This document shows, piece after piece, positions 1-62,100 of a DNA stretch of 62,100 nt. Source of the DNA: Conidiobolus incongruus B7586 (taxonomy: Eukaryota); the NCBI GenBank assembly GCA_000697335.1, contig JNEM01012177.1:1-62100 (forward strand). The letters run 5' to 3'. A program made the position numbers and the translations under genes. The notes below the pieces were generated by a model. That model had not been told where the DNA came from. It saw only the letters and a program-made list of their open reading frames with translations, and did no database searches. Position 1 is the first letter of the stretch, and every line of letters starts with the position of its first letter.

Positions 1-1685
1 ATTTCTTTTAAAAAAAATATTTTAATTATAATTTATTATTAAAAATTTATATAATTATAAAATTATATTTAATTTAAATTAATATATTTTATAAATTCTT
101 TTATTATTATTATTATATTTTAATACTTAAGTAAAATAATTTTAAAGTTTTTTCTTTAATTAAAATAAATCATAAAGTCTAAAATAGGTATGTTAATTTG
201 AAATATAAAATAGAATATTGAATAATTAACAGTTAAAAAGTTTGGAAGCTTTAATTCAATTGCATAATTTTAAATTTTTCACATACAAATTTTACATTTT
301 TAAACTTGCAACATCACTTTAATATAACAGAAATGTGAGTATCCCCAAGCGATGCTATTTAGCAATAACTCACAACTATACTAAACCTTAATTTCCTATA
401 ATTTATATTTCATTTTTTTAAAAATGATCTGTAAATATGTATTAGCTTATTAATTAATGTAATAAATATCATTTTGTTAATATTAAAATTGATAATCTAG
501 TATTAAAATAAATTATATTAAGTTTTTAAAAAATATATACAACAGATTGAATATTCATTAAATATATAAACGTTATTATATGCTACTTTTGAAATTTTTA
601 AAACTAAACATTTATTTTAGAATAAGATTTATTAATATAAAAACTTTATGATTTAAATAAATAATAAAAATATTTCGGGAAGATAAGATTATTAATTTAG
701 CGGAAAATTCTTTTAATCAAAGTATTAAGATATTTAACAAAATTGTTTAATATTATTTAATATAGGAATGAGTTATTTGTGTAAATTATTTATTACGATA
801 TGGAAAAGCATAAATAAAAAGGATGTAATTGAAGTTAGGTGTTGATTTAAAAAATTGTAAAGTTTAAAAATATTAATATTGAAATAAGTAACAAAAACAT
901 AAAATAAAAATATTATTGTGATGTTGGATTAGAATTATGAGCAGTTGGAGTCAGAATATTAAATATAAATATCTATATAAGACATTATAGAAAGAAAATG
1001 TTAACAACTCATTAATAGTAGTGAACTGAAGTAATATAGAAATTAGTAAAGCTGTGAATGAGCGTAGCGATTCCAAGTAAATGTAACAAATGAAATTGAA
1101 AAAATTGATGCTATTATAGGTAATAGATTCTGAATAATATTTCCTAGATTAAAAAAAAGTGTTGCATTACCAGATCATATAGCGTTGAAAAGTAATTAAT
1201 TGGATAAGAATTATAAATAATAATAAGTAGTAAATGAATTCAAAAGAACGGTGAATAAGGAAGATTTAGTGACCAGGATCTATTATAAACAAACAAATTT
1301 GGGAAAAGATTATTAATAGATGAGTCAAAGAAAAACTTACTCAAGATATAAAATATTACAAGTTCAATTCATATATCTGGTACATAAAGACGCTACACAA
1401 AATTCGAAAAATATATTATCTTGAAAAAATCCTAGATTCATAAAGACAAAGATCGATTAATAGATTGATGATTAACTTAACTCAAGATATTAAATAGTAT
1501 CTAGATTTGGCGACTACACCCACAGAATATTGTTTAATCTTGTTAGTAATGGGACAAAAGATCGATAAATTGGAGTACACAAGGCGATCACAGATTTAAT
1601 ATAGAATTTAAGAAAAGATTTAATGGAACACTTTTCCCCGGGATAACCTCTAAAATACCCAATTTTACGAGATATATTATGGAGC

Positions 1686-2006
1686 TTAGAAAACAAGAGC
1701 GGCACCCTTGGTCTTCTTGTCACCACCCAATTCGAAGTGCTTGCAGCGCTTGAGAGGAAGTTGTTGCTTGTATTTGCAGACAGAGCATTCTAAACGGAGG
1801 ACGACCTTCTTAGTGGTCTTAGCCTTCTTCTTGAAGACGGGCTTAGTTTGACCACCAAAACCGGATTGTTTACGGTCGTAACGTCTCTTACCCTGAGCGA
1901 AGAGGGAAGCCTTACCGGTCTTGTATTGGGTAACCTTGTGGGGAGTGTGCTTGCGGCAAGTCTTTCCTTTACAGAAGGTGTTACGGGTCTTAGGGATGTT
2001 GACCAT
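1686..2006 (-). CDS. RPL42: 60S ribosomal protein eL42 (L42/L44/L36a)
   Basis: Intronless 106-aa [24 protein letters not shown]...[16 protein letters not shown]...CKHFELGG, typical eL42. Confidence 0.98.
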
Positions 2007-2357
2007 TGTGTCGAATCTTATTAAATCTGATTTGATCAGAAGATTTTAGAGGAATTTCGCACTAAAATATCTAATCTTCGTAAATGTAAAATTTTTGAGG
2101 GTTTGAATTGTGGGATTAATCCATTTTTCAATATTGAATTTTAAAATTGACAAAAGAATATCATGATAAGTAGTAATAAATTATAACAAAAAAAAATAAA
2201 GAAATTATCAAATAAAACTAAAAAAATTAATATTTTTAATATGTATTTTTGAATAAAAATAATCTATGTTAACCACGAAATACTGATTTGTTTTGGGAAC
2301 GGAGATCACAAGCTTCGTGATTTTAAATATTACATGAGCCAATTTCTTTATTGAAAC

Positions 2358-2795
2358 TTAAGCAATCAAGACAACAGCTCCACCTTGTTCCTTAATCTTG
2401 TTTTCAGCACGACGACTGACATAGCGAGCCTTAACAATGGCAGCAGAGTTGATGCGACCACGAGCTAAAACTTTGCCGTAACCAAGCTTGAGAGTATCAA
2501 TAACAGGGACAACTTCTTTACCGGCAGCCTTTTGCTTAATTTCTTCGGGAACTAAAGAGGCCAACTTTTCAACGTTGACAACAGGGCGCCAGTACTTGTT
2601 GCGAGTTAAGTGGAAGTGACGCATACCGACCTTACCAAAGTAACCAGGATGGTATTTGTCCATGTTGATTCTGTGGTGGTGTTGACCACCAGCTAAACCA
2701 CGACCACCTGGGTGTTTTCTGTGTTTACCAACACGACCGTGACCGGCTGATACATGTCCACGCTTCTTGCGGTTATGGTGAAAACGGGTAGGCAT
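2358..2795 (-). CDS. RPL28: 60S ribosomal protein uL15 (L28/L27a, CYH2)
   Basis: Intronless ORF with [48 protein letters not shown]. Confidence 0.98.
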
Positions 2796-4564
2796 AGCGA
2801 ACTAAATTCCGTTAATTAAAAAAGGAATCTAAATGGGAGAGAGTGAGATTTTATTTGTATTAATTTTTTAATATCAAATATTAAGATTTTACCCATTTTA
2901 TGGGATTTACTCACACAATTTCCATTCAAAGTCTTCAAATTTGATACATATGAGTTAAAATCTATAAATCAATATATTTGTAAGATTTGATAAATTTATA
3001 CAAATGGGATATATTATAATCAATCCTGGATCGAAATATGTAGATATATTTAACTAGCAATCATTTGCATACTATGATTATAATGTACACATGAGTTTTG
3101 ACTTAATATTTTCATCATTATTTTTGATTTAATTTTGAGAATTTATGTTAATATAATTAATATTCATTAAAAATTTTAAAGTGTGATCGATATTAATATT
3201 TTAATATTTTAAATATTTTTGATGTTTTATATTATAGCTAATTGATAATATGTTTTATATTTTCGAAATGAGGTAATCGACTCTTTGAAAAAATCAATAT
3301 AATTCAATAATAATAAACTATTATTTTTTTCTGTAATTAATTTTAAAACAATTATGATTCATTTGTCGAAGAATATTTGAAGTTAGAGTTAGAATTCACA
3401 TTAATTCACCCAATTCATCAAATTTGAGAATTTTGAAAAAACATTTTGAATAAAATTTGTGGATTTATTTAAATGATATCTTTATTATATGATTCATTAA
3501 TTAATATTGAAAAAGAGTCGTATTATCAAAAACCCTTGATTTGATATATAATATTTTAATAATAACTGCAAAAATAAATTGAAAACAACAGAATCTTGAC
3601 AATTGAATACAATCTCTAATTAAATTTATAACAATAATTGTATGAAAATATTATATTTAATAAATACTATTTTGTAATATGTATATTTAAATATGAATTT
3701 TAATAATTCAAGTCAGACCAATCATGTTAAAAATAATCATATATTTAAATAATAATTTAATTAAATTATTATCATTAAGATACTAAATTACAAAATTTCA
3801 ATTTCATTTGTGTAAATGTACTTTACCAAGCTCTTTGAAGGTATTTAATGCTTAATATTCAACTAATTTTTGCTTGAAGGTAGAAAAATGTAAAATATTA
3901 GTATTAATTAAATAATCAATAACAATATAAGATATATATTTTATAATGTTTATAGCACAAATAAAACTTCGAAAATATAAATTATGATAATAATTAATTG
4001 ACGCTCAAAAAAAATAATGTAAATTGAAAATAAAAGAATAAAATAATACTATACATTTCATTGATAAACTTAATTATTGATTAAAGCTTTGTATTTTAAC
4101 TGATAGTCTCTGTTTCTAATTTTATCCAATTAAATGCTTTTAAGTTATATTTATGTTCATTTTAAGTACTAAATTAGTATATTACCAAACTTTTTTATTC
4201 AAGTCCAATATAATACTCTATGTTTTCATAATTATATTCACCAACTTTTCTTAACTAAACTCAATCGATTTTCAAATTATACTCAAATAATCATGTAAAT
4301 GAATTTTTAGTTTAATCTTTTCAAGTCTTGATTAATAAATAAAAATTTGATGATATAATTCCAAACCAAGTATCCCACTTGATTTAATATTTGTCAAATT
4401 AAGATTGGATAATATTTAATCAAATAACATAATAACTGTCACACCTGAAATTCATAATTTCACTTTGATTGATCAATAAAATCATTATTAACAAACAGAA
4501 GTCAAAACATATTGATTATTAAAAACTCATTTTTAGTCTAAAAATCAACTAATAATTATCAGAC

Positions 4565-6523
4565 ATGGGCTTTTTGGCATATGGTGCAGTAAGCCTGGCG
4601 TTGTCAGCAATTGTGCTGTTCCATACCTTCTCCACAACTACCAATTACTTTGCAGCTACTATATATTTATCTAATTCCAATACAAGCTTAATGGTAATAA
4701 CTTCTGTAATTTTATTATAATAATTATTGATTTTAATATTTTATAGATTATGTTTAATGCAGGCATTTATTTAACAGTAATGTTGGGCAAATTTCTACAA
4801 TACATATTTTTCGGTCCTTTAAGAGCTATCGAAGTAGAACATTTATATGAGAGATCTTGGTTTGCAGTTACAGAAACTTGCTTAGCCATGACTATCTTTC
4901 AAACTTCTTTTGATTCGCAATTTATTATTTTATTTGTAACATTATTATTCATTAAAATTTTCCATTGGCTTGTTCAAGATAGAATTGAATTAGTAATTTT
5001 AAATGGAATATATATATCATTTTTATTTTTTAATTTATTATTATATTTTAGATTGAACAGGCTGGCGCTACTCCGTTTTCTTTTCATGTTAAAATGCTTG
5101 CTTTAATTGGGTTGTTAGGAATTGTAGATACTAGCTTTATTCTGTATACTTTCCAATATAGCTTAGTTAATGAAGTCGATATGATTATAGTATTTGGCTT
5201 CGAGGTAAAGAAATTAGTTTATCCGTCCCAAACTTAATTCCTAACTTTAAAACTATATTTTAGTATACTATTTTAGCCATGAATTTAGTTAGCACTTTTT
5301 TCAAATACATAATTTACTGCATTGATGCTAGAACTGAAGAGTCTTGGGAAAGCAAATCAATTTATATTTTCTATCTCGAGTTGGTCATAGGCAATTTTTA
5401 CAAATTTAATTTATTTCAAAGTCATTAATTTCATAAAATTTTAGATTTTATCAAACTTTTCATATATTTGGGTTTCTTTATGAAAGTTGTAACTCCTTTA
5501 GGTGTCCCTCTACATATGTTGCGCGATATTTATATCACTTTGAAGACTTTTATCCAGAAATGCCGTGATTTGGTTAGATATAGACAAGCTACTCGAAATA
5601 TGAACGAAAGATACCCTGATGCTACTGTAGAAGAATTACAACGTATGTCTGATCCAACTTGTATCATTTGCAGAGAAGAAATGATTCATAGAGATCAATT
5701 GGCATCTCCTACTCAAAGGATCACTAATGCTGAAACTCCTAAAAAACTTCCATGTAACCACATCTTCCACTTTAACTGTTTAAGAAGCTGGCTAGAGCGC
5801 CAACAAAGTTGTCCTACTTGTCGTACACCAGTGCTTAATCAGCCTGAAGCAACAACACAGCCAGCAGCTCCTAATCCACCTGTCAATAATCCTCAGCCTC
5901 AGCCTCAGCCTCAGCCTCAGCCTGAGCTCCAACCCCAACCTTCACCTGTTGTTGACAATAATAACGAAGTTACTAGTAATAATTTTAGCCCTGATATACG
6001 AGCTGATATTAACAACAATCAAAACAACCAACCTTCTACATCCAATTCTACAGCAGCAACAAATCCACCCCCTTATAGCAATGAACCATCCAGTAGCTCT
6101 GGATCTATAAACTCTGATCTTAACACTGTAGTTCAACAATATATTCAGAGTGGTGAGCGGCTACCAATTTTACCAGGTGTAAGGGATATTAGTGGAAATG
6201 CTCCTTCTGAAATTGAACGACTAATACCCATTAATCAAGTGCCAGAATATGCTTTAAATTTAAATAGATCTCCCACTTTATCAGCTATTCGACTTCTTTC
6301 AGAAGAACAGCTACAACGCATGGAGCTTGATTCGAGAGATGCCATTACTGAAAGGCTAAGAGTAGTATCTGAAGTGCAATCTCAGCTTCATGATATCTCG
6401 ACATTGTTATCCCAAGCACTTTCTACCTCAGATCCTCGATTCATCCCCACATCTTCTGAAAATCAACCCAATTCTGACTCCGATGATCAACCCTCAATAC
6501 CATCAACATCAACAGCTTCTTAA
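4565..6523 (+). CDS. HRD1: ERAD E3 ubiquitin ligase Hrd1/synoviolin, 5 exons
   Basis: ATG 4565; TM region FFGPLRAIEVEHLYERSWFAVTETCLAMTIF; RING-H2 CIICREEM...LPCNHIFHFNCLRSWLERQQSCPTC; 4 introns, the last GC-AG (5391-5444). Confidence 0.95.
5891..5926 (+). repeat. (CCTCAG)5 coding hexanucleotide repeat encoding a PQ tract in Hrd1
   Basis: Five perfect CCTCAG copies followed by CCTGAG. Confidence 0.9.
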
Positions 6524-7300
6524 CGATTCCAACTTTCAAAATGAATATATCTCGAATAAAATGAAGCTCTGATCAGCTTTTCCATTCTCAATTTCTTTCC
6601 TATCTATTTAAGGTTGTTTCATTAGTATTTAGTATATAGTAATTATATATTGTCTTGTTATTACATTAAATCTATAATAGTAACATTATAATATCTGAAA
6701 ATTTATCAACTATTTTTCAGTTGGTTATATAATGTGTTCCAAATATATAGGGTATATATAGGCTGTGTAACAAATATAATAATATAAAATTATACTTGAA
6801 TTATACAACTTTGATATTATAGAAAATTAAATGCAATTCACTATGTAATTATTAATACAAACAGATTATTTATATGGAAAATCAAGAATTTTATATATTT
6901 TATTAAATATTAGACAAATTCAAGGTATCTATTTAATTGGACATTATATTCCAATTTTGTAATAAGAATGGAAAATATTAGATGAATCAAAGTATGAATG
7001 TATAAATAAAGACATTTATTTATTTGAGGTATAGGTTTCATTCAATCATTATATTGGTTCAAAAATTTATTGTATGATATTTTTTCAAATATTTGTGATT
7101 TATTTCATTGTAGGTAAAAAGATGAAGATTTATTAGAAATAATGTAAATATTATTTAAGAAATGAAAATATTCTGAACAGCTATAGTTTATGGACTTGGA
7201 TGAGGTGATAATTATAATTGGATAAATATAAATTTAAGAAAAAAAAATTGAAGGTTAAAAATAGTATTTAAATGAAGATACTTATTATATAAATAAATGA

Positions 7301-7372
7301 GGGCTCGACTGGGAATCGAACCCAGGACCTCTCCCACCCTAAGGGAGAATTATACCACTAAACCATCGAGCC
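7301..7372 (-). tRNA. tRNA-Pro(AGG)
   Basis: GGCTCGA acceptor stem, anticodon arm CTCCC-TTAGGGT-GGGAG, T arm GGTTCGATTCC; 72 nt. Confidence 0.95.
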
Positions 7373-7641
7373 TTAATTTGAGAAAGTCAATTATCTCCAT
7401 GATCATACAAAAGAATTTCAAATTCACTCATCATCAAAACCTACTTCTAATTGCTTTTTTTTCAATATTTATTATTTATTTTTGTTATATTTATAATTCT
7501 AATAATATTCTTCTTATTAATTATACACATAATCAAAAATCAATCAAGTGTCATTGCTATTGTAATTATTTTGTATTTATTAAATTATGATATAAATAAT
7601 AAAATTATTTGTACAGGTTAGTGTTTTAGGAATTGTATGAA

Positions 7642-9740
7642 TTAACTCCACAAATTGGGAGCATTTTTAAATAAAGATTGTAATAGATAAGCTTCTGATA
7701 ATAATATTTCAATATCGGAATTTTTCCAATTTTTGGTAGGCGGACTTTGTAAAAATAGCAAGATTTCCTGAAATGGATATTTGTTAATTAGTGATAATAG
7801 TATGATAGTTTAGTGGTTAACTTACTTGAAAATCTTTACAGCATAAATCATGTTTAAATTTCTTTAAAAACGCAGCACATACATATAAATGGAAATCTGA
7901 GAAATTGTCAAATCCTTCAGACTATAACAAATCAATATTAACTATATGAAATACTTAATAATTATTAATTTACCAAGTAAGTATCCCACATACGAATAGC
8001 GCTCTTGAGATTGACTTCTCTTAACAGTAAACAATTCATCCAGCGAAATGCAAATTGAATAAATTCAACATTTTCATTTGATAAATGTTGAGCTAATTGA
8101 CCTAAAAATACTAAGAATAAAATTTCAGCTGTGTTCATTATATATCTTACTTTCAGCTCTTTCGATAAGAAGTTTTAAATTAGTCAATTGTCTTTGAATA
8201 CCTCTTTGAGCAAAGGTGTAATTATCCTAATAATATAATTATTATATTGGAAAATGAATATTAAAATATAGCAAATACTTGAATTCCATCCATTAATTTT
8301 GAAAAACACCAAAATGAGTCAGCTTCTATCAGTCCAAGAGTTTCCTCTGTTAAAGTACTAACATCAAAATCTTCGGGTTCTTGATCTGTCGTGATTGGAT
8401 TAATAGAAATAAATATAAATATGGATGGATCATTTACCTTTTGGTAGATATGGAAATAAAAATACGTAGATAAAGGGTGTTACAATATCGTTAATGCCTT
8501 GGACATAACCACTAGCTGGGTGGCGGATAGACCAAGTGTAAAGAATCCTTTCCATAATCTATATTATTATTTTAATATTAATATAATCTATGAATTATTT
8601 AAATAGGTATAGTGCCTTTCTAATTTGAGGTTGATGAAATAAAGTAATTGTAGGGAAAGTACGAGGTAAATCAATCGAAATCTATAATCAAATTAATCAA
8701 TATTCACTATATTTAAATATAAGTGCATTGAGAATATACTTGTTGAAAGATAGCCCTATCCAAACTCTCTTCACCATGACTGAATAACTGTTTACTAATA
8801 TTAAAGTATTCTTGTCTCTTTCTAGCCAGAGATTCTTGTCTTCTCTCAGAGTTACTTGAAGCATAACCCTACATTAACAATAGGATTAAAAAATATTCGA
8901 ACTAACCTAATAGCTAATTACCAATAACAATTTCCAACTTTCAGCACGGTACTGATCTGGAATTCCCTTCCAACTCAACTTTCTCAAAGCATCTAATATA
9001 CTGATAAATTTCTGATATATTAAAACATTAATATTAGAGTACCTAGAGATACATTCGTTTCATTTAATAAATTTTGAAATTTTTCACTTCTAGTATCTAA
9101 TTCGGGGGTTCTTGATAAGGTTGGCTTAGAATTGGAAGTTCTATCGGTTTCGGTTGGTTTAAATTGCGAAACATGAGATTCGGATTTGGATTTTAAATAA
9201 GCAGAAGTAGGAGATAAAGCTGATAATGATAGTACATTAAATTAATTTGAAAAGCATATTATTAGTTAACTTACTTCCAGAAGTTGAATTGGTATTGGTT
9301 TGTTGAACAGCATTGTTATGTTGGTCAGGTTTTAAAAATTCTTGAACGAGTTTATCATTTTCAATGTTCGCATCCCAACCCCAAGTACTATCTTGAATAG
9401 TCTCAAATCTAAATTTAAAATTGTAAATAAACTGCTACAGTTATTAATAAATATCAATTAAAATAGAGTATATAATTATTTAATTCTATACTAAAAAGTG
9501 AAAGGAAAAAATACCCAGAACTAAATTCATTTTCAAACAAACAAGAAATTGGTTCTTTTGTGCCTAATAATCGACTATCATAGCGTTTGGATTGGGTTGA
9601 GTTGGGTACATTTTGAGAAACTATAATTCTATCAAGGATATTAATTTCAACTACTTATTTCATATATTTATTATCGATATTAGCTGAAATGGCACTCACC
9701 TACCGGGTACCTTTGATTTATTACTTGACCAAAACCCCAT
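7642..9740 (-). CDS. GYP1: TBC-domain Rab GAP Gyp1/TBC1D22, about 13 exons (absent from the ORF track)
   Basis: Manual splicing gives LRKLSWKGIP...ISIDLPRT...MERILYTWSIRHPASGYVQGINDIVTPF...EADSFWCFSKLMDGIQDNYT...FIQFAFRWMNCLLLRE...IRMWDTYL, ending TAA 7642-7644; the first exons are less certain. Confidence 0.92.
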
Positions 9741-12367
9741 TATTATTATTTTTTTAATTCAATAGAAAAGTGTAACTTTTAAACAAACTAAAATCTAATT
9801 ATTTAACGCCTAAAATTTTAATTGAATAGGTTCAAAGTGTTTCATTCATACATTGTATTTTGTCATTTTATGGTTCTATTTTTTTACAATGGTATATTTT
9901 ATCGATATTCAAGGATATGAATTAAATATATATATTTAATTGAAAATCTATTTTTGATTTTTTAGTTATCAATTATACATTATTATTTAATTTTTTAAAA
10001 TAAGTACCCTGTGTAGAAATTTTTAAATAATTCATTCAAATGTATCTCAAAATATATACTATTAGTTGAATATTATGAATACTTTGATGTTTATATAATT
10101 TTATCAAATTAACAGGATAATAATATTTATATTATATAAAATACAATAAATCAGATAATTTATAACTTATTTTTAGCAAATATCAAATAATCCAATAATA
10201 TTATAGGATTGCATTTTGGCTAAATTGTGCTAAATTTGACAGAATAAAGTTAGGTTGGATATGGTAGAAATATGTAAAAATAATATTTAATGCATATATT
10301 GTAATTAATTATATTTTAATAAAAATGCATAAACAATATATTACAAAAAATTTATTAAATGTTTGTTATTTGATATAATATTAGGTTATATTTAGTTATC
10401 GCTCTAATTTTTAATATAAAATGTGAATAGTTTTGAAATTTATGAAAGTATTTGATAAATCCAAAAGTTACAAAATAATAAACACATCTAAATATTAATA
10501 TTCACATTTATTATATAAAATAAATGAAATACTAATTGATTTAAAATCACAAACAATTATCTGTATACACTTCAAGCTGCACTGGAACTTAATGAGTTTT
10601 CAAGTTTAATGAAAAAACACTAGTTTAGGTTACTAAATTCAACTGTTACTGATTACTAATTTATAACTTGGTCAAAAGGTTTAATGTTTATGATTTAAAA
10701 TAAATATGATAGATCATAAAATAGACAATTGTACTGAATAAAAAATCAAAAGGCATTATATCTAATATACCAAATTTAATGACTAAAAATAATGTATGTT
10801 CTAGGAGGATCTAGTAGTTTAACTATAAAATAAACTAAATAATATTTGGAATAAATTCAATTGTAATGTTATCATACTGTAATATTAGAATTAATAGTAT
10901 TTAAAATAATTAAAAATTAATAATTATTCAAAGTGATCTATATATTGAAAACAACGATTCAACATAATACATATTATAACTTTTACCTGAAGAATGATTA
11001 ATTTTATTTTAAAGATTGAACTTTAAATTTTTCATAAGAACATGCATACTGTTATATTTGCTAAAATTTTTTATAGAAGTGTCATTTAATACTTCAAAAA
11101 TATATCATCATAATTACCAAAAATTTAAATAATTATAATAATGACTTTTGAATAAGTTTCAATGAGAAAAATTTATCAACAAATTATTATTTTATCATTC
11201 AGACATCTATTTGATTCATGAACTCAATAAAAGTCACAATCAATGAGAAATTAAATCATTTGATATATCCTATCAAATTCATGGTAATCAAATATTAAAA
11301 ATAAAAAAAAATCAAAAAGATAATACAAATTTAAAATACCATCAATAACAATCCTTTAAAATCGTGATAATATCATAAAAAATAAATACCAAAAATATAT
11401 AATAGACTAAGCCTCTTATTAACAATATCGTTGAACTAACCACCTATTAAATAAGTTAAATCCGAAAATTAAATTTACTTGAAGGATAATTATTAATCAT
11501 AAAAAATTCCGACTACAAGAATCAAATTTATTTGATTTGGCTTAATTAAATTCTAGTAATCGAGTTAATTAAAGTTTGAATGAGATCTTCGTTACTTTTG
11601 TTAAGGTGATGTTAAATCTAGAGCTGAATAACTCGACAGCGAATGGATCCTCAGAAGTTATTGGATTACATGAATTATGTATTTGTGAAATCATATATTA
11701 TTGACATCATAATTTGCAAGTTTGAAAATATATATATAAATTGATTTGAATAATGATATATTAAATGGTTTACAATAATATATATTAGAATATTATAGAC
11801 TTTTTTTTAACAGAATAACTTAAATTTTATTGAATTTGAAATTTTTGCTAGTTGCTAATTTTAGTATTCAAATTTGTATATTGTATAAAATTGACATAGC
11901 CAAGAAGCTTAAGATAATAATTAGATTATACATATATATAGAAGATCATTGATAAATAATACAAAATAAACTTGATTAGGTATAATGTTTTAAATTTTTA
12001 TCTAAATATAAATCACAGATATATTTTTTCAATAAATATATTAGTCATAATGATGAAAAATATTTGGTAATATACCAAATTAAGTAGTAAACTTATTTAA
12101 TCAAATATCAAACAAGTAGTAAAATTCCTGATATCTACAAACTTTATCAACTTTTATCATAACATTAAAAATTGACCAATTCCCAGTAATGGAAATCTTA
12201 TAATAAATAGTGTGAATAGAACAATGTTGAAATATAAATTTCTTTCATTTTTTTATTTTTACTCTTGACTCTTATTTTTATCAATATAATTTAATTGAAT
12301 ATTGGATATAATATTGAATTTTCAACAAGAATATAAATAGTAGATATTTAATAATATTTAATTCATT

Positions 12368-14891
12368 ATGGGTTTTTGTTCCCGATGTGGCGAAATTGCA
12401 TTTGGGGAAAGATGTCGATGTGGTGGTAAAGTCAAAGGTGATTTTTACTCATATTAAATTCAATTTGTGAAATTAATTACAATTGGTTACTAGACTCTAG
12501 TGCTAGTGGCTTAAATGGCAGAGACGCTTGGAGATCAACGTAATTGAATTCATTAACTCAATAGAATTTGTATTAAATTGTATTTAGTTATTTAGATAAC
12601 AAAAAATCTTCAACACCTACTAATTTAGTGAAGTTGGGAGGTAGTCATATTGACCATAAATTAACGCTTAATGAGACCTCACCCGAAAGCAAGGTAATTA
12701 TTCTCAAATTTAATTAAATAGCTTCATTTCAAATATGATATATAATAATAATATCAATATATTTATACTGAATAATATTATGGATTTATTCATATTTATT
12801 TGTATTAAATTTCAATGATTCGATCATGTACAATTTATTCACCTTTTAATTTTTATTAGGCTGTACCTTTACAAAAATCAACTTCTGAGACCCCTAAACC
12901 CAAGTTAAATGAATGGTAAATTTAAATATTTACATCTATATTGTTATTTCATAAATTAATACTAAATTTAGTGAAAAGTGTAAGGCACCTATTACTGGAT
13001 CTGCTACTACTTGGATTTATTATAACGCTAAAAAATGGCATAAGGTAAATAACTTATATATATATATATATATATTATGTTATTCATAATTATTAGGACT
13101 GTATGCGTTGTACATTTTGTAATATAATGATGGATTATCCTGAAGTAGATTTGGATGAAAATCCATGCTGTTCGGAGTGTTTTGAAAAGCATGGTTCAAA
13201 ATCTGCTAAATCTAAATCATCCACGCCGGAAATCAACGATAAACCTAGAGTTACTATTACACGTAGTCCAGCTATCAGACCGAGGTCTCAGTTTATTACT
13301 AAGAGTAATACCGAATCTCAGGTTAATTCTATTACAGATAGGGTTGAAAAATTGGATATCAAAGGCTCCAGATTAAGTTCTAACTTGGAAATTTTGAGAT
13401 CTAAATCAAAGAGTTTTTCAAAGACTTTTGACAGTTTACAAGCTGATATTGAGAGAAACTCCAGTATTAACCGTCATCGACCAAAACTTAGTTCTGATAT
13501 GTCAGGGACTCTTTCCTATAAAGATTTATTAAGTCACAGAACCAGCATATCCCGTACACCTTCTATTCACAGAGATATTATGGGTACGTTTGAAGATCGT
13601 AGAGCTAAGAGAATGAGCGTTCCATCAACGTTCTCGCAGTCTAGTGACACAACGTCTGCGACATCGAGTAGGAGTGCAACCCCTGATCCTGCAATCAGTG
13701 AAACACCAAAATCGACCCTTGACTCTTCTACTAGACGTTCAGTATACAATTCTAGAAGGTTCACCACTTACTTGGCAAATGGTATTTCTTCTCCTCTAAG
13801 ATCCTCACTTTCTAGGACTAAAGAAGAGTCTGAAGCTATTTCTCCTATAAAGTCCAAACCTAGCAACGGATTCTCTGACCCATCTTTAAATAGTGAAGTG
13901 ACACCTGAGCCCAAATCTTACGATTCTTCAGATTTTAAAAACAAGATTAAATTGGAACCTGAGTCAAATCATCGTTCCGAATATATTAAACCCATCATCA
14001 ATTCAGATACAACTTCTAAAGCTACCACAACTAATGGCCATACTGACTACACCAAATTGGACAATCATTCATCCAGTATAGAGAAATCGTGCTCCAAATG
14101 CCATAAGCCATTCTTGAACAAGTGGTACCAACTCACCGATGGTAGAACTTTACATCCCGAGTGTTTTCTATGTCACGGCTGCAACCAAAGTATCAAGGAT
14201 GCCATCTACAGCATTCATGAGGATAAAGAATATCACTCTGAGGTAAATTAAATATTACATTTATTATTTATTTTGTTTATTAACTGACTAAATTTAGTGT
14301 TTACCCAAATCAGCTGGCGTCTTTTCACCAGATATGGAATCTGATCAAGATATCCAATGCAACCGATGCTGCAAGACGATTCAAGGTGCATGCTACACCT
14401 TATCTGATGGCCGCAACTTCCATATGAATTGCTTCATCTGTTGCGGATGTAACCAACCATTCATTTCTGGATCTTATGTTGTTTTTGAAGGCAAAGAATA
14501 TCATAAAGAAGTAATTTTATTATAATATTATGTATTGAATTGATACTGATTTGGTTTTAGTGTATTCCAAAGTTGAATTTAATCACTTGTAGCAAATGTA
14601 AAAAGTCTATCAATGGTAAATACGTTCAGAATAAAGGTAACAATTTCCATCCTGAGGTAATTTTCATAATCGTCCTTTTATAACGATATCTTAATAATTA
14701 CTTGTTAGTGTTTTACATGCTACGGATGCGCTAAGCACATATCGCCCAATACACCGTTCGGTGAACTAGAATCCAAACCATATTGCGAGCCCTGTCTCAG
14801 TCTTCGCATCAAGTCCAAGCACTCAGCATCCTTCGCCCTGAGTGCAGCATACCAAGAGCGACAAAAGAGAGATTCCGCACTCTATAATTAA
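12368..14891 (+). CDS. Multi-LIM-domain protein with Ser-rich linker, 9 exons
   Basis: ATG 12368 MGFCSRCGE...; about four LIM zinc-binding domains (e.g. CSKCHK...HPECFLCHGC...HSEC); 8 GT-AG introns keep frame to TAA 14889-14891. Confidence 0.85.
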
Positions 14892-15161
14892 TCTCATTTC
14901 TATCATTTATCATTCCAATTATTTAATCAATTTCACTTCTTTTATTTTAGATATCAATATATATATTGTTTTTGAGTTTGTTAAGTAATAAATATTTTTC
15001 TCAAATTTATGTAATATATATTTATTTGAAATGGGAGTAATAATTTTTTAAATGATTCTAACAAGTGGAATTAAAAAAATCATTAAGTCAAAAGTATTAT
15101 TTAATTAAATTGGTCAAATAATTTAAACATAAAATATAATCACAAACTTTATTTCAATCCA

Positions 15162-15617
15162 CTAACTTAAGCCCCTATAATCATTAACAGGTTCGGAACT
15201 TGCCGTTAACACACGATCTTCATTATTAAAGAACTTATTCAGAAGTACATGCCTCCTCTCCATAATCCTATCTTCCACCAAATCTCCCAGCGTCTTCCGA
15301 GGTTTTCTGTTTCCAGAGCCAGATATCATAATATTCGGATTAGTGTGATTTTGCTTGGCTTGTTCGATCTGGTACCTGATTAATTCAAGTTCGGGATCGG
15401 GCTCAATGCACCAGAGAATGAGGTCGTAAATGAATTGAAGGCCAGATTTGATGAACACAATGCTCAAGTAGATAAGGATGATGTTGAATGCTACAATTGC
15501 TGTCATCAGGCCCCAGCTACCGATAATGCACACGACTGTGAAGATGATGGGTAGAAATATGACACTGAGGGATATTGATAGAGTTGTGTTAAGTAGTTTG
15601 TCCTTGATATTAATCAT
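15162..15617 (-). CDS. Hypothetical membrane protein, 151 aa
   Basis: Intronless ORF with coding-like GC and a long hydrophobic N-terminal half. Confidence 0.65.
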   Translation of the reverse strand: MINIKDKLLNTTLSISLSVIFLPIIFTVVCIIGSWGLMTAIVAFNIILIYLSIVFIKSGLQFIYDLILWCIEPDPELELIRYQIEQAKQNHTNPNIMISGSGNRKPRKTLGDLVEDRIMERRHVLLNKFFNNEDRVLTASSEPVNDYRGLS

Positions 15618-15829
15618 TTTTATGCTTGAACTAGATAAAAATTCAAATCTGAGGCTAACATTTAATCTTGTAAGTTTTAAAATTTAAATTTTGGGACTGC
15701 TAAATTTAATTTAAAATTCATAATTTTTTTATTTTATAATAAAACTATCAAAATACTAATTGATATTTCGAAAATTATAGTTATATATAATCAAAAGAAT
15801 AAATCTATTATATTAATAATAATAGTTAT

Positions 15830-16895
15830 TTAAGCTTCAGGTTCGATCAGTTGCAAATTATTAATAAACATATATCTTGAGAATAAGATATACAGATATC
15901 TGAACCATACCATTTGGGATTCGTGCTGCTTCATAGCTTTTCTGCATTTAGACCAATCACTGTAGTTGTTTAAAAAGAATAAGCTCTTAGGTACTTTGGG
16001 ATATTGAACATTGGGATGTCGGATGATGGACTGCGAATCGAATTTTACTTCACCAAGACTAAAGATAAGGTCCATTAGTGAGATGTATTTGCGGAATAAG
16101 GACACTGTAGTGAGAGAATAGATTGCTGGAATTTTTTCTAGTTTTAGAAGAGTAGGAGAATTGGCTATGATACGGCTATTGTAATTGTATTAGTATCAAT
16201 GCTAATATATTATAAAATAGAATAATTATTACCCTAAAGCAACTCTCAAAGCGATATGATTAATATGACCCGAAACACCTCTAGTATCAAAAGTAAAAAC
16301 CTATAAAATATAATTAATATTAATATTTATTATAAAATTCAATAATCTCACAGTTCTAATTTTATGCTTAATAATGAAAGGCTCGACAATATCGTTAATG
16401 ACTTTATTAGGCCATAAGGTATCTTGACCATCTTGCAATTGACTAGAACAGATTTAATATAATACATTAATAAATTAATTACAATATTTACTCGTGTTCT
16501 ATTAAATGAATATTCTTCTTAGGAATACCCAAGTATTCACCGCACTTGATTAATTCTTTTTTTCTAACTTCTCCTAAACCGTCAGCATTCCCTATTAAAT
16601 CATCAGTTTAATTGTTATTTATAATATTAATAAAATTACCTGAAGATAAGCACAAAATAAACACCTTTCTATTTTGATATTTCAACCAATTGACAATAGT
16701 AGGTCCAAAGAACATAATTTCATCATCAGGATGAGCTGTAACGATGACCATATTTCCAAATTGATTGGAATTTAAACTCTCTCTTTGGACATCTAGGTTA
16801 TATGGTGCGAAAGGTAATTTGATGCGAGTGAGACAGTAATATAAGAAACTGTTGGCTATTAATAACCCAATGAGAAATATCAACCATACGCTCAT
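15830..16895 (-). CDS. GPI12: GlcNAc-PI de-N-acetylase Gpi12/PIG-L, 5 exons
   Basis: N-terminal TM, AHPDDEIMFFGPT, GNADGLGEVRKKEL, TFDTRGVSGHINH, HESQMVWFRYLYILFSRYM; 4 GT-AG introns in frame. Confidence 0.93.
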
Positions 16896-17430
16896 TGTGA
16901 TTGATAGCAATTATTGAAATCGGCTAAATATGTATGTTGATTGATTAATAGAATATTAAATAATTTATTCCTTTTATGCATTCAATACAAGCTCACTTGA
17001 ATATATATAACCAATTTCGATTCAATTCAGTTGTGGGATCAGAATACAGGATAGTCTGATAAAAGATTAAGTTGTGTAATAGAATTATTAATTTGTTCAA
17101 TTGGCATTTCGTCATTATATTGGAATGCATTACTTAATAACAAAATAATCAAGTTTAACGTCATTTATATTTCCATAGCCTTTCAAGTGTTGATCATCTG
17201 AATAAATACTTGATTATTGTCCAATTTTTAAAATTGGATGGTATTAATTATATTATTAAAAATGACAGGACTTCTCTGTATATAAGAAAGATAATGTACA
17301 ATGTGTTTTGATTATGATTTTATTATTGATTGATTATTATGTTGATTAATTAATTAATTAGTAATATTCTATTATTATATTATGTTATTATGGGCTATAA
17401 TAAATATTTGTCGAGTTTAAAAACATTAAC

Positions 17431-20400
17431 TTATTCTTCAACTTCCTGCCTATAACTGCTCCTATTACTCTGATCCATGGCTTTGGTAATCGAGAACTCA
17501 GGAAGCGTGACAGCTTGGGAGACGCGCTTGACTGGGATGTTTTTGATGGGGAGACGGGTTGGTGACGAGGTGTTAATGGAGGCTCTTTGGGGCTTGCTTG
17601 AGGCGATAAGATTAGGGAATGCTTCGCTCAGACGATTCATTGCTTTGCGGGAGGGTGATTCAGCTGTGAAGCCTTCTGTTGAAGTAGTGACAGATCCACT
17701 TTTGGTGATATCACCGCTTGAATCTCTAACACGACTAGAAGGAGTGAGAGAGTTGTGGACACTTCGGAAGGTGGTGGAAGCAGTAAGGGCAGCAATTGAT
17801 TGAGGTCGTTGAGGTAAGGAGTCGTATGATGTGTCGTGACTTGGCAAATCATCGAGTCTTCTCACTTCCATATGGGGTTGATGGTCACTGTTAACAACAG
17901 TTTCTGACTCAATAGGACTGAATTCTTGCTGATTTTGAAGCAAATTGGGCATTTGTGTAAGATTGCTTTCCACATTCTGAACTTTGATTCCAGCGGTTTT
18001 CTTTTCGGTTGAGTCAGGTGATGGTTGAGAATGAGAGTCGAATATAGAAGGATGAAGTAAGAACTCATTGCTGTTGATGAATGGTAACATGTTATTTTGG
18101 TGAGTGCGATAGGTTTTGTGATTGCGATACCAAAGAATTCCTAATCCAGTGCATACGATAAAACTAACAATAGTCAATGAAATCGCAAGTGATATTAAGA
18201 TAATTAAAGGCAAAGGCAATGAGAGTTCATCAAGAGTACGGTAGGGAAGAGTGCTAATCAACTTAGCAAAAGTAGGTACAGGGCTTGCGATGGTGTGAGG
18301 ATAGTATTGGCCTTGGTAATAGAGTACTGAGGAGTAAGTCTGAGGATTAGAAGTGATAATTAGATCACCTGAGATGAGTAATCCCAATCCATCGGGCAAT
18401 TCATTAGACAAATCCAAGTTCGTGGGAGGGGAAGAAGAGCCAGTAACAGGAACAACAAGTAGACTTTGAATGTTTTTACTGCCAGATAGCTTATCGAGAA
18501 CTGACACAAATTTGTGACCATCCCATACTGATATAAATAAAGATCCATTAGAAGTCTTAGATGAACCAGAGACATACAATTTGTTTGTATCAGTATGATA
18601 ATGCACAAGTGTAGGAATTCCAGGGAGCTCTTGTCCAAATTGGGCCCATTGTTTAGATTTGATATTGTAACCAAAAAGATAAGAGAGATTCGATTGTGGA
18701 GTGGGTAGTAATACGATCCAATCTTCAAAAAGGGCTAACTGAGTAAACTCTGGAAGTTTACCATTATAGGACTCGGGAGCAGACCAAGTTTCCTTTTGTG
18801 TATCATAAAAGCACATATTAGGGCACGAGATTCCTGCTGCTGTGTCAAAATATCCAGCAGCAACAATGGTGGAAGAGTCGTGCAATCTCAAAAGAGCTCT
18901 CACAATTAGGTTGGAATTGAAGTTGGGATCTTTCATCTGTAAAGCAGGAGGTGGTGATATCATTTGCTTTTTATCCAAATCATACATTAATAGAGATCGA
19001 TCGCCCTTCTTATTCTCAATGTTACCACCGATTAACATCCTATTACCACTAAATTCAATGCAGCTGACGTTACCTCTAACTTCGCCTTTTTCGAATAAAG
19101 ATCTCCAATTTCCATTGTCTAAGATAGCCACTTTTGAAATTTTTTCTGATTCGAAATTACCTGCAACAACTGTTAGGGTTTGATTGTGTAGATAATGTTG
19201 TTCAGAGTTCAAATTGTAAAAAGCAGCGGTATGAATTTGACCCCAGTTCAAGAAGGAAGCTAAAGGCTCATCGATGCTATGTGTATTGGAGACTAAGCCA
19301 TTAGAACCAAGTATTGCTAGTCCTGGAGTGCGATGGGATTGTACACTATTGAATTGACCATTGAAGTAGATGCTACTTTGGTCAACTCCGATGGATTTGA
19401 CATCTCCAGCAATGAGGGTATCAGATGTTAGTTCAAGTGTGCGTTGATCAATTTTGACAAAGTTCAACTGAGTTCCTAGTCCTGATTTGAAAGTTTCTCC
19501 TACAATGAATTTACCGACCAAATACAGAGCATCGTCTTTGCTGACCATATTCGCAAGAGTGATTACTTGAAGTCGTGGAATAGACATCCATTTCTTTGTA
19601 GTGAAATTATATAGTCCAAGGTTTTCAATTAATTGGTCATTTGATTTGAGTTTGAATGCACCGCCAACAAAGACAGTATTATTAGCGCTGGGCGCAAATA
19701 TCAAATGTGCAATGACACCATGGCCTTCTTCAAACTGAATAGATTCAATGTCAGAGCCCTGCGAGATAAACACCTTGGGGCTACGATCGCCATCTTGAGG
19801 TACGTCGCCAGCTATTATTGCACGAGTATTATTTACAAAAGTTAAAGCTGTGGTGCGGAATCCAGACGGTAGACCTGTAGGATATTCAGGGAAAAGTGCG
19901 CTTTCTATGTCCTGCATATTTAATGAAAGATCCGATTTGGGAGTGGTGTAAGCTGATAGAATTCCATTCATGTCAGTTTTACTGGCGAGTCGGTTCACCC
20001 TAATGCTTTGAACCATAACATGAAGCTCATTTTGGGAATTGGTGAGAACAACAGGTCGAATGAATACTTTAGGACCGGTATTATTGCCCGAGGGTGGTAG
20101 AAATCCTTCATAGATAGTGGCAGAGGATTTTCCTGAGCTGAGATCAACAATGCTCGAACCCCAAACCTTTGTCTCTGAGTTATCCGTAATGGTTACCTGC
20201 AATTGACCTCTCCTTTTGCATTCTTGTTGACTGCATGGTGGGAAGGTAAGTTGGAGATTATATTTACCCAATTCAGGAATGGTAGGATGAATTAAACTGA
20301 TTGTTTGATTGATGTTATTCCAGTTGGATTGATCAGTTTTGTACCTATAAGATAAATAGAGCTGATTGGTATTTGGATAGCTAGAGGTTTGCCAATGGCC

Positions 20401-21627
20401 TCTTATAGCACTCTGTATTTGACCCTGCAATTCAGGGCAGTTTGTGGTATAAAGAGTAGCTTGAGCAAGGCTTTCAGCTTCTTCAACAAATAACTTGACC
20501 GAGCTTAACCCACCACTGATACCATACCATTCATGAATGTTAATCTGGATACCTGAAGTAGCAGGAACGCTACTATTTAAGAAATAGAATGTTTGAACAG
20601 CATCTGGATTTTGTTGCAAAGGACAATTAGAGCCGCAATTTGACCAATTATTTCGAGCATCAATGTAGGAAATGTTATAGAATTGGTTGGAAGGAGTGGC
20701 CATGACACTGAATTGTTTTGTACCACGATCCGCCAAATCAGAATTAATGAGTTGAATGCCAACGAATTTCACAGGATATGGAAAGTCAAATCGAATGGAG
20801 CCTTTTGTATGGTCCTGTAGCAGCCAGGGATCTTTGCCACATACTACATTATTGGGAGAGCTTGGGATTCCTCTAATCATGTTTTCTGAATAGATTTTAG
20901 CTAAGCGTAAATCAATTTGATTTGCAAGAGCACCATTTGCATGCAAATCACCGTCAGCTGTCTGCTGAAAATCGCCCCCAATTAAGATGCGGTCTGAGTT
21001 GGGAACCTGTGCTATGGAGTAAATAGGTCCATTTAGTCCTTTAAATGGAAAAGATATCCAACTATCGCCCGTTATATTGTATTGAATAATTGATGGTGTA
21101 AAAGTGCTGGATGTTTCAGGTGAATAAATGAAACCAGGTAAAAGCGAATTCTTAAAACTGCCTACAATAGTCACCAATTGTTCTTTTTCGTGACATAGTA
21201 AATGCGACACAATTCCCTGCAGCCCCCATTTTACTGATTCCCATTTATTAGTTGTTGTAGAATATTTTGCCAAGTTGGATAATTTGTTAGAATCAATATC
21301 TGAAAATTTTCCGCCTGCGAACAGTATCGTATTTGACGAGTTAGAACTCGATTTAATAGAACAGAACGATGTTAAGAATGAGTTGGGGCCTAATAAGCCT
21401 ATTGGAAATAGTTTGTTATCGGTGTATTTTAGTATAGCAGATTGATTTGGTTGTAAAGATGAAGGATTAACATCATTTAACGTACTGATCCCTTCAAAGT
21501 TTCCTATAAGCCCTATAGCACCTAATCTGTTGTAGTTTATACTAGGTATTGAAGCGTTAGCACATATTATAACATCCAAATGTGTATAAGTTATCAGTAT
21601 GAAGTAGAATAATTTAAGAGCAAACAT
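17431..21627 (-). CDS. RAX2: Cell-polarity type I membrane protein Rax2
   Basis: 1398 aa, signal peptide, beta-propeller-like GGxF repeats, WLLQD...RGTKQF Rax2-like segment, single C-terminal TM. Confidence 0.85.
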   Translation of the reverse strand: MFALKLFYFILITYTHLDVIICANASIPSINYNRLGAIGLIGNFEGISTLNDVNPSSLQPNQSAILKYTDNKLFPIGLLGPNSFLTSFCSIKSSSNSSNTILFAGGKFSDIDSNKLSNLAKYSTTTNKWESVKWGLQGIVSHLLCHEKEQLVTIVGSFKNSLLPGFIYSPETSSTFTPSIIQYNITGDSWISFPFKGLNGPIYSIAQVPNSDRILIGGDFQQTADGDLHANGALANQIDLRLAKIYSENMIRGIPSSPNNVVCGKDPWLLQDHTKGSIRFDFPYPVKFVGIQLINSDLADRGTKQFSVMATPSNQFYNISYIDARNNWSNCGSNCPLQQNPDAVQTFYFLNSSVPATSGIQINIHEWYGISGGLSSVKLFVEEAESLAQATLYTTNCPELQGQIQSAIRGHWQTSSYPNTNQLYLSYRYKTDQSNWNNINQTISLIHPTIPELGKYNLQLTFPPCSQQECKRRGQLQVTITDNSETKVWGSSIVDLSSGKSSATIYEGFLPPSGNNTGPKVFIRPVVLTNSQNELHVMVQSIRVNRLASKTDMNGILSAYTTPKSDLSLNMQDIESALFPEYPTGLPSGFRTTALTFVNNTRAIIAGDVPQDGDRSPKVFISQGSDIESIQFEEGHGVIAHLIFAPSANNTVFVGGAFKLKSNDQLIENLGLYNFTTKKWMSIPRLQVITLANMVSKDDALYLVGKFIVGETFKSGLGTQLNFVKIDQRTLELTSDTLIAGDVKSIGVDQSSIYFNGQFNSVQSHRTPGLAILGSNGLVSNTHSIDEPLASFLNWGQIHTAAFYNLNSEQHYLHNQTLTVVAGNFESEKISKVAILDNGNWRSLFEKGEVRGNVSCIEFSGNRMLIGGNIENKKGDRSLLMYDLDKKQMISPPPALQMKDPNFNSNLIVRALLRLHDSSTIVAAGYFDTAAGISCPNMCFYDTQKETWSAPESYNGKLPEFTQLALFEDWIVLLPTPQSNLSYLFGYNIKSKQWAQFGQELPGIPTLVHYHTDTNKLYVSGSSKTSNGSLFISVWDGHKFVSVLDKLSGSKNIQSLLVVPVTGSSSPPTNLDLSNELPDGLGLLISGDLIITSNPQTYSSVLYYQGQYYPHTIASPVPTFAKLISTLPYRTLDELSLPLPLIILISLAISLTIVSFIVCTGLGILWYRNHKTYRTHQNNMLPFINSNEFLLHPSIFDSHSQPSPDSTEKKTAGIKVQNVESNLTQMPNLLQNQQEFSPIESETVVNSDHQPHMEVRRLDDLPSHDTSYDSLPQRPQSIAALTASTTFRSVHNSLTPSSRVRDSSGDITKSGSVTTSTEGFTAESPSRKAMNRLSEAFPNLIASSKPQRASINTSSPTRLPIKNIPVKRVSQAVTLPEFSITKAMDQSNRSSYRQEVEE

Positions 21628-24599
21628 ATTATTAAACCAATTATTGAGTATTTAAAACACTAATATTAAAATCAAATTATTGAAAATCTATTATACAGCG
21701 AAAATACGCTGCTTAATAGAATAATACTGAATCAGAACTGAGTTGATAGGTTTGGATAATAGATAAATACGAATAGCAGATAGGGGTGGTGTTTAAGATG
21801 ACCCTTCTGTTGAAATAAAAACAAAATAAACAAGAGAAAACAAAAATACAAAGAGCTCAAAAGTAGAATTAAATAAGTAAAAGAAACAAACTGAGTTAAC
21901 TTAGGTGAAGTTGCCAATTATGAACTTGAATTTAAAATTTAACATAAAAATATTTATAAATCACGCTAATCCAAGTCAAATTAGAAACTCAGTTAATTCA
22001 CCTAAATTCCCTCCACACTCACTCAAGTCAGTATCAGTAATTTCCCAAATACACTAGTACAAATGTGTTAAATCAAAATATGATCACTAAAATGCTCTCA
22101 ATTAACACTATTTAACTGTATTAATATTCTCATTAAATTATAAATTATATAATTATATTTTTGTTTATTATTTATTTTTCATAATATATCTAGAAATATA
22201 TATATAATTTCATCTACACTCTATAATATATCTAGACATCATTAATTTCAATCATAAATCATTTCAAATCAATTTACATTTGATTGAAATACAGAATAAT
22301 TAATTATTTTTATTATGTGGAGTACCGCTTTAGAATGAGAATCGCCTTGTAGCCTATTTTCATAGGAGTTTATTATGATAATCATATTATACCAGTAATG
22401 GACCAATATACTGAAAAACAAATCAAAGTAATTTTGATATATTCGAAATGAAAAGGAGAATTAAGTGATATTTTTATTGATCTTCAAAACAGTTTTAATT
22501 CTATTAAGAATAATTTTTATTTCACCTGGAAAATTTTTTGATGACAGGTCAAATACCCAAATAAGAAATTCAACACCTTCATTTATTTAAATAAATTATC
22601 TTAATAAAACTAATAGAAATAAAATAAAAACAATATATAAGAAATTTAATTTCTGTTAATAATATCTTTAAAAAAAGAGTATTTTTAACTCAATGTACAA
22701 CATTATAAAATTATGATTGAAATTAGTCCAAAGAACTAAATGTTTCATTAAAATTAGTGTATTTAAATTATCCGTTCAAATGATTTTTCTCATAATTTTT
22801 CTAATTTAAATAAAATTATATAAATTGATTAACCGCAGCATCAGTATAGAAATATAAAAATATAATTGATAATAATTATTAAAATAAAAACTAGGAAATT
22901 TTTAAATAATGATAATTTTAAAAATATCATAAATTAAATGTATAGAATAGTATCTTAAGGACGGCATTTTATTTTTGAAAATTTTGATACATTTTATTTT
23001 AATTAAATATATTCTTGATGTTATGAAATCATTTGCATTATTAATTAATCTGCTATAATCTTGTTTAAATGCTTATACACATTACAAAAATAGCTTTTAT
23101 ACCATATTAACATGTATTTAAACTATAAAATCAATCATATAATCTAATAGCTAACTATTATAGCTTATTATTATCAATATAGATTCAATATTTTACACTT
23201 GATTTCATAATTTATCATATCACATTTTTGCCATCCATTTTAATAAATACTTCAAAAACCCTCAAATTTTATAGCTCTGTAAAATAATGTGGAAAGATAA
23301 CGCAATATTTTTGTTAAAAGCAAAGGCAATCAGGCTGTATATATCAATATTTTGGCTAATTATATATACGTTTAAAAGTTGATATAGTATATTTATTAAA
23401 GGTATATAATAATTTCTATTTTAATTATTATGAATTAACATTTATTTGAAATTAATATTTCAATCAATGAATTATTGATAATTGTCTAAAAATGATGAAA
23501 ATTCATAATTCGTTCAAATGATCACCTTTTATGGATGATTTTTCAACTGCTTCGAATGTTATAACTACTAAAATGTTAAAGCAGTCAACCGTTTAAAGTG
23601 ATGAGTTTCAAAATACATATTAAAAAGCATTCCAAGTTCAAAAAATGTTAAATTATCATATTTTGAAAAATCAAAAATGATGCAAGATATTTCACACTTA
23701 ACTGAAGATCTTTACAAAAAACATCAAATTTTTAAATCTAATATTTCTATTCAATATGATATTTTTCATTTGACAAATAACTCCATATTAATAAAATTCT
23801 ATAATATACTTTGTGTATGGAATTAAAGTTTGAAATATTTGACAAATATCCAGGTATGATAATTCAATAATTATGCTATTTGATAGGGGTTTATGTAAAT
23901 ATTATTAACTTGTTAAATCCTTTTTTATTTATGGAGTTTTTGTTGAAATATACCAGTATTTATAATTTATATTTATAATGTTTTAAAGGTTTAAACCTAA
24001 ATTAGTCAATTGTATATTGATGGCATTAATTGTTAATTTATAATACTTTCGAAAAAGTCACTCATTTATATATTGAAAAATTTTCAAATAGGAATTTTTT
24101 AGCACAATCTTTTGTATTTTAATCTTGGTAAAACATATTGAAAGTATTAATATATTATTGAATATTTTATAATGTAAATTGTGTAATTTATAAAACTTTT
24201 GTTCTTTTTTGATCCTTCAGTGTAAATTTGTCATATGTGATATATTTATGAAAAATAGATTGAACTTACAAGATATCAAAGACTGATATAATCAATTTAT
24301 TAAATTTAGTATTTATTATTCACAAAAACACAATTAACAATCATGGTATATATTAGGATCTTAAAATGTGCAATTCATGATTTAAATACCAAAAGATATT
24401 AGCTTTATTATTATAGTTTTATCTTATTCTTTCTATTATAACACATATTTTAAATAAATTGATATTAAATAATAAATTTTAAGTATACTTTAAATAATCA
24501 ATTAAATTTAATTTTTATAATGGAACAAGATAAATGCTAGTTTTGAAAATATTGGTAAATTTTAAATCAACATGATGTGTAACATGCTCACACTTTCTT

Positions 24600-24960
24600 G
24601 ATATAATATCTAGGTATAAGTTTATATCTGTATAGCTATTATCATATATTATAGTAATAAATAGATATTTTAATTAACAACTAATAATCACAACTTGATC
24701 TAAGGTGGTTTTTGAAAATTAATTTGGCAAAAAGAACCGGTAATAATTATCTATTAAATGTGAAATTTAATAAGGTAATGATTAGAATTGAGGATTAGGT
24801 AATTTGAATGCTGTCAAAGTATAATGAGTAATGATAATTAGTTCAAGATTTGGGAATATATCGGGTGTATATTAGCAAGTTGCACAAAATCAAATAAATA
24901 GATTGTTGAGTAATCACAAAACGTTTAATTAATAAAATTGTAACTAGTTAAATGAATTGT
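24600..24960 (-). pseudogene. Possible decayed RNI-like/LRR gene fragment
   Basis: Minus frame reads DIFPNLELIIITHY...PQF*SLPY*ISHLI...PN*FSK...SC*LKYLFI with several TAA stops. Confidence 0.25.
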
Positions 24961-26370
24961 ATAATTGATATAAAATGATTAATCAAATATTATAATTCTC
25001 ATCTTGATTTGATAATAATTAGTAAATGAATTGATCAATTTAACTATCATTCCATCAGCATATTATTTATTTAATTAATAACTCGATCCTATATTGTAGC
25101 TTATACAATTAGATAATAACCATAATTACAATTAAACAATTAATATTTGATTTGCATTATCTCATCTTGAATGCTAATTATACTTACCAAAAATTAGATT
25201 ATAATGATACTAATAATTTCTCAAATATAAATATATCAAAGCAATATTAAATATTGTAGAATAATTTTAACAATATTAAGATTAAAATTAGTTTTTTATA
25301 TAATATTCAGAAAAATAACTTTATTCATCATTCTAATATATTAAAAACAGTTTCAAACAAATGTGAATTTAAAATCAGTCATAAATATATATTTCATCAT
25401 GAATTGTTGATAAAAAATAAATCGATTTTTTATAAAATATATATATATTATGGAATGCACCCTTTGTGCTTTATTAAATATACATAATAAAAAAATTTAT
25501 ATATCTTTATTTAGTATAGAATATAGATATCTAAAATAGCATAATTTTTGCAATTTGAAAAATTTCTAGTTTTGACCAATAAAGCAGAAACCTAAATGAA
25601 TTTTATTATATATTATTAATCAAATTGAGTAGAATAATTATTATGTAGAAACAGATGACTCGGATAATATAAATATATATTTTGCAAAAATGATTTAAAT
25701 CAATCTTTCATTTTGATGGCAATCAATTCACTATAATATTATAATTAAATAATTAGTAATTTAAATTGAATATTGAATATTTGATTCAAACTTTCACAAT
25801 TATTGTCGAGAATATTTAATTGAGAGTTACATTATATTATTCGAATTTTATATTTGATAATGCTTTAATTAGAAATATAGTTTATTATAATATAATAGTT
25901 TTTAGGCATTAAATATTCGAAAATCTCCATTTATTAACTAAAGTACATGATATTGTATAATTTTCAAATCAAATATTAATTCATTAGTTTCAAAGTATCA
26001 ATATTGAATGTAAAAATTATCATGTTAAAAGTTTGACACACATTATATTCTAAGGACGAAAATATATTGAATAAATTTCATAAACAATTATTAAAATAAA
26101 TATAAATTTCATTTGAGTATTTAATAAATAATTTAAATAACAAAATTTGTATCCACTGGATATTTCACTATACAACTTTTCAATGAATACATTTTTATAA
26201 TTGATTCTTCAAAAACCCATAAACAATAAAGAAGTTAGAATGAATTAAATTTAATTTTAAATTAAAGTCACTTAAAATCATGACATTGAATAAAATCAAT
26301 TACAATGAATATTGAGTAACAACACTAATTTTAAGAACAATAATAATATATTTAAATAAATATTGAAATT

Positions 26371-29300
26371 ATGGCTTATAAAAAACCTCCCACCTTTGCT
26401 GATACCTCATCTTATAATTCGAGTTCTACTTTCGCTAGTCAATCACCAAATATTAATAATACTCCACATTCTCAATCTAGAAACGATTGGTTAAATAATG
26501 CTCAAGGTATTTAAAATATCAAGAATTTTGTATTCATATTAACCTTTGAGCAATAACAGCTGCATTAAATGAAGTTAACAAGGATTGGTCTATGCTCAGT
26601 TCAGAGCAGGTTAGTCAGATTAATATTTAGAAAATATACATTTTATCAAAAAATAATTTATACTAATATGTTATTTATTTTTTAGTTCAACCCAGTCCCT
26701 TTAGCTTTGGATTTAACTGATGGTAGTTCTTTAGGAAAAGATCAACATCAATTCTCAAATTTATTGAAAAAAGTTCATAAAACAGTTGAAGAAGTTGTCA
26801 ATGGTGAATTAATAATCTATATTTAAAAATTACTATACTAATAATATTATACAGCCAATTATAGACAATTTAATACCACTACCACTATTTTCACTGGTGT
26901 TCAACAAGAATTAGGCTATACCAAAGATACTGTTCAACATATTAAGACTCAATTGCTCCAAACGAAAGATATTTTACAAACTAAGAGGGCTGACTTGAAT
27001 GGTTTATGGAATAAGGCTAAACAATATAAAGAAATGTTAAGAATTCTAGATAAATTGTAATGCTGATTAATTGTATAAATATCAATTTTATTAACTATAT
27101 TAAATAAATAGAGACAATTTAAAGAAAACACCTGAGAAGATCGAGCAATTAATTCGTGACAAGTATTACAAAATGGCTATTCAGTTATTGTTAAATACGT
27201 TAGAAGATCTGGATTCTGCGGAATTGAAGCCCATTGAAGCTACTTCCGGTTTAAGGAGAAGTTTATTAAAGATTAAAAATGTAAAAATTTTTCATTCATT
27301 AAATGCTTTAATCACTCATCAAACTAATGAGATATTCTTGAAAATTTTAGAATCTTCATAATACTCTTGTTGAAGATATCCATAACCACGTTTATATGAA
27401 AATTCATCTTAAAGAAGAATTTGGTAAGAATCCAATTACAGTCAATATTCAAAGACTTATATACTAATTTAACCTCTTTTTTAGATAATTTCGGTAGCTT
27501 AAAGTAAATATTACCTCATATTCAATAATTAATAGTTATATTAACATTTTTATTTATTTAATAGCAATCCAGCTAAATTCCAAGGTATTTAAAATTTAAT
27601 TTTTTTTTCCTAATACATATCAATTAATGGACATTATCATAATATAGATACGATTATAAACTATTTATCAAATACCAATCCTTTTAACAACAAGGAAAAT
27701 AGAAGATTGTCAAATTCTGCAAATTATAACTTTATCTCAGTAACATCAAATTTCCTATACTCATTTTATCATATTCATTCTTTTTATAGTTAGAAGAAGA
27801 TCTATCCCTAGATCCCGAAGCTGATTCTTTGAAATTTATTTCTATTTTGGTCAATGGTCTTTATCAAATTGGAAAATTAAATGAAGGAACCGATGTAATT
27901 TATATCTTTTTTATAAATTTAACTGTATTCTAATAATATATTAATGTTTTAGATAATCAAAACTAGAGCACATGTTGAATTGTATCAATTAGTCGATAAG
28001 ACTGTTGAAGAAGTTAGAAACAAGTAAATATATCTTTGCTTAAATTGCTATTTCATTTAAAATATTAATACATCAATATTTTAGATTAGAAAAGGGTCAA
28101 ATTAAAACTAAGAATATTAGGGGAAATTATGGAAATACTTTAATCTCAGTCGACAATCGCAAGTCATCAGTTGAAATTTTAAATACATTGACAAGTCGTC
28201 TACTTCAGAAATTTGAATATGTTTTCGCTAATCATCGTTTCATCCAATTGTTAATTAAGGATATTGGTGTCAATCAGCCTAATTTTGACTCAAAATATTC
28301 TATTAATGAAATATGGATGTCTATGCAGAATGAAATTCAACGGTTTTTACACGACTACGTGATGGGAGCTGATGGTGATGATTTCAATATGAGTGGTATC
28401 CAGGATATTATGACCCATATTAATGAATCCATGAAACGAGGATTCACTCAAAGAGATCATAAGAAATCAATCTTCAAATTTTCTGATGCTAGAATTAAAC
28501 CAAATCCTCACGTCAAAGAAAGATCTTCATTTCACGAAATGCAGCTCTCCAAACAAATGGTTAATGACCAGTTAATGGACGAGATCTATTCAAAAGTTTA
28601 TGATAGAGTAATACGATCAACTGGTCAACTTGCAATTGAACATTATTTCTCAGATGCTGCCAAAAGTAAATTGCAATCTTCTCAGCTCGCTTCCATTACC
28701 GTAGACCAATATTCCTCCAATTCCTTTGATTCTGGTCGTCGTTTATTGATTACTCCTCATGTCTATAACCTCTCTATTCTTATTAAGCCTATTTTAGATT
28801 TTGTGGACAAAATTGAAAATATTGGTAACTTTGATCAAACCCAAACCAGCCAATCACATGAATTTTTGAGTAAATTCATCAGTAAACAATTCCTACCTAA
28901 AATGGAATTGCATGCACAATACCTACTCAGCTCAGCAATTGTTGCGCCCAATGCATTTCAAGTCGGTCATGAACTCTCCTCCGTCCATAAAAAGCCATTG
29001 ATTAGATGCGTGAGTGATCTATTAGGCTTGATGCGTGATCTCTGTACTATCTTCCAATCTCTTCCATTTAATCATAAAGAGTTTTTGCCAATTTTGGAAT
29101 TTGTCATTACTTCCTTTTTGGATAAAAGCGCTCAATTCTTTAAGTCTTTGGTATCTGTAGGACCTTCATCTGACGAACAAGATACCAACAAGATGATCAA
29201 TAGTGCACAATGGGCGCAGTCACCCGAGCTTTATAATATTTTGACAGCTTACACTTATATCAAATCGCCTCATATGCCACCCAATACAGAACAGGAAGAA

Positions 29301-30167
29301 TTATTTAATAACCAGGAAATGAGTATTGAATTGGGTTTAAAACATCGTCGTTCTTTACATCTTTCAGAATTATTATTCGATACGAAAAAACTTTCTCTGT
29401 TAGCATCTTTAGGACATAGTTTAAAGTGTTTTGCTAACGAAGTTGGATCACTCTTAAAGGATTCGAAAGGTAAAAATGGTGCTGATGATAAAGCTAATTC
29501 TTCAATCAATATCGATCATCTTTTGAAAGAGGTTAAGGGGCTTTCAGACAAATGTCTCTTCACTTTGAGAGTTGAATTTCGTTGCCATTGCATGTACTTT
29601 TTAGATTTGGCGTTAAGAGAAGGTGATTACTATCTCACAGCGGATAACGAAATCGAACCTGATAGTTATATTTTGAACTTGAACATGGATTTAACAACTG
29701 GTCAAGGATTATTAAGTCAATATTTGGAAGAGAAAGATGTGGAGTTCGTATTCCAATATATATCAAAGCTCTTGTCTAACATGTTAATAACGAATGTGCG
29801 CGATATTCGAATTATGTCTGAATTAGGTTTAAAAAAGATGAGATTGAATTTATCTTCATTGCAACAAAATTTAACCAATTTGAAATTGAACAATAATCTC
29901 AATTTAGCTAAACAATTTTATGACCTCTATGACTTACAATTGAATAGATTCTGCGCTAAAATTCAAGAACAAGGCATTTGGTACTCTTATTCCGAATATA
30001 AATCTTTACTAGATTTGGCTTTGAAGACTACTGATCATATCTGTCAAATCGAGAGAGAAACCACCGGATCACAATCCAATGTAGATCAAAAGTATGATGA
30101 AGTAGTCCGTCACTATTCTGACCAAATGATGGCCTTGAGAGCTCTTTTACAAGGTGCTGATGATTAA
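26371..30167 (+). CDS. SEC8: Exocyst component Sec8, 12 exons
   Basis: WSML...FNPVPLALDLTDGSSLGKD, YKEMLRILDKL, LVEDIHNHVY, DPEADSLKFISILV, CLFTLRVEFRCHCMYFL; 11 introns including 19- and 20-nt microexons. Confidence 0.92.
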
Positions 30168-30479
30168 TTTATACCACTTTTTAATGATAATATAATATTT
30201 TTATATAACTGATTTTATTATATGGTTTAATCTTTCTATTATTATAAAATCGATATACTTCAATATACTTTTGTAACAATGAATACGAATTAATAATTGG
30301 TTATTAATACTCTGCATTTATCAGGTCCAAAAGTAATGTATTCAAATGTGATAAATTTGGTTTTTATTAATAACAATACAGTTTGTATATTTCATTTTTA
30401 TTTAATATTATTCTGAATTTTAAGTAATGAGGCTTTTTTGATATCAAATTTATATTAAAAATTTTAATATATAATTTAA

Positions 30480-31610
30480 AATAATCAATATATACTGTAA
30501 TATTATATCTTTTTTTTATTATTAATAACTTTTTGCTATACTTTTAACAAAGATCTAACACTTAAAAAATAATTCTTTTTATTAAAGACTAAAATTTGAT
30601 ATTTTATAAACCAATTAATTTTATTTGTAGAATTTTTACTTGTAAGTGTATTTTTAATTGCTTAAAGTAATTATAATTAAATAAGTTATAATCTAGTAAA
30701 TATATTAGATATAAAAGCTTTTCTAAATTATTTTTAATTAGAAAATTTTTCACAGCTTTAAATTTATGTATTTTATAATTATTATATAAAATAATAAGTA
30801 TCTTTAAATTATATTAAAAACCTTAATTAAATATAATTTTATTTAAAAAAACAATATAAAATTTATTATTAATTGATTTTCCTTTAAAAATTAAATAAAA
30901 ATAGTATATATTATTATAATTTATTATAATAATTAATATTTACTTATAAAAAAATATTGATTTATTAAAATCTATAAAAGATTATTTTAACTTAACATTT
31001 TAGTTTGTGCTTAAACAAAAGATTTTAGAAATGGATTGATAATTCATTAGTTATAATAATTTGCTGTAAAACATTAGTTTTTAGTTATATTTTAGTAAGT
31101 TTTATTTAACTATAACTATTTTTTTTAAGTTAGTTAAGTTATAAGGTATTTATTATATATTTTTATTAATTAAACTAAGTTTACATTTTAATATATATAA
31201 TATACTTTTATAAATAGTATTAAAATGTTTTAATAACTTTAATAAAAATTAAAAGATGTTTTATATATATATTTTTTACTTTATTAATAATTAAAATATA
31301 ACAATTAAAATTTTGTAGATTTTAGAAAGCTTTAAATAATTTCCCTTTTGACTTATTAAATAGTTTACTAAATAATAAAAGATAAATTTAAATAAAACAT
31401 TATTTTTATAAGTTGTTAGTAAATTTTAAATGATTTTAAAAGGTTTGTGGTTAAGTATTAATAATAATAAAATAAAAAACTTTTGATGATTACTATTTTG
31501 GTTTAAATATGATTAAATAATAAATTTTTAAAGATAAATTTTTGAATGGAAAAACATTATATAATTATAGTTTAAAATTATATATTCTCTTATTTGTTTT
31601 GTATATAATT
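30480..31610 (-). mobile_element. Hypermutated mariner (DD34D) transposon relic, copy A
   Basis: Homologous to copy B; minus-strand remnants of mariner motifs: *IPYNLT (WVPHEL-like), IIITNE, LYNNYKIH (HDN), LLYLIYLLDYNLFNY (LPHPxYSPDxxPxDY), SVRSLLKV*QKVINN; candidate ATG at 31557; element ends approximate. Confidence 0.8.
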
Positions 31611-31900
31611 TTTCTTGGTATTAATAATATGAAAAATCATGAATTAGAAAATTTCTCATTTTTTTGATTCTGAGGTAATACTATTTAATAATATCAGAAT
31701 TGAATAGATTTTTAAACATTCCAGATCAATTAACATATGAATTGATTTAATTTGATATACATTATTTCTATTTTTTGAGGCATTCAAAATTTGACCAAAT
31801 TAATGTAATATGTCCAGAAAGGATATATCACTATTTTTATGAAATAGCATAATATGCGTAAATTTGGCAGATGCTATAAAGTTAATTATTCAATTTCTAT

Positions 31901-33244
31901 TTATTTACCTTTGACTTCATCGATGAAACTTCGAATAGAATCAATGGTGCCTAATACAAAACTGACAGCACCAATAATTAAAATAATGGCCATCCAAGGA
32001 TAAACCCAAAGTTTTCTTCCTTTATATCCATAAATTTTAAGGTGGAAGATAACTGGGAAAATGAATAAACTTAGACTACTGCTAACGCCACCAATTAAAT
32101 TCATGAAACTGGCAAAATAAGGTAAAAAAGCTGATAATACAGTGATTAACACGATGGTAATCAATCTAGTAAGAATTCTATATCCAAATTCCTTCCATTT
32201 TGACATATACTCGGTGCTAATTTTTAAATTTTGTTCAACTTCATTTCCGAAAGAACAAAGGAGAATAGGAGCTGCCATGATAATATGAATATTAATCGCA
32301 AGCATGGAAGCAAGCCTTAATGGAGTGTCAGGTAAACTCCCAAAGATAGGATTAAGCACTTCAGGACCATAGGCTACATAACCAAAAACAGCCATTAATG
32401 TGTATTGTAATGTAATGGTACCGATAGCACAGCTTAATACTACAGGCCATTGCTTAGGATTTTGCATACTATCTTCAACATGAGGAAATACAACATTTCC
32501 AGCGTATGATAAGCAGAAGGTGGCCAAAGCAGTTGGGATACCAGACCAGACCACCACATCAGTCTTAGGAACAGGGTTAGAAGATAAATGCTGGGATCCA
32601 AAAATCAAAACAGCAATAACAGCGAACACAGTGGTCAACATACCGAACAAGCCCAGCCATACCAATTCTTTCATATTTTTGAATACCAAGTAAGGTACAC
32701 CAATACCTACAGCAGAAATAATAACCCTATACATATATTATTAGAATTGTAAACAACACATTCGCTACAGCTATATTACCAATTCATTTTGCCAATTTCG
32801 AAATACTTTTTACAAATCTCATTCATGTTTTCAGCGAATAAAATCAATAAAATACAAGAAGCACCCAAAATCAAACTATAGTTGGCAAATTTCACTAAGT
32901 ATCTGCCTGTTTTACCAAAAGCGCGATCACCAATATCGGTGAAGGTGGGAAGTTTGGAGCCATCTTCGAGATAGATACATTCAATCAAGAGCTTACCATT
33001 ATATACAGAAGCTAAACCCGCTAGGAGAATGAAGATGACGGAGAGCCAGCCTCCCTTAGCGAGACATTGAGGAAGTCCTAAAATACCTACACCAGCTGTC
33101 ACGCATACAATATTAACATAAGCACCGAAACTTGAAGCCTTTTTGTGGTCATCCTCGTGACCTGACGCTAAAAAGATATTAATATCCGATTGGGTGAATA
33201 CTTGATTATTTTTAATTACCATTGTGATCCTTCTCTGAACTCAT
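31901..33244 (-). CDS. AAAP/Aa_trans family amino acid transporter (Avt1-like), 3 exons
   Basis: MSSEKDHN, intron, then ASG...AYVNIVCVTAGVGILGLP; YAGNVVFPHVEDSMQNPKQW; multiple TM segments. Confidence 0.9.
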
Positions 33245-34254
33245 ATTATAAAAATATCAATTCAAATAATCAGCACCCTTGATGATTACTTGAAAAGAAT
33301 TGTTTTCCCTCTATTCCCTTCCAGCATACCCTTTTATATGGAGTGGTAGCACAAAACTCCAGTGTTCAACCTTGACAAGAGCTAGATATTAATCAATTGG
33401 TCAAATAGTGGATGGCAAAAAAGGAAATTAATTCATCTCAAAATCCAAAAATTTGATAATAAAAGTTGAATTATTTCGGATACTTTGTCATGTCATCAAT
33501 TTACTCTAACTCAAGTTACACAATTGAACTAAACATACTTTCCCGAATGGATCTTTATCTTCTCTTGTTTTTAAACCCCCCAACCAATGGACTTGGGCAA
33601 TATTTCAAAGAATAATCATATTGAGGTTTTATCCTAAATAAGTCATTTCAAATATACATATTAATTTATTTAGAAATAATCAGGATGACATGCTATGAAA
33701 TTTGTATACCTCACACCGATCAGACACCACTAAGCACACTGAAATATATAATATTAAACTTTATAATAATCAAATTCTCATCAAATTCTATCCATTAAAG
33801 CCTTCAACTCTTCTAGACTTAAAAACAATGTTAAAATAAAACTCACTTTGATAATTTTTATCATTTAATCGTGAAAATGTAAAAATGATAGAGAAAATGA
33901 ATATATTATTTGAAATATTAAGTCGCTAAGTTTAAATATTTTTTGAATATTATTGGTATATAAAAATTAATTAATATCAATAAAAATTATACCATCAACC
34001 AGATATAATTTCGATTAAATTTAAAATTTTGATAGATAAATTTGGAATTAGAAAATGTGTGAAAGATAAAACGTGGTTGAGAAGTATGTGTTACATTGAG
34101 CTCAATTGTTGACGAAAGCTTGCTCATGTATTAGTGGTATATAAAAACAAGATGATGTTGAATTGAGATGAGGTTTAAATTTATATACTCATAAAACCAT
34201 ATCAATCAAATATTTTAATTTTTCAATTATTATTATTCCCAAAAAGACTTACAA

Positions 34255-34326
34255 AGGTCTCACTGAGAATCGAACTCAGATTACAGGAATCAGAATCCTG
34301 GGTGCTGACCATTACACCATGAGACC
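34255..34326 (-). tRNA. tRNA-Gln(CTG)
   Basis: GGTCTCA acceptor stem, anticodon arm CAGGA-TTCTGAT-TCCTG, T arm AGTTCGATTCT; 72 nt. Confidence 0.95.
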
Positions 34327-35252
34327 TCAACAGTTGCTTAATTTAAAAGTATTAAATCCAGATTTGATTAATCAATGTTTCAAATATTTTGAGTATTTTT
34401 TACTAAAAAATTTTTATGATTAATTATTATAAATTTTCTTAATATTCACATTAACAGACATGGAATTTCCTCAATTTTCGTATTAATCGAGATATTTTTA
34501 TATTTCAGTTTCTTTCCTTTCTCCAGATATTTTGAATTGTTATAATTACCCAACTGAATCTTTTTTGTATAATACCTCCACACATTTTGCCGATTTATCA
34601 AATTTAAAATAGAAGATCAATTTAAATTACTGACTATATAGCTTGATATTAAATTCTAAGTCAACTTATATATATATATATATATATCGATACTGGATAT
34701 TGGAAATACAACAGATAATTCATGTAACACGATTGAAATATATATTTACCTGTTATAATAAATTTATAAAAACTTCAAGAATTTTAGTATGACCTATATT
34801 GCAATCAAACATATTAGCAAATTTAATTTAGGATATTTGGATGTAAATAATTATATATAGAATAATGGATATATTAACTTCTCGAATGTGAAATTTAAAC
34901 ACATTGATTGATAAAGACAACTTTGAAATGAATGTTAACTAAAATATAATTAGTTGAAATGTTGATTTTTCAAAAGTATCATATATATATTATCAACAAT
35001 TTGATTTAGATGATTAGTACCAAAAATATGTTTATAGTTATATTATCCAGTCAATACTTAATTACTGAAACAATATCTACTATAGCTAAAATAATGTCAA
35101 TTTTTATAAGTATGTATGTTCCTGCTATCATTTTCAAAATGCTAGGTAAATAATGAATAATATGAACAAAAATTCAAAGAATTTGATGAATCATGGAAAT
35201 GCTAAATTGGGTATATCAAAATAAAAATACAGTCTTAAAAATAGTTACTTTA

Positions 35253-35733
35253 TTAATGAGCTTTCTTAGATTTAGATTTCCTGTCCTTATTTCTCACCTT
35301 CTTCTTGAGTGTATCCATTTGAGTTCTCAATAATGGGTTCAATAATTCAAAAAATTGGGAGAAGTTTTCAACGGGTACCTAAAAATTAATTATTACTTAT
35401 TTTTGTATATTCTATTAATTTTTTACGAGAGTTGTTATTTTGTTCTTTTTATTGTCGCTAGCTTTGACTAATGTTTGGAAAGAGCTCTTGGAATCGATTT
35501 CCATCACATTTGGACTGCCTTTTAGTTTGAGAGGAACTTGATAAATTCGATTAGCTAAATTAGAATGATGAATAAAATAAATCATTTACCTTGTTTGAAA
35601 TTCAAATTAACACTACCATTTTTTTTATTATTATGAAATAATTGTTCAAGTTTTTTAATAAACTAAAATATTGTTAACATAATCATTTGTTTTATTTCTA
35701 TTTATAATTTACTTGATTATTATCTAAAAGCAT
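35253..35733 (-). CDS. SRP14: Signal recognition particle subunit Srp14, 4 exons (absent from the ORF track)
   Basis: Spliced: MLLDNNQ FIKKLEQLFHNNKKNGSVNLNFKQ ...LVKASDNKKNKITTL VPVENFSQFFELLNPLLRTQMDTLKKKVRNKDRKSKSKKAH*; matches the SRP14 pattern; 3 GT-AG introns. Confidence 0.88.
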
Positions 35734-36227
35734 TTTCAATTTTGCCTATATTTGTTTGGTAATTCACTGCTCTTTAGTAAAGTTTATTCTAATTTTCAAA
35801 TATTACCGATTATGGGATAATTAAAAACCTTCGATATATAATATTTCGAGAAGAGAATATTTATTCAAAAATGCAGTTATTCATACCAAGTCTAGTATAT
35901 TAACAAATATTCAAAACTTATCATAAAAAAATACAAATATACATTACGAATTTCAACTCTTAAGTAGTTACTATTAATGAATTATTAATGATACAATTCA
36001 CAAAGATGGTGTTAGAATATTTTTACTTTAATTCACTTATAATTGAGGGTTCGAGTATTGTAAATTGACATTATATTGGTAAAACAAAGTTAAAAACATA
36101 TTCCAAAGGTGAACATATTTTAAATACTGATGTTTATCTAAATATACAAAAACAACTCAAAATATATAATAAATTGAATTTTAAAAATATATTATAGATA
36201 TTAAAAATATTTGTTATAATATCTGGC

Positions 36228-37999
36228 TTAGGCTGAGTTGGGAATGGATGAGAGAAGCTCAACCTTTTTGGGGTACTTTTCGGCAAAGACTTTCTTAGCC
36301 TTATTATGAAGTTGCTGAGAGATGATAGCTTCGAGTTCTAACTTGGAGCGAATGGTCTTCTTGGATCTTTCCAAGAGTTCATCAGCTTCATCAAATTTAG
36401 TCTGGATGCTCTTAATATTGGCCAAATTCAATAATGCAGTGGTAAAAGCGGGATCAATGTCTATGGCTTGTTGGCAGTATTTAGCAGCTAATTCTAAATC
36501 ATTATATGCCTTCAAATAGAAAATAGACTTATTCAACAATACAGTGGCATTGTTGGGGCTAATAGCAAGAGCTTTGTCTAAAATATCGGTGACTTCATCC
36601 ATTTGCTCACATTCCATGAGGAATTCAGCATATACATTGAGCATGATAGAGGATTTCTTGAAAGTCTCGAGTGATTTTTTGAAGAAGGCAGCAGCTTCTT
36701 CTCTGGGTTTGAAGTAGCACAAAGAAACACCATATTGGATATGAGCTTGTTCAAATGAGGGAGAAAGTTCCATAGCAGTTTGGTAGCAAGTTTGAGCCAT
36801 ATCAACTTGTTCTAAAATAAAGTAGATTTGAGCAAGATGGAAATGAACTTCATAGCTTTCGGGGTGTTGACTTTGAAGCTCTTTCAAAGATTCAAAAGCA
36901 CCAGATACATCGCCAGTTTCAGTTAAAATATTACTTTGCTTGATGCGGCATTGGATGTGGTCTGGGTTAATCTTTAAAGCTCTCTTCAAACCCTCGTTAG
37001 CAGAGTCCCAATCTTTCACAATGATATCAAACATACATCTGAGGTTAAGAGCTTCAACCATAAATCTGGTATCACCTTGAACAGCTGACTTCAACAAACT
37101 GTGAGCTTCACTGAATTTGTTATCATCGATGAGTTTAATAGCTTCTCTAACTTTTTTATCAGCTTCATTGTCATTGCTTTCATCTGATGGTAATGTTACT
37201 TTTTCGAAGCAATTGACGTAATGAAGAGCATAGGATACAGAAATATGTTCAAGTTGGGTAGGAAGAGTTTCAGCAGCAGCTTGTTCAGCAGCTAAAACTT
37301 TGATTGTGCGTTCAATACCTAAGCTAGCGGTTTGATGGTTAGATTCAGCAAGGAAAAAGCCACATACGTAGTCATTTAAAGCTAATTGATATTGGGAAGT
37401 GGCTTCATAAGCTTGGGCTCTGCGAACAATGGCTTTGGTGTACTCAGGATGCATTGATAAAGTCTTAGTACAGTCTTCAATGACTTTCTGATGTTGCTTT
37501 AAGGCAGAATAGCCAGCAGCTCTGTTGCAATAGTAAACAGGATCTTCATGAAGCTCGATAGCTTTAGAGTAATTTTCGATAGCAGCTTGGAAATGTTTTG
37601 TTCTAAAGTTGTCATTTCCATAGTTCTTTAATAATTTGGAAATAAATTCACGTCTCTAAAATTGAATGAAAGTTAATATTTGAATCAAATAAACATTTAA
37701 AAATATTTACGGAAGCAGGTAATTTTTCAATATCTTCCTTAGTTAAAGCCATGGCTTCTTGCTCTGTCAATGAAGAATCTGAGGCAACATCTAAAATCCA
37801 AATTAAAACATATTCTATTTTTAAAGTTGCTAAACCTACCAGAATCTTCAATTTCAATAGTTTGACGACTGGAGACATTATAATAATAAAGGAAAGCTAA
37901 ACCAAGTGTACCAGCAGCCAATGGAACATAAATTCTCAAATTTTTTCTAACATGGTCTTGGAATTGGGCAAATGTATTAGATAAGCTATTGTCAGTCAT
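36228..37999 (-). CDS. TOM70: Mitochondrial import receptor Tom70 (TPR), 3 exons
   Basis: N-terminal anchor (YVPLAAGTLGLAFLYYY), clamp TPR LKNYGNDNF...AIENYSKAI...YYCNRAA...KAIVRRAQAYE, many further TPRs. Confidence 0.88.
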
Positions 38000-38964
38000 G
38001 ATGATATTCTATTTCAAATTATTAATTTAATTAAATAATCATTGGTCATCATTTTATGGAGATCTTTATTATATTAATAATTGTTCCGGTATTTGTGGGA
38101 TTATTTCATTCTAGGATTGTTTATCTTTGACAAATTTAGCCTAGAATTTTAATCATAATATGTAACAATTATTTATTTATCTTTGGTTTCAAAATGATAA
38201 ATTAATCAAATCTAGATAATATGAATAAATAATTATTCAAAATTAAAATAAATATATAAATTTAAAAAAATTGTACAGCTTTCTATTGAGTTGAATATAT
38301 CATATTACTGTTATAAAATATTTTGTAAGAATAGGTAAATATCCACAACTTGTGGCTCAAGTTGAATTTTTCCTTTTGTCGCTTAAAATTATCAAAAATC
38401 ATGAATTTTGATATCCTTGATGAATGAATGAGGTACAAGCAAGTATTTTATGACTGATGTAAATTACTATTTAATATATAAACTATTTACAACTCTAAAT
38501 AATTTACAATTGTTGAATCAATATAAATAATTAATCCAGATATTTAAATAAAAAATTTTTTAAATTGGTAAATAATCGGTTTAGACAATTTAATAATTAT
38601 CTGATCATCCTTACTAACAAATTTATAACTTAAAAAATTTTATATTTTTCGATATTTATAATCACTTAATATAGAGAAATCTCCTTTGAAATTGAAGATC
38701 AATTATTTAATGGCATGTTAATGTCTAATATTAAAATTTAGGCAATTAATATAAATATTGTGAATATCATCACATATTTGCTGAATAATGTATAATAAAG
38801 TTCTTAAAATTTTTAACTATCAAATGGCTCATCTTGTTATTTGAATTGATGATGATCCATACAGTATTTAGTGACTCGTTTTTAGATATTTTAGTATATC
38901 ATTATCAATTCCATTCTATGAAAAGTTGATTCGTTAAAATCATTTGTTCTCTCAGTTACTGTAT

Positions 38965-39325
38965 TATGGTTGCCTAGATAGTAACCCGCCCAGCCAATTT
39001 CATCTCGCCGTTTATTACCTTATAGATTTATAACCTCGGAATACCTGTCACACCACATCAAGATTTCATTCTTCTGAAAACCCAATACACTTCTTTACAC
39101 CGCCTACGGTCGACGAATTGTCTATAAAAGAACCATCGTTGGGATACATTCCCGTCATCACCTCCGGTCTTCTGCGAATCCCACTAAGCCCTTAACAAAT
39201 CTTAATAAAGCACCTTAACTCAAACTACCAAACGAACTGTAGACAAGCCGCTCCCATTACCTATTATTTATGTACTATTAGCAATAGATAGAACCGAAGT
39301 ATTGCTGATAATTCACCACAGAGAT
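38965..39325. other. Unexplained CpG-rich non-coding island, candidate structured ncRNA
   Basis: GC clearly above flanks, about 15 CpG, no convincing ORF, 11-bp inverted repeat at 39276-39310. Confidence 0.3.
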
Positions 39326-40232
39326 TTTCATCTTTATAAAAGGAATGTATTTTTTTCAACTAATAGTTTATAATCATAAACAAACAAAGAAAATGATCAG
39401 TTAAATGCTATATATATTACCGTTTTCCTCTTTATCTATTTAATGTTATATAGGATGAGTATATATCATTAGATTGATATCTTTTATTATACAATGTATA
39501 GAAGAAATGAATATATACAAGCACAATACTCATAATTTATTATATTTATAAATCATCATAATAAGTAAATATCTGCAGAATGATATAACTAATAAATTTT
39601 ATCTTGAGGAATATTACCAAGATTATTTACAAACTTGTAAAAATTTTATATGACTCTAACCAATTAATAATATTATAATAGACAGATCCTTCATATACTC
39701 TTATAAACCCAAGATAATATAATAATCAAATAGTCATTACTTATTTCTTCATAATAATAATAAAAAAATATTTTTGGATTGATATAAATTCTAGTACAAT
39801 TAAATTATTTTGATTCTTTGATATCTTGCAGAATATATCTGATAAGAAAAATAATATATGTTGAAATGAAAATATCATAAACATGAATGCTACTTTTCAT
39901 AAGTATATAAAAATCGCCATATCCAATATTAAATAATCAATCTAGATCTAGTTTGTGTAAATGATAATAATTGAGATCAAGGTATATTCATGATCATCAA
40001 AACCATATACTCGAGCTCTAATTAACATCTTTAATATAAGAAATAATTTTGAGTTATGTATTTTATCAAAATTTTTGTGGCAAATATCATATATCTAGAT
40101 AAATAAATTAATGCAAATTGAATCTATTTTGATGTAGTAATTTGGGATTATTTGATATTTGAATAAATGATATATGATGGATAAATGTTTATACTTTCAT
40201 ATTATTGAATACAAATAAAATCTTTCAGAATT

Positions 40233-40238
40233 ACGCGA
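40233..40238 (+). promoter_or_regulatory. MCB-like ACGCGA element upstream of PCNA
   Basis: Rare CGCG core in AT-rich DNA ~400 nt upstream of an S-phase gene; CCAAT/ATTGG boxes at ~40379, 40441 and 40491. Confidence 0.4.
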
Positions 40239-40643
40239 GATATGATATGATTAAAAATTCTGAATATTTTGTCAATAGTAAATATATTTATTATTCTATA
40301 AAGAATTAATAATGATTTGTCATTCATTAAGGCTTAAAATTCATCTTAATTGGCTGAAATAGTATTTTCAATAATTGGCCAATCAAATCGATAGAAGCAA
40401 GTGAAAATAGCTTTCATTTTTTTTTGCTTTATTAATAATGATTGGATCAAAATTTAACTCGCTTTAGCAATTTTTTTCAAGGATGATATGATTGGTTAAT
40501 TTGGTGTTCCTATATATAAGAATAAGAAAATGGGATTACGAAAATGAGTGCTGTATATAAATATTGATCAGTTCTCTTTCTTTTTAGTTATTGTTGAAAA
40601 AATTTTTCTATAACAAATACTAATATCTAAATAATCAATAAAA

Positions 40644-41426
40644 ATGTTTGAAGCTAAGTTACGTCAAGGTGTTCTCTTAAAGAAAGTTATTGAAGCTGTT
40701 AAAGAACTTGTAAACGAATGTAATGTTGATTGTAGTGATGCTGGACTTCAGCTCCAAGCTATGGACTCTAGTCACGTCGCTTTAGTCGCTCTTCTTTTGA
40801 AGGCTGAAGGTTTCGAACCCTACCGCTGTGATCGCAACATCACCCTTGGTATCAGTATCACTTCTTTTAACAAGCTCCTCAAGTGTGCCAACAATGATGA
40901 TGTCATCACTCTTAAATCTGACGATAGCTGCCAACTCCTTAATATGACTTTCGAAAGTCCCAAAGAAGATCGTATCAGTGAATACGACCTCAAGTTAATG
41001 GATATCGATATTGAACATTTGGGTCTTCCCGATACTAAGTACGACTGTAACGTTTCTATGTCTTCTAGCGAATTCCAGAGAATCTGCCGTGATTTAGGTA
41101 TGTTAAGTGAAAACATCTGCATTGAAATCATTAAGAGCCAAATCAAGTTCTCCGCCAAGGGTGAATTTGGTAACGGCAGTGTTACCTTAAAGCAAGGATC
41201 TGCTTCCGTCGATGATGATTCCGTCACTACCACCACCATTGAATGTGATAAACCTGTCACCCTCACCTTCTCCGTCAAGTATTTGTCTCATTTTGCCAAG
41301 GCCGCTTCTATTTCCCCCGTTGTCAGCTTAAGTTTAACACCTGATGTCCCAATCTTGATCGAATACAAGATTTCCGATATTGGTCACCTCCAATACTACC
41401 TTGCTCCTAAGATCGATGATGAATAA
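40644..41426 (+). CDS. POL30: Proliferating cell nuclear antigen
   Basis: MFEAKL...LQAMDSSHVALV...YYLAPKIDDE; intronless 260 aa. Confidence 0.99.
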   Translation: MFEAKLRQGVLLKKVIEAVKELVNECNVDCSDAGLQLQAMDSSHVALVALLLKAEGFEPYRCDRNITLGISITSFNKLLKCANNDDVITLKSDDSCQLLNMTFESPKEDRISEYDLKLMDIDIEHLGLPDTKYDCNVSMSSSEFQRICRDLGMLSENICIEIIKSQIKFSAKGEFGNGSVTLKQGSASVDDDSVTTTTIECDKPVTLTFSVKYLSHFAKAASISPVVSLSLTPDVPILIEYKISDIGHLQYYLAPKIDDE

Positions 41427-43148
41427 GTTATCAAGGTTTTTTGTATGATTTTATAACTAGAACCCAGGTTAGTTTAAGTTTAATTATTGATTTCATAATG
41501 TTCCTTTAACTTATCCTGATTACTTTTTCGCTGATATTATATTCTTACTTATTTGCATAAAATAAAAATTACAAAAATGTAAAATTAGCTTTTTAGCTTT
41601 TTGATTCGAATAGATTATATACATCATAATATTACCGAGGTAACATTCAAGCCTATTCAAGTTAGAATAACAACTCAATCTTTCATTTCCTGATATACAT
41701 TTAAGGTATATTTTGATTTATTATTTTTATATAGTATTGATCATGATTCAATTATTGAATATCCAGGATCCTACTATTATATTACTACCTGTTATTCTAT
41801 ACTCAGATTTAGTATTAATTGTTTGACATTTATTATAGTTATTGAATGTAATTCTGATTAATAGAATTTTTATATGTTTATTATTTCATTCTTTAAAATA
41901 TATAGTATTTTTCAAAAAAAAATCAAACTTGAATTCATTTTTCAATTAAAAGTGTTATATTTTTATACTCAATATCAGTTAACAAGATATTTCAATTTTC
42001 ATAATATATGGTAACAAAATCTAAATACAACAAAATATATATATAAACCTAATTCTAGCTAAATTTGTTAAATAGTATAAAAAATAATTGAATATATATT
42101 TTAAAGTACTTTGTTATAATATTTTAAGAATTTTAAATGAAATTAATAACTGATATTTTGTTAATATTGTAGGTGATAATAATTTCAATTAAACTATTAT
42201 TAATGTCAATTTTAACATAAATATATTAAGATGTTATTTTACTTTTTTATATAAGATTCAATTTATAATATATATATATTATTTTTTCACATAAGATAAC
42301 ATTCCATTTAAAAATTAAATTGATGATATATTTTTTCCAAATTTTAATCAACTTTAATATAATTGAAAATGATAATAAAAATGTGATATTGATAAATAAT
42401 TAACTACTATAATAAACCTAGTCGTGTTTATTTTATAATTATCAAGTTTATTGTAATATTTATTTTTCTCATTTGTTTACCTTGTGTAATGAATGTTAGA
42501 AAATGGTCAAGTTTATCTTGGCAATTAACCCTACATAGATATTAAACATATTATAATAAATCAAAATTGAAATTAACAGATATATATTGGATAAAATTAT
42601 AATATATCAATTACATTATATCCAATTAATACATTTTTATAATATCAACTGTTATAATAATAACCTAATTAAGTAATTAGGAAATATACAAAGCTATATA
42701 TTTTGATAAAAATATTATATATGTAGAGATATAATATGCCTAAATTTTGCGAAGATTTTGCTTTATATAATATATTGTAATATTTGATTAAATAAATTTG
42801 ATTTCAAGAGTTTTTCAAATTAAAAAATTAAAATTAAAATTTGTTTAGTAGATAAATTTATTCCATCTAGGAAATTTTTATTGGTAATTTAAGGAAATGA
42901 TGAAATTTAAAATCGATATAATGAAGTCAATGCTAACTGAATATAAAAATCATCTCTAGTAGAGTGAAGAACCTTTTTCATATAATTATCAGCATAGGAA
43001 AATAACATTCAGAGTACATAATTTAAAAAATTGAATTTCGAGTGAAAATGGTATATATATTTTTTATTCAATATTTTATCATAGGATAAGGATGCAAAGG
43101 GAAAGAAAGTGTACAAATAGAAGATTAGCTCAATCTGGAAGATAGGAT

Positions 43149-43394
43149 TTAGATGATTTCAGAGCAAATTAAGCGGAAGGTACCCTCTTTATCTTGCTCA
43201 TCATATTCATTCTTCAGCTCGATATGCTCAAAAAAAGAATGTAATTTTTCCTTGACATGTTCATAATTCACCGCCCCAGCATCGATAGGTTCGGTTTTTG
43301 GATATACTTTTTCATCTTTATATGTATTTGTGGACTTTTGTCCAGTATTCCAATCTCTCAAGGGTGAAATAATATCTTCAATAGTATCAACCAT
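43149..43394 (-). CDS. Small hypothetical protein, 81 aa
   Basis: Coding-like ORF with upstream TATAAATAGG on the minus strand (~43464-43473) and TGACGTA at 43524. Confidence 0.55.
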   Translation of the reverse strand: MVDTIEDIISPLRDWNTGQKSTNTYKDEKVYPKTEPIDAGAVNYEHVKEKLHSFFEHIELKNEYDEQDKEGTFRLICSEII

Positions 43395-44220
43395 GGTTTC
43401 AAAAATATTACAATTCTATTATTAGTTCAATGAATAGACAATGGTAAACTAGGACCTAGTTAACCTATTTATACCTGTTAGATGTAACAAATGGTCTAAT
43501 CTGAATCATATATAAGATGCCAATGACGTATTTTTTTTATTCAAATAGTGGTATGAATGAAATTAATATTTTTTTAATCAAACATTCCATAAACATCTCT
43601 CCTTATTCGTTATCAAGACGAATTTAAATGAATTGACTTGTGGAAAACTCGGCTTGCTAAATTACCACTATTGAATAATTTGAAGAATTTTTAAATTTTG
43701 CATTAAAATTTGAAACTTTGTGCATATTTAAATATTAGCTAACTTTATTTTACCTAATTGGAACTCAAATCAGTATCAAACAGATTTGTATAATTAGCAT
43801 TGCACATAATATCCTTTTTTATTGAATCAGATGACTTTATCAACAATATTTCTGCTAATATTTCATTTCAGTGTTGTGATCCATTATAGTCGACTATTTA
43901 ATAAAAAGGACAAGGATTAATATAACAAATATATTTCGAAGGATTTAGTATATTAAAAGGTGGATTTGATATTTTCTAAATTATACAATGATATATGAAT
44001 GGCACTGGGTTGACATCATACAGATTAAGAATATGAGGGAATAATAAAATAATCGTCTATCAACTTTCGACAATGAATATCAATATATATATTAAAACTT
44101 ATCCAGAATGGAGCTGGACAAGGATTGTATTTATTACACAGTCGATAACTTGGTAAAATAGATGTAATAAGCGGAGTTTGAATAATAAGCATAATATGCA
44201 TTCGAAACTTGATGAGTAGA

Positions 44221-44493
44221 TTAAGTGCGCTGTTCACTTTCGCCTTGAATTTTTAGATGGGGATTATCCAACGCATTCCCAATTTGACTTTTAATATAAC
44301 CCTTTGATTGGTTATACTTTTCCTTTACTCCTTGGGGTACAACGTCATCGACCATTTCAGATTCTTTCCCGGTGGATCCCTTGGATTTTTCAGTATTCAA
44401 GTTTTCCCTATTCTGCTCAGGGATTTTGAGGATATCAGCATTCTTCCCAGTCGATCTATGAAAATCAGCAGTACCTTTGGTTGGATCAGACAT
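44221..44493 (-). CDS. Small hydrophilic CsbD/Con-6-like stress or spore protein
   Basis: C-terminal KGYIKSQIGNALDNPHLKIQGESEQ resembles the CsbD/Con-6 motif; upstream TATAAAT. Confidence 0.65.
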   Translation of the reverse strand: MSDPTKGTADFHRSTGKNADILKIPEQNRENLNTEKSKGSTGKESEMVDDVVPQGVKEKYNQSKGYIKSQIGNALDNPHLKIQGESEQRT

Positions 44494-45697
44494 ACTTTAA
44501 GTAAGTACAATTGAAAAACTATTGAAAGGAATTAGATCCATCATTATTATTTATACCAATTGATTAAATCATGGTGCTTACATATGATTCATTATGTCAA
44601 CTTGACCTAAGTATGAATCATAAATTTATTTTGGATATATTTGTCATCAAACCAACATCATTAAAATGAGAATTAATTTAAATATTTTCTCTTTCTAGAA
44701 TATTCGTTATTATAAAGTAACTATTAGATAATTATTTGATAATTGCAAGGTAAAAGAATTGCAGTAATAATAAGGGTTTTAATCAAATTGGATAATTATA
44801 TCAAGTGAAAAGACCCTTTATATCTGTTATCCACCATCATTATTACTAATTGAAAAATTCAGTTTTAAGTTATTAGAAGAGTATTTTAACTAATAAATAT
44901 TTATACATTATTAAAATTGAATATTTTTAAGGATATATTTTGAAATTGATTATATTTGTTATTATTGATATATAACAATATAAGGTTGAACCTAAATAAA
45001 ATAACTGACTGAGATTATTATTACTGAAATAATATAAAACCATTGCTTATCACGATAGTCAATTTTCATAACAAATATAACAAGTTTAATATATAAGCAT
45101 CATTGAAAATACTCTAAAATATGATCATAAACTAAATCAATTTCAAATATGCTAACAATTTTTACTTAGTATACATTTTATCAATTCAAAATTTAAATTT
45201 TAGCGAATCTATGAATATAATTTAAAATTGGATATTTGAATTAAGTATGATTAATACTATAAATTGAATGTGAATCCTTCAAATAATTTGATGGTTATAT
45301 ATAATTAAAAACTAATGTTTTATGTAGTTATAATACTAACGCCGAATTTTTTCTATTAGAAAAAATGCGATGTTTTTAGGGTAAAATACTATTTAGTAAT
45401 TGAAAATTCAGTAATTTTACCAAATATCGATAATTTGATAGATGGTCAGATAATAGTAACTACATATTAAAATTCAACCATATGCAATTTTATTATATAA
45501 ATTGTTAAGAATACACTTGGTTGATATAATTGTAAAATTTAAAAATAGTTTCAGTCAAAATGTTGATATAAAGATTGTGTATTTAATCATTTACGGACTA
45601 CTTTATTATACATACAATATTTTACATTATAGAAATATTTTTACTCTCAGATGCTTTGAATAAGAACTAATGGGCTTTGACTATAGGAAGTAGACTT

Positions 45698-45871
45698 TCA
45701 CACTTCGTCAGCAATGTCATCTACAATTGGTAAATCCTTTCCTGTAGTCGTCATCATATTATGTACGAGAGATTCCAAATTTTCACTGTCCTTTCCTGGA
45801 ATGTCAGGAATACCCATATTTTCGCCAGTAGTAACATAAAAAATTTCAGTTCCTATAGTTGGATTTGACAT
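45698..45871 (-). CDS. 57-aa paralog of the N-terminal part of 44221-44493 (below the ORF track cutoff)
   Basis: MSNPTIGTEIFYVTTGENMGIPDIPGKDSENL...TTGKDLPIVDDIADEV* aligns with MSDPTKGTADFHRSTGKNADILKIPEQNRENL...STGKESEMVDDV; upstream TATAAATAGGG. Confidence 0.7.
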   Translation of the reverse strand: MSNPTIGTEIFYVTTGENMGIPDIPGKDSENLESLVHNMMTTTGKDLPIVDDIADEV

Positions 45872-46426
45872 GTTGGAATAAGAAAGATGGAAACAAAATG
45901 TTGAAAATTAAGATATCTTGACCCTATTTATACTAGCCCGTTTAATCATATTAGCCATTAATCTAAATCAGTGACGACAGTTGCTAAAGCTTGAATAAAT
46001 CATTTGTCTTATTTAAACTCATTATGTTATCATTATATTATATGTATTAACCCAGAATTATATCATTCTAATATTGATATAAAACCAAATAAAGTACTTT
46101 CAAACATTACATAATAATTATATAATTAAATTTATCACGTTATTATTATTCTTATTTCTAGACAATAGCAATCGAATACTTTGGAATTAAAAACAAATAT
46201 AATCATTCTCTGCTCTCATGCCTCAACTTTATGTTACTACTACGAATGCTTTGAAAATGTTTTGACATATTAATCATGAAATTAATTCATCTCTTCATCC
46301 CATAAACAATTAACAAGGTATATTAAATTACAAACCTGAATTATCAAGGGTAACTAAATCATTAATTTCCAATAAATTAAATATAGTTCAAATAAACAAA
46401 AAATATTTATGATATAAAATATTATA

Positions 46427-47809
46427 ATGTCATCACATTACTATCACCATTCCAATAACGGAAACCAATATGATTATTCTAATAACTCACAATACTCTGA
46501 TGAAAACGAATATTGTAATGAGCAATACTCTCCACCGAGCCATGCACAATATAATGATGTCGAAAGTCCACCACTTAGTGATATAGAAGCTGCAAATAGT
46601 CCTATTCCGATAGAAGATTACAACCTATTAGCTGCTAAAGTGAAAGAAAATGTTAAAGTATGACTATTTATTCGGCATAAGTTTTCCAAATTTTTAATAC
46701 CTTAGATATAGGCAAGTGCGAAAGTAGCTTATCAAATTTCTAAAGCTAAGAAAACTTTGAAACAAATGGAAAGATTGAAATAGTACTGTATTTCTCTTTA
46801 CTTTATTTCTTTTTAGAACTAACAAGTTTTATATTAGTAATTGCATACAAGAAATTTATGACATGGAAAATAATGATAGAACTTCAGAAGAGTCGGATAC
46901 TGAAAGCTCGATTTCCGATAAAAATAATTTAACTTTAAATGCTAAAAGTTGGCCTTTGATTATAATAATTTGATATTCATTTTCTTATCTAATATAATAT
47001 AATTTTTAGGTAACTATTCTAAAACCCAGGCTAATGAGCAATCGTCAGCACCTGTTAAACGTTCAAGACGAGATATCACTCAGGTTCGAAGAGTTCAACC
47101 AATACCCAAAGATTCCAAAGGGAATTATATTTTACCAGTTCAAATTGGTATTTTAACTATTCTTAGCTTGGGAAAAGTCATTACTGATTCACCTAATTAC
47201 CATAACGATCGTTACATATGGCCAGTTGGTTATAAAATTCAACGATATTATAATAGTACAGTTAATCCTGATGCACAAGCATGTTACACTGCTAGTGTAG
47301 CTGAAAGTCCCGAAGGACCCAAATTCGTAATCGAAGCGGATGATAGACCTAATGATCCTATTATCGGTAATACCGCTACTGGTGCCTGGACAGCTGTAGT
47401 CAGAATGAGTAATAAAATTCGTAATAGGAACCACTCCAACTCAGCTTCTGGACCTGATTATTATGGCTTCGCACATCCCACCATTGCCAAAATGATCCAA
47501 GATTTACCAGGTGCTGATCAATGCAAAAACTACGTTTGGCAGGAATTCGAGGTGATGCCATTGCGATCTGTACCTCAAAGAAGATATGTTGTACCGCCTT
47601 TACCTGATGCTTATAATCAAGATGCTCCTCAAAATCAATCAGATACTGTTAAACAAGATCCAGGTGCTGAAACTGATGACTCTGAACAGCATCAATACAT
47701 TGTATCTTCACCCAAATACAGCGATCCACCACAAGTCAAGCCTATATCGAAGCCTAGTAGGGGTACTTCAGATTTGAATTTATTACTAAATAACTCTGAT
47801 TCTGAGTAG
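46427..47809 (+). CDS. FYRN/FYRC-domain chromatin protein (TBRG1-like), about 4 exons
   Basis: LPVQIGILTILSLGKV...YIWPVGYKIQRYY (FYRN); TATGAWTAV...SGPDYYGFAHPTIAKMIQDLPGADQCKNY (FYRC); the third intron donor is uncertain. Confidence 0.85.
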
Positions 47810-48118
47810 ATATTTTTTTACTAATTTATCGATCACTTTAGCTGATAAATTATTATTAATTTAAAATCCATCAATACCATTGAATTATTTACATATTTTT
47901 TCGATATAAATTTCAGACTTAATTAATGAAATATATAAAATAAATTTCTAAATGTATTTTGTAATATTAACTTATTTAACTTATTTATTCTATATACACT
48001 CAAAACCATAGTATTTTCTATTTTTTCACAATATCATCATTTAATTCTAATATCAAATTGATACTACATATAATAAATGAAAATTTGTTAGGCCCAAACT
48101 GAATTCTCCTTTTCTTTT

Positions 48119-48128
48119 AATCCCACAA
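48119..48128 (+). promoter_or_regulatory. AATCCCACAA promoter motif (one instance of a recurrent element)
   Basis: The same 10-mer lies on the sense strand ~100 nt upstream of RPL42, TOM70 and MRPL33. Confidence 0.65.
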
Positions 48129-48226
48129 ATTTGAATAATTGATACTACTTAAATTAACAGTCATTACAGTGGGTCTACTTAAATATTTAAAGCTGAATAA
48201 CAAAAGCATCAAATCATCCATCAAAA

Positions 48227-50434
48227 ACGGATATCATATTAACGATCAGGAATTATATCGATAAAATGATCGAAAATGTTAATGGAATGAAAGTATTATT
48301 ATTAGATAATGAAACTGTAATAATATTCATAGTTTTCAATATTTTGAAATGACAATTTATACTAATATGTTTGAATAGACTTCGATAGTGTCATCATCAG
48401 TCACTCAATCTCACCTATTGACCAAAGAAGTATATCTCGTTGATAGAATTGACCGTTAGGAAACAGAAAAGATGAGACATTTAAAGTGTATCTGTTTTCT
48501 AAGACCATGTAACGAAAGTTTTCAAAGTTTACTAGAAGAAATCAAACTAAGAAGATTTGGTGAATATTATCTAAGTAAAATTAAATTTATTTTTTATATT
48601 AATTATATTTATTTATTTTTTATAGTTTTTAGTAATATTATTCCTAAACATTATATCGAAATATTGGCAGAAATAGACATTTCGGAAAGTATTAAGGAAG
48701 TTCAAGTAATTTTAAATTTAATTATACTCTATATTATTGTATTTTACATAATAATTAATTAGGAATTTTTTGGAGATTATTGCTGCGTTAATAATGACTT
48801 GTTTTCTTTAAATTTGAACACTATGCAATATCCAATTTATCAAATTAATGTTAATCCCAATCAGCTGAGTTGGAATAATAAAACATTACAAAGATGTTTA
48901 GAGGGTTTGAATTCTATTTGCTTGAGTTTAAAGAAAAAACCTTTGATTAGATTTGAAAAGAGTAGTTTATTATGTAAAGATTTAGCTTATGAATTAAAAG
49001 TAATAATGTACCATTTTTTAATTATAATTTAATTTATACAGTTTATAGAATCAAATTGAACAAGAAAACCTACTATTTAAATTTCCTACTACCAAAGACA
49101 CTTGTTTGCTACTAATTTTAGATCGTAAATTAGATCCAGTCACTCCCCTTTTAACTCAATAGACTTACCAAGCAATGATTCACGAGCTTTTGACCATTAA
49201 TAACGGTAGAGTAGATATGTCCAAATGTGCTGATCAGCCTAAAGATTTAAAGTAGTTTAATATTAATATTTATTTCTAATTAATTTTAACAATTTTAAAC
49301 AATAGGAAATTGTGTTGAATATCGATCAAGATCCGTTTTATAATAAAAACATGTACTTGAATTTTGGTGACTTGGGAGCTAATATTAAATCCTATGTCGA
49401 TGAATATCAACAGAAAACCAAGAGTAATATGAATATTGAATCAATTAAAGATATGAAACGTTTCGTTGAAGAGTATCCTGAATTCAGAAAGTTAAGTGGA
49501 AATGTTACCAAGCATGTTAATTTGGTGGGCGAACTAAGTCGATTAATGGAAACAAATAAATTATTGGAAGTCAGTCAATTGGAACAAAGTTTAGCTTGTA
49601 ATGATAGCCACAACTCTGATTTGAAGGCAGTTTTCTCCCACACATTTTTATATATGTTAATATTAATAATCAGTCATATAGGCATTAATGTCTTTAATTG
49701 AAGATCCCAAAGTGAGGCCTATTAACAAATTGAAGTGTACTATCCTATATAGTATCAAATATGAAAAGCATAATAATAATTCAACCAAACAATTAATTAA
49801 TGCTTTGAAGAAACAAGGGTTATCCAAAAGTGAACTTAATTTAGTATATAAAGTATTAAAATACTGTGGTTTCGAGAGCAGACAAAACGATTTATTTGGT
49901 AACAAAACTACCTTTAATTGGAGTAAAAATGTTTTTATGGGCTTAAAGGTATATATTTATATTTAATAATATTTTGATAAAAATATATTTATCAATATTT
50001 GATAAATAGGGTGTTGAAAATGTTTACACTCAACATACGCCATATTTGAATGAACTATTAGAGAGTGCTATCAAAGGAAAATTAAAGGAAACCAATTATC
50101 CTTTTGTTAATAATAAAGCTACTAACTCTACCCAAAGTTCCCGCTTAAATAAGTAATATTAAATGTTAACATTTAATGCAACAATTGTTTACTAATCAAT
50201 TTTTATAGTTCTGATATTATTGTATTTATGGTTGAAGGATGTACTTATGCAGAAGCAAGAACTATTCACCAATTTAAAGAAAACAATCCAGGTATTCGTG
50301 TTGTTTTAGGAGGAACTAACATTATTAATTCTGATGGGTATATATTTATCATTATTTATCCCAAATTAAATTAATATTAATGAAATTATTATAGAATTTT
50401 GAAACATGTTCAGTCAATAGGAGCTAGTCATTAA
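48227..50434 (+). pseudogene. VPS45: Sec1/Munc18 family Vps45 gene with disabling lesions, 10 exons
   Basis: [68 protein letters not shown] at the start position, TAG 48457-48459 and 49160-49162, intron 5 donor out of phase. Confidence 0.85.
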
Positions 50435-50716
50435 TTTATTTTTGATTCAATTGAATAAAAACTAAATATATATATATATATATATATAACAAAATTTCTA
50501 TATTTAAACTGTTTCAAATATATTCTCAAAATCCTCTATTAAGAATGATTTATAATAATGATTACATTAAATTAGATAATTGTCAAAATACTACAAATCA
50601 CTTTAATCCCAATTTAATGAAAATATCATATACTAATTAAAAAACATAGTTAGTAAAATTTATATAATTTATATACTATAATAAATATGAATTAATACTT
50701 TTTAATTATATTTTAT

Positions 50717-51016
50717 CTATAAATTAGGTTGGGGATTTCTTGAGCTTAAAATTTCATAACCTTTAGCGGGGGAGCGGTTAGGTAGAGATTTATCTTGAGT
50801 TAATTCAACTTTAACCAATTCTTTAATTCTGAAAATAGCACCGACATTCTTTTGATTAGTCTCTAAAAATACGGTTCTACCAACTTTGTTCAATCCGATA
50901 AATTTGGCTGCATCTCTAGTCCTGGGATGTAAACCGATGGTTGATCTCTTTAAAGTAACCTTGAAATATTGTTTGGCAGTATTTGATGAGTTCAATAAGA
51001 TGGTGTTTTTAAACAT
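50717..51016 (-). CDS. MRPL33: Mitochondrial ribosomal protein uL30m
   Basis: YFKVTLKRSTIGL...IGLNKVGRTV...GAIFRIKELVKVE; probable 5'-UTR intron GTGAGT...TAACAG at 51030-51070. Confidence 0.9.
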   Translation of the reverse strand: MFKNTILLNSSNTAKQYFKVTLKRSTIGLHPRTRDAAKFIGLNKVGRTVFLETNQKNVGAIFRIKELVKVELTQDKSLPNRSPAKGYEILSSRNPQPNL

Positions 51017-54000
51017 CTTGAATAGTTATCTGTTAAAAATTAGTTATAATTGAATTTATTAGTTACTCACTAATGAATTGAGAATATAAATAACCTTTAT
51101 TCTATGTAAAATTGTGGGATTATTTTTTTCAAATAATCATTATTAATTTTCTAAAATTTTATATCAAATGTTATAATCAACATTTATATATTGTTAATTA
51201 AAATATAATATGGTAATATTATATCATTAATTACTTTCAATTTGAGAAATAAAAGTTATATTAGATATTAATCAAGTAATTGCAATTTTTTATACAATTG
51301 TATATAAGGAAAATGATTCAAATAACAATGATATAGTATCAAAGTTAGGATGTTGATTAAAGAATTATACAATACAAAATAAATATTTTTCAAATATTAA
51401 TTTCAGATATCTTTATTGTTCTTGAGAATTCGTATCATAATAATTATAAAATGGTAAATTTGTATACAATAATTAGTAAGTCTTTAAGCTGTTATAATAT
51501 CATCAATGAGTCAGAAAATTAACTACTTTAGTGTTCAATTTTATGTTTAAACTTTAATATTAAATCGATATTAAAGATTATAATATACACTAAAAGATAT
51601 TTTTTGACTTGGATTAACAAGCTGAGTAATTTAATATTATTTCAAATTTACAATTATTGGTAATTTAATAATTAAAATCATTAATTTATATTGTTATTAT
51701 ATCATTGTAAATTGAATGATTTGGTGATTTTGTATTGATAAATTTAGATTTACCTTATCAAAATATATATAATTAGATTTATAACTTCAGTTATAACTAT
51801 TGTAACAATATATTTGTAATAATGACACATTCTTTCCATTTTTACAAAATATTTCGTTAATATAAATTAAAAAATATCTGCTTATACACTTGTTTAAAAT
51901 AAAGTATTAAGCATGATTTTTATACAATAGACAAGTATAATTTGATCTGTAATTATTCAAGAAAATTTAACATATATGCTTAAGGGAGAAAATCATTGAT
52001 ACTTTACCTGGTATTATAATTTAATACAGGATCAAAATGGTTGAAAATATATCAACAATGGTATATATTTAACAATTGGAAAGCTTAAATATATTAAGAT
52101 TGAAAAAAATATAGGTAGAAAATTATAACGGGTGATTTAATTAAATTCAAATAATTATGATGAATATATATAACATTTGAAATATTAAATCTGGATATAG
52201 TCTAGTTGATCAAGTAAATTTCAAGAATATCCTATATTTGACAAATTACGTTAATAAATTAGAAGATAGAATATTTAGTTTTTAAATTTTTATCTAAATA
52301 TGACATCTAAAAAGAATTATAGCGATGATTAATATGAATTTTTATTAATTTGAGCAAATGTTGAAAATACCCACATAGCCAAAATATTAAATCTGAGGTG
52401 AAATTTTGATGAAATATAATATTTAAATAATTATATGTAAAATATACTTCTGATTAGCTATCTCACTATATCTATATTTTATAAAATATCATTATATTTG
52501 CTAATTTTAATTATCTATCCTAATTATTGAATACACTCATACAATTTATGGATTGATGCCTCTCAAAGCATAGCTAAATAAATTTTTTAGTTATGCTGAT
52601 TCCCATGTGTTTATCTCTTTAGTATAATAATTATAGTATATTTTCATAATGATAATTTTACTTAATTAATATTAAATATTAATTAATACACAAACCTAAC
52701 CCAAATAATACATTATTTTTATTATATTATTCAATTAATTATTAATATCAACATTTTGAGTATATTTTATCAATGATATAATATTATAATAAATAAAGCG
52801 AGTTTTACTATTTTATAGATTGAAATGAGCTTAGGTTTAGAATTTACAGAATTAATGCATTATAATAATAACTAAGAATTATTTAAACTTGGCAATTTTA
52901 TATTAGACAATATAGATTTAGTCAGTATGTTTTGTTTAAAATTAATAGAGCATAGTCTCATAATCTTTCTCTAGACTTATTATTGATTTTATATAGCTAT
53001 ATCATATTGATAATAACTATTACCAAATTGGATTAACAATATTATTATATTTATATATCTCTGAAAATTAAATTATTTTAATATTTTTTGTAGAAACAAT
53101 CATTTTAATCATTTTAATGAAATTTTATTTTATATTAAAATAAAATTTTTTCACAAAATTGATCTAAATAAATAAGTACATATAAAATATTCTGAATTGT
53201 TACTAATTAAAGGATCATTGAAAAATATATGACAATATTATGATGATAAGATAGTATACATATCATATATTTTATTGTAATGATAATATTTCACAGTATT
53301 TGGATATATAAATATACAAATTAAAAATATAAAATTTCCGAGGTGAAATAGAGAATAAATGAATGAAGCAATAATGACTGCTAAATAAAAACAAATTTTA
53401 TTGATGAAAATTGTTAAAATTCATTTTAATTGAACTTTAATAAATGGAACTGGATTTTATTGGATCAATTGAATGCTAATTTTATCGTAATTTAATTGTA
53501 ATTAACTTCCGATTTCTTTATGGTCATTGATTGGCATAGGTCTCATATTATGGTGCTCAAAGATACATTTGAAATGAATGAGATTCTGTTAAATTCTAAT
53601 TAATTGACAGCTAGTTCGTACAAAGCACGTATAATCTGTGCTTAATTCAACTATTGTGCAAGCTCAGCAATCAACTCTGATTGGATGGTCGGAACAAAGT
53701 GATACTTGGTATCTCGGTTAGCAAAGTTTATCTTTTTGTTTGTACAATTGAATAATTTAAGCGTATAGAAATATGGTAACATTAGTTCATCTCAATATTA
53801 AATAGCTTGAAATAAGCAAATAGAATTGATAGTAATAAGCTATAACCAAAAAATATTTTTGTATACATGATATAGGTTAGGCAAGTATAACACTTGAAAA
53901 TTCACAACTCATCAGAAAATAGTCTAGAATTCTGATTGGCTAAAAGAAAATGGGGTTCTTGATTTAACAATGAATATCATACAATTCATATCCCATGAAA

Positions 54001-54264
54001 CCTATAATGAATCAGTAAGAGAAATGATATAAATTAAACTGTATTATTCGTTACATTTTCGATGTGTAAGGGTTCAAACTTGTATCAATTCCCCCTTAAT
54101 TTACAATATTACACTAACTTGAAGCCATCTTTTAAAGAAGGCCACTTCATTTGATATCTCCTCTTTTTTCTTTAATTAATCAACGTAATAGAATACAATA
54201 ACTATAATCGGATATTAATTTTATTATATTTTATATAATACGTTAATATTTAATCACAGCCAAA

Positions 54265-56556
54265 ATGTCTCCGCTATCAAAAGCTTGGAAAATCTTTCAG
54301 CAGAACGATTCTTCAAATAATTATAATTCAAATAAGACAAAGGAAAAAAGCTTGAGAAGCCAAAAGTCTTCATCCACTTTGAACTCTACTCATTCAAGTC
54401 TGATATACAAAATTTCTTCTAGGTTGACTTTAGAAGCGGCAAATGACGACTCCTTCACATTTCCTTTAGGCTTAGAGAACGAACAAACTGGTACTGTTTA
54501 TCAACAGCGTGCTTTCAACTGTCATATAATAGAGGGCGGTGTGTATTATAATGACGACTCTGAGGCTTCTTTGAATCAAAATTCAGAAATATCCAAATTT
54601 CCTTCTAGCCTAAAAAGACCTAAAAAATATGTAGGATATAAAATACTAGCCACTCAAGGTACACAGCAATGGACAACAATTAGACGATATAGCGAATTTC
54701 ATCAGTTACATGTTAACTTGAGACGACTTTATCCTAATTTTCTACTTCCACCTTTTCCCCCGAAGAAGATCTTTGGAAACCAATTTTCGCCCCAATTTAT
54801 TCAAGATCGGAGAGACAAACTAAACGAATACTTGAGAAAATTGCTGGATGTGTCAGCAATCAAATCGTGTCCTGAATTTAACAAGTTCATGATGGATCAT
54901 AAGAACTCTCAGTCAACGCAACATCCCCCACCCTCTCTCCTTATTACAAAGACATCTGTCCTCAGTCCTGTATCTAATCCTGACGGATCCATTAGATACG
55001 AATCCCAGCCCAATTCCGAAAATCCTTCCAGAGCTCCTTCACCAACACATTCTCCATCCAATATCTCCCCCAAAACGCCACCCAACTATGTGTCTAAGAG
55101 AGCTAACTCGATCTATTCTGAAGATCTCATCGAGCGACTGACTAAAAAGAGCTATTCTGATCTTAAATCAGACCAAGGAACCGCATCTCCCAAATTCCAG
55201 CAATCTGCCTGTTCCTCAGAGCAGACATCGCCACAAAGCTCCATAAGCAAAGGACCTGTTGTGTTCACTTTCACTTCGTCACAGAAAAAACCGAAAGCAT
55301 GTCTTGATGATTTCATGCTCTTGAAAGTAATTGGAGAAGGTAGCTATGGTAAGGTGATGATGGCTCGTCATAAAGAATCAGGCAAAGTGTACGCAATCAA
55401 AGCTCTTTCCAAGAAGCAGATTGCTGCACAGCCCGAAATAATAACTCGTGTCATGCAAGAGCGTAATGTACTGAAGAAGGCTTTAGAGCACCCCTTCTTA
55501 GTATCTCTCAGGTATTCTTTCCAAACGCCTTCCAAGCTGTATTTCTGTTTGGATTATGTCAATGGAGGTGAACTTTACTTCCATCTTAAAAAAGAGCGTC
55601 GATTTGATGAAGATCGCGCAAGGTTTTATGCCGCAGAACTCACCACAGCCTTGGGTTATTTGCATGCAGCAGGTATTGTATATAGGGACATGAAGCCTGA
55701 AAACTGTTTGCTTGATCATCAGGGGCATGTTAGATTAGTTGATTTTGGTCTTGCAAAAGAAGTCGAAAAATTGAATGAAGGTGCTCAAACAGCTACATTC
55801 TGTGGCACTCCTGAGTACTTGGCTCCTGAAATTTTGCTACAGCAACCATACAATAAAGATGTTGATTGGTATGGCTTGGGTGCCCTTGTCTATGAAATGC
55901 TAGTTGGTCAACCTCCTTTCTACTCACCCGATTTGTCCGAGCTTTATGATCGAATTCTTCATGACCGCTTAAGATTCCCTTCATTCGTTTCACCCATTGC
56001 ACGTTCATTTGTCCTCAGTTTGCTTCAACGTGATCCTAATCGCAGATTAGGTGGCGGTCCTAATGGTTATATGGACGTTAAAGAGCATCCATTCTTTTCA
56101 TCTATCGACTTTGGATTGTTGATTCAGAAGAAGTTAGCGCCACCATTTGTTCCTAAAGTGAATGGTTTATTTGACCTTGAATATTTCGACCCCAACTTCC
56201 ACACAAAACCTATTTCCAACTCGATCTACACCGATACTCATGTCAGAGTGGTTGATCCTGTCATGGAGCAAAGGATGCAGCAAGATATCGCAAGTCTGTT
56301 TAAGCAGTCTAGTGCCCGACCCAAAGATCACCAGAACACTGAATCCAACTCACAAATCCCTCAATTTTTCTCTTCTACTTCTCGCTTCTCTCTACATCAA
56401 AGTAGGCACAATCATAATGCACTTGAAGATGTGGAGTGGGTGGAAGATGAAGGTGTAAATGAAGCTTTCGACATGAACTTTGAAGACCAGTTTGAGGGCT
56501 TCTCATATGTTGGACCCAGTCATTTAGATGAACAAAATCCATTCTTCAAGCACTAA
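54265..56556 (+). CDS. PX-domain AGC Ser/Thr kinase (SGK3/CISK-like)
   Basis: PX: RRYSEFHQLH...PPFPPKKIFGN...FIQDRRDKLNEYL; kinase: GEGSYGKV, YRDMKPEN, DFG, TFCGTPEYLAPE; hydrophobic motif FEGFSY. Confidence 0.9.
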   Translation: MSPLSKAWKIFQQNDSSNNYNSNKTKEKSLRSQKSSSTLNSTHSSLIYKISSRLTLEAANDDSFTFPLGLENEQTGTVYQQRAFNCHIIEGGVYYNDDSEASLNQNSEISKFPSSLKRPKKYVGYKILATQGTQQWTTIRRYSEFHQLHVNLRRLYPNFLLPPFPPKKIFGNQFSPQFIQDRRDKLNEYLRKLLDVSAIKSCPEFNKFMMDHKNSQSTQHPPPSLLITKTSVLSPVSNPDGSIRYESQPNSENPSRAPSPTHSPSNISPKTPPNYVSKRANSIYSEDLIERLTKKSYSDLKSDQGTASPKFQQSACSSEQTSPQSSISKGPVVFTFTSSQKKPKACLDDFMLLKVIGEGSYGKVMMARHKESGKVYAIKALSKKQIAAQPEIITRVMQERNVLKKALEHPFLVSLRYSFQTPSKLYFCLDYVNGGELYFHLKKERRFDEDRARFYAAELTTALGYLHAAGIVYRDMKPENCLLDHQGHVRLVDFGLAKEVEKLNEGAQTATFCGTPEYLAPEILLQQPYNKDVDWYGLGALVYEMLVGQPPFYSPDLSELYDRILHDRLRFPSFVSPIARSFVLSLLQRDPNRRLGGGPNGYMDVKEHPFFSSIDFGLLIQKKLAPPFVPKVNGLFDLEYFDPNFHTKPISNSIYTDTHVRVVDPVMEQRMQQDIASLFKQSSARPKDHQNTESNSQIPQFFSSTSRFSLHQSRHNHNALEDVEWVEDEGVNEAFDMNFEDQFEGFSYVGPSHLDEQNPFFKH

Positions 56557-58255
56557 TCAATCAGTTTTATCCAATAATTAGTTTTTTATTCTACCATTTA
56601 TTTGTACAGATACACCATCATACCTTCATTATTATTATTTATTTGATATAACATATAATAAATATCACTAAATAATTAAATCTACATTTTTTTCAGTTTA
56701 ATTAAACAAGATATGTAATTAAAATTTCTCAGTTTAGAAATTCGAATTCATATAGTTCATTATTTTATACTACATACTTTGATTGCTAAATTATTCAATA
56801 CATCATCAGTGAATAAAATTAGTACTTAATAACATGATATAATATTATGAATATATTATATATTACTATATTAAGTAGAGTGGAAACTAAAAAAATATAT
56901 TTCAAATCAAATTTCAAATATTTTAACAATATTCAAATTTAAAATAGTAAAAATATAGGAATACAATAATTTTCATAGTTGTTTATGATCAATAATCTAA
57001 TATATAATCAGTATTATAATAATAAAAAATTTAAAATACACCAAAAGAAATTCTTTAGAGAATTTAAACTTTTAATTTGAAGTCAATTGAATTTATAACA
57101 TAATATCTTTTTAATTTTATTAAATTTTATAATTTGGTTTTTGTACAAATAATAGAACCAAATTCAATATATATATATGCTATTAACCTAAAGAATAGTT
57201 TATTTTCAAAGTCGATTTTCTTCGAAATCTATGTATATATTTAATTTATTTTTAACCTTAGATATATACTGTTTATCTCTTAAAAATACTCGAGTTGATC
57301 TTATAGTACAATTAACCGCATTCTAATATATTATTATTTAATGAATTAAAATTTTTTTATTCCTTATTTTTAATATCTCTTATCTTTAAACTTAATAGTT
57401 TCTATTTAAAATAGTAAACTAGGTTTAATTATAAAAATATTCACTAACAATATATATATATATATATAATTATTAGCAATATTAACATTTACTTGATATT
57501 AAAACTTGAAAGTTCACAGTTAAATTTTATAATTAAATATATTTTAAATTTCTAAATCTATGAATTGATCAAATATTTTATTCAGATCAATTAGTTACAT
57601 ATTACATCAATAAAAATTGAAATTTGCCCTGATATAAAAAATTCTACAATTAATAAATAAATCGATCGATTTTTAAAATATCTAATAAATATTCTAAAAC
57701 TTCTATTTTAAATTCAATTATTATTTTTATTTCCCAATCCTTATTTTTTGGTATATAAACTTTGTATATTCCTATTATGTTAATTTTTCTCACTGGATCT
57801 TTAAATTTCCAATCAACAATAATTAGTTAGGATTATATGTAGATCCGATTTCGATCAGTTATTAATATTATTATTTTGAATTCCCTATATAAACATGATA
57901 TTATGCCTGTTTTTGATAAAAGCTTAATATTAATTTATAATTTTGACAAAATATATTAAATAATACACAAATATTTAGTGTTTTTTATTATTCAAAATTT
58001 AATATTGATGTATGTAAATAAGAGTTTATCTATAATCCCATAATTTTGTCATTATAAAAATAGCTATTTATTTAATTTACCAATTGTGTATTGATAACTT
58101 TACATTAATAACATTAATTAAAAAATATATATATTTAAGCTAAACAATCTAAATAACAAAATTAGACAAAAATTAATTGATTTAATAAGAGTTATTTAAT
58201 TTACTATATTTTTATATATTTTTTATTTTAACTATCCCTAAAAACCTCAATCCCC

Positions 58256-60475
58256 ATGTATCGTAACTTAATCACTGCTCTTCGACCTCAATCTCGCTTA
58301 TTAACACAGAGTCGAATCCCTTTGAACCAACTCTCCAGAACGAGTTCCTTGGGACTTCGATTCAACTCATCTAATAATACTCCTCAAGATAGGAAACCCC
58401 AAGATGACAAATCATTCCCTAGAGGATTTGGAAGTTTTTTTGGTGATAAAGATTCTCAAAAATCAAATAGGTCCAATCAAAACCGTGAACATGAAGAAGA
58501 ACCCCAAAAGCCTGAAGAAGACCCCAATAAAGAAAGAAGAAATAAGAATGACAAAAAGAAATCTCAGGAAGAGACTGTTTTAACAATAGCTACAAGTCCT
58601 CAATCTATTCTTATGTCACTGTTTTTAACCTATTTCCTCTACAAATTAATGAACCCTACCGAAGCTGATTCTAGAGAATTGAGTTTCCAAGAATTCCGTA
58701 GTAACTATCTAGAGAAGGGTTTGGTCAAAAAGATAACTGTTTACAATAAGAAGACTGCCTATGCCACTTTACACGGTAGCTCCGACCACCATACCAGCCA
58801 GTCTGTCTACTTCAATATCGGATCAGTCAGAGCTTTTGAAGAAAACATGGAATCCATCCAACAGAATTTAGGCATTCCTACCAATGAATACATTCCCATC
58901 GTCTACAAGGAAAGAATCGGTCTCTTCAATCTTCTCTTAAACTTGGCCCCCACTCTTTTCCTTCTTGGTGGTTTAGTATATCTCTCCCGCAAAGCCTCCG
59001 CTGGCGCTGGTCGTGGAGGAATCTTTAATATCGGTAAATCCAAGGCTAAGGTATACAACCAAGAAACCAATGTCAAGATCAACTTCAAGGATGTTGCTGG
59101 TATGGAAGAAGCCAAAGAAGAAATTATGGAATTTGTCAAATTCTTAAAGAATCCTAAACAATATGAAAAATTAGGAGCCAAGATTCCTAAAGGTGCTATT
59201 TTAAGTGGTCCTCCTGGTACTGGTAAGACCCTTCTTGCCAAGGCTACTGCTGGTGAAGCTGGTGTCCCCTTTTTGAGTGTCTCAGGTTCTGAATTCGTTG
59301 AAATGTTTGTTGGCGTGGGTCCTTCCCGTGTTAGAGATCTCTTTGCTATGGCCAAGAAGCAGGCTCCTTGTATCATTTTCGTTGATGAAATTGATGCTAT
59401 TGGTAAGAGTCGTGGTCGTGCTGGTAATTTTGGTGGAAATGACGAACGTGAATCTACTCTTAATCAACTTTTGGTTGAGATGGATGGTTTCGATACCAAC
59501 GAACACGTTGTTGTCCTTGCTGGTACCAATCGTCCCGATGTTTTGGATAATGCCTTGAAACGTCCCGGTCGTTTCGATCGTCATATTCATATTGATGCCC
59601 CTGATATCAAAGGTAGAAGTGATATTTTCAAGGTCCATTTGAGACGCATTGTCACCAAGGAAGATAAGAACAAGCTAGCTGATAAGCTTGCCGCTCTCAC
59701 CCCTGGTTTTGCTGGTGCTGATATTGCTAATGTTTGTAATGAAGCTGCTCTAATTGCTGCCCGTTACCAAAATGACTCTGTTGAAGAGAAGCACTTTATC
59801 CAAGCTGTTGACAGAGTTATTGCTGGTCTTGAAAAGAAGAGCAAAATCCTTTCTCCAGAAGAAAAGAAGACTGTTGCTTATCATGAAGCTGGTCACGCTG
59901 TCTGCGGCTGGTTCCTTCAACACGCTGATCCTCTCCTTAAGGTATCCATTATTCCTCGCGCCAAGGGAACTCTTGGATTCGCACAATTCCTTCCCAAAGA
60001 TCAATATCTCTTCACTGTTGAACAGCTTTTTGACCGTATGTGTATGACACTAGGTGGTCGTGTTTCTGAACAGATCTTCTTTGGCACTATCACCACTGGT
60101 GCTCATGATGATCTTCAAAAAGTAACCAAATTGGCCTATGCTCAAGTTGCCCAATATGGTATGAACAAGCAAGTTGGTCAAGTCAACTACCAACAAGAAA
60201 ACGAATTCCAGAAGCCCTTCTCAGAAGACACCTCCCGCCTCATCGATATTGAAGTTCGAGAATTAATTGACAGAGCTTATCAGAGAACAACCGAACTCCT
60301 CACGCAACACAAAGATAATATTGAAAAGGTTGCTAAGCTCTTACTCGAAAAGGAAGTCCTTAACCGTGAAGATATGATCAACCTCTTAGGTAAAAGACCC
60401 TTCCCCGAAAAGGTTCAATACGAAGAATATGTTTTGGGTAGATCTGAAGAAACCGAAAAACCCAAAGAAAATTAA
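58256..60475 (+). CDS. AFG3: Mitochondrial m-AAA protease subunit (Afg3/Yta12 family)
   Basis: Arg/Ser-rich presequence, two TMs, Walker A GPPGTGKT, Walker [19 protein letters not shown] zinc site; Afg3 versus Yta12 not resolved. Confidence 0.92.
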
Positions 60476-60899
60476 ATTTTTTGTCATTTGAAATATTATA
60501 TTCCGTAACATTCGATTATTTCATAGTTTTTTTTCTCTCATAAATAAATTCACTTAATATTAAAATTAACACATATTTATAGTATATAATTTATACTCTC
60601 ATTAAATCTGTAATTTATAACTTTTATCAAATATAAATATTTATATTTGATAAACCTATGGAATTTATTTTTTTAACCATATAAACTCTAAATTATTTTA
60701 TAATTGAAATTTTATCAATTAATTTGATATTGATAAATATATATATAATCAATTTTATTATATATTTCATTAATATTATTTTTTTTCTATTTACAAATTT
60801 AAAAATACAAAATTCAATATTTAAAGTTGAAGATATTAGTGTAGAAATTAAGTAATGGCACAATTTTAAAATTAAAATTAAACAAATAAATTAATAAAT

Positions 60900-62060
60900 A
60901 ATATACAAAAATTAATAAATAATATAAAATTTATAGCTTTTTTTATTATTAATAACTCTTTTCTATACTTTTAGTAAGTTTCTAATACTTAAAAAACAGT
61001 TCTTTTTATTAAAGACTAAAATTTGATGTTTTACAAACTAATTTAATTTGTTTACAGGAATTTTTTTCCTACAAGCTATTTTTTTAATTGATTAAAACAA
61101 TTATAATCACATAGATTATAATTAAGTAAATATACTAGATATAGTAACTCTCTCTAGTTTTTTTTATATAAAAAATCTTTTATAGCTTTAATTTTATGTA
61201 TTTTACAATTATCATGTAAAATAATAAGTATTTTTATTTATATTAAGAACACTATTTAAAAATTATTTTATTTAAAAAAATAATATATAATTTATTATTA
61301 ATTAATTTTCCTTAAGATATTAAATAAGAAAATTATATCCTATTATAATATATTATAACAATTAACATTTATTTATATTTAAAGTACTTATTCATTAGAA
61401 TTTATAAAGAAGACTAATTTAGTTTAATATAATATCTTATTTTATTTTTAAATAAAAGATTATATAAAAAATTTAAAATTTATTAATTATAAGTATTAAT
61501 TATAAAAACTTTTGTTTTTGGTTATATTTTAATAAGTTTAGTTTAATTATAGCTACTTTAGTTTTTTTAAACTTTTATTAAATTATAAAATATTTATTTT
61601 ATATTTTTATTAATTAATTTAAGTTTAAATTTAAGTATATATAATATGCTTATATAATTAATATTAAATTGCTTTAATAATTCTTTAACAAAAATAAATG
61701 ATATTTCTTAATATATTTTTTTATTTTGTTTATAAGTAAAAAAATAAGAGTAGAAATTAACTTTTTAAATTTTAGCAAATTTTAAATAATATTACTTTTA
61801 ATATTAAAATCATAAATTTAATGATATATAGTAGTTTTAACTAAAATATTATCTTTATAAGCTATTTATAAGTTTTAAATAATTTTAAAGAGTTTATAGT
61901 TAAGTTTTAAAAATACAAAAATAAAAGTCTTTTAGTATTCACTATCTAGTTTAAGTATAATTAAATTTAAATATAAATTTTAAAATTAAAATATTTGAAT
62001 AAAAAAAATAATTAAAATTAAATATATATAAAATTTGAAAATATTTATTTTGTTATATAT
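60900..62060 (-). mobile_element. Hypermutated mariner (DD34D) transposon relic, copy B
   Basis: Minus strand reads LHDNCKIH...N*RELLYLVYLLNYNLCDY with exactly 34 residues between the Asp codons at 61211-61213 and 61106-61108; also ILIINKF*IFY (first-Asp motif) and *IFYNLI (WVPHEL-like); element ends approximate. Confidence 0.85.
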
Positions 62061-62100
62061 TTTATATATAAAAAATCATTCAAAACATATAGTATATTTG

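What the first reader, a model, noticed from the sequence alone, without database searches (positions are those of the whole stretch)
60900..62060. Mariner DD34D transposase damaged by CpA->TpA hypermutation: RIP-like genome defence in an apparently early-diverging fungus
Seen: this ORF-less AT tract still encodes, on the minus strand, HDN-x33-D (DD34D spacing). The segment TAG AGA GAG TTA CTA TAT CTA GTA TAT TTA CTT AAT TAT AAT CTA TGT GAT TAT becomes WRELPHPAYSPDYNPCDY, close to the mariner LPHPPYSPDLAPxDY motif, if TGG>TAG, CCA>CTA, CAT>TAT, GCA>GTA, TCA>TTA, CCT>CTT and T-GAT>T-AAT are reverted. All of these but CCT>CTT are CpA->TpA or TpG->TpA, on both strands. Neighbouring genes and ordinary intergenic DNA remain rich in TCA/TGA. 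Established: CpA-preferring RIP depends on the RID cytosine-methyltransferase homolog and is characteristic of Pezizomycotina; RIP-like mutation in some basidiomycetes prefers TpCpG. Inference: a repeat-targeted C-to-T mutator with RIP-like specificity acts in this non-Dikarya-looking genome, which could be an undescribed defence system.
Basis: partly seen in the sequence, partly recalled or inferred. Interest (0 to 1): 0.9.

Follow-up and report, generated by a model that had tools for sequence, protein, structure and literature searches.

The report
RIP-like mutation scars in Conidiobolus transposons
A dead, many-copy mariner transposon in a Conidiobolus-type fungus has lost cytosines before A and G far more than the unique DNA around it, likely because a methylation-linked mutator is aimed at repeats, in a fungal lineage where such a defence is still disputed.

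Summary
60836-62100 is a decayed DD34D mariner, with a second copy at 30408-31678 (76% identical) and very many more in the genome (11,697 contigs laid in one run). PCNA places the host beside Conidiobolus coronatus (Entomophthorales), outside Pezizomycotina. In both copies CpA is depleted below AT-rich unique DNA (odds 0.32 and 0.45), CpG is absent and CpT is at background level; conserved codons lost C at 40 of 46 purine-followed sites against 19 of 44 pyrimidine-followed ones. The bias is moderate (simulated CpA rate 1.5-2 times CpT), not CpA-only, sits on substantial ordinary drift, and rests on one family. No genome was available, so no enzyme was tested. Most likely: repeat-targeted DNMT1/DIM-2-type methylation with deamination; true pairing-based RIP is not excluded. 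A RIP-index signal in Entomophthorales is already published (PMC11105155), while a kingdom-wide screen scored C. coronatus as no RIP (PMC12543289). So this is site-level support in an open dispute, not a new system.

The parts
60836..62100 (-). Mariner relic, copy A (11% GC); right end probably cut by the window edge
   Evidence: (depth rises from 9-220 to 2e4-1e5 at 60824; loose ends at 60833/60834)
60834..60835 (.). TA at the left junction, likely the target-site duplication
   Evidence: TSD role inferred
61046..61237 (-). Catalytic C-terminal part of the broken transposase (HDN 61216-61208; YSPD-like segment 61156-61103; last D 61108-61106)
   Evidence: (E 2e-15)
61246..61701 (-). Middle part of the broken transposase in another frame (WVPH-type motif region, profile positions 93-245)
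   Evidence: (E 2.5e-8)
30408..31678 (-). Mariner relic, copy B, full length (1271 bp), TA on both sides, degenerate terminal inverted repeats; same CpA/CpG depletion
   Evidence: 75.9% identity over 1234 columns
60476..60833 (.). Unique flank used as control: 13% GC yet CpA 25, CpT 15, CpG 4
58259..60475 (+). Neighbouring AFG3-type m-AAA protease gene (context, intact)
40644..41426 (+). PCNA gene used to place the host

Best explanation
The locus is one of many dead copies of a DD34D mariner in a Conidiobolus-type fungus whose copies have lost C before A and G beyond the level of unique DNA, likely because a DNMT1/DIM-2-type cytosine methyltransferase marks repeats and the marked cytosines are converted to T. 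Shown: mariner identity, high copy number, host placement, excess loss of CpA and CpG confined to the two copies in this window. Inferred: the element entered at about 33-40% GC, spread, and its copies then took (a) ordinary AT-biased drift at all cytosines and (b) a repeat-restricted extra C-to-T load at CpA and CpG, strongest after a pyrimidine (TCA, TCG, CCA). Untested: the enzyme, 5mC itself, and whether it acts in mitosis (as Zymoseptoria Dim2 does) or before meiosis.
For: Undershoot: C/(C+T) before A is 0.081 (A) and 0.109 (B) against 0.213 in 77 AT-rich unique tiles (p 9e-16, 2e-9) and 0.154 in the 13 most AT-rich tiles (p 2e-5, 0.015); before T it is 0.147 and 0.141 against 0.153 (p 0.77, 0.44); before G 0 of 44 and 0 of 58 against 0.088. 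Decay towards the genome's equilibrium should not overshoot in one context only (inference). CA/CT is 0.48 and 0.63; the lowest of 573 outside 1.2-kb windows is 0.77, and none has a positive composite RIP index. Conserved codons: 46 of 154 are explained by C>T/G>A alone (shuffled 19 +/- 4, max 32); C lost at 40 of 46 purine-followed against 19 of 44 pyrimidine-followed sites; all 26 stops in the aligned frames are TAA or TAG. Genome-wide site table: median T share 0.59 at 9 CpA sites, 0.11 at 8 CpC, 0.12 at 11 CpT (p 0.009). Context-free or CpG-only decay reached copy A's ratio (0.37 in the ORF part) in 0 of 60 runs under each of four settings. 228 of 290 variable places are transitions. Precedent: Dim2 drives CpA C-to-T in repeats during mitosis in Z. 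tritici (PMC8016269, passages); all entomophthoralean genomes in PMC11105155 encode PF00145 domains (passages); meiosis is not demonstrated in this group (PMC3734969, passages).
Against: A versus B in well-aligned columns shows 49 transitions, 29 A/T and 10 other transversions, so much change is ordinary ageing. Of 22 top-supported sites where copy A has T and most copies C, only 6 are followed by A (rows chosen for high support, which favours cold sites). The site table is biased towards copy A's letters, CpA sites are bimodal (four at 11-21%), the three TCA sites are among the coldest despite the compositional TCA deficit, and 3 of 11 CpT sites are hot. Reviews describe 5mC as scarce in Zoopagomycota/early-diverging fungi. 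C. coronatus was scored 'no_rip' (PMC12543289 supplement).
Confidence: 0.5

Rival explanations
1. True RIP: duplicated DNA is recognised by pairing around zygospore formation and mutated in bursts, by a RID-like or DIM-2-dependent route, in a non-Dikarya fungus.
For: Signature confined to the repeat and absent from 13-23% GC flanks; copy A passes the stringent RIP indices (1.18, 0.61; thresholds >1.15, <=0.75 from PMC7882544); both strands hit; RIP-index signal of 24.2% in Zoophthora radicans (PMC11105155); a RID-independent DIM-2 route exists in Neurospora (bioRxiv 2021.04.05.438447).
Against: Copy B just misses the product threshold (1.149); large RIP regions in an ascomycete table score 1.6 and 0.2-0.3; a five-fold CpA preference would give CA/CT near 0.05, not 0.37-0.60; RID/Masc1 homologues were reported only from Dikarya plus a likely bacterial transfer in Batrachochytrium (PMC5751038); meiosis unproven in the group.
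Confidence: 0.2
2. No targeted process: an old GC-richer element drifting in an AT-biased genome, with CpG decay, a CA-poor ancestor and mutations inherited from a few founder copies.
For: Many A/T transversions between the copies; CpT retention equals background; copy B's ratio (0.60) is reached by 2-5% of context-free or CpG-only simulations; identical 5-mer contexts differ widely (61110 at 13%, 61141 at 91%), as shared ancestry or mapping bias would give; the simulated ancestor is a back-translation of 30-42% identical homologues, not the real one.
Against: CpA falls below the unique-DNA level; codon-fixed CpA sites (Trp, His, Cys, Gln, Met) lost 13 of 17 against 11 of 30 at CpC/CpT (p 0.015), which does not depend on assumed starting composition; CpG decay alone creates CpA/TpG.
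Confidence: 0.2
3. A cytidine deaminase preferring TpC edits transposon DNA.
For: TC/AC is 0.65 and 0.53 against about 1.2 in all simulations and in unique DNA; TCA is the most depleted trinucleotide (odds 0.23).
Against: Both strands are hit and a DNA transposon has no long single-stranded phase (established knowledge); TCC is not depleted (odds 0.83); TCA sites are cold in the site table; no such enzyme was sought.
Confidence: 0.07
4. The element was mutated by RIP in an ascomycete and is present by contamination or transfer.
For: CpA signature is classically ascomycete (PMC4352252).
Against: Copy B lies between host genes inside the window; contigs show many different flanks at the same left edge; copies carry separate changes (27 C/G kept only in A, 22 only in B); named nearest transposases are from arthropods.
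Confidence: 0.03

Closest known systems
Dim2-dependent mitotic CpA mutator of Zymoseptoria tritici (PMC8016269, passages)
   Same: C-to-T at CpA in repeats, no meiosis needed, CA falls in transposons
   Different: There CpG is methylated but not mutated; here CpG is absent. Ascomycete, with RID also present; enzyme untested here.
RID-dependent RIP of Neurospora crassa and other Pezizomycotina (PMC12543289 sections 8-9; PMC4352252 passages)
   Same: Repeat-confined C-to-T on both strands, CpA depleted, TAA/TAG stops, positive composite index
   Different: Weaker indices, only about 1.5-2-fold CpA excess, CpG also lost, non-Dikarya host, no RID known, timing unknown
RIP-index signal in Entomophthorales (PMC11105155, passages)
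   Same: Same order; same composite index is positive
   Different: [quoted passage not shown]
TpCpG hypermutation of Pucciniomycotina (PMC3318451) and CpG+CpA signature of Tuber melanosporum (PMC4352252)
   Same: CpG loss (TCG 0 of 52 against 11%), 5' T effect; mixed CpG/CpA pattern
   Different: Pucciniomycotina lack the CpA component; Tuber has RID and Dim2
Mariner (DD34D) transposons, CDF/YNCF-type subgroup of hits P0121-P0144
   Same: HDN...D spacing 34, YSPD-type motif, about 1.27 kb, TA ends
   Different: Non-functional; 30-42% identity to nearest intact proteins over the matched stretch

Membership tests
Mariner DD34D | 34 residues between second and third catalytic Asp | tested here: met
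Mariner DD34D | Similarity to mariner transposases (WVPHEL and YSPDL-type motifs; names recalled) | tested here: met
   raw frames alone hit no Pfam family
Mariner DD34D | First catalytic Asp recognisable | tested here: inconclusive
   misaligned or deleted in both copies
Mariner DD34D | About 1.3 kb, TIRs, TA duplication | tested here: met
   copy B 1271 bp with TA both sides; TIR match is weak
RIP | C:G to T:A transitions dominate | tested here: met
   228 of 290 places; only 49 of 88 in the A-B pair
RIP | Confined to repeated DNA | tested here: met
   one window, one family
RIP | Strong CpA preference | tested here: inconclusive
   present but moderate and shared with CpG
RIP | Stringent indices (product >1.15, substrate <=0.75) | tested here: inconclusive
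   A 1.18/0.61 passes, B 1.149/0.71 misses narrowly
RIP | RID/Masc1 (or DIM-2 route) present | not testable with these tools
   no genome held
RIP | Premeiotic, pairing-dependent, sequence-independent | not testable with these tools
   needs crosses
RIP (canonical distribution) | Host in Pezizomycotina | tested here: not met
   sister to C. coronatus 100/100, Entomophthorales 97/93; single gene
Dim2-type methylation mutator | 5mC on repeats and a DIM-2/DNMT1-class gene | not testable with these tools
   literature only

The most novel reading that the evidence does not exclude
Conidiobolus runs a homology-sensing, RIP-equivalent mutator without RID, so repeat-induced mutation either predates Dikarya or arose twice; screens based on AT-rich k-mer enrichment miss it because this genome's unique non-coding DNA is already 17% GC.
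Probability: 0.2. Interest if true: 0.85.

Novelty: new variant of a known kind. Interest (0 to 1): 0.55.

Why it matters
Whether RIP-like defence exists outside Dikarya is open: one paper reports index signals in Entomophthorales with caveats, another finds the signature only in ascomycetes. A high-copy family in a small, gene-dense Conidiobolus genome allows a per-site test that window indices cannot give, and would show whether CpA-biased repeat mutation needs RID or meiosis at all.

Tried and rejected
Whole genome not held: no methyltransferase or deaminase search, no other repeat families. Pfam on six X-read frames: 0 families. No Conidiobolus or other named fungal transposase among the 120 listed of 182 hits (word-limited, weak). 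No RNA holder listed; says nothing on expression. Runs X5 and X7 laid 1 contig each, so no second sample was obtained. Summed contig depth is not a copy number; only 'many' is claimed. The constrained-tree test did not finish. Two look-ups of earlier scan findings returned nothing. PMC6533610 (fungal methylome survey) is not held; PMC4943192 and bioRxiv 2022.11.30.518637 had no matching passages; search for TpCpA preference in RIP found 0 papers, so the 5' effect is not compared with Neurospora. No other mariner relic in the window by profile or BLAST. Rejected: CpG-only decay and context-free decay as sole causes for copy A; strict CpA-only RIP (same calls). The 9 of 9 CpG losses rest on Arg codons that could have been AGR, so they were dropped.

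Full report
Observation. A further search gave 182 relatives (120 listed); a profile of the 17 closest matches copy A in two frames (E 2e-15, 2.5e-8) and a second copy at E 2e-15. That copy B spans 30408-31678, has TA on both sides and weak terminal inverted repeats, and is 75.9% identical to A over 1234 columns.

Host. PCNA is 85% identical to Conidiobolus coronatus, next 63%. In a 28-protein tree it is sister to C. coronatus (100/100) within Entomophthorales (97/93); six Pezizomycotina form their own clade (100/100) (one gene; the constrained test did not finish). The species is not determined.

Other copies. Four runs of one sample hold the stretch. In X1, 11,697 contigs lie on 60500-62100 at 80% likeness or better, with summed depth 2e4-1e5 over much of the element against 9-220 in the flank, a sharp edge at 60833/60834 with unrelated loose ends, and 228 transitions among 290 variable places. 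Taking every C/G allele as ancestral, the median T share is 0.59 at 9 CpA sites, 0.11 at 8 CpC and 0.12 at 11 CpT (p 0.009). The table leans towards copy A's letters because less-mutated contigs are clipped in dense stretches, and CpA sites split into a cold group (11-21%, including all three TCA) and a hot group (59-91%). Among the 40 best-supported rows, 22 have T in A and C in most copies; only 6 are followed by A.

Composition. Of residual C, 31% (A) and 35% (B) precede A, against 50% in 77 unique 200-bp tiles of at most 20% GC; CpG is 0 in both against 5%. CA/CT is 0.48 and 0.63; the minimum over 573 outside windows is 0.77 and their highest composite index is -0.03. C/(C+T) before A is 0.081 and 0.109 against 0.213, whereas before T it matches background. 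The immediate flanks keep CA above CT and keep CpG. TCA is most depleted (odds 0.23), then TCG (0 of 52), CCA, CCT; ACT is enriched.

Codon test. At 154 conserved profile columns, 56 codons keep the residue, 46 differ by C>T/G>A only (shuffled mean 19, max 32) and 52 fit neither (misalignment or a different ancestor; left out of the context count). C was lost at 40 of 46 purine-followed and 19 of 44 pyrimidine-followed positions; at codon-fixed CpA 13 of 17. All 26 stops in the aligned frames are TAA or TAG.

Strength. Simulated decay of back-translated homologues to 11.7% GC gives CA/CT about 0.95 without context, 0.8-0.9 with fast CpG only, 0.5-0.6 and 0.35-0.44 with CpA 1.5 and 2 times faster, and 0.05-0.08 at five times; observed in the ORF part 0.37 and 0.60. 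No model with 3' context alone gives the TC/AC of 0.53-0.65. The copies also differ by 29 A/T and 10 other transversions against 49 transitions, so they are old and part of the C loss is plain drift; the targeted part could be more CpA/CpG-specific than the total suggests (inference).

Mechanism. The most economical reading is repeat-targeted cytosine methylation by a DNMT1/DIM-2-type enzyme followed by conversion to T, superimposed on drift (0.5). It accounts for joint CpG and CpA loss, needs neither RID nor meiosis, and has a precedent in Z. tritici Dim2 (PMC8016269, passages). True RIP (0.2), drift with founder effects (0.2), a TpC deaminase (0.07) and foreign origin (0.03) remain. The enzyme step is wholly inferred.

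Literature. PMC11105155 (passages; supplements searched, no RIP values found) reports composite-index RIP of 24.2% in Z. radicans and 2.4-5.7% in three relatives, plus methyltransferases that 'cannot be interpreted as homologs of RID'. PMC12543289 (abstract, sections 8 and 9, passages, supplement rows; three large tables unreadable, which may hold its methyltransferase calls) finds the signature only in ascomycetes and scores C. coronatus no_rip, with AT-rich 4-mers not enriched in its repeats. PMC5751038 (passages, supplement rows) finds RID/Masc1 essentially in Dikarya and notes a transposon-rich and a transposon-poor Conidiobolus. PMC3318451, PMC4352252, PMC7862722, PMC13297926, PMC11258239, PMC3734969, PMC7882544 and bioRxiv 2021.04.05.438447 were seen as passages. 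Ten searches listed no site-level analysis of repeat mutation in Conidiobolus; the library lacks most subscription papers.

Verdict. A real mariner relic with a real, moderate, repeat-confined CpA/CpG loss in a non-Dikarya fungus. It works like RIP in outcome; membership in RIP is unproven. New variant of a known kind, interest 0.55.

Noticed in passing
   Followed up: yes
both copies: Residual C is depleted after T as well (TC/AC 0.53-0.65 against about 1.2), yet TCA sites are cold in the read table; unreconciled.
   Followed up: partly
window 60836-60935, 30408-30507, 31479-31678: The CpA deficit seems to fade in the outer 100-200 bp of the elements (CA+TG at or above CT+AG); counts are small.
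   Followed up: no
proteins P0127, P0134, P0142: Named nearest transposases come from insects (Neodiprion, Cephus, Periplaneta); transfer from an arthropod host is conceivable but identity is only 30-36% and it was not tested.
   Followed up: no
PMC12543289 supplement 3: C. coronatus has 28,853 repeat hits at 80-95% identity but 791 at 95-100% and none of 1 kb or more at 95-100%; fits a mutator or collapsed assembly.
   Followed up: no
window 7301-7372 and 34254-34327: tRNA-Pro(AGG) and tRNA-Gln(CTG) genes.
   Followed up: no
window 1686-2045 and 2358-2801 (minus): Two adjacent ribosomal protein genes: an L42/L44-like ORF (label recalled) and L27A.
   Followed up: no
window 61127 and 61192: Three-allele sites with transversion variants at 12-42% suggest subfamilies of the element.
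   Followed up: no
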